Assembly (NCBI GenBank): GCA_038496445.1
Contig: JALMLS010000332.1
Span: 62,001-126,000 of the forward strand
DNA: 64,000 nucleotides
Direction: 5' to 3'
Source: Trichosphaerium sp. ATCC 40318
Taxonomy: Eukaryota > Protista > Tubulinea
Both the position numbers and the translations under genes were made by a program. This document shows positions 1 through 64,000 of the stretch, in pieces (the stretch's first letter is position 1; each line of letters starts with the position of its first letter). The notes under the pieces are model-generated. The model was given only the letters and a program-made list of their open reading frames with translations. It was not told the DNA's origin and searched no databases.

Positions 1-482
1 TTACAAAGAGCTTCCTTTGTTTCTCTAGCGCCGTCATCGTTTACTTTAGAGCGTTTAGCCCGAAAACAACACGTGAAATTTAGGGTTAGGTACCAACAAA
101 AAAATCTGGGTTGAGCTTCCTCATTTCGGGCTCATACGCCAACAAACCTTTGCCTGTTTCCATGTGAACAGCGGTAATGTATTTAATAGACTCTAGAAGC
201 GCTTTGCGCTCAGAAAATGAAAAAAGAGGTGGTCGCCCTTTTCAAAAACTATTAGCGTGGAATTGCCGGTTCACTTGCTCTTACCTTTCAATCTAATGAT
301 ATTTTCATCAGTACCAAGACAAACATTAACTTGGCCATGTTCAGCAGCTCGCCGAAAAAAAGCAATATGACCAGCATGAAGCAAGTCGAAGCATCCACTT
401 ACGACTACCTAAAAGGTCTTTTTTAAACAAAGTTTAAAATAAATTTAAAAAAAACTAAACAACACTTTCGCTTTGATGGCAT
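1..482 (-). CDS. Cytidylyltransferase-family (HxGH nucleotidyltransferase) protein; 5' part, runs off the window start
   Basis: Manual splicing from ATG at 482 gives MPSKRKCFVSGCFDLLHAGHIAFFRRAAEHGQVNVCLGTDENIIRLKGRPPLFSFSERKALLESIKYI...LNPDFFV..VNDDGARETKEALC. It has the GxFDLLHxGH motif and three short introns. Absent from the ORF track. Confidence 0.85.
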
Positions 483-1332
483 TACACGCTTGAACGTACT
501 ACTTTATCTTTATTTGGGTTCATTATACGCTAGCAATAATGATGTGTTGCTTTTATCTTGTTCCCCAGACTTCAAGAGATTATAGAAGACTTAACTGTTT
601 CAATCAACTGATTAAAGGGTTTGCTGTCAAGTACAAAAGTAATGTCACGTTTTGTTTGGAAAATATAAAGGAAATATCACGTGAAAAGTTGTCTCAGTAT
701 ATTGTCCATGTCATTTGACACCAGAAGAAACAATGAAGTATGCGTTTATATGGTTCTGGGTCATAATAAAACGACGCGAAATGTTTTGTTTACCTAATCC
801 GCTTGATTTGTAAAATGACTTCAAACAACTTTTTTTGTGACACTGTCGCTTGAGTATTGCGCTGTAACGACATGAAAACATTGTAGACTAGTTTCGAGCG
901 TTACGTCAGCAATAAAACATACCGCACCTCTAGCTGCGGAGAGAATGCTATAGTTTTACGTACTTTGGCGCTGGTAAGCTGTGCATTTGGTTCTCGTCGA
1001 ACTTTGCAACCGTACAGTGACATGCACCTACTAGTATCTGATTTACGCGATATGTACACTAACTAAGGTCACCATTGGACGTTGTGTCTTTTAGACCGTT
1101 TTTGCTTTGTAAAACCAATGGCTGTGCATTTACCGAACGACTAACCTCAAGCAGTTGTTAGAGCAATTACTTTGGTTGAAACAAATGCGTTGTCGCTATT
1201 GCGTTAAACAAACGGAGTTATTAGGGTAAAGGTATTTTCATGTCGTTACGTGAAACGAATACTTGAAATAAAACCTCAAAAAAATCATAATTCATCAAGC
1301 GCAAAAGCGAGTAACAACAAAACAAACACTAA

Positions 1333-2451
<1,119 letters not shown>

Positions 2452-2686
2452 ATAATATACCGGCTAAAAAATCGCCACCTGTTAAATAAAACCTTGTATT
2501 CTTCTACTCATTTGCCTTTTTTTCGTTTTCATACTAACGACTGTCAATGTATTTAGTACACTTACTTCTGTTTTTGTTTTATCACGTGAAGTATGCAATT
2601 TATTTTCAAATAAAATTAACCAGAAATAAGTTACCTTCGGACAAGATACAACGCAAATACACAACGAAGACATAGGTTCAAGCTTA

Positions 2687-3976
2687 ATGAAACGTAAAAT
2701 GGAAGAAGAACAGACACCAAAGGCTTCACAAAACGTATTTTACCTTACCAGGCTTCCAGTTGAAGTAATAGTGCATATATTACAACAAGGATCATATACA
2801 CTGCGCTCAGCCCAAACATGCCACTTGTTGCGAGAAATCGTTCATAACCATGTTGGATATCCTAAAATCAATGTTACCAGCGAAAGTGAAGTAAAATTTC
2901 TCCACGGGAGTCCTTTATTAAAGAACTCAGTTATTTCTTTTAGTCTATTCCGTAAAGTAACCGACAGCCACTTGCAATTACTAGCAGGCGCTCATTCCAT
3001 CGATTTACGACTCTGCAGCAAAATAACAAATGAAGGATTGAAGGCCTTGGCAGGTGTACACACTATTCACTTACGGTTGTGTATCTCAATAACAGATGAA
3101 GGCGTGAAGGCGTTGGTTGGTGTCCACGTGATTAATTTATCACAAACAAATATAACAGATGAAGGTGTAAAGGCGTTATCTGGTGTACACACTATTCACT
3201 TAGATTGCACAGATGTAACAGATGAAGGTGTAAAGGCATTGTCTGGTGTACATAAAATTGTTTTATCGGAAACAGATGTAACAGATGAAGGTTTGAAAGC
3301 ATTGTCTAGTGTACATACAATCTACTTAAGGCGCTGTAAGTATATAACAGATGAAGGCATCAAAGCGTTGGCTGGTGTACATAAAATCAGGTTATCATAC
3401 ACAAAGGTCACTGACAAAGGTTTGAAGGCGTTGGCTGGTGTACACACTATTCGTTTACGTCATTGTACCTTAATAACAGATGAAGGTGTTAAAGCATTGG
3501 CTGGTGTGCATAAGATTGTTTTGTCACAAACAAATATAACAGATGAAAGTGTGAAGGCATTGTCTGGTGTACATAACATTATTTTATCACAAACAAATAT
3601 AACAGATGAAGGTTTGAAGGCATTGTCTAGTGTACACACTATCCACTTACGCTGTTGTGATTCAATAACAGATGAAGGTTTGAAAGCATTGTCTAGTGTA
3701 CATACAATTAACTTGAGTCTAACAAACGTAACAGACAATGGTATTTCGGTGTTGGCTGGTGTACATAAGATAGACTTATCACAAACAAATATAACAGATG
3801 AAGGTTTGAAGTCATTGTCTAGTGTACACACTATCTACCTACGTCACTGTAACTCAATAACAGATGGAGGTTTGAAAGCATTGGTGGGTGTGCACACTAT
3901 CGATTTGTCCAACTGCTACAAGATAACAGATGAAGGCGTTAAGGTATTAAGTGGTGCACATAAGATAGAAATCTAA
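2687..3976 (+). CDS. Intronless F-box-like + leucine-rich-repeat protein (about 16 short 21/22-aa LRRs)
   Basis: 429-aa ORF. N-terminal LTRLPVEVIVHIL...TC is F-box-like. Tandem ITDEG(L/V)KAL(S/A)GVHxIxL repeats follow. Confidence 0.9.
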   Translation: MKRKMEEEQTPKASQNVFYLTRLPVEVIVHILQQGSYTLRSAQTCHLLREIVHNHVGYPKINVTSESEVKFLHGSPLLKNSVISFSLFRKVTDSHLQLLAGAHSIDLRLCSKITNEGLKALAGVHTIHLRLCISITDEGVKALVGVHVINLSQTNITDEGVKALSGVHTIHLDCTDVTDEGVKALSGVHKIVLSETDVTDEGLKALSSVHTIYLRRCKYITDEGIKALAGVHKIRLSYTKVTDKGLKALAGVHTIRLRHCTLITDEGVKALAGVHKIVLSQTNITDESVKALSGVHNIILSQTNITDEGLKALSSVHTIHLRCCDSITDEGLKALSSVHTINLSLTNVTDNGISVLAGVHKIDLSQTNITDEGLKSLSSVHTIYLRHCNSITDGGLKALVGVHTIDLSNCYKITDEGVKVLSGAHKIEI

Positions 3977-4240
3977 TTAAAAAAGAATGGAAACGCTAAA
4001 CCCTTGTATTCTAATCTTTGAAGGTATCTCCATGTAGCTACTCTGCTATCTATAATAAATTTAGTTTCTCATTAGTATTTGAGTGTAGGTTACCAATGAT
4101 TTGCACTTAATAATTAGTGCAGTATGGGCATTATTGGTTTGCTTGTGTACAGTTTATTGCAACTTCTTATTATCAATTATCTTTCAAAAAACATGTGAGT
4201 GCCCTCAAGAAAAGCAAAAAGGATGTGAAAGGTGATCGTG

Positions 4241-4618
4241 TCAATTGGTTTTAAGTCTCCGGGAAATCCCGAAGAGGGGGGAGGTAGGAGTTTGAAAGGG
4301 CCACATGACACCTCTCAAAGCTCGAATGTCGAAGTAAATTCCGTCGTCGTAGTAATAGTCATATGATAAGTCCTCTTTTCGTCGGTACATCAGCTCGTAT
4401 TTTAGTAAGTATTTGTTTTGCGTATTGCCGATGGACCAACGGGACGTGTCATATGCTACCACTTGTGACATTAATGTCACAGCGAAATAACTCGAAACCC
4501 AAGCTAAGAGATTGTGCATGGACGTCTTTTTCAAGACTCCTTTACACGAACACTCAGTACGTAGTAGAGTTATATATTTATGTAGAAGCATTGAACTGCA
4601 CCTATTTTCACTATCCAT
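4241..4618 (-). CDS. Hypothetical protein (125-aa ORF)
   Basis: ATG-initiated ORF in otherwise unassigned space. No family recognised. Confidence 0.3.
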   Translation of the reverse strand: MDSENRCSSMLLHKYITLLRTECSCKGVLKKTSMHNLLAWVSSYFAVTLMSQVVAYDTSRWSIGNTQNKYLLKYELMYRRKEDLSYDYYYDDGIYFDIRALRGVMWPFQTPTSPLFGISRRLKTN

Positions 4619-4953
4619 TAGTATTGTAGATTATAGTGGTATTTAAAGAAGCCGAACTGACCAAGAAAAAAAAAGTGGGCAAAAAACTTGCGAGATTTCC
4701 ATTTTTCATCAAATTGACTTTTTCTGTGAATATGTGACTAAAAAAGTCAACCGTACGTAGTCAACCATTCAAGCCTTGGAATGGTTTATGTTGTGAAGTA
4801 AGACGAATTTTATTTCAGACAGGAAAGGTATGGGAAAAAAACGATTAATGAGCTTTTCTATCAACTATTTTTTTTTTGAGTCAAACTTTTGTTATTCTCT
4901 TGGCGTTTAAACAAAACAAAAGTAAAATTTATTGTCTATATGTGTGTTATACA

Positions 4954-7900
4954 TTAATTATTTGCAAGGTATTCATTCAGATCCTTCTTCACTGGTACTT
5001 TCTTTAAGCAACCCTTCCTTCTCTGCATCTTCACACTTTTTCTTCCATTTGTCACGCCCACTCTTTGCCTTGTCCATCTGAACTTGTAGCCTAGGAAAAG
5101 AAACATTAGCTTCACTGATACACGTATTAAACTGGCGTACTCAGTTAATCTGTCTTTTAGATCTTGTATACGAGTATGAATATCTTCGGTAACATTTAGT
5201 TGAGAATCATCTCGTGAATCAGGAATAGTAGGTCCTATCGAGGCAGCCATTTGAAAAGAAGAATCTGTCCTACTATTTGTATACTCTGGGAAGTCTGTAT
5301 TATTACCCCACATTATATAGTGTACGCCCAAAAGAAGCACAGTGAATACTAAAAAAAAAATTAAATTAATTTAAAAGAACAATTTCTTATTAGACTTTGT
5401 TTCACGTGAATGTCACGTTTTCGAGGTTTTTTAACGTACCTACTGAGCATATGATACATAGAGATGTGAAAACAAACACTGTGGTATCAATACCACGTCC
5501 AGTTTTATCTCCAAGACTGAGAAGAATAGCGAACATTATAATTGTAAAGATACCCACATTATAAATAGCAAATGCGAGAGCTTTTGAGAAGTGGACGCTT
5601 ATTATGTTTGTTTTGGTAACAAAATAAGCAAATAAGCACCCAATGGCAACAAAGACAAGCTAAATAAGAAATTCCATAATTAGAGCAACACGTGTCAAAT
5701 AATTAAAGACGAGAAAAATGTTGTTTTTTGTTGCTGGAACTTACCTTTTCTGCGGCTAGAATTACGTCGAAAGCATCTTTAACAACATCGGAGTTTTCAC
5801 AAGTTATGAATGTTGTAGATAAATCAAAGTCGTCAGGGGATGTAGTAACACTCTTAGGATCTGCAAGTACTGAAAATAGTACAAGTACTACTGTATCAAT
5901 AATAACAAGTCCAAGTACTATGACAAGAACAGATCTCATGCTATTTCCATTGTAAGACTATTTAAAACAATAATCACGTGGCGTTATGTACCTGACGTTT
6001 CGCCTTGTATTCTTTCCTCTATTTATAACCCAAGCTAATATCGCTGTAGCAACAAGTGTCCTTTGCAGATTATAAGAGGATGAAAAAGTTGAGGTAAGTA
6101 ATTAAATACCCGAATGCAAGTGTAAAACCAAGATGAAAAGTGTATTTCTGTAAGTGACAACAAACATCAGAGTCAATAGCTGGCGTCCATATAAAAATAG
6201 TAGATCTAGATAATGTCAGTTCATGTTAAAGGAAAGCGATGAGGTAGAAATTAGTTACGTACATCATAATAATACAACCAAAAGTAAGTAGAACAGAGAA
6301 TAAAGGAAATGGTCTTCTGTTTCTCTACACGTGATTTTTAGCTACAACGTTTGGTATGAGACAAAAAAAATTGACGTTACCAGCTCGCCTACTATTACTA
6401 CTACACAATACGCTACACAAAGAAGTATCGCAATTCCAGCAATAATAGAAATTGGTACTTCACCAAAAGTTCCTTTACAGAATTGTGTTAGTTTTTTTTT
6501 TTGTGTTTTTGTGTGTGCCACGTACCCCACTCTAATTCAGGCGATCTGTTTTCAAATGGCGTTACAGGATAAACAATACTCCCAGTTGACGCTTTGTATA
6601 ACAGTTAAGATGGGTGTGAGGTTCTAGTAGCTCTGCGAACTGTTTGTGATGTGCACGTACCTTCAATTGGGTAAAGAATTTCTGCTTTGTCTATTACATA
6701 AGTACCACCTCTGTTTTGGACCTAAACAAATCTTAAACTGGTGATCGCAAAAAGCACACTGTTGCGTACCTGTATGAGATAAGGTTTCCATTTCTGACCG
6801 TGTGTAACGTCCCAAGAGTATTCACCATTAAATGTACTATTTGAAGAAAAAAAATGAGAAAATATTAAACACGTGAAGTGTTCGTATTCTATTTACACGT
6901 CGTAGACGTAGCTGACGTAGTTCAAACGTAAATAAAAATTAGAATACACGTACGCAAACTTACGTCTTAACATCGCTTTCTTAATAACTTCATGATCGAA
7001 AGTCTGTTCAGCCTAAATAAGATTGTTAGATTTTTGCCACAACCACGTTTTTCTTTCTTTCGAAAAATCACACAAATCGTACTTCGATTGTTTGTATTAG
7101 AAAAGATCCGGAAAGAAATGAAGTCAAGAAGAAAAGACTAGTAACATCATCTGCATCCTCTCCAGTAAAATTTGCAAGATTTTGGAGATATGTAGTATAG
7201 TTTCCTGCATGGAAAGTATCAGGTTTGTTGAATTGTGTCTTCAAAAGAGTCGACTCTGTAATTGCACAATGCATATTGGCTAGTGAAAAGAAGTAAGTAC
7301 GGTGGTGTAGATACAATACTAGTTACCTCCATTTGTTCTATTCATCATGTAACTCTCACCCATCAACACGTGGAAGACCATCGTTGGCGCCCTTGTGATT
7401 TTAGTAAGAAAATGTATTATTTTTATTCATTAAGTTTTACCATTCCATGTCTTCCATCTCTTTGTTCAAAAGTCTGCTCTGACTCTCCCATGTTAAATCA
7501 TATATAACATCAACATCTTTGTATTTCTATACAGCGTTTTTAGAGTCTATGTAGATAGTCAAACTAATAGCAATACTCACCTCCCTCGCCATACGTATGG
7601 CTGTTGTAGTATTTTCAAAAACATCCGGTTCAAGTTCGCTCAAATCTCTGTTATCGGTTGATAAAATGAACACTGAATATGGTGTTATACCCAAGTGTAA
7701 TTTTAGTCCAGCAACTAAACTCTAAACGAAGAAGGGTTACCAAAACTAAAAAACTAAACACCAAAAAAAAAAAAAAAAGCTGTGTCTGAAAACCAACACA
7801 ACTAAAGACAGTGATACGTACGTCGTAATAAGTTTCTAAGTCTGATCTTAGTTGTCTTATAATTAATACGGTCTTGGCATTATTCAGTCGTAGAAACGGG

Positions 7901-8732
7901 AAAGTACCATCCCAGTACCTTCGGAAGTCATAAGAACCAAAAAGAAAGCAAAAAAACCCAATAACCAAAAAAAGAAAAATAAATTGTCGAGCACTGACGT
8001 GACGACTGTAGCTTGGACTTATATTTCATCATAGAAATACAAGAAATCTAGACTACGATAGTAGTAAAGGTGCACCAAAGATCAAAGCAAAAAAAAAACA
8101 TTTTGACAAAAGAAATCTCCGTACGACTTTAAAGCGACCCTCATTGGTATAACAGAATTATAATCAAACCAACTTTCTTGAGAAGCAACCCCGGGATCAA
8201 TCTGTGTTTTTTTTGGTTAGATTTTTTGAAACGAAGTTGAAAAAAGAAAAGCAAAAAAATACTATCACCAAAAAAAAATCACGTGCCCTGAAACAGTTAG
8301 GTTCGTCATCAATTACATCCGAAATTTGGCTAAACCAATTATCATACCCACCAATCAAGAACTTTTTATCATCACCACCTTGTATCGCCTTACACCACTC
8401 AAGGTAGTCCTGAGTTCGAATGTTTAGAAGTTTTCTGCATGAATAGTCCCAATACGTACATTTTGTTTTTGAGTGATGTTCTCTCCTGAGTCCCTCGTAG
8501 TTATTTTTACGTCATAGGTTACTCCGTTAACCTGAACGCCACCGCGTTTGTTTATCCAGTCAGCAAAGAACTCAAGGCCAGTCTTAATACGTCTTTCAAA
8601 TACGCCAGTGATGAATGCTCGAAAAGAAACTGTTTCCGCAAGAGAAGCAACGAGCTCTATTGTATTGTTCTGTGGAGTCTGGCATACGCCTAAAACTACA
8701 AATATAGCTATAATGAGTACCAGTCTCGTCAT
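4954..8732 (-). CDS. Family C (GABA-B/Grl-like) GPCR: signal peptide, periplasmic-binding-protein-like ectodomain, 7TM; multi-exon
   Basis: Signal peptide MTRLVLIIAIFVVLGVC. GLEFFADWINKRGGVQVNGVTYDVKI matches the start of a Venus-flytrap/branched-chain amino acid binding fold. TM exons at about 5440-6500 include SKALAFAIYN, typical of class C TM6. Stop at 4954. Confidence 0.8.
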
Positions 8733-9071
8733 AGGTTAGAGTGTGGGTTGTGGTGTAGTTCTATAGAAGAAATTATGACTTTGTTGGAAATAAATGCTTC
8801 TTTTTTTAACAAAAAAGTTACATAGTTATGTTCCGGTTAGTTGGCTTTATGGCAGCTATACACGCGACCCCAAGCGCCGCCAACACATTCAATAAGCTGC
8901 AGTACACAAAATATATACTCCTGGTTATCTCTATAGTGAATACAAAGCGTAGGCATGCCAGAAAAAAAACAATGTTAAAATCCAAACTATTTGTAGCTCC
9001 AGTGTATTCTCAGGTGTACTTATGGGTTTTCATATATTCTTATGATACTTCCAACCCAACTGAGATTATTC

Positions 9072-10842
9072 ATGGATACTACTGTAGGCTTCGCCGACAA
9101 TATGTCAAGAGGAAATAATTTTGATACGAAAAAGCGAAAAATATTTTTTATTGGTCACAAAATACTTGTTACTACTGCACAGTGATTCAGTTTGTGTCAT
9201 TTTTTTTCTTTTTTTACGACATAGAGTGCCCTGTGTTTATCTCGAGGTATCCCAAACATACACTTTTTCAGGAGACGCTTCAATACAAAGGACAACAAGC
9301 CGCAATAAGTCAAGCTGAAAACAGAATACAAGCCATCAAGAGTACCGTTTGATGCACGTGCGTCGTATAGTCTTTGTACATCACGAGCCGGAGTTCAGCC
9401 TTGGTTTATGAGATGTTGCGAGTGTGCCAGGTAAAATGAGAAACCACAGAAACCTCATTATGTGGTTTAATTAAGTCGGTATTAAAAAACTTGTTGGTGG
9501 TGGTTTTCAACTAAGCTGGAGTAAGTTCAAATGCTTTCGAAAAACATTTTAACGTTTCAAAGTGAAAGGGCTAGTATCAAGGCTAAGCCTCCCAAAAGGA
9601 GGGCGTTTTGAAACGAGTATAATATCTGTACTTCAGTTTATATCTGATAGCGAGGTATACGCAGCTTTGAGCGTATTTACAGCGTTCGTAACGTTTTCCG
9701 CTTTACTTTTCGTTGTTATCGAAGGTAAACGACTACAAAATAGTATAAATCTCATCTTAGCGTTGTTTAGGTTGGTTTGGTGGACACGTAGAATTTGGAT
9801 TTATTGGCGCGGTTTATTTCATCTTTACAACCATTACAACCGTGGGTTATGGCGATGTAGTACCTCAAACGAGTGCGTAATGCAATTTTAAAAAAAACTG
9901 ACAGCCTGTTGTACATTTAACGTTTGACGCGTTTAACGTCTCTAATAGTACTTGGATCTATAGTAAACGTAATTATTGGTCACGTTGGTGTTGGTTTGTG
10001 CTATTATGTCTTCGAAGTTACAACGAGCGCAACATTATCTTGGGTAGACTCTATAACGCGGATACAGCATTTAAATCTTTTTCCTGCGTTAACGAAATCA
10101 ACACGTTTTCGTAAACTGTTTTGGGCCGTTATCATCTATTTGGTGCTTGTTATAGAGTCTGCTATTTTATTTGGCATGTTAGAGACACATCATGATGGTA
10201 CGTTGAGTTTTAAACGAAAGAAACTGCAAAACTTTCGGGCGGTTTTTTTTTTTTGAGTGGAGTTTTTTCTTTGTTTGTTCGTTTTATCACGTGTTGACGT
10301 GTTTAAAAGGTAATCAATGGCATTTTTGGCAAGGCACATGGTTTAGTTTTGTAACACTTACTACGATGGGTTATGGAGATTTTGCCCCAAAGACATCTAT
10401 GGGCAGACTTCTTGTTGTTGTAAGTTTCTATTATTTATTTTTTTTTAAAATCGAGTTGAGTCTTCCTTACGTACAATAATAGGTCAATGGTACCCTCGGT
10501 TTTGGTATGGTTGTATTCATATTTGGTTCTCTTGGTACTTATATCGTTAAATTAATCCGTGATTGGGCTACAAATGAACTGACAGAACTAGCCAAGGCAC
10601 GAACTCTTTTTTTTTGAATTAAATGGATTCTTTTTTCTTAAATTTGACACTTCGCCTAGGCTCGGCCCTCTCTTTCTCCTAGGAGTCCTCGTTTTGAGAG
10701 CCATGACTTTGATCGTGTTAGTGCATATTTAGATACTTGCATTATGCAAACATCAACTCCAAGGGAACGTGAAGGTCTGTTAGCAATATTTAAGGAAGCA
10801 CAAAAACAACTTGAAGTAAAAAAGTACAAGAAAGTTGAATGA
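9072..10842 (+). CDS. Two-pore-domain potassium channel (K2P/TPK-like); start position uncertain
   Basis: Two pore loops: YFIFTTITTVGYGDVVP (about 9815-9865) and WFSFVTLTTMGYGDFAP (about 10340-10390), each flanked by TM helices. Stop TGA at 10840-10842. Confidence 0.85.
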
Positions 10843-10994
10843 TTGATTTATTGCCCACCACTGTAAAAAAAAAAATAAAGTATTTTATATTATTACTAAG
10901 AAGCCATTGTAAAACTTCGTGAAGAATTCTTTTTTCTCAAGGGCTCAACCGTATTGGAATGCAGGTACTCTGAAACATAAAACAACATTTTATT

Positions 10995-11951
10995 TTAACC
11001 ACGTGTTTTAACATGATGTAGTATGACACCTTGAAGTTCCAAAGCATTCATTATTTTTGTACTCAGCTGTCCGCTATGAAACAAATATTTCAAACCAACT
11101 AATTTTAGTACACCTTCACCACTTATACATAAGCAATCATTAATATGAAGTGATTTTACACCAACTAAAGATGCAATACCAACATCTGTAACAGATTGAC
11201 AACCCGAGATATCAATTGTGTTTACTTCCAATCCTTTGAGCCCTTCATCTGTTACTTTAGTATATGCTAACTCAATATTGTATACACCAGATAATGCTTG
11301 TAAGCCTTCATCTGTCACATTGGTATACGATAAATTAATTCGATATACTCCAGCTAACGCTTTTATCCCTTCGTCCGTTATAGACCAACAATACCTCAAC
11401 TCAATACTGTGCACACCTTTTAATGCCTTCAAACCCTCATCTGTAACTGTATGAATACCAGATAAATCAATCTCATGGACCCCAGCTAAGGCTTTAATGC
11501 CTACATCTGATACAGCTGTGTTTTGTAAATTGATTGTGTGCACTCCAGCTAAAGCTTTGATACCTTCATCTGTTACTGAAGTACCATCAAGGTAAATGGT
11601 ATGTACTCCTTTTAGCGCTTTTATGCCTTCATCTGTAACACCCTTGCATTCAGAAAGCTGCACTGTCTTTACACCTTTAAGTAGCTTCAAATGACTATCG
11701 TTTAAGATGTGTAGGATAAAAAACAAACCAATTGGCGTATTCTGAAGTAAAGGGCTTCCAGAAAGCAATTCCACCTCATCTATACTTGAGATATTGATAT
11801 AGGGGTATCCTACGTGGTTATTGACGATATCTCGAATGAAACGGCATGTTTGAGCTGAGCGTAGTGTAAACGAGCCGCATTTAAGAATATGAACTATCAG
11901 TTCAACTGGCATGCCCAAGAGGTTGAAGTTGTCATTAAACTCACGTTCCAT
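10995..11951 (-). CDS. Intronless F-box-like + LRR protein, paralogue of 2687..3976
   Basis: Shares the N-terminal PVE.IVHIL..GS.TLRSAQTC...NHVGYP.IN and the VTDEG(I/L)KAL.GVH.I.L repeats, with fewer units. Confidence 0.9.
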   Translation of the reverse strand: MEREFNDNFNLLGMPVELIVHILKCGSFTLRSAQTCRFIRDIVNNHVGYPYINISSIDEVELLSGSPLLQNTPIGLFFILHILNDSHLKLLKGVKTVQLSECKGVTDEGIKALKGVHTIYLDGTSVTDEGIKALAGVHTINLQNTAVSDVGIKALAGVHEIDLSGIHTVTDEGLKALKGVHSIELRYCWSITDEGIKALAGVYRINLSYTNVTDEGLQALSGVYNIELAYTKVTDEGLKGLEVNTIDISGCQSVTDVGIASLVGVKSLHINDCLCISGEGVLKLVGLKYLFHSGQLSTKIMNALELQGVILHHVKTRG

Positions 11952-12043
11952 TGTGCCGCTAGTGTAAAAATAGGCAGCTTTTGAAGAGCTTGCTTAAATG
12001 GTAGGTTTATTAAGTTATTGTTTTGGTTTTAACTCGTGCCAGC

Positions 12044-13246
12044 ATGATTTTGACGCGTGTTGCTTCAGCTTCTCGCAGTTTAGCCGCTACAAAACGTATT
12101 TAGGATAATTACTAGTGAGAAATTATTTAAAATAGCATAGGAGTACGCAAAGGGTATGCTACAGTACCTACAGTACCTTTGACAGTATGTCTCGACTTGG
12201 ATGAATGTTTGCTCTGTTGTAGAGACGTACGCCTAAGAATATGCCTTGAAGTCTCTAAACGCCTACAGTATAAATCGAGGGAACTAATGCTGACCGACGA
12301 CATGGAACTACCAGCAAAAATTATTAAACAGCTGAATACAACCAAACTACAAAACGTTGGCGATTTACGCGGTTTGAACGAAACTCAGTGGAAAAAACAT
12401 GTAGGAGACCTTTTTTCGCCCCTAGAAGTCCACAACATGATTCCAGAGCCATCTCCAATAGATCTAAGCGTCAAATCAACTGACGGAGAGATGTATCATC
12501 TCAGAACTCGCCCTCACATGGAAGAGTTCTTTGAGGAGCTTAGAAAACTTAATAACGTTGATGTGGTTCTTTACACATCTTCCCTGGCCATTTACAGCGA
12601 CCCTGTAACGGATAAAATTGCTCCTAAGCTATGGAAAGAAAAATTGTTCCGTGAAGTCGTTCAGAAGTATGGAACAAAGAATTTAGAAGCTGTTGGAACA
12701 CCTCTAGAGCGTACACTATTAGTAGATAATGATTTGAACTACTTAACAGCACAACCAGAAGTACGAGCGCCATTTCTTCTTTTTTTTTTTTTGATTGAAA
12801 TTGAAAAAGAAATACTATTTTACAAGATTGCTACAGCGCTTTTGCGCCTGTATCCCTAGTGTTTGTACATTTAAAATATGTGGTGTTCAGTGACATTCAG
12901 AGCGAGGTCCTTAATCATTGTTAGAAGACGTCAAGATGGCTTTTTTTTTCTTCTTTTTTTTTGGTCATTTTTTTGCGCATTTTGTTTTTTCTCGGTTTTC
13001 TTATTTATCTTTCTTTTCTTTTAGAATGGTATTAAAGTAACTGACTACTGGGGTTTTCAAACACAAAAAGAAGAAGACACAGAGCTTCTTAGAGTATTAG
13101 ATATTATCAAACAAGTGTCATCAGAACAAGATATTCGCAAACCTCTGTCAAACCTAACATCTGAGTGGGCTAAAGAACGTGCTTCAGATCCTAAGCATTT
13201 TGCTTTGGAATGTTACACTGAAAACGCTTCAATGGAGAGTGAGTAG
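12044..13246 (+). CDS. NIF/FCP1-family HAD phosphatase-like protein with a putative mitochondrial presequence
   Basis: Spliced N-terminus MILTRVASASRSLAATKRVRKGYAT. Motifs VCLDLDECL, RPHMEEFF, VVLYTSS..YSDPV, KNLEAVG..LERTLLVDN, then QPE|NGIKVTDY...DTELL. Introns at about 12096-12140 and 12761-13024. Confidence 0.85.
12821..12940 (+). ncRNA. Candidate intronic H/ACA-like snoRNA in the long NIF-phosphatase intron
   Basis: Lower stem tacaag/tttgta, upper stem tacagcgc/gcgc-ctgta, and ACA 14 nt from the top of the pocket. A second hairpin (12881-12933) is followed by AGA. Confidence 0.4.
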
Positions 13247-13516
13247 GCTTTTTAATTACCACACAATAATAAAAAAAATTCTGTCAAACTGCAAAGTTTT
13301 TTTTTGTATCTTTTACATAAATTTGAGCTTACAGCTCTCGACAATTTATCGCATGTTGTACATACAGATTTTTTTATAATGTGGGCATGTATGGGATAAA
13401 TGTTGGAAGGTAAAGTTACCTAGGTATTTGCACAGCGAAGACTTTTTTTGAAACGTACATTCAAAGAATTACTCTATAAAATTTCCTTGTTCAAAACATC
13501 TCTAAACGCACCTACA

Positions 13517-14612
13517 ATGGACCTACAAATTTTACCTCATGATGTACTTCACGAAATCGCTTTGTTTCTACCTGTTGTAGATATTCTAAGCTTTAGCTGT
13601 ACAAGTACCTCTCTTAGGCTTTGTATTAGACATAAACCACTATGTACAAACTAAACAGCTAAACAATGTAAAAAATAAGCTTCTAACTCTTTGATAAAAA
13701 GGGTTGTCTGTGTTCCAACGCTTTAGAACAGCGATAAGCTCTATTGAACCTGAATTTAAAAGGCTTCCATTGCTCTATCTGACAGAAAAATGTCGCCAAG
13801 AGGCATTACTAAAAAAGGTATAAGTTCATTCAAAGTGAAACGTTGTTTTTGACTTTCGTGGCTTTTACAGATTGCTGGAGTCTACTCTTCAGAACCTGAA
13901 CCGGAAAAAGGATCTTTTGTTATGTATATAGGAAGTGCTAGTGCGGATTCGCTGATCCCGATGGGTCATGGAATGATTACAGCAGTTCCTGATAATGTAA
14001 GTTGCTTTTTCTCACTTAGTACATAATTTTAGTTTTCCTTTTTCTTACACGTGTTCTCTAGGATTGGTATGATGTTGATAGTTATAAACCCTTTAATGAA
14101 GGATCGTTTATAGTTATGCCTTTTTCATGTGTTAAGCAATTGATGACTCCTGAAGAAAAGAGAAGAGAGCGTAATAAGAAAAAACATAAAAAAAGGCAAC
14201 GTAAAAAAATAGTACAAGCGACTCCACAAGATGAATCAATAACAAGACACCAATGTATACAAAAAAAATATGCTTTGGATATTATCGTACAAAAAGGGTC
14301 CTTAAATATCAATGAAAAGACATGGGTAAGCGCGTTCATCAAGAAGAACGGCAACCGACTTAAACTTTTTTTTGCTAGGGTGTCCTTACAATTTTTGGAA
14401 AAAAAGTAACCTTCACGTGGAACAAACACGTTTTCCAAAGAAGGTGGTTGAGCGTAGATTCTTTTAAATCCGAATACACGAATAATCTAAAAGAACCACG
14501 TCCAAGTAACAGACAAGTATTCAAACCAACTGGAAAAGCACATAAAAAATTGAGAAAGGCTTGGGGAGATGACTCTAAACTATACAGAATGCAAAACCAC
14601 AGCCTTTTGTAA
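13517..14612 (+). CDS. F-box protein, multi-exon; C-terminal part unrecognised
   Basis: MDLQILPHDVLHEIALFLPVVDILSFSCT is a canonical F-box. Later exons include a basic EEKRRERNKKKHKKRQRKK tract. The last exon ends MQNHSLL* at 14612. Confidence 0.7.
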
Positions 14613-14819
14613 TACTGAAATAAAGTACTTGCTGCCCAGACTTACGTTTCATATTGATTCTCAAAGAACTTACGAAGACCGCGCAAAAAAAAGTCAAAAA
14701 ATACAGAAAAAGAGAACTCCTCTCGATTGTCTCTTGGAAGTCTCTACTTACAAGTAGGTATGTACAATGCGTTTATTTCAGTTGCTTAACAATATGGCAT
14801 CATGCAAGCTCATATGATC

Positions 14820-15343
14820 TTAATGATTAGTTGTTTTTCTTAGCATCTTCATTGCCTTTATTTTTATCGTGTTGTCGAGAAACATTTTCTCCAAACCCGG
14901 AATTGCGCAAACTTTTGGAGGAGGAACAACGAAAGCTCTATGTGTTGGTGATAGAAGTTTCATGCCTGGTTTACGTTCATCTACTACATGATTACACTCC
15001 CTGACTTGCAGATTCCTGATTACCATATACCTTACAACCTAAAGGAGATGAGAAACAAGCATCCACTGCAGAAAAAGGCAAAGAAAAGCCATGTCGATAT
15101 CAATGAAAATCAATCTTTTATTCTATCTAAAACAAAGCGTACGTCAAGTTGTATTCTGGGAGCAACGAAGTTATGTAAGATTGGGAATAATCCAATGAAC
15201 TTAGGGAGGTTTTTTTCTGTCACGTTGTCGAGTGGAATTTTTGAAAGTTTCTTCATTACTGGGCTTGCGAGAAACACTGCTTTCGTTCCATTAGACATGG
15301 CGTTGTTGTTTGTATTGTTAGAAGTAGCTGGTTGATGGTTCAT
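14820..15343 (-). CDS. Hypothetical protein, probably 2 exons
   Basis: ATG at 15343 (MNHQPATSNNTNNNAM...), a GTACGC donor near 15143, and an open downstream exon ending at 14820. Confidence 0.5.
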
Positions 15344-15486
15344 TCTTGGTAGGAGTTGTTGTTATGCTTGTTTGAGTGCTAAAAAAATGACTCCGTTTTT
15401 GGAAGTTGTTGATTGATTTTTGGTTGAAAATGCGAGAAATACCATAGAAGTGCTTGTAGAGCGAAAGTGTTAATGTGTTAGGTATT

Positions 15487-15570
15487 AAAACTTTACCCTC
15501 AGAGTGATAGTATGCAACTCAAGGTGGCTCGGGACTATCAATCTACAATCACTCAGAGTCAAAAGCTTTT
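15487..15570. repeat. Imperfect inverted repeat with arms of about 26 bp
   Basis: 15487-15512 aaaactttaccctcagagtgatagta versus the reverse complement of 15544-15570, aaaagcttttgactctgagtgattgta. Confidence 0.6.
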
Positions 15571-15578
15571 ACTCATCT

Positions 15579-15937
15579 TTGAAAGTACGTTCAATGATAC
15601 GTTACTACAAGACACAGAGGTAACGTCAAGTCTACAGTTAGCTCGTCGCTAATTAATAAGTCGTCTGCATTAAGGAATTTCAACTTGTAAAAATTTCTGG
15701 GTCAAAGAATGGACCTTGGTATACGACAGTTTTGGGCTTTTTTTTTACGTTTTTTTACGCTCAATACTTTTCACTCGTAAATCGTAAATCTCTGAAACAC
15801 ATTATTGCTACGCGCAACTTTTTACGAGTCGAAATTCCTCTTTATTGAAAGTACGTTCACTGATACGCTACTACAATACACGGAGGTAACGTCAAGTCTA
15901 CAGTTACCTCATGGCTAATCAGTAAGTCGCTTACATT
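15579..15937. repeat. Pair of imperfect direct repeats of about 93 bp (15579-15671 and 15845-15937)
   Basis: Both copies read ttgaaagtacgttca.tgatacg.tactacaa.acac.gaggtaacgtcaagtctacagtta.ctc.t.gctaat...taagtcg...catt, with an ungapped offset of 266 bp. Confidence 0.92.
15673..15839. mobile_element. MITE-like non-coding element with terminal inverted repeats
   Basis: Left end aggaatttcaacttgtaaaaa versus reverse-complemented right end aggaatttcgactcgtaaaaa (19/21 match). Several internal tttacg/cgtaaa motifs. No clear TSD. Confidence 0.6.
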
Positions 15938-16027
15938 GGCAATTACTGAAAGTAATGCTCACTTAACGTTTGTTTTGTTGAATCACATAAGGCTCAAACT
16001 TACAATATTTTATCAACGCAACACCAC

Positions 16028-16267
16028 ATGTCTACAACGTTTAACTTTAATAAATATGCAGAAGACCCAAGAAACCAGCTAGATAGTTCAAAATCAAATG
16101 ATAACACATACGAGAACTTCGGCCATAAGAAGGGAGATAAGAAGCATAAAAAACACAAAAAGCAGGGTTTTTGCTCTAAAGCAGGGGAATATTGTAGTGA
16201 TTATTTCCACGCTGTATCAGATCACTCTGTACACTCGTTTCACCGGAGGGATAAACATCACGCATGA
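16028..16267 (+). CDS. Small intronless His/Lys-rich protein (79 aa)
   Basis: ATG follows an A/C-rich leader like other genes here. Codon usage is ordinary and an A/T-tract 3' UTR follows. Confidence 0.6.
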   Translation: MSTTFNFNKYAEDPRNQLDSSKSNDNTYENFGHKKGDKKHKKHKKQGFCSKAGEYCSDYFHAVSDHSVHSFHRRDKHHA

Positions 16268-16529
16268 AAAAACCAACAGAAATTCAATCAACCTTTTTTT
16301 CTTTTTTTTTGATGTTGCCACGCTTCGGGCACGTGATTTAAGAATATACGAGGCGTGATGTTAACAAATTACTGTAAAATAATAAAATAATAATACGATA
16401 CCAAGTACTAGTTCGTATATTGAAGTTTTGACCACGTGATAACGCGATCGCACGTTCTCTCACGAAGTAACGGAAAAAGTTGAGCCTAAAAAAGGTTGGT
16501 GTTTTTGCGTTCCACATTGTTAACTTTAC

Positions 16530-16745
16530 AAGACCATGACTTCCCAGATAGGGTTTTCAGCTGAGAAATAGTGTAGGAGCACTGGAAGATAAAGCTCCGT
16601 TTAGTTTTTGATGTTAACACAACTTTTATCCGCAGTCACCACATCAAATATCTAGATGGAGTTCACCCTGCGCTCTTCCTTTGGGCTCGCTTCGTTTGCC
16701 CTGGTGTTCTCTTAGCAGGCAGTTGTCAAAATGTTGACAACACAA
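16530..16745 (+). ncRNA. Candidate structured non-coding RNA, family unidentified
   Basis: Nested helices with G-U pairs that only work on the + strand: 16577-16586/16701-16710, 16593-16604/16651-16662 and 16607-16614/16641-16648. Terminal hairpin gttgtcaa..ttgacaac. No ORF. Confidence 0.45.
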
Positions 16746-16978
16746 AATTGTGTTGCCAGTGTGGTTGTACTTTTACGTTCTAAAAATACACGTATATTCT
16801 AAAGGCAACCCAAAATATAAAGTACAAAGCAAAGAGCTTGTGTTTTTTTATTGTTATGTATACTTGACTGCTATCCGACAATCGCCAGATTGATGAAATG
16901 CGCTATGGTTGACCAACTACGTGACTAGGAGGCCATTTATCTTTTGTATTTGTTTGGCTTTCTTGTTATGATATTTGT

Positions 16979-19900
16979 TTATTTCTCAAAGCGCCATGTA
17001 AAACTCCAGTCACTCCCAATGACCTTGTTAAGACACTTTAAGCTCAATGTTAATACTTTTGTATGTTCATTGTAGTTAACGTATTCGTCAGGTAGAGGCT
17101 CATTTGAGTTGACAAAACTGGCTGTTACCCTTCCTTCACCAGTAACGCCCATAATTTCAATGGTACCTAAAATGAAAAAAAATGAGAATCCAAGAAAAAA
17201 AACCCACCAAAGCAAGGAATTCAAAAATTCTTACCGACAACTTGTTCAGGATTATATTGGGATTTACCAAATACTGAGAATTTTCCTGAACGACCATTTT
17301 CAGATAGAGAAACACTTGTTTTTCTGTAAATTCTTTCATTTTCTGGAACATCATTTGTTTCTCCATCGTCCCAATAAAAAGCGCCTGAAGCATAACCCTG
17401 AGAAGAAATACAATTAGATATAAGATTAATAACATATAGACAAGTATGAGATACTCACATGTTCATCCGGAGCAACTAAGAAGCCAAATGGAAGCTTTCT
17501 CAAGTCAGCAGTTGTAAGACCATATCCATCATGTGTTGGGATGATTGATCCTCCTTTGATCTAATAATCACGTTAATTATAATTTACACTATCACTTAAC
17601 AATATTGAAAGCATACATGTAATGGCATAAAGTCCACAGGTGCGTTCAGAACCTTAGTCTCTCCAAAAGCATTGAACAACTCTTTTGTATAAAAATCATA
17701 CCAAAGAGCACGTGGAAAGTAACCTTTGACAGTAGTTTGCCCTGGAAACAGGTAGTGAGTAAAAACACCTAAGAGGAGTGATAATTATCTCTTGTTCTAT
17801 ACATACCACCTTCCAACACTGGTGTTGCAAGGATCGCATCACCAACAAGGAATTGAAGATCAATATCGAAAGTTTTATTGTCTGCAGGGAATTCAAAGCT
17901 AAGAGGAGTCCATACCATACCACCATCTCTGCTAGCCTCAAAGAGGCGTAGATAATAGTAAGGAAGCAATTGATCTTAATTAGTGAAGGTCATCACAATG
18001 TAGAAATTATACAGAAAATATTAGATGAAAAGTTAAAAAATAAAAAGAGGATACACTTGATGGCAATGTATTTACGAGCAATCGCTGCCACGCTATCCCA
18101 TCTGTATGGTTCTTGACTCGTTGATGTGTTACCATTATGATTTCTGGAGAACGGATACAAAGAACCAAGTTGAGTCCACCTTAACAAACCTGGTTAGCAC
18201 TGCTTTTTAAATCATGGAGAACTATTGAAAAAAAAACGAACCTGCCACAGAGTTCTTCAGTAGCATTCAAGAACAGACCACAAATATCGGCACCAACGTG
18301 AGTAATACCAAATATTTGCATACTAAGGGTTCCAGAGATAGAATATCTCATTGATTCCCACTAGATATAGAAAACGTTAAGGCACGTGTTCATTTAACGA
18401 AAAAAAAACATACGCTAGAGTAGTTATCACCAAGCCAATGGGATACCTTAGATCCTGAGCCAGGGAATGTAGATCTAGTAAGCACAAAGCTACGCTTACT
18501 TTTGGCACTTATCAATGCACTACTGGTTGCGAAAGACTCAAGAATACCATAAAGATTATGTACATCATATTCAAACAAAGATGTGTTGCCTAGGACAGTT
18601 GTTAGATGATTCTTTGGCATTTCGTATCGTGTTACTACATACCAAAAGTATGTATGGCGTCCATAGAGATACCATGCGTATTCAAAGGAGCCTTGCGGCC
18701 AAAGCTGTTAATGGCATAAGGTGGGTTGTTAGGATCAAATCCATCCTTGTAAACTATTGTTCCTTCAGGTTCAGTAACACAGCTACCGTCACAGAAATTT
18801 GCAAGTTCATTCATATCTATCCAAATTCCTAAACACGTGGTTAAAGGTGAGACAAAAATTTAAAAAAACAAGAAAAATCAACAAGAAAATAAAATTCGTA
18901 CCATCAATTGGCACCTCTTCTACAAACTTTGTTATGTACTTTGTCCAATATTCATTAGCACTTTCATGAACGAAACTAGGAAATCCAGTCTAAAAAAATC
19001 AACAACAAAACATTCATTAAACAAAAGCTATACGTACTGTGCCAGGCCATACTCTACCAATAAATGGTCCAGTTCCAGCCTTATTCTTAATAAATATATC
19101 CAAAGCAAGACCATCATCCCAAGGACCATATCTACCAACAACATTAGAACCAATCTTCTTTACTTTTCGAACACAAGGACATACCCTGGCTTATTAGGTA
19201 TACCAGGATCTACAATGACAACGTATTTTTGATTATCCGCGTGCAAGTTATTAGCAAACGCTTTGACTTGGTCTATAGGGAAACGTTCTGGATCCCAAGT
19301 AAAGTCCATAAAATCAGTCATGTAACTAAAGAATTAGCCATACAAAGCTAAGAAAAAACAAAAACACGCACTCAATATCAGACCATACAGTTTCCTAAAA
19401 GATTTAAGTTTAGTAAATACAATCGTCACGTGATAGGAGCGTACTAATGGTATATTCTCCGCTGTGTAGTTAGCTACCATTTCTTTTAATTTACCCAAAT
19501 CATGATATCCCCAGCGACTTTGACTCCATCTGCAAAACCAGTTAAACAAATACATTTCTTAGAATATTGTGTACCCTAATGACCAATACCTTTAAAAAAA
19601 ATTAACTAACGTAATGATAGAATCGTTGACTTACGGTGGTAAATATGGCTTTCCAATGAGATTTTGATATTGCTTAACAACATCTTTGGGTCCAGGACCA
19701 GTGAAGATATAAAAGTCTAGTACCCTGAATGTTTTAGTAAAAGAATAAAAGTACCGACTTACCCTCCAATTACTTTATATGTTACTCTCTTCTCAGAAAG
19801 AATAACATCCATACCGTACGGATTGAGCAGAAACTACACCATATTAGGTAAAATACACATAGTACAGAGCTACATACAACACCATAAGCTGAACCATTCT

Positions 19901-20978
19901 GAAGCAAGTTCACAAAAACAGGATGAGATCCGTATAAATTCTAAGACTATTAACATAAGGTGTGGAGGCCATGTATCGTACTTGATGTGGTGGTGTACCA
20001 CTTGAATCAACGTTAAAGAGAGTACGATTTACAGGTACAGGTAATCTGAACTTTTCCGCCCATTCACCTAAGCTAGTAAGCGAAATCACGGTTGTGGCAT
20101 AAAGTCCCTACCTAAACCATAAATATTTGAGTTTTGCTTAGGTAGTGCTGTAGATATCTCCAAGTATTGATTCTCAAATATAAGAGAACGTTCACCACTT
20201 AAAGGAGCAGAATCAAACAGTGTTTCACCATCAGAAACTTAATAAAAGAACTGTGTTAGCTCACGAAAGCAAACTCCATTTATGGGTTTTTTTTCGTACC
20301 TCTAACAACCTTGATGTGGAATGGCTCCTCTTTTATAAAATAGACATAATCAGCTTGCTTTGGGCTTGGTGGTTTCTTAGATCTTGGTATAAGATACTCT
20401 GGCACTTCAAAGCGCTTTGATTGCGCATCAGATAGCTTGAAGTGAAAGCGCGTTTCTAGTAGTAGCACGTCAGGCAATTGCAACGGAAAATCATGTGAAA
20501 AATCAAGTGGAAAATTAATATACCAGTTTCCAAAGAAAGTTCCAGTTTTAAACGTGTAATTGGAGAGCTGTATACTTTGCATGCAGTGCCAATAAGGTCT
20601 TGAGTAAAAAATTAGAGATAGTCCGCCAATTTTATGCAAACTTGTTTAGATGTGACAAGCGTTCTTGGTATACGCGTGTTGTACTCGAGAAAAAGCACAA
20701 ACGGAAAAATCCGCCTTTCAAGTTACGGAAGTGTAGAAACCAACGAATCTAATACACAACGCGAAACAAGCGTATTACAACACCCGTGAGTTGACAAAAT
20801 TTAATTTCGTACCAAGATAACCTACTACGCCTGAAGATGAAGTATTGTAACTAGAGAGTTTGTAATAGCACTATTTTCAGGTTAAATAACGTAAGAATTC
20901 AACAAAACTCACTCCTTGCTGTGCGACACATGTCACTACAAAAAAAAGCACCACTATTAAGTGCTCAAGCAGTCCCAT
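16979..20978 (-). CDS. Glycoside hydrolase family 31 alpha-glucosidase (lysosomal/secreted); many short introns
   Basis: Signal peptide MGLLEHLIVVLFFVVTCVAQ. Motifs QSRWGY, DFTWDPERFP, DGIWIDMNELANF (nucleophile), YDVHNLYG, RSTFPGSG...HWLGDN, VGADICG, RWTQLGSLYPFSRNHN and QFLVGDAILATPVLE. Confidence 0.95.
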
Positions 20979-21134
20979 GGTCCTCTAGCGAAATTCTTGA
21001 TTTAGTGGCTTGCAAAAAACTTAGCAAGCAAGCTAAAGTCAAGCGGGTTCCTTTGTCGAGTCAGCGCCAACTGCCACTGACACAGTGAAATACAAATAAC
21101 GATCACCATGGACATGATATGGACACCAGCTATC

Positions 21135-22095
21135 ATGCATAATTTTTCCAACCGCATAAACGCGGTTGTAACATACGCATCCATGATAATATTTATCTTA
21201 ATTGGATTTAATATGATTACGGGACTCAACTCACTCGAAGAACCTACAGTTGACCTCAAATTGAATAGTGTAGATAGATTGTACGCTTTCGAACGCTTTT
21301 TACGCCATTTTGACTAATTGGCATCAGAATACAAAACAGACGCACAGGTGATGATGTGGCATTTGTTACTTTCGATCTAAACGCCGGTACGAGCAATAAC
21401 ATTTCATTGCTACTGAATAAAAACTTTTGGTTTTTTACAAAAAATTGTAGACCTCCGCCCAGCATGGACTTGGAACACTAAATTGTTTTTTGTATACGTG
21501 AGCGTAGAGTATGTAACTGATAACAACGTACGGCTTCGATTCTAAAGCTACACCAGACCCTAAAAAAGAGTGATTCTGTACAAGCATACACTCATTACTT
21601 TCGTTAGGTTGTAAATCAACGCGTCATTTGGGATAAGTTGATAAGAACAAAAGAAGACGCTCTATTGAACTTGACTAATCAAAGATATAAATACAACTTT
21701 GAAGACCAAGGAAATGGCCTTATGTACGTCTAGCCACATATACTATAATTTTTTAGCTTCATTTTATTATGACGCGTTGCCTTACCACTATTGAGCGATC
21801 ACTTAAAAAAATGATGGTTAATAATTTTAATCGAAAAGTATTTTACGCTAATATGATTATGTCTCTTTTGATTATATTTTTAGTGGTAATAAAAATGTCA
21901 CACTGACATTAAACTGGAATTACCTTCCATTATCTGGTATCTTATTTAGAGAGAACAGAGGTACTGACAAGTTCAGTTTTTTTCAAAAAGTCTAAAAAAA
22001 AAAGTTGAATAATTTTGTTTTCGCCTTTTACTGTATTGCTAAACTACGTAATAGGTCAACATAAAATGGCGTTCCCAGATGCTTACACATCATAA
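21135..22095 (+). CDS. SPCS3: Signal peptidase complex subunit 3 (SPC22/23)
   Basis: Spliced product MHNFSNRINAVVTYA...FDLNADLRPAWTWNTKLFFVYVSVEY...NQRVIWDKLI...KYNFEDQGNGL..NVTLTLNWNYLPLSGIL...FPDAYTS*. Confidence 0.93.
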
Positions 22096-22443
22096 TCTTG
22101 ACACATTTTTTGTAACAATCCGATTTTCTAATGAGTGGAAATGTGACAATAAATTTACGATCTAAAGTGTATTATTTACTTTGATCATAAGCATTTTGAG
22201 GCACTACGCGCGTAAAGAGCTCACTTGAAGATGTAGCTTCCTTTTTCGGAATTATGACAAAAATTGTTTCCGTGCAGTGTATACCCTTTCTAACAGTATT
22301 TTGGGAAGGAAATAGCGAAACAATACATAAATGGCTTAACGGAAAAGATACAAAACAAAACCACACCAAATAAACACCTCACCTATATCATTAAACGCTC
22401 CTTGCCACACACATAACACCTATAACAAGGAGACGTAAATACA

Positions 22444-25400
22444 ATGGCAGGACAACTAATCAACCTGCGCGTGTACGTAGTACAACAAGATCAATTCAAA
22501 ACCATGCGGTTCGGCCAAGACATAGCCATTGGTGAAATATGCAAAGAGATCCGTGAACGAACCAATACAGGTGGTGCTGACCACGGTTTGTACCAACCAG
22601 GCGTTGCCGGGCGCTCTAAACCACGGTGGTTGAATAACAGACACTGTCTGCGGTTCTATGATGTTACAAGCGGGGTACGCATTCTGGCGCTAGTTGTGGG
22701 TCTTCCAAGCGTTCTTAACGTTAGGAGAGTTGTACTGGGTTTAATTTGTGCAGATCTCTAACACTTCGTTACTTGTAGGTAGAAGTCCACTACAAGAAGA
22801 AACATAGACCTCTACGCGTAACACTACAAGATGAGACAACAAAAACAGTGTTAATTGATGATTCTGCTACTGTTGACAAGATCACGGAGGTAGTCTGTAA
22901 AAAGATTGGTATTAATAATTCAGAAGAGTACTCGCTCAAGCGGTTAACCAAAGCTCCTGTCAATCTCAAAGGGTCCAAAAAATCAAAGGCAAAAACAGCA
23001 AAAACAGCAAAAACGACAAATCAAGCTCCAAAATGTACGTTAGGATGAGATGTAGTATTATTCTTACGTGTATAAATAGTTGTTTGGCTTCAAGCTCAAC
23101 AAACACTCCATGAACAGGGTGTTAGCGATGATGACGTTCTCAAATTAGAGAAAAAATACTTTTACACAGATGCCAACATAGATCGTAGCGATCCTGCGCA
23201 GTTACACTTTGTTTACGTCCAAGTACGGCTTTGAATAAAATTCTTTTTTTTTTTTTTTTTTTGGAAAACAGTACGTTTTTATTAACATCTTTGTAACTTA
23301 GATGAAAAACAATATTGTTGAAGGAAAGTACCCTGTTAGTAAAGATGAGGCAAGAGATCTAGGTGCCCTTCAATGTCAAGTTGAACATGGTAATCATAAC
23401 CCGTCAAGACATGTGCCAGGGTTTCTACCGTAAGTTAATTTTTTTTGGCACTTCATTTTTTTGGCCTTCCTGAGCTTACCTTACTATTAGACGTAATGAA
23501 TACTTTCCTCCTGCATACCGAAAGAATAAGGCATTAGAAGGAGAACTCTATGTAGCCCATAAAAAATACACTGGTATGTCTCAAGTAAACGCAAAGTACC
23601 GTTACGTACAATTGGTTCGTTCATTGAGTACATACGGTATTACTTTCTTCACTGTCAGAGTACGTCCTTTTTTTACACTTTAATTTTCTTTTCTTTTATC
23701 ACTTCGTCTCCTTGAGACTACAACACTTGTTAGTGTCATGATCAGCCTACATTACAAGTCATTTGTTCTCTTTTTTTTTTTCTTCTTTTGCGTGAATTCA
23801 ATGTATTTGAGTGCTTACTGTTGCCACTAAAGGAGAAAGGAAGTGGTTCAAAGAAAGGAAAACATATCCCTGTACACTTGGGTATCACAAGAAGTGAAAT
23901 CTTGCGTCTATCTACTGATACAAGACAAATTCTATCCAAACAACCTTTAAATCATTTAAAACGTTGGGCTGCTACGAATACTACATTCACTTTTGATTAT
24001 GGTGATTATGAAACTGACTACTACACTGTACAAACAAAAGAAGGTGAAGCTATTTCTCAACTTATCGCTGGTTACATTGATATCATCTTGAAAGCAAGAC
24101 AAGGTATGTTTTGGTTTTTTTTTTGCTTTTTTTTTCGCTTGGTTGGATTTTTTTGTTGTTTGTTATTTAACTTGCTGTAGACGCTGCAAAATTCGTTGAA
24201 GAGGATGATGTTCAATTTGGTAAAGAAGAAGGCTTTGATAACATGAGGGGTATTGCAACACAAAGTGTTATTCAGAGTTTTACACAAGGACTTGATCAAC
24301 TCCCTATGGGACAAATGGTTATGAATCCTGGTCAAGTTGGTATACCTGGTTCTTCTCTTCAACAATCTGGTGGTATTTCTAAAATGCCTCTTTCTCCTTC
24401 GCAACAAGTCAATATTATTGATTTGAACAGCGCTCACCACGCCGCTAGCCTCTTAGCTAAAGGTATGATGTTACTCTAAACATTTCATTAAGCTAATACT
24501 TTTTATTAGAGCTAGAAAAAGGTATTGAAGGTTGGGAGAACTTGAGCAACTTGAGTGCAGATAAATGGAAGGATCAACTTGTTAATCACGCAAACGCTGT
24601 CGATCAAGATGTTGCTGATCTCTTAAATGCTGCTTCTGTAAATCCAAGCCAATTGAGCAAGGTGAGTTGTTTACAAAAAGGTAATTATTTTCCTAACACC
24701 AAACTATAGCAAAAACTCGATAATGTTGCCAAAAAACTGGCACAAGATATGATCAAATTAGCTTCAGCAGCACGTAGTTGTGCTGCCGCTGGTGGCGTAG
24801 ACCTCTCAGTTATAGATGGCGCCAAAGCAGTAGCAGACGCCATTGCAGAAATGTTAAAATGTAAGATCTTTAACAGTATTGTAAATCAAACTCATCAAAT
24901 TCTTAGGCACTGAAGCACTTGCAAACAACCCACATGATCCAAAGACACGTGCTGCTTTAGATCGTGCAAATAAAAAGGTTCAAGATGCCACTCTACTTCT
25001 CCAAAATGCTGTAGCTGGTAACATTACAGACCCAGAGACACAAAAACTTGTTCTCGCTGCCGCTAAGGTAATTTTTTTTTTTGATGATTTTTTTTCTTAC
25101 AAACCTTTGTAGTCATTGGCAAGCAATATTGACGCGCTCAATGGATCTGCAAAGAAGGCTTTACCTACAATGAAAGATGGTCAAGCTATGCGTGATACTG
25201 TTCAAAGAGGAAAAGCTGTAATCGCTGCTAAAGATGCTCTTCTTAATGCTGCGAATACATTGGCACCTGCAACTGTTGATAGAAAGGTTCAAAAACACCT
25301 TGGCGATGTAGCACGGTACGTAGCCTTTTTTTTGTTTTTGTCTTTTATTGTTTTGGCTTGTGTCTGATGTTGTACTAGTGGCTTAAAGGATGCTGCACTT

Positions 25401-28400
25401 GGTATGGTTTCTGGTATGAAACCACATATTCATGATCCACACTTGTCTACTCTCAACCACGAGGCTCTAGCTGTTGCTGATGCACTTGCAAATCTATTAA
25501 ATTCGCTTGATACTGCTGAAAAGAAGAATTCTGGTGTAGGCGCAGAGTTTACTGCTCCATTAGAGAAACTTGTTTCTGCTCTTACACACTTGCGTGCAAA
25601 TCCTAATGAAAAGTCTCAAATCTTATCTTCAACCAAGAACGCCGTAGGCGCATCTAACGCCATGATTGCTAGTGCCAAAAAAATGGCTCAATCGACTAAG
25701 GATCCTCAAGCCAAGGAACGCTTGATGCGTGCTGTACGTTGTTCTTTTTTTTTTCTTTTTTTAGTGCTTATTTCTCTGTTAGGCTAAAGCTGTAGCAAGT
25801 GCTGTAAGCGGGTTTGTAGGATCTGCTAAAGCAGCTGCTGCTGATCCAAACAACAAGCAAAAGGTTCAAGCTATGCTTCATGAAGCTCAGCGATTAGAAA
25901 CAAACGCTCAGAGTCTTGTTGGTGATGCTGGAAAGTCTGCAGCTATTAATGCCTTGCGTGCTGCAGCAAAATCTGCAGCAGCTAATACACTCAACTTGAC
26001 AGCAGAAGCCAAGTCTTCTTTCCCATACTTGGGAACAGACGCAAAGCGTGAAGTTGCTCAAGATATTGTGAAGGCTGAGAAGGGTGTTAATGATATGCTT
26101 GGTACGCCTTAGATAGTATTATAGCCTCTTTGTTATATGTAGTTATTAACACCCTTTGTAGATGCACTCGCTAAAGCATCAAAGAACCCTGATGACACAG
26201 CTTTGCAAAATAGATTACTTGACTCTTCACAGAAGAATATCTTCCCTCTATCTGCTGTTGTTGCAAAATCAAAACGTGTTGCTCCTGGTATCAATAATGC
26301 AAATAGAAAACAAGCTTTGGCTATGGCTGCAGCAAACTGTGGTGACGCTATTCAGTGTACGCTCTTTTTTACTTTCCCTCTTTTTTTTTGATTTTTGTTT
26401 CACGTGATTTTCTGACTTTTTACTTTTAGCTCTAATGGCTGCTTGTAAACAATTTGGTAACGTTCAAGGTGTCCAAGGTGTTAGTGACGCATTGGATCAA
26501 TTTGATGCAACAAACGCTGATTTAGAAGCAGCTGTATTTGCTGCTAATCAAGGTTTGCTTAAAGCAAACCCTGGTATCGAAAGAGATCAAGCTATAGAAT
26601 TATTGGTACGCAAACCAACCTCTTTTAATGGTCAGCTGTTTCTAAACGTATTTTAGGATCAATCCATCAAAAAGTTAAAACCTAGCCTTACTGGTGTTGA
26701 AAACGCTGCTTTGGGCCGTGGTGGTAAAGTAGGCGCTTCAGCCAAGGATGCTGCTCTAAAGAGCGCGAATGTAACGGGTGCTGCAAAGACAGTAGCTTCT
26801 ACTGCACCTGATCGTTCTACACAAAAGAAAATATTAGCTGCAGCGAAGAATGCTAATAACAGCGTTCAAGATTACGTCTCTGCTGCTCGTGGCTTAGCCA
26901 CAAACCGTACAGACCCTTCATTAAAGGATGCTCTTGCTAAAGCTAAGAGAAACGTTGAGGGAGCTCTTGCTGATCTTATGGCTGTATCTCAAGGTCTTGA
27001 TCAAGGAGACATAGATGATGCTATCAACGTAAGTTTTTGAATCGAGTTGGAAAAGTTCATGTGGATAATAGACTTACTTTTCTTCCTAGTCGATTCTCGA
27101 TGCTGGTAATAACCTTGGTCCTATAACACCAATGCCTAATGCTCCTTCTCATAAGAAAGGGTGTTCTGCACTTGCTGCTACAACAAAAGCTCTAAATGCC
27201 GCTATATCCTCACTTGTAGTTACTGCCAAGACAAAGCCAAAGAATCTTGGACCAGCAGCTAGAATGACAGCTCAACAAGTAGTATCTCTTGTTGATGCTG
27301 CAGAAGTTGCCGCAAAATCAGCACCAAACAAGCAAAGAGCCGATAAATTCGTTATGGCTACTAAGAACCTCGCTAGTACGTTCTAGTCTTCTTGTACACC
27401 TTAACGAGATACTTACAATGTACCTTAGATGATACAGCACAGACTATTAGAGTCGCTAAGGCTCACGCACAAGCACCATCTCAAGCTACGCTTCGTGGTC
27501 TTGTTGAACAAGCTAAGGCTTTAGCTGGTACACTGCAAGGTGTTGCAGAGCTAGCTGGTGCTACAAACAACCCAGAATGTGACTCTGCTGTTAAACAGAT
27601 TCTTGATCTTATCCGTAGCCTTGATAATCCAAACGCTAGAGTAGCACCAATGGTACGATTCTTTTTTATTGAAACACAACTAACAGTCTTTCCTAAAGGG
27701 TCAACAAGGTATCCTCAGTGCTCTTGAAGGCGCTGTTAAGGGTCTGGCCAACTCAACTGCTCATCTCGTATCCGGTGCTCGTACTGGATCAGCTGACATT
27801 GGTGGTTCTGCAAAGGAATGTGCCCTCGCTGTTAAAGATATTGTACAAGCAGCACAAGCCGCTACACAAAAGTCAGGTAGAAAGGGACCTAGCCCTGGAC
27901 CCGCACCAACACCTGGAGCTGGTGAACTTGTTAGAAATATCACAAATGCTGCCAATAATATGGAACGTGATCCAAGAGGTAATTTAGTAACGAAGTAGTC
28001 ACAAGTATTTACTAATACGTTTTGATAGATCCAAACCGTGGTAAACAAAGTGCTAAAGCTATGGCTGTAAATGCATCAAACCTTATTGGCCTGGCCAAAG
28101 GTGCTTCACAAAGACCAGGTGCTAATAAACCAGCTATCCTTAAAGCTGCTCAGCAAGTCGCACAAGCAACAGCAGCCATTGCAAATGCTGCAAAAGGTAC
28201 TGCTTTTTTTATTATTCAATTCTTCTGTCTAATATTCTATTTAGCGACCAACAGCCCTGCTGGTATGCCAAAGTTGGTTAATGCTGGTCGCGATCTAAAG
28301 CAGAAAGCAGCTGCTCTCGGTCGCGCATTGGGCGTAGGAGCTCCTCCTCGTGGTGTTAATGCAGCTTCTGCTGTTGACCCAGTAGTAGCAAAGCAACTAA

Positions 28401-31400
28401 AAGCTGCTGCTAAGACTTCTGCTATGTCTACTGCGCAATTGATTCGTGCTTCAGCAGCTGTTGCTGCAGATTCAAGTGATCGCGCTGCTACCAGCCAGGT
28501 ACGCTATTAATGATGCCTTCTTTGACAAATGACTTCCTTCTCACTCCTTTTACTAGCTATCTGGATCTTCTAAAGGATTGTCTGATGCAATCCAAGAACT
28601 CTTGAATGTATGCAAGTACCTAAACCCTGCAGTCCGTGCTTGTGATGAAGCAGAAAGAGTACTAACTGATGCATTATCTCAACTCAACACAGCCCATATC
28701 AAAGCATCTGTGGGATCACTATCAGGAGGACCACCTGGTAAATCTAACGCTGGTATGTACTTTCTTGTATTTTGGAACGATCACTTTATTAACGTTGCTG
28801 TAGAATGTCAACAAGAGCTTGTACGTGTTAGCAAGGCTATGGCTGATACAATCCCTGGTCTTGTTGGTGGTTCCAAGAAAGGACCAGGTGCTCTTGCTCA
28901 AGCTTCTAGAGCTGTACGTCTATTTGAAAGACCATGTGTAGCATTTTTTTACTTACTTGAGAATTGCTTTTAGTTGAAAGCACAAATTCCTAAACTTGTT
29001 TTGGCTACACTAAACACTGCCTCAACAACAGCTGATCCTAAAGCACAACGTGACTTGCTTGAATTATCAAAAGATTTGGCTGAGAGCATGCTTGGTCTTG
29101 TACGATCTTGCCGTGACTACAAAGCAGGCGATAAAGCTGCTCAACAAGATCTACTCACAAGATCGAAAGCAGTACGTCTCCTTTTTGAGTTTAAAGTACG
29201 TGTTGACACACCAACTAACCAATTCCTTCCCTAGACATCACTTGCTATCTCACAACTCCTCACACCGCTTCACAGTAATGTACAGCGTCTTCGTGAACTG
29301 GATGTTGCAATAAAAGCAATCATGAAAGCTCTTGGTATGTTAAATCAACGTGCAACTCCGTCAGGCCGCCCATACGGTGTTATTCAAGCTCAATTGAAAC
29401 AAAAGGTATGTGTTTAAACTATTTGATTAAGAAAAACTTGTCTTCTAACATCTCTTTAATAGGCACTTGATGTCGCCATGACAGCGTCTAATTTACATTC
29501 TGCTGACAAGACGGATCTTGCTCGTATCTGTGCTGAAGCAAAAGACCTTGGTGACTCTGTACCTAAGATGGTTGTCATTGGTCGTGATGCTATTGCATCA
29601 ACAAATGAAGTTCAAGCCAAGAGTACGTTTTTCTATTGCAAAAAAAACAGTTTTTTTGTCGAACGGTGTCCTTACTTATTCCTTTTTAGAGCAAATATCG
29701 GCTGCTTCAGCAAATGTTGGTAAAGCCCTCTTAGGTCTTATCAGCGGAGCAAAGAAGGTTGGTAACAACCCACGTGACACAGCTGCCTCTCAAGGCATGT
29801 CAAACGCATTTAAAGCTGCATCAAAGGCTATATCTGCTTTGATTACAGCTGTTGCTGGAGGTGATACTACAATGAAGTATATGGACCAAGCATACAAGGT
29901 TATTGGTGCAGCAGTTCAAAAACTAGCCCAAGATTCCATCATGGCTCAAGCACAACAGCTCCAAGCAGGTCCAAAGGCTAAGGCAGCTCCTATGTCTGCT
30001 TTATTGAACGCTTTATCGAATACATCAAAGAAGGTAGCTGCTGCTTCAAAGAACTTGTCACAAGCCGCAAATATGACACCAGAACAACTTGGTAAAGCTG
30101 CTCAAGATGTTGCTAGAGCTGTTCGTATTATGGGTAATGTTGCTCATGATACTGCTACAAAACTACCTGATATTGTTGCTCAACAGAATCTATTGTCTTC
30201 AGCAAAGCAACTCGGTGTTACTGCACAACAACTCATCAACTCTGCAAAGGATATCTCAGCAGATAAGACAAACGAAGCTGCACGAAGAGCTCTTAGTGAT
30301 ACAATCAACTCTATCTCTAAAGGAGTAGAAGGATTGATTAGTACAGCTCAGACATCAGTAAACGAATCAGCTAGAGGTGAAAGAGAGTTAGATAGCGCCA
30401 TGAGAAACATTGAGGCTCTTCTAAGACAAACACCAAACGAACCAAATGCTACAGCCGAAGGCGTAGCTGAAGGAGCAACTGTACGTTCTCTCTTTTTGCC
30501 TTTCTTTTACTTACTATCTCTTCAAGGAAATGACAACAGCTGTTGCTCAACTTGTGTTTGCTATGAGCCAAGAAGAGATTATAAACGGCGCAAAAGCAGC
30601 TCTTAATGGAACAATGAACTTGCTAAAGCAAGGTTCTGGTGTTAGGAAACTAACTCAAAGAGCTGATGTTAAAGATAAGCTTCTGGGTTCTACTAGAAAA
30701 GCTGCACAAGCTATGATTCAGTTCTTGGATGTTTGCAAGGTTGATAGAAAAGATCAAGCCAATCAAGTCAAACTTGAAGACGCATCAACATCTGTAACAA
30801 TACTCATGTCAGATGTAATCTCTGCAGTTAATCTATTGCCAAATACAGAAGTATCTGTTGGAAAGGGAGACGATCTTGAGTCTGTTGCTGAGAAGGAACT
30901 CTCTGCTGCTGCCAAGATTATCGAGAACGCTGCTAAGACGCTATTGAACGCCAAGAGCGAACATACTGCTCCAAGTATTGATGGTATCATCAATGAAGAC
31001 GTACGCTTTAAAAAAACTTTCTTACTTTCTCTCTCTTTGTTGATATCTAACTTGTACTCTTCTAGAATATCACTGATGCTATCCTTGATGCTGCACGTGC
31101 TATTGCTATGGCCACAGGAACACTTGTTGTGTCTTCTGCTGCTGCACAGAAGGAACGTGTCGCTAAAAACCTCGCTACTGGAGGTAAACGTTACAGAAAT
31201 GATCCTACATGGGCCAATGGTCTTATTTCTGCTGCAAAATATGTCGCTGGTTCTGTACAAATGCTTGTAAGAGCATCTAATGCAGCTGTTGAGGTACGTT
31301 GTTTACAGAAGCTCGAAAAGGAAAAGAAGTTAGTGTTAATGATTTTTTTAGGGTTACGCTGAAGAGTCAGCTCTTATTGCTGCTGCTGAGTCAGTAGCTG

Positions 31401-31702
31401 CAGCTACAGCTCAATTGGTTGCTGCTTCTAGGGCTAAAGCTGATCCTAACTCACAGACACAGCAGAAGCTACAAAGAGCTGCTGGTACTGTTACTAAAGC
31501 TACAACAGCTTTGGTAAAGGCAGCAAAACAGGCAGCAGATTTCCTCGAGGAACAAAAAGTTGTCGAAGAATCAACTGCATTCGGACTCACAAATGCACAA
31601 GTTCAAAAGATGGAAGCACGTACAAAGGTGTTGGAGTTGCAAAGGCAGCTTGAGATGGCACAAAAAGAGCTATCACAGATCAAAAAGCAAGAGTACAAGT
31701 AA
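22444..31702 (+). CDS. TLN: Talin (FERM F0-F3 head, Ala-rich helical rod, C-terminal I/LWEQ actin-binding domain); about 30 introns
   Basis: KTMRF..., KKKHRPLRV, KKYFYTDANIDRSDPAQLHFVYVQ, AKYRYVQLVRSLSTYGITFF, KRWAA..TFTFDYGDY...EGEAISQLIAGYIDIILK, and DPTWANGLISAAKYVA...AQLVAASRAKAD...KMEARTKVLEL. No villin headpiece. Confidence 0.97.
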
Positions 31703-32269
31703 AAAACGAAAAAAAAGAGAAAAAAGAAAGAACCTCCATGTGCTTCTTTCTTTTAAAACCATTTTTTTTTGTATTGTAGATAAGGGATTTTTTTACCATC
31801 CCGACCCACCCCTCACTCTTGTTCGTCCATAAAATAAAGTTAAATAGTTATTTCGTTAGAACTTCGAGTGTTGTGTTGCTCGTAGAGCATTGCTAGTGTA
31901 CATCAAAATAAATGGTTGCCGTAGCAGTGGAAATGATTGTTAACTTGAATTTCGAATTATATTAAAGCAAGTACTCTGACTAATCTCCTAGCTTGTAACG
32001 CCTGTGCGTGTGAAGTATAACTATCGACTGCTGAAAAAATATACGGGTTGTTTTCGCACGTGGGTACAGCTATTCAAACAAATTCCTTCCAAGCAAATTG
32101 GCTTTAAGCTTATTGGCACTACATAGTCTCAAAAAAGAACAGTATTTGGCTTATTTTAGTCGCAGCTTTAATATTAAACTCCAATAAGATACCAAACACT
32201 ACAACCTTCTTGAGACTGTCATTGAAAGCGCTTACAACTATTAAAAACCAAAACTTTTTTGTAAATGAA

Positions 32270-33085
32270 ATGTCAACATCACGTGTTTGCTTGTTATTAC
32301 AGGCTCTTCCACTTGAAATACAGCTTGATATTTTAGATATTGACTACGAAATCTATCTAATTTGGCCCTCTCTATCGAAACAAACAGCCAAAACAACAAG
32401 GTTCGATTCTGAGTTAAGAAAACAAGGAAAGTGGATACAAAAAACAAAAACCGGGAAATCTTCACACAAGAAGAAACGTCAGGCTTATTGGAAACATGGT
32501 AATCTTGATGGTCAATATATAATATGGTACAAAGAAGGTCAAATACATGAAGACTGTCATTACATTGAAGGTAAACGAGAAGGAGAACATAGAATCTTGT
32601 ACAAGGATGGTAAGATAGCAAAGTTAGTTAGTTACTCAAATGGAAAAAAACAAGGTGAATGTAAGTGTTGGCACGTGAATGGAAAATTGTTTAGTAGATG
32701 TTATTACATTGATGATAAAAAAGATGGTGAATATTATACATGGAGTTATGAAGGTAAAAAAATGACTATGACACAGTATTTAGAGGATAAACGACATGGT
32801 AAGTATAGAAGATGGTACGAGAATGGACAATTACGTGAGTATTATCACTTTATGGATGATAAAAGACAAGGAGAATACAAGGCTTGGTACGAGAATGGGC
32901 AAATAAAAAAGAATAGCCACTATGTCAACGATTTTCTAGAAGGAGAGTACAAGTATTGGAACAAGAATGGTCAAATCCTTAACCACTCTAACTATGTACA
33001 TGGAAAACTGCAAGGATTATACAAGAGTTGGAATGAAGATGGACGTTTAAGACAGAGCATGCATATACGTGGATCTCATTCATAG
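32270..33085 (+). CDS. Intronless MORN-variant (YwqK-like) repeat protein with an F-box-like N-terminus
   Basis: Probable ATG at 32270. LQALPLEIQLDIL...WPSLSK is followed by about 8 repeats of GxYxxWYxNGQ-x5-YxxxK. Confidence 0.85.
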   Translation: MSTSRVCLLLQALPLEIQLDILDIDYEIYLIWPSLSKQTAKTTRFDSELRKQGKWIQKTKTGKSSHKKKRQAYWKHGNLDGQYIIWYKEGQIHEDCHYIEGKREGEHRILYKDGKIAKLVSYSNGKKQGECKCWHVNGKLFSRCYYIDDKKDGEYYTWSYEGKKMTMTQYLEDKRHGKYRRWYENGQLREYYHFMDDKRQGEYKAWYENGQIKKNSHYVNDFLEGEYKYWNKNGQILNHSNYVHGKLQGLYKSWNEDGRLRQSMHIRGSHS

Positions 33086-33266
33086 GGACAACAGCCAGCT
33101 TATGCTCATACAAACAAGTCCAGTAGATTTTGTTCAAACCAGAGGTAATAAATACACAGTCAATGCAGCAAATGTTAACTCTTTGAACAAAGCAAGTTGT
33201 CTGTCGTGTACCTTTAATTGCTACAGTAGCAATAAACAACAATGTTAACTATACACTATGACTTGC

Positions 33267-33514
33267 TCACAGGACACACGAGCACGACATTGAATCCCAA
33301 AAATCGTCATCAAAATCGTAGAATTGTTTTGTCCTCGGAGAAGGACCACACATTGCTTTGATATATTTGTCATCTGTTTAACAAAGTTAAAGCATTAGAA
33401 CACGCTTCGAACTGTTTGTTTGTGTCATTACACATTACATCTAAGAACGCTTCCGGAGTTAAAAGTACACTCCTGTTGAACTATTCTTGTTCTTCTCACA
33501 TGTGGTTTACACAT
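33267..33514 (-). CDS. Candidate 2-exon microprotein of about 60 aa with a Cys-containing C-terminus
   Basis: One GT-AG intron (about 33376-33438) gives MCKPHVRRTRIVQQECTFNSGSVLRYDKYIKAMCGPSPRTKQFYDFDDDFWDSMSCSCVL*. Confidence 0.4.
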
Positions 33515-33847
33515 AGACACTAACGCCTTATGATGCATTATAGGAATACACGCCAAAAAAAGCTTCGTAGTTAATTGTACGTCACGTGACTCAAAGTGAA
33601 GTAAAAAAAGGATATGTTCACAAAGAAATTCGGAACTTCGCCAAAAAAACACCGATGTTATCGGCCCTTAGGAAAAAAAAAAACCTCTCGTAGTATTTAA
33701 CAATACACTTAACTCCACTTTTTATTGTTAGTTTATCTCTTTTCTTTTAATAGAATACAATTACATTATCTACAAGTTTTTTTTTTGGGTTTTTTTTCAC
33801 CCAAACATTTTACAGGTTTTTTTTTGCTTTGTTCAGCGCCTTCTCCA

Positions 33848-35027
33848 TTACTGTGAGAACGCCCTACGTAGCTGTTTTCTAGACCTTTGTCTCTTCTGTC
33901 TCTTCTCTTGTAACAACTCGAATAATTTTACGGTCTCTCTTGGTGTACTGAGCTCGACTGGCAAGTGATTACGTTTCTTTTTATATCCATTGCTTGAAAT
34001 AAATCCAGGGAATACATCATACCGTAAGATCCTCGTTATTTCTTCGCTAGCTTCTAAAAACAAGGTTAAGATAAAACACAGTCTAACGTTGCTTTGGTAC
34101 CATCGTATAGCGATCTAGGGCTTTTGCTTAGATCTCGTACAATGCTCTAAAAAGGAGATTAACACTTACAAAAAAAATTATAGATGCGAACCTTTCGGAT
34201 CGAGTACGAAATATTTATTGGGTCACGTGCTGTATTTTTATCAATAAACGTCTGGTGTATCTTCTCAGCAAACTTTCGACGCGCTCTGCTTCCATCCATA
34301 AGACGATAAATTCCTATTTTGAAAATTTTTTTAGAGTCTTTTTTTGTCACTTGAGGTAGGTTCTAACGTACCAACAGATACCAAAAAAGAAACACTCTCG
34401 GCTGTATGCCTCTCATGAGCGTACTCTCGAAATAAAATAAATAGTCTGCTATCTGCAAAGATCTCTGTCCATCTTGGTTCCTTTGTTGATGATACCTTTA
34501 AAAACCTTCTAGATTTACGGGTCTTTGATGCGCGTAAGTCCCTACTATACAAAGATTAGTTTTTATCCAACACACATCGAGAAATTAGAAAAGTTTAAGT
34601 TCAGAAAAAAAAAATCTCGACTCTTTTTTTGGTGAAGTTTTTTTTTTGGTTCTTTTACGCACGTGATAGCTTGTTTTTTACATTCCTCTTGCCTCTTTTT
34701 CCATTTATTACGTGTAGAGTCTAAACGAGCCAAAGATTTTGAGCGAAATTGGTTTCTCTGCTTCTTTTTGCTTTGTTTTTTCTCTTTCTTTGAAGAAGAA
34801 CTCTCCTTTGTTGTTGTAGTCTCAATTGATTCTATTACTGTATTTTTTTTTTTACTTCTTTTTGGACGAGAATAAGCTCCTGTTTGAACAAAAATATTAG
34901 GAGACACAACACTCACACACAAAATTACTTCCAAAATAGATGGTTTTAACAACCAGCTAATTGTATTTTAAAGTTAAAAATAATTGAACGTACTTCTTAT
35001 GATTGCAAAAAAAGCCAGCGATGCCAT
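33848..35027 (-). CDS. RGS (regulator of G-protein signalling) domain protein with a basic N-terminal region
   Basis: LFREYAHERHTAESVSFLVSV, AEKIHQTFID...DPINIS and ASEEITRILRYDVFPGFISS match RGS helices. Confidence 0.85.
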
Positions 35028-35890
35028 CTAGTATTCCTTTTGATGGAACTAAAACCAGGCTTTGTATATTATAGAAGTAATTGTTTGTTCTCCGACAGCT
35101 GTTTGTCCGGTGCGTATTGCGTTACAATAGTTAAATAATGATCGAAATTTCACATAATTTTTGTCCTTCTAGCGCTATAAAAAAAACTCTAAATCACGTG
35201 ACCCTTTACCTACACGCGTAAACTCTATTTAAAATTTTTTCGCAGTGCTTGCCGTACACGATCTGACGCACAGCGCTCGCAAGTGCTTTTCGAAAAATAA
35301 TAAAACAATCTGAATAGCTTTGTTTCAAAATTTCGCGACCTGCAGTTTATTTAACTGCTCAAACCCTTTTTTAGTAACTAATACAAACGCCACGGGAAAC
35401 ACCTTTCTTGTTTATAGACTCCCGCCTTACCATACATTACATTAAACTCAATAGCTCATCAATCAATAGATTGAACCGTTCGACAAGGCACTAGCGGTTT
35501 TTTTTTTTTTTTCATCGTCACGTGCTGTTTACACTGTGGAACTGCCGGGTTGGATTCTTAGCTATAACGAACCCAACATTTCCGTTATTCAGTGGGTGTC
35601 ACTGAAATCATGCGAAAAAGCAAAGGGTTTAGCGATGGGCACATAAAAGGAGGTTTTAAGGTTTTTGCGTTACCGGTTATTTTATCATTCAGCGATTGAC
35701 AAATTCTTTTGTTAAAACACCAAAAAGGGGCCTTTTGTTATTTACAATCTATGTACAAATATAAGAGCTACACCAACACGTGATTAAGCAGTTCGCCTGT
35801 TGATCTTTTTTTTTTTCTTAATTCTTTTTCGCCTTTGTTTTTTTTTTCTGTTCGCCAAGATGACTTGAAGTTCTCTTTGTGTTGTTATAA

Positions 35891-37037
35891 TCAAAGGATT
35901 TCCCACCAATATATATTTGCAGTTTCTTGTTCATGCTTTAACACATTAAAATTCTTTACAGTATCTCTTCTTGATAGTCTCCTTGAAGAATCAAAAGGTT
36001 TTCTTGGTACTTTTATAAACTCTGGGAATATATCATACTTAAGCATCTTTATAATCTCTCTTTTAGCATCTAAAATACATACACGTGTTAGATAAAATAT
36101 CAAAAACATAGAAAACAGCGCATACAGCAATATAAAAAGAATGACGCGAAGAAAGAAGAGCGGGAAGGGAAATCATTTATATTAAATTAAGATTTTATAT
36201 CGCCATTTCTAGCGCTATCTAGCGCTTTACTTACCGACAAAAAGATTAGGATCAGCTTCATCTAGTCCTTCTATTATAACCTAAGAATGAATTAAATCAC
36301 GTGTGTCACATTTAAATAAATCCCTGTTTGGTTACGCACATTTAAATCCCTACCAGTAATATTTATTGGATTATCTGCCTCTGGGTTAACATACATATCG
36401 TACATACTCCTGGCAAATTTAACGCGTTCTTCCAAATCTTCCAATTTAGAGTAACGCTCTAAACGTACTCGGTTATTATAAAATAGACAATTTAAAAAAT
36501 AAGCAATGTCACGTGTCAGGACGCGCAAGAAAGGGGTTTGTAAAAAAAAAGGGAGAAAAAAAAAAAGAAAAAGGGAAGTACCTGCAGCAACAATGAAAGA
36601 CAAGTTCTCTGCTGCCAGTCGCTGGTATACGAACTCTCTGAACTGTAGGAACAGCTGTGTGCTACCGCTATGCAATACATCATCCCACGTAGGCTCAAAT
36701 TTAAGTTCGATAGACACTTCGCTATTTGTTTGTGGGAAAGACCGAGAGTGCCTTATTTTGGCAATCAGTATCGAGTGTTTTTAATTGCTTGCAATAAAAC
36801 AAGCGGGTTTAATACGACAGCGTACTTGAGGGTGCTTTTTTTTGGCCCAATAGCTACAGCTGATCTAGCTTTGGTAGAAATTAAGGGAAAGGGTCGCTGT
36901 GGCATCCCTGTGTGTCGTTTATTACGTGTAAAAGTACCTATTGAAGTATGTAAAAAAAAAGAAGGTAAACAATTTCATTCTGAAGCAAAAACTTTGGTCA
37001 TGTGACACGCACGTTTTAAGCGTTCAAATAGGTCCAT
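35891..37037 (-). CDS. Second RGS domain protein, tandem paralogue; 3' end approximate
   Basis: QFREFVYQRLAAENLSFIVAA, FARSMYDMYVNPEADNPINITG and DAKREIIKMLKYDIFPEFIK. ATG at 37037. Confidence 0.85.
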
Positions 37038-38324
37038 CTCGTTTTTCAGTGTAGTATTGTTATAATATTTCTTAAACTACGTATGTGATATAGAATGGGG
37101 ATAGCCTGTCTGTCCTTTGTGTATTTATGCAAAAAAAAAATTGTATGTGTTTTGTTCGATATTGCTGCGGAAGAGGCAGGGCGTTTCACAAATGGATTGT
37201 GATGGTTTAAGTCTCTCTTTACTTCTGACCTATTTATGAGGATAACGTCCTTTCCGTCTTGTCTATAATTAGTGTATGTTTAGTACAACCATCTCCGGGG
37301 ACAAGCGGGGTGTAGCACGCGTCAACTTCTCGAAGGACTTATATGGTCAACCACAACACTCCTACAAAGACTCTCCGGTCAGAAAGTAGGCAAAGAATGA
37401 GATTTATGGACGCACAATCTAGATATTAACTTAATACGTCTTTTTTTTTTTTTAATCTCCGGTGGCGGGTTTTCACTGGTGGTTACTTGATAAAGCTCTT
37501 CGTGGGTCTAGGTATAAACAATAAGCGTCACCATTGAAAATTACGTAGTATTGTCACGTGATACAAAGTGAATGATAATCTTGTTAGAGAAGACGCACAA
37601 GGGAAGTGTAAGCTTGTTTGGATATGCTCAGGAGTTAAAACGGAGCATACAATAACTCAAGTATATCAAGCACGTAACTGTTCATTTAAATACTTGTCAC
37701 ACGCCTCTTTTGAGTGTTTTCATCAAATAATTGATCTGTGCAGTCCACCACTCTATGTTAACCCTTCGGTTTAGGAAATACATTGAGCCAAATTAATCTA
37801 AGTGCCAGGCAACGAGGAGTTTACAAGCTTCTGATCTTTAGGTAGTGACTTAACGCGCAACCAAAAGAGGTACTGTTTTCGACTAAACTCTATCTTGTTC
37901 GCTTTTTAAAGCCAAAAACTGTACTGTAAAAATGTATTGATTGAAAATAGCATGACAACTGTCATTCAACCTCTAATTTTATCACAACAACACAGGCGCG
38001 GTGCCTTGCTCACCAATGCCATACTCAGAACTCAAAATATAACTATTTCAACAGATTGAAAAGTCAAAAAAAATGTCACATAACTGAATTTCTTAGACTG
38101 ACGTTTTTGTGCCTAGAAACAGCCTTGTACACAGCGTCTATTTATTGTCGTGTCATTATTATTGTCAAATATAAATTGACACAGCCACAAAGGCAACGTA
38201 GATGGTTTTGTGAAAAAAAAATCAAATTGCGACGTAGGCAGTTTCATTTAATTTGCATATGACCCGCACAATCGATCCACCGCAAGGTTTCTATACATAT
38301 GCGTTTATAAAACAACCAAAAACG

Positions 38325-38709
38325 ATGGTTTCATACACAGAAATCGCATCAAAGCATCATTTCTATACAAACAGGTCTAAAAACCTCTTTCTTGGGTTTG
38401 CTCTGGCGATTTTTTTGATACTGGCATGTTTGTTTGCGTTATACTCAATAACAGACCCACCACCCGTAAAACAGCCACAAGGCAACGTATGGCGGCGAAC
38501 TACAACGCAACAGGTGCGCAACTATAAAGTTTGCAGACAAAATCCAAAAACGTCGAGTTTTTGTATTATACGCTATATAGCTTCCTTACGCTATTAAAGC
38601 GCGTATCAACGACACAGCGTATATTTTTTTTTTGCCTACGTAGTTGGTTATTCCTAAACTGTACTAGGCGTTTGTAGAATACATGGAAAAAAACCGAGTG
38701 GAGCTGTAG
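38325..38709 (+). CDS. Small single-pass membrane protein, 2 exons
   Basis: MVSYTEIASKHHFY...LFLGFALAIFLILACLFALYSI...TTQQ|AFVEYMEKNRVEL*. Intron 38514-38667. Confidence 0.6.
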
Positions 38710-39213
38710 CATACGTTAAACCCGCTTGGGTACAAAATTCTCTGTAAAAACAACAAAGATAGCGAAGTGGCCTTTTTTTTTGATTTTAAACGACCTTGCA
38801 CTCCTTAAAAAAATCGCTGCTACGGATATCAAAAAAGAAAAAAAATAACCTTGTATAAAACACTTATGATGCTTGTAAATATAATTTAAATGAAAAAAAA
38901 AAAAAGAAACCAAAAAAAGCTCGTGTAATTTTATCGCTGAGTTCTCGAGAAACTCGTGAAACATAGTGGTAATATCATTTACTTCTATCCATTGCTATTC
39001 TAACGCATAAATCAACCCGATAGGCGTGTATTTTAAGTGACATTTTAGTGAATAAAGGTGTCACCTTGTACCACCCCGATAGTTTTGGGCAGGTTCTGAA
39101 ATGTAGTTGTATATCCATACACGACGCAAAGACAAACTGCGTTTTAATCACGTGGATGACTTAACGCCTGTAGCATTACAAGGCTAAAATTACTGTTTAC
39201 TCTACATAACGCA

Positions 39214-40881
39214 ATGGTCAGCATCGCGGTACGTTATCCTACTACGAGTAACATTGTGCCTTTACGTTTAATGCCGTTATCGCGCAATAAGGGGCACATC
39301 ATTACTATCTTCTCCGATAATACTCTGGAACTCTTTTAATGCATCACCTTACGCATGTGTAGGCAAATATATCGTTTTCTGTACCGGATGATGACATGTG
39401 CGTAGCGTGGTTTGAAGACACGCAAAATGGTTTTGAATCAGTACAACCGCTACTATGGATATACTTCTACTGTATGGCAGCATCTTTTGTGGTATTGGGC
39501 GTTGGCATAGCTATTTTCGCTTGGAAGGCATTAGATGATAAAAACGAAGTTAGCAAGTTCATTAGTGGGTTGTTAGTGGGAGCGTGCGTACGTAAGTAAG
39601 AGAGCACACAGTCGTGAGTGTAATTCTGATTCTTGTTTTAAAAGTTCAAGCTGCACACTTGCTAATAGATCCCTTCGGTGTACGTTGCCTAATGCCAGTC
39701 TTTTTGGAGAGATGCCTGTACGACAATCAGCAAATTTGAGATTGTGTTTTTCACGCCTAATATTAACATTAATGAAAATAGCTATGACAGCGGATTCATG
39801 CTTCCTCTCTTCGCTTACTACATGCTTATGCAATACTGGCACGTGAAAAGTGAAACATTCACTAAACAACAAAAAGGTTTCTACTTAACGCTCTGTAGGC
39901 CTACGCTTGGCGTAGGGCAGTCAGTTTATTATGTTTATTCTTTTTTTTTTATCTTTTACTTAATGTTCTCAACTGTTAGCTTTTTTCTAGAAATGACTTG
40001 ATTTTAGGTTGATCAAGATGACTGCAGGAGCTAGTCAATTTGCTATGAATATTTGGCAAGTTCTTCTTATATCATTTGTTGTTTTGGTGATACCTGATAT
40101 GGCTCTACGAATAACACAACAGGTACACAGTATTACCTTGTATACACTTGTCAATACAATTGAAAAAAATGATTTGTGTCAATCAATCTTTATCTTGTTC
40201 ATTTTCTTCGATTTTGAGACTTACTTTTTTTCAAGCTTGCTGGGCAACCTCTTCATCATGATTATGTTCTTTACAACAATATTTTCTTGATTTCTATATC
40301 TGTCTTGGTTGCATTGCTTAATGCATATTATGTTTATAAAGGATTTTCAATGTATAAACGCATAGACTATGCAAACGCCGGTAGAAGACGTCAGGTACAA
40401 AAACCAAAAGGAGCATGAAAAAAACCAAAAAACATACAAAAAAATCTTCTTTTTTTTTTCTTGTATGACAGACCTCTAACAAACTAGATTTACCACATCA
40501 TCTATTAAATCGCATGATAAATATATCCTTATTACTTTTGACAACTAAAAAATACCAAAACCAACTGTGTGATCGCTTAATTTTGGTTCCTCGTAACTTT
40601 ATTTTTCCATTCCTTTTTTTCCGATTGACATGCTTGTTTAGGTTGGCATAACTATAGTTGTAATGATACTCATTTCTATTCTACTACTCGCTGTATCAAT
40701 TGCCAGTACTATCATAGAACTACAGACTCGTATAAGAAGCTGGTTTATTTTAGAACTCTGCCAACATGTATTCTTGTTTTTTGTTGTACTTATTGAAATC
40801 TTGGTATTCCGTGTATTCTTGAAACAAAAACAATTCAGTCTGTTATTAGATGATACAGCAGTACAACTAAGCCGTAGCTAA
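39214..40881 (+). CDS. Multi-pass (about 7 TM) membrane protein, GPCR-like/TOM1-GPR137-like; multi-exon
   Basis: Successive hydrophobic exons joined by GT-AG introns. First exon MVSIA. Ends LLLDDTAVQLSRS* with an LL di-leucine. Confidence 0.65.
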
Positions 40882-41759
40882 GAATACATTAGAAAACAAG
40901 GCCAAAAAAATCTAAAAATAAAAAAAAATATCAAAAGTTTATTTTTAACCTCAACTTACTTCTCTTTGAGCTGGTTGTGACCACCCCTTTTTTTTTCGTA
41001 ATTTCCTTTGTTCGTTGTATGTTTTAAACTTGTCACTACCGTTCACTGTATGTTTTCAAAAAAATTGTACACGTACAGTTGTATGGCGTCAACAATAGAA
41101 AAACGTATTGGTAAATATAGAAATCGAAAAAAAAAAAGCCGCTGAGTTAGCCTGAAAACGTTACGATCGTATGTGCAAAGATATCAACTTTGTTGCAAAA
41201 AAACAATACTACACGCCCTTGAAAAAACATGCTTGCAAAAGCTGAAACGCCTATCTTTGTCTGTAAATGAAGAAACAAGGTTTTTTTACAAAAAAACCCG
41301 AACCGGCATCTTGCCGCGTGTTGAGAACGTGTATTATTGTCAAATCTACTCAAAACTAAAAAAAGGAGTGTTAGTGTATGTAATTCCACTGTTACGCAGT
41401 TATAAACCCCTTGAGGCATGATAACGCTATCTTTATGATTATTCTTATTATAAAAGGAAAGTCGCTTTTATAGCCTCCGGACTCCCCGGACAACCTTCTA
41501 AAGTTCGTAAAGTATTCAATGTAGACTTTGAGTTTCAACATACCTTTTTAAGCAGGTTAGCAGAAAAAACGAAAACAACTTGTTTGAGGCGATCGTAGGG
41601 GATCCGATGAACACACTTAAACAGTAACGTAAGATGTGATTGTGAGTTCTCTTTCCTTTTTTGAGCATTCTCTATAGTTTTAAGTTTCGCGGCGTTCGTA
41701 TTTTAACATAAACTGCAGCATTGGCATCATAACACACACAACTCCACTACCAAAGCATC

Positions 41760-42563
41760 ATGGCTCATATAACATCAATGAAATCACTTTGTACGTTCTT
41801 TTTAAAGCTTTCAGCTTTATTTTAAGCAAAGTGATGGTAATACGCAATGATACGCGTAAAATACGCGCCCATGATATACCGTGGTCTCTATCTACTATGA
41901 ATGGGAGTTGTTGTTTACCTTTTTTTACAAAATATCAGAACATACCTGTTGTTGTCTGATACTACTTGTTGTACCCATGCTAACCTTCTGATAGTTTCAG
42001 CTCTTGGTTTACGTTCGGCAGATACCCAAGAACTAACGCCCTCCGAATACGACTCAATGCGTACGCTCTTTGCACCCAGCAACCCTTTGTCTAAGTCCTA
42101 ACGTCTTTTTGTAGAGAACAATTGGGCACTTGGAAGCTCTGACCCTTGTACAGAAGAACGCACATTAGACGACTATAAACTTGATTACAACGCAAAAGGT
42201 CGGTATCAAATGTCAAAATGTAGTATAGAGAGGAATTCAAACACTAGCTACTCTCGCGACTGCGATTCGCGATACACAACGTTCGTATTTGACCCAGCGG
42301 CGAATTTCAGTGGTATGGTTTGCGCACAACACGTAGCTGAACAAGAAAAATACCACAACAGGCGGAGAGCAGGCAGTGATACGCTATCAGCGTTTCACGA
42401 CGCGAGTAACAATCATGTTCCAAGTAAACGACTTATACCAAGCCAACAACCGCTACCTACAACAGTATCTCCTGATTATTGGGATTCTTATAGCTCTAGC
42501 TCTAGTTCTAGCTTAAGTTCAGATTTCTCAACTGACGAAGCTATGTCAATGGATCTCTCTTGA
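41760..42563 (+). CDS. Hypothetical protein with a Ser-rich C-terminus, 3 exons
   Basis: ATG at 41760. Introns at about 41791-41993 and 42061-42114 join in frame to ORF 42210..42563. TATA-like tataaaag at about 41449. Confidence 0.6.
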
Positions 42564-42867
42564 TTATTATGTAAAATGGCGGGGGTGAAGTTCAAAAAAA
42601 CGAAGAGATAGATATAGACTTTAGAATTCTTGTTTTTTTTGATTTCGGATTTGTGTGAAACCAAAGAATGCTTTTTTTGTAAAACAATGTAAAAATAATT
42701 GTATAGACCTTTTGTATATACCAAAAAGAAAAAAAATGTACATATCGCTACTTAAACAATAACGTTGTCGGTTCTTTTTTTTATTTTTTTGACATTTTTT
42801 AAAAGCCGGTAAAAGTACCGTTATTTCGTAATTATGGTTGTTGTGATCAAGGTGTTATGGGGTTCTT

Positions 42868-45099
42868 TTACCGTAGCTCAACATTGAATTTCTCAACGGT
42901 AGATTTGATGAGTTCGTTTTGTGCAATATCTACTTCTGTATTTGTCAAGTTTCTGTCCATTGAGCGATAGTTTATGCGATAACAATGGCTTGTACGCTTT
43001 GTTTTAGGGTTTGTCCATTTATCTAGCAACTAAAGAAACCCGAAAGTTAAAAATACAGCCACTTTTTTGAGCAAAGTAAGAAAAAAATTGCCAAATCAAC
43101 AAAAAAAGTTTTGATTTAGTGATAACGGAGTAACTCGAAAACAATAAAAATACAACACAGTAATAACATACCTCTATGTTTTCTATATTATCACCACCAC
43201 ACTCGCGCACGTGCTCGTAAAATTCGTTCTCGTGATACGGCTTAATGTTACCGTTAGCTGGTTGTTTTTATTGATTATTCTAACTGTATACGTACTCTGT
43301 CTGGTAACCAAAAAGTTATATCTTTGTAGCATGCAGGATACTTCGAGTATGGCTTAAACTTTACTATTTTACCTGACTTAAACTGCTTTTTGAACCTGAA
43401 AAAAAATTAGAAATAAGCGCGTTGTGCATAATAAAGGTAGTTGTAAATGCTTTACTGCATTGTTCAACAAAACCTACAACTAAATACTGCAATACTACCA
43501 TCATACCTTTCGTCGTCGCTCCAGAATAACCGGATATCAGGAATTGCAAACAAAACCATAGCTAGGCGCTCTAAGCCCATACCAAATGCCCAACCTTTAT
43601 GATCAGCCATGTCACAGTTCTTTAGAATATCTTTATGTATAACACCACACCCTTAAAGCATTTAGCACTCTGCTGAACGAACAACAAAAAAACCGATTTT
43701 TTTTTGGAAAAAACTAAAATGTCTCTGGAGACCCAACGCTCCACCTGATCTAACTCAAGCTTTGCTTTACTTCTCTTATTTTGTTATAGGATGGCTTACC
43801 TCACCTCAAAGACGAGCGAAAAACTCGCTCATCAAAGTGGCGTATAGTCCGCGAACACAACAATAAATTTGAAAAACTGTCATCAAAAAATAAAATTTCT
43901 GAATTAAGATTTCTGTTGTGTCGTGGTAGTGCATCCAAAAACTTTAAAATGTCTTGTTTTCTATTAAAGCATATCTTAATTACACTAACCTAGCACTTCT
44001 AACCAATCACCATTGTAAAAAATTTCCAACTCTGTTGAAGGGTCTGTAAACGGAAAGTATTCGTCAACCCTAACATTTTATTAGCGTCAAGTCACGAGAG
44101 AAAGCTGTTTTGAGCAGAAAAAGAAAAAACGACAAAAAACTTACCAGCGCATCTTAACATCGCCAAATAATTCTTTGGCCTGTATAAAGCGTTAATACGC
44201 ATCCACGTGGCACCTTGTAGAGGCTCTACGCACCATGCCCTCAAGCGCTTTCTTCATGTCGTTGAAAATAAATTCTACGTCATTTCCGGTTCCAAATCGC
44301 GCCATTTCTTCTGGTGTAAATATACGCACACCCTCAGTCTGCACGAATGAGTACAAATTCGAAAGAAAAATAAGAAGACAGAACAGTACCTGATGGAAGA
44401 TTGGATAGTGCGTAGGGTCTACCGAGTCCCTTCTGTAAACGTCGGCGGTAAGCAAGAAGTTCTTTTCACCCTAGTAACGGAATAAACACAAAAACACGTA
44501 AAAGTTTTTTGGGAAATACCTTTCTCATGAGTTCTGTTTGGTGAGCTGACGTATGCGCACGAAGCATTAACTCATCGTTAATGTAATAAGTGTCAGTGTC
44601 AGCGCGGCCTGGGTGATCCTTAGGAAAGAGCAAGTCATCAAAGTTAGCCTAAAACGCAACAATTAGCTCGTTTAATGTATTTTGAAGCGTACCTTGATGG
44701 TTACAACTGGTGAAAGCCCATCGTGCGCTTTAATTTGTGCACCGTGCTCTGTAGGGGCGTACTTCTCAGCGAAGTACTTTTCTATTATCTGCTTGATTGT
44801 ATGGACTGGGTGACCTTGTTGGAGAAAAAGGCGCTTGTCAAGTCTATCGATAACATGTTTCGATATGTTATAAGCCTTGTGCGTCTTGTTTTTCTCAAGG
44901 ACGTCCATTACTACGCCGCATAAGTTCTAAGCGCATTCATTTGTCTCTGACCCTCTGTAAGTTGATTGGAAGCGGTACAATAGTTTTTGCGGTTTTTTGG
45001 AAAAACCTGAGTTCGCACACCATTATTTCGTTTGGGTGTTCGCGCACTGCTCCGATAGATCGGCAGGGAAGCTGTACTCCTTGTCACTATCCCTAGCAT
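42868..45099 (-). CDS. FARS2: Mitochondrial (monomeric) phenylalanyl-tRNA synthetase
   Basis: Arg/Ser-rich presequence. Motifs [91 protein letters not shown], and the C-terminal anticodon-binding [17 protein letters not shown]. Confidence 0.96.
43717..43852 (-). ncRNA. Candidate intronic H/ACA-like snoRNA in the longest FARS2 intron
   Basis: GC-rich hairpin (cacttt-gatgagcgag/ttcgctcgtc-gaggtg) with an H box ATAACA 14 nt downstream, and a distal ACAttt. Confidence 0.35.
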
Positions 45100-45572
45100 C
45101 TTTCGAAGTGAGAAAGTGGCTTCTGTTGGATTGAGCGTTGACTGTTTTTTGTGAGGTGAACTTAATCAGTCAAGTCATTTTCCGGATCTTCTCTGAGAGT
45201 GAACGCTGCGATAGCGCGCTGTTGTTGCTTGGCCGTTATTCGCTATTGTTGAAAGTCTCAAGATTGAAGAATTTCCCAGTGAAACAAACTACAGACATAA
45301 TAGCATACACAGGAACTATTTACCAGGTGTAAGGTTTGATTGAATTCTACGAAATTAAAAAACTGCCGTTACGCATTAAAACATGTCACGTACGCGTCCA
45401 ATGCCATAATTATAACAGTTTGGGCTTGTATTGACATTAGCAATTAGAATCAATCCAAAACGCGTTAGCCAAGCTTATAGGGAATAAAGCCCTCAAAAAC
45501 TTCAGTTTTAGCACCTTTGAACAAGATAATACTCAAAACGTAAAGTAATACATCAAAAAAGTGCTAAATAGA

Positions 45573-48500
45573 ATGCAGGACGCTCAAGACGAGAATATTA
45601 ATCCAAACTCTCCACAAGAAAGAGAAAATGGCACAACCAAATCGAATCAAAACGAAGACGTTATAATGGGTACACCTCTAACCTAAGATTGTCATTTAAT
45701 TGTACTCAGAAGGAGAAGATGAGCCAGTGGATTCTCAAGAACAATTTGACTTGAAAATGGATGCTATGCTTCTTGAAAGTCTGTTAGACCCTGAGGAAGA
45801 AGAGACACGCGTACGTTTTTTAACAGACTGTCAAGAGTACTTTCTAACCACACTGTTTAACGGTTTTCAAATTTATTGCTGTTTATCCCGCTCTCTAACA
45901 CGTGATTAGAAGCGACCTATAAAAGATGTTTCTGGAGCGGTTGTTTCTCCATCTAAAAGGGTCAAACGGTACTGCAGCAGTTTGTATACTTGCGTAGCAC
46001 TAATTTGTATCTCACCAGGGATGTCGAAGTTAAAGAATCGCCGTCGGTTTCCAACACGTTATCAGGAACTCAGAAGAGGGCATTGGTTAAGAAGACGAAT
46101 AAACCTTCTTTGTTTGGTGGATTTTCTTCCGCAGCTTCGCTTGGTCTTAGTAGCGCTAATACAGATAAACCTGCTAATACATCTATGTGTAATGATGCAC
46201 CTGAGGACTCTTTCGACGCAATTATAGCTTTAGCAAAGAAAAACAAAGGTGGGAGAAATCAATTCGCAACACCTTTCAAAGCACCTGGAAAGAAGGGTGG
46301 CGCAGTGACACGAAAGCGTTCATCAGCTTCTACGACAAGTGGTTTTGGCTCAGCAGCTACAACAAGTGGTTTTGGTTCTGCAAAACAATTATTGTCTTCA
46401 ACTTCTACAACAGGTGACTACCCTGGTTTCAGTTCTGCTAGTTCAGTGCATGTCGAAGGCAACGACAATGAGCATAATACAGGATTTCAAACAGCTAACA
46501 ATATGTTGGGAGATCAACACAATTCAACAGATCGTACACCGCCATCAAATGGAAACTCAAATGAAATGCCAAGTTTTTCTTCAGCAGCAAGTCTTGGAGG
46601 CTTTGCTTCTGCGAATACTCTCACTAGAAAGCCCGAAATTCCTCCATCTAGTGGTAGTGACAACAGCTCAAAGTTTACTGGGTTTGGCTCTGCCAGTGCT
46701 CTTTTAAAAAGCTCGAAATCAACACAGCAAAAACAACAAACTGAGATGCGTGGCTTTTCTTCAGCTTCAAGCCTAAACAAGGATAATTTTACTAGGGGAG
46801 GGTTCTCAACTACAAATAAGATAGGAAATACAGATTCACAACAAGAAGCAAACACAGACGCTGCTGTTTCGTTTGAGGAAATGATAAAACGAGCAAAACA
46901 AAAAAGCGGAAACAAACAAGTTAAACAGTTCAAAGTCCCAAGAAAGTCAACTAATACTACAAACACCGGCACACATGGAGGCTTTATAACAGGTTCTAAT
47001 ATAATGCAACAGCAAAAAGAGTCCACAAGATCACCTGAGGCATCACCAGCTATTGACACAAACGAGATACCAAGTTTTTCTTCAGCGGCAACTCTTGGAG
47101 GCTTTGCCTCTGCGAATACGCTCACAAACAAGACCACAAGCGAAGGGAACTCAAACATTGATAACACAGGAACGAGAATGCCACCAGGAGCAAACACTGA
47201 CACGAATATTTCGTTTGAGGAAATGATAAAGCGAGCAAAACAAAAAAGAGGAAACAAACAAGTTAAACAGTTCAAAGTCCCAAGAATATCAAGTAACACA
47301 AAAGTCGCCAGTAAGCGTACTACAAGCTTCCAAACAGCGTCTAAAATATCTTCTACGACAAATGGCTTTGGCTCAGCAGCTACAACAAGTGGTTTTGGTT
47401 CTGCAAAACAATTATTGTCTTCAACATCTACAACAGGTGACTATCCTGGTTTCAGTTCTGCTAGTTCAGTGCATGTTGAAGGCGACTACAATGAGCATAA
47501 TACAGGATTTCAAACAGCTAACAATATGTTGGGAGATCAACACAGTGCAACAGATCGTACACCGCCATCAAATGGAAACTCGAATGAAATGCCAAGTTTT
47601 TCTTCAGCAGCAAGTCTTGGAGGCTTTGCTTCTGCGAATACAATCTTGGATACTAAAAATGAAGAAACAAAAGAACAGTACAGTGGCTTTGGAAGTGCAA
47701 AATCATTCATGAAAAAGAATGGGTTTAGCTCAGCCAAAAACTTTGTGAACAATGCTGGAAACAACTCTACCAATCGCTCAAACAAGAGCACAGGCTTCTC
47801 TTCTGCCAAATCTATGATGAATGGGTCATCTAAGGCACCTAAGAAAGCCACAGAATCCCCAAACACCTCAACAAGTGCTGATACCGATTTCGATCAAATT
47901 CTTAAAAATGCTCGAGCAAATCGTAAACAATCTGCCTCACACTTCAAGTCTCCGCGAATATCGAATACTAAGAATCTTCCTAAACCACGAACCCGTACAT
48001 CAGGTGGTTTTTCAAGCGCTGCTTCGCTTAAACTTGGTGATGATAACGATGTGGTAATGACTGATTCTTCTCATCAAGATGCGTTTGAAGCTGCCTTAGC
48101 TAGAAGAGCAGGAAAAGATAATACTCCAAGTTTCAATAGATCTAGAATATCTAAAGCATCAACGATGGATTCACCAATGAGGAGCACTATATCGAGTCGT
48201 TCTAGTTTCGTTACACCTACCAAAGTACGATGCTTTTTTTTCTTTGAACTTTTTTACAGTTTATACTGACGTGATTAGCCTGTATTGACTTCGCCACCTG
48301 TTACACCTTTGAGTGTTGGTCCTAATACCATAGTATCTTCTCCAGGATTATCCAATATAACCAAGGTACATCACAAGATTGATACAGGACTCGTTGCTTA
48401 TTGATTCTCAATTAGACTGAAATAAGTGACTTGATTTCTGGTGTTGATTTCTCAGAAGATGTATTCTCAGAAGACCGACCGCGTATAGTTGCTCCAGCTT

Positions 48501-51500
48501 CACCACTCCCTTCTCTTGCATTTGTGAAGAACAAATTCAACTACGGATCAAAATCAGCGCCTACAACACCAATTCGTTCTTCACCTCTTTGTCGGACTAC
48601 TACCCCATTGTACGTCAAATTAAAACTTTCATAACTCATCTCACCCGTTTGCTTCTATAAAACTTGAAGCACGTGATCACTTTCTACGTCTTTTAATAAA
48701 AGATCACACTTCTTATTTGTGTTAGAGCGAGAACACCTCAAAGAGCTATGCAACGTACTCCTATGAAGACGTTTAGTACTAGTCTCGGAGGTCCACGTGG
48801 TTTTAAGACACCCAAGGGGTTTAAAACACCTAAGCATACACCTCTAAGGCCAAGGAGCAAGACACCAAATACCCTGCCACGACCGAAGAGTAACAGGAAG
48901 TTCCCTGATAAGTTTTATCAGAAATATAAAAAAATGTATGAAGCGTTATATTTGGTCAACATCTTTTTTTGACATTTTTATAGAACAACTAAGATATCTG
49001 CAACGGCTTCTAAAAAAGACATTATAAAGCCAAAAGAACCACCTCTTTGTTTATGCGATATAACATCGAAGAAAAGTAAGTTCGTTATCAAGTCATACAT
49101 ACTTGCTTACACGTTCTTTTTTTCGCTTCAGAGAAAATTTCTTTGCGACAATATGCTGAGAGTAGAAACCGTGAACCTATTCCTTGGAGTTCAGAAGCAT
49201 TATTACAATCAGGCATAGACACCCGTATAGTAGAAATGACGAGCGACTCCGCAAAAGTAAGAAAAGATCAACAACTTCAAAGCTCGTTTCTTGTTAACCT
49301 GTTTTACTAGGACTTTTTGTTTACTCATAATAACAAAACAATCGGCCCAGCTGCCATGCTTCAGTTTTTATTGGATGCAGGTGTTAAACCAAAGGAGATT
49401 TCTCTTCCTTGGGTGAAGAATCACTGGAGGTTTATCATCTGGAAGCTAAGTTCAATGGAAAGAGCATTCCCAGTTGTATGTTGCATCTGTTTCTTAACTA
49501 AGTGATAATTAATCAACTGTTAGGAATATGGTGGAGTATACTGTACTCCAGAGAGAGTATTAGAGCAGTTGAAATACAGGTATCAACGTGAAGAGATATC
49601 AGTGAAGAGACCGATTTTTAGACAAATGTTAAATAAGGACGATGTACGCTGACTCTTTGTGTTGTTGCAATGTTGTCCTTACTTACTTTAGGATTGCGGT
49701 CGTTATATGATAGTATGTGTTACTGCTATAAGAAAGATACCAACTCAAGCTGCATACGATGCCGCTGTACTGGATAGTAGGAGTTACAAGCCAACAGATG
49801 CATCAGCCAAAACACCGCCTGGTAAAGGCAAACAACCTGTTGTTGTAGGTAGTGCTAATGCCATTGTGGAAGTCACTGACGGGTAACTTGTGTATTAACA
49901 GCTTGCGTTAATTAATTAATTAGTTGGTATGCCATGCCAGCGCTGATGGACCTTCCTCTTACAAAGTGGGTGCTGCAAGGCAAGATCTTTCCTGGAATGA
50001 AACTTCATATAAAAAATGCTTTTATAAACTCTGGTACGTTCAATATTCCACTAACACTGTTACTCTTTACGATATTATCTAATCGTGATATTATAGACGA
50101 AGGTCAAGAACCACTTGAACTGACAGATGGCACTTTTCTCAACTTACAAGCGAACAGGTTTGTTTTAAAACTGTTATTAGAATTCAATGAAGAAAAGATC
50201 ACTTATTGACTTTCGTATAGCACTCGCCGTGCACCTTGGTATAAGAAACTAGGAATTGTATTCAAACCCACATTTTATGTAAATATTGGATCTTTGAGGT
50301 CTAAAGGTGCGCTTAACGCACGATGAGAAAGAAATAGATTTTATTGCCTGGAAGCCAAAACTCAAATTGTTTTTACTAGGTGGGATGATACCTGGCCTCG
50401 ATTTACTTGTTTGTCGTGTCTACCCTATTGTATATATGGAACGCAAAGGTGAAGACGGACCAACATTAAAGTTGACAGAGCGTGGTAATGATGAACGAAC
50501 TAGAAGGTATGTTAATATTTTAAGAATATATAAGACAAAAAGTACTGATTACATTTTAAAGACATCAAGAGCTACAAAGTAATGCAGCCCAAAAGGAGGT
50601 TGAAAAATTAACAAAAGAGTTATCAGAAGATCATCTGACAGATACTTTAAGTATGCCTGCATGCTTGGATGACATTGATGATGGAGGTGTAAGTTTTTCC
50701 TTTTTTTGGGAAATACATGTTGCATAAAACGCTTTCCCTTCCTCTGTGATTTTTGTTTACTCTTGCGCTAGACTCTACTCCAAATATTCAGAGGATGTAA
50801 GCAAAACACGAGCTTTCTCCATCGCCTTTCTTATGAACAACAAGAAGAGCTTCAAAAGGCTCAATATGATGCGAAAATAAGCGATCAAAACTATATCCAA
50901 AAGGAAGTTCAAAAACTTTTGGATGATACACCAGAACTTTGTCGGTACGTTATTTTTACATCTGCATTCACAGTGTTCATTTTATCTTATTATTCATTTC
51001 CTACATAGCAAGGTGTCGAGGTTACTTCGAGTCAAAGTCCAAGATTTCCCTAAAGAAGGAAGAAACCCTGATAAAATATCAACAACCTTCCTCTCCGTTT
51101 GGGACCCACCTATGGATTTGCTTGATATGTTACGTGAAGGAAAGCGTGTATCAATGCTTAATGCAATGCCTGTGAGTTATTATTATTAAGACTATGACTA
51201 ATTGATTTTAAACTCAAAGGCACCAATGGATACTATTCCAGTTTCGTTACGAACATCAAAACGAACAAGGTGGGAATCTAAGCAAGATCCAGCACCACAT
51301 TCATTTAAACCACGTGTTGCTACGCCTATATTCAACCTTAAAGATATACAAACAGATCAAGCATATGGTAAAGAATTTGATGTTGTTGGCGTACGTCCTT
51401 TGTTTAAAGCTTTGAACTGTTATTTTTTTCTTACTTTTTTTTCAGGTTGTTGTGGACTCTACTACTCCTGTTGGTATAGATGAGCGAGATGACCGTGTCA

Positions 51501-51977
51501 CACAAACAATATATATAGCTGATGCTCCTGGAGATATACTACGCATTGACATTGACCTATACCCTGACGAATTACTACCAAAAGATTGGTTGTACTATAA
51601 TGAAAAATGTATGTATATTTTTACCCAAACTTTACTATGTTCTCAACTGACGTTATCTCACTTTTTCTAGCTCCATCTATTCTTTACATAAAGAATATAC
51701 GCTATATGATGCAAGATGATAAATCTGGATTTCACATGGCAACAGGTGATTCGTTTTCTGTTGTTTCAGTTCGAACAAGAGAAGAACATTTACTTAGTAG
51801 ACGTGCTGTAATAGATGAGTGGCTGTCTAGGTATGATTTCTTGTTTTTTTCTTTATTCTTTCTTGTTCTTCGCTTTACAAACCTTTTTTAATTTGTAGTG
51901 ATGAAGAAGCTTTAAAGAAAGCACAAGATTCAATGTATAATGCTTCTGTAAGGACTGTATGTTTAGACAAGATGTAA
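45573..51977 (+). CDS. BRCA2: BRCA2 homologue (helical + OB-fold DNA-binding domain) with an atypical repeat-rich N-terminal half
   Basis: WVKNHWRFIIWKLSSMERAFP, PERVLEQLKYRYQRE, VEVTDGWYAMPALMD..L..GKIFPGMKL, LQANSTRRAPWYKKLG, GGMIPGLDLLVCRVYPIVYME, LSVWDPP.DLLDMLREGKR and EFDVVGV. Confidence 0.93.
46327..47641 (+). repeat. Intragenic duplications in the large BRCA2 exon: about 292 bp (46327-46618 / 47350-47641) and about 98 bp (46847-46944 / 47189-47286)
   Basis: Near-identical in-frame copies at offsets 1023 and 342. A third partial copy of the PSFSSAA.LGGFASANT block lies at about 47070-47125. Confidence 0.93.
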
Positions 51978-52227
51978 ATAATAATAAAAAAATTGTAACA
52001 AGTATTATATTGCATCAATCATTGTACCTCTCAAAGTGTGTTGTTACCTTCAAGCAAACTTGGAAAAGAAATAAGTGACGTAACAATACTCGTGTCTTCT
52101 GAATTGAGTCCCGATTATACTTTTTTTGACCGTTACAAAAGCCGCACTACAATTCGTTCAAAAAAGGTGCCAAGCTTGGTACTTTTGTATAAATAAATTG
52201 ACCATAGCAACTATTTGGAAACTAGGA

Positions 52228-54941
52228 ATGGCCACTTCCCACGTGATATTGATAACTGCTTCTTTGTTGATATCTTGTTTTCATGTGGTTAATGCAGTGC
52301 CAAACGTTTTACTTTTAATGGTAATCAAGCGTGTAAATAATTACATCGCACGTGATTTACAATACCTGTGTAGGCGGACCAGCATCGACACGATGTTCTT
52401 AGCTACACAGGGAACAAAGTACAATTAAAAAACCGTTGTTTTGCTCGAAACCGTTTACTAACACGTGGTAGGCTGTTTTGACGCCAAATATTGACTCACT
52501 AGCCAAAGAAGGTTAACCTTGCTTTTCTTGTTTTGACAACTTTTCGCTTACGAGTGTACTAGGTGCTTTCTTTTCTCATGCATACTCGAGGTACAAAAAC
52601 AACCAACAGATTTGTTTCCGGCACCAGATAAGATTCGTGTTCTTCTTACTGTATTTCTAGTACTCCAACATGTACGCCTGCCCGCGCTGCTCTGCTTACA
52701 GGACAATCTCCTTGGAATCACGGTATGCTCGGTTATGGAAGGGTAGCAAGTGAGTGATAAAAGCTCTCAATGTTCAGTTTTTGACCTTGAACAGCCAAGT
52801 ATCCTGTTGAGATGCCTCGTGTGTTTTTAGACAACGGATTCGCTACTGCAGTTATTGGCAAAGACCATTTTGGATGGAACAATACAGACGATGAAGGCAT
52901 CAGGTACAACTACAAAGTAGAAAAATATGTAACGAGTTGGAAGCTAACTCATTTTTTAGCCATGGATTTCAATACTTACGTATCTACGACGGGCTTGGTA
53001 AAATATGCTGATGTACCAGGTGGTAACTTAGTTATAGGTGACGGTGTTGATACAAACCATGGTGGAGAATTCGATGACTATGACGCTTGGTTTCAGACCA
53101 AATAGTACGCCCTTCTCTTTTTTCTTCTTTTTGTTCAACTTTTGATTTAGTCCTGGAAAGAACCCTTTAGCAACTGGGTTAGATTGGAACACATGGCACG
53201 GAAAGCCATATATTTACCCCGAAGATGTACATCCAACAGTAAGTCAATAATGCAGTACAAGCGCTGTTTTACAAATACGCAATTCAGGCTTGGACTGGAA
53301 TGAATGCTATTTCTTGGCTAAAGCAGTTCGATAAAAAACAACCGTTCTTCTTGAAGGTATCAATTATTTCGCCTTACATAGTTATTTACGCATCTTAATA
53401 GGTTTCATGGCACAGACCACATTCACCGTAAGATCATCATACAGTATAATCAACTCAAGAGTTCATACTGTCCTAGATACGATCCGCCAAACAGAATTTT
53501 TGAAAAAATGTCCACCAAAAATATGGCACCAATTATTGGTACTAGAGAATCCCTTGAGCTTCTTTTTTTAGATTCTAAGTGCTTGAATATAGAGCCTAAC
53601 ACTTGGGATAGCAGATACAAAGATGGGAAAGGATGTGGTACGCAGTATGTAAGAAAAATAACTAAGACCAACTAGGAGGCGTTGATGCTTGGTGTGGATT
53701 GTTTCCTTCAAATGAAACAGATATCTCCAAGTACGTGAAGCTAATCTTTGTTTTAAGATACTCTAAATAATGTCTATTTATAGGAGAGCTTACTACGGAT
53801 CCGTGCAGTTTGTAGATGAATGGTTAGGTCAAGTACTTGAGGAAGTAAAGAACCAAGGTTTATGGAATAATACGTTTATTATTTACACTGCTGATCATGG
53901 AGATATGCTTGGCGACCACTATCACTGGCGGTAATAACACCACTTAACCTTAAAATAAATTACTAAACCATCATAGCAAAGGATTCCCATACGAGTCATC
54001 AGCGCACGTGCCAATGATAGGTGAGTAACGCTTGTATTTTTAACCTTTTTTTACGCCGGAGCAACAATTGGTTCGTTCTTTCTTATCTTTTGTCTTTAGT
54101 CCGCTGGCCAGAGTCAATGGAAAGTGTTGTTAAATTGTCTCGTGGGTCTACAATGGATCAAGTTACTGAGCTTCGTGGTGCGGTCTTTGTCAATCATTGT
54201 TTGTTCATTACTAACTTGGTTTCTTTTCACAGATATCTTACCTACATTTGTTGATGTTACAGGTACAGCAACCATGTCTTAACATGTAGATAAACTTCTA
54301 ATTCTAAAAGGTGCCAAACTTCCCACGGGAGCAAAAAAGAGGGATGGGATCCCTATCACGTGTATTTTGAAGGACCCTCAGGGTATTTAATTTTGGCTTT
54401 CACAAAAAAAAAGTTCCCCTTTGTGTTACAATTTATAGGATGCAAATGGCGTGAGCACCTTGATCTAGAACACGATATTGTGTACAACAAAACTGTGCAT
54501 TGGAATGCATTAACAGATGGTAAAATGAAGGTACCTATTTCACATTAAGTAAAGACGTTCTGATACTGATTTTTTCTTCTTTAGTACATTTTCAGAGCTT
54601 TCTTTGGAGACGAACAACTTTTTGATTTAACCCTCGATCCAAAGGTAACTCAGACGCCCCTTTGCATTGATATAACGTAAATAGGAAACACACAACTTAG
54701 CAGAAGATGCAAAATACAAGGTACAACTATGCTACCCTAAAGTAGCTAATCAAGAATAAAGGACACTCTGGAACTGTGGAGAAACAGAATGGTTAAACAG
54801 TTTGAGCAAGAAGGTACTTCATTCATATGTGCTTGGTAGGTGTATTAACAATGACAAGGGCGTGGTGTAGAATGGGTTAAGGATGGTAAACTACAGCAAA
54901 GAGTAAAAGGACAGCTCTATAGCCCTAACTATCCTCAGTAA
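52228..54941 (+). CDS. Secreted formylglycine-dependent (aryl)sulfatase; about 20 short introns
   Basis: Signal peptide, then PNVLLLMADQHR, TPNIDSLAKEG, STPTCTPARAALLTG (CxPxR), GKDH, SWHRPHSPYDPP and NTFIIYTADHGDMLGDHYHWRKGFPYESSAHVPM. Confidence 0.95.
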
Positions 54942-55001
54942 AAACTATCTTTGGTTTTAACTTTTATTCGTTTTGGTTAACATGTTAATGAATCATCACA
55001 T

Positions 55002-56147
55002 TTACTTCAACTTGGCGAGAGCGTCATCAGTGTTTGATACCTCAGCATAAGCGAAACCAAGAGCAGCCATCATAGTTGCTTGGACATCCTCAGCAGGAAC
55101 CTTTTTGCCCTAAAAACGATTGTTATTTCGTCGGACTTTGTCTATTAAAACGTTATGTTTGTCGTACACCGTGTTCGAGATTGCATGTTGCACAAGCATC
55201 TTGGAGAAGTTGGACCTTGTATCCTAAGTCGCTAGCTGCTCTTACAGTACCATCAACACACATATGGCTCATAGCACCAACAACTACAAGATTTTTGATA
55301 TTAGCAGCATCAAGCTCAGCTTTCAAGTTTGTTCCTTTGAATGAGTTGATTTCTTTCTTTACAATAACCTATTTTTTCGAAAAAGAAATTGTCAGTAACC
55401 ACACAAATATCAATAAATACAATAAGAACCAAAACACTTTCAAGAAGTAAACACAAAAGTCCGTAAACATCCTGAGAAAAAAAGTTCTTGAAATTTCCTG
55501 AAAAGTAGCAAATAAGGTGATCGTCCTTTGTTTTGATTACCTTTTCAGAGCCTTCTGGTTTTACAGTTGTATTTATCTTTGAGCCTTCTGTATCCTCAAT
55601 AAAGAATCCTAAAGCAGGAGAAGCCTTAAAAAAAGTCAGACAACCGAATACAGCAAGATGTTGTGAATTCATTCCAAATCAGTTTAAACCGCTACATAAA
55701 ACGTAGAACAGGCGTAAGAGAGCAATTTAAGTCACTTTGTAAGCAAATAAAGTTTTATAACTTCAAATGGTTTAAAACGCGGTAGACTGCATCGTCATAA
55801 GGTTGACGATGCAGACAAGTTGCGTTTTCTGGAACTTTTACGACACTTTCTGGAGAAAAGTTTTTTTACGTACTGCGATGTGTTTGACGTGAAATACAGG
55901 TTTCTTGAGCGCTCTAAACTTCTTTAGAGCCTTTTCAGCATTGGCAGCTGCCTTAATGCAAAAAACATTATTATGAAGTCTGCTTTATTGCTAGTGGCGC
56001 TATATAAAAGAGTTGCATACCTTTTTCATTTCATGAAGCTCCATCTTGCCTCCTGGGAAGTAATCGTTTTGAATATCAATCAATAGTAATCCTGTATCAG
56101 CCTAGAACATAGTAAGACAATAAGAAACAAGAGCGGTTGCCTACCAT
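55002..56147 (-). CDS. Isochorismatase/cysteine-hydrolase family protein
   Basis: M|ADTGLLLIDIQNDYFPGG, VIVKKEINSFKGTNL and LVVVGAMSHMCVDGTVRAASDLGY...DACAT give the Asp-Lys-Cys triad. The first coding exon is ATG only. Confidence 0.92.
55660..55830 (-). ncRNA. Candidate intronic snoRNA in the isochorismatase intron 55625-55873
   Basis: 7-bp lower stem, internal pocket, perfect 11-bp upper stem, then AAACCA (ANANNA). A second hairpin has pocket strands complementary to a conserved LSU rRNA segment. Confidence 0.45.
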
Positions 56148-56267
56148 TTTTAAAATCTCAGTTTCTATCACTTAAAGACAACTAAGTCAGTAATCTACTA
56201 AAATATCTTGTCCAGCGGTACCTCAACCGCTCTCAAGCTTTCAACACATAGAATATAACCCATATAT

Positions 56268-58017
56268 ATGTATTATACTATCTTATCTTTGATTTGTTTC
56301 GTTATAATTGTGCAAGCTCAATTTCCAGCAAACGTAACTGATATCATACGTTCTGAAGGCTACGTACGTTGTAAAATATCCCACGTGACAAAAGATGGAA
56401 CTTGTGACGAACTGACATTTTACCTGTTGTATAGGTAGCAGAAGAGCATAAAGTAGTTACTGAAGATGGTTATATCTTAACAATGATTGTAGGCCTTGTT
56501 TTATTGACAGCATTATTGTTTTTCTCTTTTAATTTGTTTTTAGCGCATTCCACATGGGAAACATAATACTGTAGCCGCAAATGGGGCAGTGTTATTCCAA
56601 CATGGGTTATTTAATAATGCGTGAGTGTAAAGTCTTTTTCGCTTACCCTTTCGGATGGCTTCATTTGGGTCATTGATTTTAAATAGGTTCGCTGGTGTTT
56701 GTAATCCACCTATTGAAGGTCTTGCATATTTTCTTGCTGAAGCTGGGTTTGATGTTTGGTGCGTAGGAGTACACTAGGTATCCAAGATCATAACGTACAT
56801 AGGCTTGGTAATAATAGAGGAAATGGAATAAGTATGGAGCACGAAAAGTACTCGCCGCATGACAGAGACTTTTGGGATTTTTCGTGAGTCATTCTTTACA
56901 GAAATCACGTGTTCAAAAAAACTAAAAGTTACTATTTTAAGGCTTGATGACTTTGCTGATTATGACTTGCCAGCACAATTGGACTATGTTATAAAAGCGA
57001 CTGGACAAAAGAAAGTGCCTTACATAGGCGACTCACAGGTGTGCTGACAAAGGAAATATGTGACACAATCTTTTGCGAATAGTCTTTCTGACAAAATCTT
57101 AGGGCACCTATCAAGGGTTTGCTGGATTCCTTACTCCTGAGACAGCGATGAAAACCAACTTATTTGTGGCTTTGGCACCTGTTGCTTACATCTATAACGT
57201 CGATATTAAATTCTTTCATTTGTTGTCTGAATATGACTTTGGTCACTTATTGGCACTTCTTGGGTCATCACAACTTTTTACTAAAATCCAACTTACAAGA
57301 AATGTAGGTTCTATGAGGTTAATGTACCTGAATTACTCCATAAACTACTGCCTGATCTATGCAAGGATGATCCAACGTAAGTAATAACGTAAAAGAGTAT
57401 ACATGGTAGCATCTAAAGTCATATTCGTCTAGCGAATGCGATTTTGCTTTTTCTATTATAACAGGAAATTACACTTACAAAAACGACTCCCAAATGCCGT
57501 TCTATCTAAACTACATTCCAGCACCTACAAGTATTAAGAACCTTATTCATTAGTACGTTTATTAAACATACGTGTCATCCTTAAGAATACTCTTAGTGCT
57601 CAAGGAGTTAGAGAGAATGTTTTCCAGAAATATGACTATGGTGAGTTGGGAAACATGATTCATTACAAACAAAAAACGCCTCCTGCTCATGACCTAACAA
57701 AATGGCCGTCTTCAGTACCTTTAGCTTTATTCACTGGTACTATAGATAGACTCGGTAGGCGCAAAACTGAGATAACCATGTTATTACTAACTCTGTTGTA
57801 AAGCTGATCCTACAGATGTTGCCCATTTGTTGAGTCTTTTACCAACCAAGCCATTTGTTCATAATGAACCAGTACGCTCTATCTACAGCCCATAAGTCAT
57901 CATGTGATTTATTTGTTTTAGGATTTTGGTCATTCAGACTTTACGCTTGGAGATGCAGCGTACAAGAAAGTGTATCCTCTTGTTGTAGAACAGCTACTTA
58001 AAGTTTCAGGCCAATAA
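56268..58017 (+). CDS. Acid (lysosomal/gastric-type) lipase; multi-exon
   Basis: Signal peptide, then EEHKVVTEDGYILT, VLFQHGL, AGFDVWLGNNRGN, FWDFSLDDFADYDLPAQLDYV, IGDSQG, FQKYDYG and DFGHSDF. Confidence 0.93.
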
Positions 58018-58221
58018 ACATTCCCGTTTATTTTGTTTGCATTCTCGTTGCTGAGGTTAGAAACACTAAGTCCGTGCCTCTATAAATCCAGACCTTTTAT
58101 GGACCCCATTGTTTGGTGGAGTAAATTCAAACTATACTCTTTTTGTAGTTTGCTACTCAGTGTTTTGCTCGTTACAATTTGTTTTCTTCACTATCATGGG
58201 AGTAGCAGGCTTTAGTAACTT

Positions 58222-58860
58222 TTATTTTTTTGCCAGGTTTGCGATGGCGTCCTTGATGGTGGGTTGTGATAGGATCGTCCTGAAAGACAGTTGGTTCACT
58301 GTAAGAGGCATGTCTATTTCTTTATTGATTGCTTCTTTGCGATTACCTGTCCTCTATATTGGTGCAGTGTTAGTGGATGTGTATGGGCGCTCCGAACTAA
58401 AAAAGCGAAATTTGCTAAAAGCACGTGCTCCCAACTTTTCTTGATTTCGAGTTGTCCTTGTTCGTAATTAGCTCCAACAAGTGTCAACCAAACCCACGTG
58501 TACCCCAGTGCTGTGTGGCTTTTCTGTAAATTACACCAACAGCAAAAATCTCGTTAGACTTGGTGGTTATAAAAGTACAAGTTTAAACACAAAAGTATAA
58601 ATCAAGCAATTCACACTTTGCATGTAACATTGCTGCGCTTTAGCCACAACTTACTGTGTTTTTATATGAATACGAAAAAAATTAGCGAACAAACATATCA
58701 CGTGATCTAGAACGCAAATAAACTAAAATTGCAGTAAAAGTGCAGTAAATCTACAATCTTGTGTGTACAAATAAAGTCAATACCACAAACCACAGTCAAG
58801 TAATGGAAGCATACGACATCTTGGTTTTGCGAAAGGTTGTTTTTTATGTACATGAGACAT
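58222..58860 (-). CDS. Possible small multi-exon hypothetical protein
   Basis: Open terminal exon ...KEAINKEIDMPLTVNQLSFRTILSQPTIKDAIANLAKK* and upstream GT/AG-bounded segments. The exon chain was not fully resolved. Confidence 0.35.
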
Positions 58861-58961
58861 GGATCTAAGACATTTGTTTAGAAAAAACAGATTCTTGAAG
58901 ATATATTGGCTTGGCAGGTCAGTACACGACCTAGTTTCGCGTCTACATCAATATTGGAAGC

Positions 58962-59964
58962 ATGTCAACAGTACGTAACACTTGTTCGTTATTCAATCTC
59001 AAAGATATACTGCATCCACATTAATAAGCGTGTTTTATACTATTTACAGTTCTTGCGACAGCCTAACAAAAACGTTTAACTTTTAGTGTTCATCAATACA
59101 TCATCTCTCACAATGATCCATTCGTATCACTCCGATACAAGAAGCGTGGATCCAATTCTACCAATACCATCACTTCCATAAATGCCAAGGGGATGACATT
59201 CACTAACTTCACGGGTAATGAATCAGAGATTCCAACAACTTCTACTGTTTGAAATAGCGAGCCAAATAGTACGGGTTTACTGTTTTTTCTTGGATTGCTA
59301 TGGTTTAGCTTTTTACTTGGATTGCTCTAACAACGTGATAGTTTCGAAGAAGCTGCTTCAATGATACTGGATAAAGAATACACAGTGATGCCAGAACATA
59401 TTGAAAACATGCCTTGTACACTCCTACATACTGACAAACCTCTTGAATATATTAGTTATGTTACCTTAACTAGCTATCGGTAAGAACAAAAGCTGATATT
59501 GATAGGGCTTTATACCTTGTACTTGGTGAATACCGTGTACCTGATCCTATCTTTGGCACAACACTACACAAATCAATACATGAGTTCTCGTTGTGGTGTA
59601 ACATCCTTGACAAAACTCAAACTTGTAGGATGGTTATATTCATCTACAAAGACGACCATATAGTACCTACTGAGTTCTGTGAGAAGTTCCCAGATTGCCC
59701 TCAAGGTAATCATTTGCTTACCCCTTCTAGACACACTCTTTCACTAACGCTTTCTTTGTAGCCACAATCGAGTCAATATTTAATTATCTAGTAAGATTAT
59801 TCACTTCTCACATGATAAAAGGAGCATACTTAGATGATAATACCCGTATATTGACTAAAGCAAACTCATATTTTCATTACTACTCAATTCTTGACTTCAC
59901 TGACAACTTTGATAAAGCTTTCGGAGAAATTGTGTTTTCCTTCACTGTAGATTGTGATTTTTAG
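58962..59964 (+). CDS. Hypothetical multi-exon protein
   Basis: ATG at 58962 with a GTACGT donor. Open exons include FEEAASMILDKEY..., MVIFIYKDDHIVPTEFCEKFPDCPQ and ...FGEIVFSFTVDCDF*. Confidence 0.5.
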
Positions 59965-60329
59965 GATAAACAGAATTAATTGTTACTTAGTTAAAACCAA
60001 TATTAATAAAGACTTATGATTACTCATATTTTGACATCTTGAGCGTTTAAATTGATTAGCACTTCTAGAAGTTTATAAAAGTTTGTAACAGCAGAGCCCA
60101 TATTTACTATTGATGCCATGCTAGCAATATATGTGCGTCAAAAAGGTAAGCATTAGGACGTACCAAGTACAATAGCAGTCGAGTACTACGTGCAACTTTG
60201 TTCTTCTGTGGGTCATTGTCGTAATGAAGAAAAGAATGAAACAACAAAACTTAACTGACCGAAAAATCTCCGTTATACTTGAAAGGGAAAAAAACCAGCA
60301 TCGAATAGATATCGTTTTCCTTGGCAACA

Positions 60330-61084
60330 ATGTACACATGTGCATGGGAGGATTTGCAAGGTCGATAGTGACACCAAACTTTTCTCAGGATAATAACAGC
60401 CAAATGGCTTAAGTATGCCTAAAGGGTTCTTTTGTTTATTGCAAGTACAACTTTTTCCGACTTCATCTGACCTCCACGTAACCATAGAAAACTAAAGGTG
60501 CGTACGGCACTTATGTGTAGATCATACGCTTGCACCTTTTCGCAGGTGTAAAACTTGCCTCCACCTTCTTCTTCGTCAAGGAAATCAGCTAAAAGTCAAT
60601 GCAGTTCCCAACATTTCTAAAAACGTGATTTAACAAACCTTGCTTCTACTAGCGCGATACTATTCTACCATTATTGAACAGGTAATGCACGCTATATGCA
60701 CTATACTGTGTTTAACTTAACGCTACAGCAGCGAGAATGGGTGGTAAGGTAATTCGAGAGGAAAAGCCTCCAAAGCAAAAAAAGAAGAAAGACGATGACA
60801 GTGATGAACCGTCTTATGACGGTTAGCGCTATTTTTGTAATTAAAAAAGCTATAAGTATCTCATAACGCTATAGATATCGTTGACGGCTTTCATAAACAC
60901 GTGACATCAAAAGACGGTTAGTTTTATATCCAAAATAACCGACTTGCCCTAAAAACTTAACCTTGTTTCGCTAGTTGAAGAAAAGTACTCAGACCATGAT
61001 GATTCTGGAGAGTATCATCTCATTTTTTGCTGCAACGTTAAAAAATGGAATCGAGACAGTGATAGTAGCAGCGACGAAGAGTAG
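60330..61084 (+). CDS. Small protein with a Cys/His-rich (zinc-finger-like) N-terminus and an acidic C-terminus
   Basis: Spliced MYTCAWEDLQVCLKGSFVYCKCVRHLCVDHTLAPFRRCKTCLH... A KQKKKKDDDSDE tract follows, and the protein ends RDSDSSSDEE*. Confidence 0.5.
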
Positions 61085-61315
61085 AGTAGGTATCACAATG
61101 TTAACATTTTGGTCAATTAACATATCCAAAACAAAGCCTCTTCGTCACCATTCCTCCTACCATATCACGTGCACACAGAAACCCACTGTTGTACTACATA
61201 CAACCCTTGTATCAATTTAAAGTATTAGCCGCAGACACGTGTTTAAATTAATCTTGTAAGCAGCTCCTACTTTATTTTTTTTTTGTACAACAATTACACT
61301 TTTTTTTTTTCACTT

Positions 61316-64000
61316 TTAAGTTGATGGTAAAAGACATTTTTGTATTTGTTTTACCACCTTTGCAATCTTAACAAGCTGCTTCAAGTCTTCTGTTTCATAA
61401 AGAATAAAATCCTTTATACGTTTCAAGTACGCTTTAGCGTTAACATAATGTATTGATGTTATATCCTGAGCAACACGTAACTTTGATTTCATACCATCAA
61501 CAGGTCTAGAATAAACTTTTTGCTCAGGTTTAGAAACAAAAGCTTGTGCCATTGTCAACCCCTGTTGACAAAGAGTTAGCGTTTAAATCACGTGGCAATA
61601 GAGTAAATAGTCTACCTGGTTTATGAGTTTCATCTTCTCTGCAGCAGCACGTAAGGCTGCTACACCTTGAGTTTTTCTTATTTGTAAAAGTTGAGTTTCA
61701 AGGCAGTTATCAATTTCTTGACAACTTGCTGCTAGAACATGTTTGAAAAGCTTTACTTTATCTTCTGTAGAATCTTTCTTTTCAGCAACTTCATTTTTCG
61801 ATTCTTCTGGAGCATTAAAAGCCATTGGAAGCGAACTAAAAATACAATAAATAAAAGAAAAATAAAACGAAATGGGTTTCAAAGAAAGCACAAAAGGTTC
61901 TCTTGTTACCCTTTTCTGCGATGACCACTCTTTCTTGGAGTAGCTCCAGGTCTTGGAGCAGAACCTCTTTTACTTCGAGCATTTGAACTAGTCCAGTAAT
62001 AAGTATAAACCTGTAAAAGGCTCGCAAAGAAAGGAAGGGGTTTTTTTGAATCAAAAAACAAAAAAAATAGTTTAATACTCACGCTGGTTCTTTATCATAT
62101 ATAGGAGCCTTGTTCGCTGTTGAAGGAAACCACATAGATTCCTGAATTTCAACAAGAACTAAGAAATGTAAGCACTTGAATAAACGCGAAACTAAAATGA
62201 TAAAGTTGTAAACAAAAAAGCATACCATATTTATATTGCCACTGGACTATTGACTTATCTCGTGACCCTGTTAATACACACCCTCTTCCACAATCTAAAA
62301 TACATCTACAATCGTCCTCGTGGACTTTAATTTGCTTCAAGCAATCAAAGGTCTAAACAAAGGGTAATAAGCAAACACAACCGACATTGAACAAAAAACT
62401 TATAATTTTTAAACGTACTCTAGGGCTATATATGCGCACTGTACCGTGTCGTGATCCTGCCCATACGTACGATACACCAAACATAATTAAGGACAGGGTT
62501 AAAACCCTGTCATCTGTTTTAATTTCGTGTACATACTCACGACGCTAAGAAAAAAATCAGAAAGTTTTGATAAGGAAACCAAAAAAAAAACACAGTACCC
62601 AACGATCCCAAATTACAATTTTATGATTGCCACAAATCCACACGTGATTTCCAACTAATAAAATAGAATTTACTAAACCAACATCACAACGCCATGATTT
62701 AAGGCATTGTCCGCTTTCATACTCAATAACATGAATACCAGAGGCAGTACCAACCCAAACATGCCTATTTGAAAAAAAAAGTTAGACCTGGACTAAAAAC
62801 CGCGTACATACCTTTGACCCTCCAATCCATTATCTATAAAATACATACAACCAATAGGATCAGATACAGTCAAAGTCCCAGCAGGTTGATTATCCTTCCA
62901 AATATGAATGTGACCATTAACATCACCAGTCCATATTTCACCGGTGGATACCTCTTCAGGAACGAGCATCATTGCCTAAAAGCAAGCTATGTTAGAAATT
63001 TGGCTCTATCTATAGTTCTCTTATTTAAACAAACCTTAACTATACTTCTATGTTTTTGAAAACGTGTTATAAGCTCACAAGTCTACAAACGAAGTCAGAA
63101 CCAAACAATGTCAAAAAAAAAAACCAAAAAAAAATTAGTTGATATTATACCATGGAGTCCCACACTGATACTGTAAAGTCCTCGGATGCAGCCCACACAA
63201 GACTACCGTTTGTTTCAATCATATATATTTGCTTATCATGAGCAACAACATTTTTGACTGGTGCATCGGGGTCAATACCAATAGGTGTTTTTGCAGTTGA
63301 TCGTAGTTTATAAATAAAAATACTTCCTCGTGATGAACCACACCATACTTTATCACGGACCTTTGTCATACATATAATACCCTGATTACCATCAGGTGAT
63401 GTATGTCTAGAGTCCATAACCAAACGATCGACTTCTAAGTCTAAGACACGATCGAGATTTTCGGCATACTCCGCAGGAGCCTAAAACGCAATCAGAAGTT
63501 TTTCATTTTCCAAAAATAATTTGTCCTGGATACAGATTTCCACGTGCGAGCTTTGAAATATAAAGAACGCAATGATGACGTATTTTTCATTGTAATAAAA
63601 AATAACTAATGATGTTTTAAAGATTTTTACCTTCTCTTCAATTAATTGCTTTTCAAGTTTGTTTTTTATCAATTTTATATTTTTCTGAATAAGTTCAAGT
63701 CCTTTCTCATAATCCTCATGGGTTATCTTTAACATATCAGTCGATATTTCTTTTGTAGGCGGACGCTTTGCCTAAGACATTAACAGTGAGATTATATAAC
63801 CTAGTAACGGTAGTTTAAACATACACCAATCTGACCCAAAAAATGTCCAATCTTTTTACGATAATTTGTAATTAACGGTCCAAAAGGCTTCATGTAAACT
63901 TCACCTTCCTTATGAGACATATTCGCTATAGATTGTACAATTTTTGATGCAAGAATAAGACCACGACGTGCACGTGGTGTAATACCTAATACCAACATAA
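61316..64000 (-). CDS. RasGAP-domain + WD40-repeat protein; 3' part, starts beyond the window end
   Basis: RARRGLILASKIVQSIAN...EVYMKPFGPLI matches the end of a RasGAP domain. Beta-propeller blades follow (KVWCGSSRGSIFIY, AHDKQI...VWAASEDFTVSVWD, VLTGSRDKSIVQW), then a coiled-coil tail. Confidence 0.85.

Follow-up and report, generated by a model that had tools for sequence, protein, structure and literature searches.

The 64-kb stretch of DNA analysed here (the window) contains a predicted BRCA2 gene on the + strand (45573..51977), for which a model was built by hand from reading frames and splice signals. The model comprises 23 exons, 22 GT-AG introns and 1,688 codons plus a stop; its splicing is predicted, with introns of 40-116 nt, GTAYGT-like donors and YAG acceptors, and the spliced product is one open frame with a single terminal stop, the frame being restored by 22/22 introns. 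Exons 9-23 (49132..51977, +) encode the DNA/DSS1-binding domain (DBD), with helical, OB1, tower-like helical, OB2 and OB3-like parts assigned from Pfam and the model. Pfam was run on the DBD piecewise, as exon-sized ORFs, and matched PF09169 (BRCA2 helical) in the exon 10 ORF at 49311-49502 (52.8 bits, cut-off 25, E 4.8e-14) and PF09103 (OB1) in the ORF at 49916-50206 (31.8 bits, cut-off 25.6, E 1.5e-7); PF21318 (OB2) reached 20.3 bits, under its cut-off of 27, and none of the exon-sized pieces from the tower and OB3 parts had a Pfam match at E<=1. Judged by these sequence matches, the gene is a genuine BRCA2 orthologue, and the helical and OB1 matches on the downstream exons, together with the continuous 23-exon model, bear out an earlier sequence-only reading, which had assigned the large repeat-bearing exon to BRCA2. 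That exon, exon 4 (46019..48224, +; aa 86-821), covers a region that is predicted to be disordered, with all units of the A-motif class and five helix + FxxP modules. It is preceded by a bipartite NLS-like stretch (KR ... KRVKR; a pattern only) in exon 3 and the first base of exon 4 (45910..46019, +), and a Ser/Thr-Pro-rich basic linker extends from the end of exon 4 to exon 8 (48153..49029, +) and holds two tandem FKTPK P-like motifs at 48799-48837. In the gene model, with its predicted splicing, the FxxA-type motifs lie N-terminal to the DBD on one polypeptide, and exon 4 is probably spliced to the DBD exons as modelled, through the predicted junctions 48224^48279, 48365^48416, 48609^48726, 48935^48984 and 49075^49132, rather than running on to the in-frame stop at 48267-48269. 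A sulfatase-like exon neighbours the BRCA2 gene.

The frame 2 translation of 45957-48266 contains 23 FxxA motifs, 22 of which fit the strict pattern [GS]F[SGAQ][ST]A. Shuffling these residues 2000 times gave an average of 0.10 for the strict motif (maximum 2) and of 4.1 for FxxA (maximum 12), and the six frames of the other 62 kb of the window yielded just two more strict motifs outside exon 4. All 22 lie within 46090-48050 (Phe codons 46122 to 48009), as the sequence-only reading had described, and the spacing between motifs ranges from 9 to 107 residues, being exactly 9 in five pairs, which agrees with its remark that some are only 9-10 residues apart. The array begins with a single unit, GFSSAASL (46119..46142, +), followed by a cluster of eight (46341..46775, +; Phe codons 46344, 46371, 46428, 46485, 46575, 46602, 46683, 46755). 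Two degenerate units, GFSTTNKI (46800-46823) and GFITGSNI (46980-47003), flank the helix + P module H2 (46800..47003, +); their Ala is replaced by Thr or Gly, and both still have G at -1 and Ile at +6. A pair 9 residues apart, SFSSAATL and GFASANTL (47073..47123, +), belongs to an older 80-nt repeat family, and a cluster of ten units (47325..47816, +; Phe codons 47328, 47367, 47394, 47451, 47508, 47598, 47625, 47688, 47724, 47796) precedes the last unit, again GFSSAASL (48006..48029, +).

The array has grown in part by duplication: a 292-nt block at 46327-46618 is repeated at 47350-47641 with 97% identity, so that six of the ten units of the 47325-47816 cluster lie in the copy, and an 80-nt block recurs three times at 83-85% identity. 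The figure of about 22 units therefore stands as a count and is inflated as a measure of independent units, of which there are about 16, because six motifs are very recent copies from the 292-nt duplication. The real valency is also below 22, since the two motifs of a 9-residue-spaced pair probably cannot each hold RAD51 at the same time. Codons in the array vary at the conserved residues: each of the four Ala codons occurs at the invariant Ala, each of the four Gly codons at Gly, and Ser is encoded by TCN as well as AGY. Between the two copies of the 97% duplicate, six of six non-synonymous changes fall outside the motif cores, and in the older, diverged copies five core positions are kept while the flanks drift. 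The codon usage shows the motif to be maintained by selection at the protein level; neutral expansion of a low-complexity tract could be the origin of part of the array.

The units had been described as bare FxxA motifs, a description that proves too narrow, as they share an eight-residue core, G-F-x-S/T-A-x-x-hydrophobic. All 22 possess the FxxA tetrad with S/T at its third position (+2, 22/22), G precedes the Phe in 18/22 and a hydrophobic residue occupies +6 in 20/22, against a background of 17%; for this extended core the binomial p is ~4e-11 even at 16 independent units. As bare tetrapeptides, FxxA motifs have affinities in the 100-µM range, and the local structure is stabilised by an S/T in third place (PMC4855620). 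In the supplement of the same study, 21/21 eukaryotic RAD51 and 24/24 RadA oligomerisation motifs carry one of F/Y/V/L/I at +6, and G stands at -1 in 21/21 RAD51 motifs (e.g., GFTTATEF, GFTSASQL), whereas the human BRC heads given in that supplement have S at +4 in 6/7 and G at +5 in 5/7, with K or T at +6 and never a hydrophobic residue. Compared with these 45 oligomerisation motifs, the units are, at the level of primary structure, a match to the RAD51/RadA self-oligomerisation motif and not to the BRC hairpin head: human GFTTATEF and Arabidopsis GFTSASQL have G-F-x-S/T-A-x-x-hydrophobic in common with them position by position. They differ in context, since the RAD51 motif is single-copy, lies in the linker that joins the N-terminal domain to the ATPase domain and is preceded by P-M/L, whereas in the BRCA2 array the motif occurs 22 times and the preceding residues are variable. 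A profile of the 22 units searched against PDB sequences gave no match at E<=10.

Among the recombinase-binding elements of BRCA2, BRC repeats are taken to be the defining one, and debate continues over the number needed and the reason for it. The canonical BRC repeat is absent from exon 4. Gly at +5 and Lys at +6 are both missing from all 22 units, and positions +8/+10 show no pattern; F-x-[STI]-A-x-G-[KRT] is absent from every frame of the 64-kb window; and a regular-expression search 10-30 residues past each unit found neither hydrophobic-F-x-[DE] nor an LFDE-type hydrophobic-hydrophobic-x-[E/D], which upholds the earlier statement that no unit continues as a BRC repeat. Five helix starts of the form x-F-[DE]-x do occur 23-36 residues after an A-motif, with a polar preceding residue and the helix after the Phe, not before it. 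The PF00634 search that had been proposed as a check was run on the array exon, whole and in pieces, and returned nothing at threshold: the whole exon gave no match at E<=1, and ten 40-residue pieces gave one partial match of 11.9 bits (cut-off 20.3) that covers profile positions 2-10 of 29, i.e., the head of the repeat only, on TGFQTANNM in the 46341-46775 cluster. In a moss BRC repeat, loss of the Gly after FxxA abolished binding (PMC12412785), and because all units are without this Gly they cannot use the hairpin mode. Truncated BRC heads were considered as an identity for the units and rejected, the hydrophobic +6 and the missing S-G-K pointing to the RAD51 motif class.

A plain chain of FxxA motifs, as first described, captures the 22 A-motifs of exon 4 and misses the five helix + FxxP modules interspersed among them. 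Module H1 (46206..46298, +) has an F[DE]xx helix and then FATPFKAP; H2 (46869..46949, +) reads SFEEMIKRAKQK ... FKVPRKS, and H3 (47208..47288, +) is its 88% nucleotide copy; H4 (47886..47963, +) reads DFDQILKNARAN ... FKSPRIS, a helix being predicted in each of H2, H3 and H4; and H5 (48078..48152, +), with AFEAALARRAG ... FNRSRIS, has a degenerate P-motif. Module H4 presumably resembles the human BRCA2 segment just before the DBD, a likeness that we do not count as evidence. The BRCA2 model holds eight FxxP, all within the N-terminal disordered part, and they are flanked by basic residues in FKVPRK, FKSPR, FKAPGKK, FKTPK (twice) and FATPFK; FVTP (aa 816) is followed by just a single Lys. The A-motif and P-motif classes were defined in PMC11229353, where the human PhePP is FVPPFK (F2406/P2409/F2410/K2411), and the FATPFK core of H1 has the same F-x-x-P-F-K layout. 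The five modules and the two FKTPK motifs look like members of the filament-stabilising P-motif class. A profile of the five modules against the PDB gave chance matches only (E>1).

The product of exon 4 is predicted to be intrinsically disordered, with a mean pLDDT of 36.7 in an AF2 single-sequence model and just three, short helices, in keeping with the disordered chain of the sequence-only reading. Its further characterisation as FG-like finds little backing: the FG dipeptide occurs in 6/22 units (GFGSA) and is missing from 16/22, the invariant positions being F and A, and although S/T/N/G abound in the chain and Phe makes up 6% of it, 146 of its 736 residues (~20%) are charged. By these figures exon 4 lacks the regular FG repeats on a low-charge chain that would make it FG-nucleoporin-like. 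Searches for homologues covered several resources. Exon 4 had 0 matches at E<=0.001 by phmmer against 1.84 billion representative proteins, and an ESM Atlas feature search gave no usable match. Word-indexed protein searches produced no candidates, either with the helical-domain exon or with the sulfatase-like neighbour exon, the latter in search of a relative's syntenic contig, and two scans of metagenomes, one querying the helical exon and the other the whole array exon, gave nothing that tblastn confirmed. Amoebozoan BRC counts are not tabulated in the supplement of PMC2408642. None of these searches brought up a relative of exon 4.

We consider it fairly probable that exon 4 encodes a recombinase-binding disordered arm in which BRC repeats have been replaced by 22 RAD51-like units working by multivalency, and three other explanations have to be weighed against this. 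The units might be the eroded heads of former BRC repeats, few of them still binding RAD51, their number reflecting recent events of slippage or segmental duplication in a low-complexity tract and not selection for valency. The 292-nt duplication at 97% identity and the other nested repeats fit such a history, as do the sub-threshold alignment of BRC profile positions 2-10 to one unit, the two units that have already lost their Ala, and the different lengths of the BRC array among T. brucei strains (PMC2408642). On the other side, the old copies hold five core positions despite divergent flanks, with synonymous codons varying at the invariant residues, and a hydrophobic +6 is foreign to BRC heads, so that the units are not simply truncated ones; we regard this explanation as unlikely.

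It is still harder to see the motif as serving a different partner, or some property of the chain as a material (cohesion of the FG-nucleoporin kind, nuclear transport or condensates), with RAD51 bound elsewhere, e.g., by the FxxP modules. A disordered S/T/N/G-rich chain with 6% Phe and six GFGSA units might suggest it, yet the conserved element is F-x-S/T-A-x-x-hydrophobic rather than FG, which 16/22 units lack; about a fifth of the residues are charged; five positions match RAD51's own motif; and the setting is BRCA2, the hallmark of which is FxxA-mediated RAD51 binding. This makes such a role improbable in our view. Finally, the gene model could be an artefact that joins a separate gene or pseudo-exon (exon 4) to a DBD gene beginning downstream, as might be suspected from the low-complexity exons 5-8, which have no database support, and from the want of any exon 4 homologue among the 1.84 billion representatives (phmmer, E<=0.001). 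Against it, every one of the 22 predicted introns is short and canonical and restores the frame, and their donors and acceptors resemble one another; the open frame of exon 4 spans 770 codons, is constrained at the protein level and lies 54 nt away from the next exon in frame; and a BRCA2 reduced to its DBD would be left without any recombinase-binding motif. An error of this kind seems highly improbable.

The core of each unit copies the peptide that a RAD51 or RadA protomer inserts into the ATPase domain of its neighbour. If the arm does bind recombinases through these RAD51-like units, they would probably do so at the FxxA ('A') site of RAD51 or DMC1, each occupying that of one monomer, weakly when alone; the RAD51 and DMC1 genes of this genome lie outside the window. 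A multivalent array could raise this to a useful affinity and to a high local concentration of recombinase, and avidity may well be what makes the array work, by analogy with moss, in which four BRCs jointly bind 100-fold tighter than singles (PMC12412785). Condensates, which the sequence-only reading had also suggested, would be a further conjecture. The interspersed helix + FxxP modules and the FKTPK motifs may act as the filament-stabilising P-motif class, and the loaded arm would be brought to ssDNA by the helical/OB domain at the C-terminus. A more far-reaching proposal, which we put forward tentatively and think doubtful as a whole, is that this lineage abandoned the BRC fold-on-binding mode, so that 20 or more recombinase polymerisation peptides alternating with filament-stabilising FxxP motifs would form a distributed loader of high valency and low affinity that gathers RAD51/DMC1 monomers and passes them to growing filaments, either as an ancestral FxxA-only state or by independent origin. 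The locus is an unusual candidate for a recombinase-holding design without BRC repeats; if real, it would be a natural test of whether the FxxA contact plus valency suffices for mediator function.

Several features are shared with known systems. Vertebrate BRC repeats (PF00634; BRC4-RAD51, 1N0W) are likewise multicopy in a disordered region N-terminal to a helical/OB DBD, the position that the units have in the gene model here, with an FxxA tetrad, S/T third and usually G before Phe, and presumably engage the same RAD51 A-site; they are ~35 residues long and present in eight copies, in contrast to 22 copies of ~8 residues here, which are without the S-G-K hairpin turn, without the helix + LFDE second module, without a Pfam match above threshold, and with a hydrophobic +6 where the BRC heads given in PMC4855620 have Lys/Thr. 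In Trypanosoma brucei, likewise a unicellular eukaryote, BRCA2 has an exceptionally long series of recombinase-binding units (up to 15 repeats) that has expanded through recent duplication, and there repeat number affects recombination efficiency (PMC2408642); its repeats are, however, near-identical tandem BRC repeats of 44 residues, whereas here short units that are not BRC, most of them diverged, follow one another at irregular intervals of 9-107 residues. The BRC1 unit of BRCA2 in Leishmania infantum, a protozoan, binds RAD51 although its LFDE module does not work, and an FxxA-only ancestor of BRC repeats was proposed from it (PMC9162458). Unlike the units here, LiBRC1 compensates by an extended N-terminal beta-hairpin and keeps BRC length, in a protein with just two repeats; the array, if it functions as supposed, would show whether hairpin and LFDE were added later to raise affinity, a view put forward on the basis of the Leishmania structure. 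Its units are also a source of short natural peptides with which the A-site of a divergent RAD51 could be probed. BRCA2 PhePP/TR2, FIGNL1 and RAD51AP1 (PMC11229353) combine FxxA- and FxxP-type motifs with basic flanks on one disordered chain, as exon 4 does; the difference is that here both classes are amplified and alternate in one exon (22 A units and 5-7 P-like units), which would make exon 4 a clear case of alternating A- and P-motifs.

Downstream of the motif array, ORF pieces matched the Pfam profiles BRCA-2_helical (52.8 bits, E 4.8e-14) and BRCA-2_OB1 (31.8 bits), with a sub-threshold match to BRCA2DBD_OB2 (20.3 bits). The gene model, assembled by hand with predicted splicing, comprises 23 exons (45573-51977) and 22 GT-AG introns of 40-116 nt, most with GTAYGT or GTAAGT donors and all restoring the frame; the predicted product has 1,688 residues and a single, terminal stop. 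The array exon (exon 4; 46019-48224, forward strand; residues 86-821) is followed by a basic Ser/Thr-Pro-rich linker (end of exon 4 to exon 8) and then by the helical/OB DNA-binding domain (DBD). With these matches and a continuous 23-exon predicted model, the gene is, as judged from its sequence, BRCA2, with the array predicted to be spliced to the DBD, in line with the sequence-only reading.

The array lies in an open frame of 770 codons (45957-48266, forward strand) containing 23 FxxA motifs, 22 of which match [GS]F[SGAQ][ST]A and are here called units (A-motifs, the FxxA class). Their Phe codons run from 46122 to 48009, and therefore all 22 fall within 46090-48050, where about 22 FxxA motifs had been claimed. 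In 2000 shuffles of the residues of this frame the strict motif occurred 0.10 times on average (maximum 2) and FxxA 4.1 times (maximum 12), and in the other ~62 kb of the window, read in all six frames, it turned up only twice in its strict form. Motif-to-motif spacing ranges from 9 to 107 residues, with five pairs exactly 9 residues apart, which bears out the close packing also claimed.

PF00634, the Pfam profile of the BRC repeat, had no match at E<=1 on the whole of exon 4 or on any other piece. Scanning ten 40-residue pieces, each beginning 8 residues before a Phe, gave a single, partial match: at 11.9 bits (cut-off 20.3), TGFQTANNM aligned with positions 2-10 of the 29-position profile, so that Pfam sees a BRC head at most and none of the other two thirds. 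Counted from Phe as position 0, all 22 units lack Gly at +5 and Lys at +6, none is followed 10-30 residues later by hydrophobic-F-x-[DE], and F-x-[STI]-A-x-G-[KRT] occurs in no frame of the 64-kb window; the claimed lack of a BRC continuation is thus confirmed.

The description of the FxxA motifs as bare does not hold, because beyond Phe and Ala the units share further positions: Gly (18/22) or Ser (4/22) at -1 and a hydrophobic residue (L, M, V, I or F) at +6 in 20 of 22, compared with an exon-wide hydrophobic share of 17% (binomial p ~7e-14 for 22 units, ~4e-11 for 16 independent units), while Phe at 0, Ser/Thr at +2 and Ala at +3 are each invariant (22/22). Even the degenerate units GFSTTNKI and GFITGSNI retain Gly at -1 and Ile at +6. 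Among oligomerisation motifs listed for RAD51 of eukaryotes (21 proteins) and RadA of archaea (24 proteins) (e.g., GFTTATEF, GFTSASQL, GFTSAVAY and GFVTAADF; PMC4855620 supplement), +6 is F, Y, V, L or I in 45/45, Ser/Thr occupies +2 in most, and Gly stands at -1 in all 21 eukaryotic motifs, as in the majority of our units. Human BRC heads (GFHTASGK, SFRTASNK and others), in contrast, mostly have Ser at +4 and Gly at +5, with Lys or Thr at +6 (PMC4855620). Because of this position-wise match with the RAD51/RadA list and mismatch with the BRC heads, the units group, by sequence, with the peptide through which RAD51 docks onto itself and not with the hairpin heads of BRC repeats. Thr at the third position of the tetrad serves as an alpha-helix cap where RAD51 meets RAD51, but in BRC4 it supports a beta-turn (PMC4855620). 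In a moss BRC, changing the Gly after FxxA to Ala abolishes binding (PMC12412785), which by analogy argues that units lacking that Gly cannot use the hairpin mode; this would fit a RAD51-like mode of binding.

Exon 4 also contains, at 46206-48152, a second repeat class of five modules, each with a putative amphipathic helix (x-F-[DE]-x-x-[IL]-x-x-A-basic) beginning 23-36 residues after an A-motif and, 16-19 residues further on, F-K-x-P-R (FKVPRKS, FKVPRIS, FKSPRIS and FKAPGKK; the fifth is degenerate, FNRSRIS). The first module also reads FATPFK, laid out as F-x-x-P-F-K like the human PhePP core FVPPFK, and the linker carries a tandem pair of FKTPK motifs (48799-48837). The F-[DE] of the modules, a conceivable stand-in for the BRC LFDE, differs from it in geometry: its Phe comes after a polar residue and ahead of the helix, whereas in LFDE the helix comes before. 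By pattern the modules fall under the P-motifs (F-x-x-P with basic flanks), which have a binding site of their own, separate from the A-site, and stabilise filaments; A-motifs, in contrast, compete with recombinase self-association (PMC11229353). With P-type modules interspersed among its A-motif clusters, exon 4 reads as a mosaic and not as a pure FxxA array. AlphaFold2 without an alignment gave exon 4 a mean pLDDT of 36.7, and the only regular elements, helices at exon residues 286-293, 399-407 and 624-636, belong to these modules; such a single-sequence prediction is weak evidence of disorder, although it agrees with the S/T/N/G/K-rich composition. An FG dipeptide occurs in only 6/22 units and ~20% of exon residues are charged; the condensates suggested for an FG-like chain have no support beyond composition.

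We propose that each unit would place its Phe and Ala in the A-site of RAD51 or DMC1, imitating the linker of the neighbouring protomer and so capping monomers. Single units would be weak, and affinity and local concentration would be gained through multivalency; the affinity of isolated FxxA tetrapeptides for a humanised RadA is no better than the 100-µM range (PMC4855620), and four BRCs of moss BRCA2 give a 100-fold gain (PMC12412785). Where two units are 9 residues apart, it is unlikely that each could engage its own recombinase molecule simultaneously; in effect, the valency is therefore probably nearer 12-16. The P-type modules might hold oligomeric or DNA-bound recombinase, and the DBD would place the complex on ssDNA.

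Nested duplications have enlarged the array: a 292-nt repeat (46327-46618 and 47350-47641; 97% identity), an 80-nt repeat in three copies (83-85%) and a 117-nt repeat in two (88%), so that 6/22 units are very young copies. All four codons serve the invariant Ala (GCA 8, GCT 6, GCG 5 and GCC 3 times) and likewise the Gly, and the +2 Ser draws on both the TCN and AGY families. The 97% duplicate differs by six synonymous and six non-synonymous changes, none inside the eight-residue cores, and one of each lies immediately before a core. By this codon usage and pattern of changes, the motif is maintained at the protein level despite the young copies.

BRCA2 of most unicellular eukaryotes carries 1-3 BRC repeats, T. 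brucei being extreme with up to 15 (44-residue units, 14/15 identical; PMC2408642); a Leishmania BRC binds without LFDE, and an FxxA-only binder has been proposed as the origin of BRC repeats (PMC9162458). Our literature search found no BRCA2 with short RAD51-like units as its only A-motifs, or with an array this large. Phmmer against 1.84 billion representatives gave no match to exon 4, and Atlas, word-index and metagenome searches returned no relatives; the empty results are explained by database coverage and by how fast this disordered region evolves, and do not prove the design unique. The earlier interpretation is partly supported and can be made more precise: a BRCA2 with a DBD and without BRC repeats stands, and its about 16-22 A-motifs are of RAD51-oligomerisation type, alternating with P-type modules. 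The pattern in the sequence is clear and makes the long-standing question of BRC valency and modules directly testable.

The linker between array and DBD (48153-49029) carries ~15 S/T-P sites, several within or adjoining FxxP motifs, a pattern that could indicate CDK-type regulation, of which human BRCA2 S3291, beside TR2, is an example. Directly before the array (45910-46019) lies a bipartite NLS-like stretch (KR ... KRVKR), and near the N-terminus (45730-45807) a candidate acidic amphipathic helix (FDLKMDAMLLESLL, then EEEE); vertebrate BRCA2 binds PALB2 near its N-terminus. Introns 2 and 4 share the 3' end ACGTGATTAG (at 45899-45909 and 48269-48278), and CACGTG (48670-48675) occurs within intron 6. 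A phenylalanyl-tRNA synthetase-like gene of several exons (43467-44926, reverse strand; HYPIFHQ and GMGLERLAM motifs) is divergent from BRCA2, ~650 nt upstream of its predicted start, and a sulfatase-like exon (52791-53102, forward) lies just downstream. Further ORFs encode LRR_6 proteins (2687-3973, forward; 10998-11951, reverse), a MORN-repeat protein (32210-33082, forward) and a talin rod/I-LWEQ-like piece (29518-30603, forward), talin being present in amoebae, animals and their unicellular relatives.
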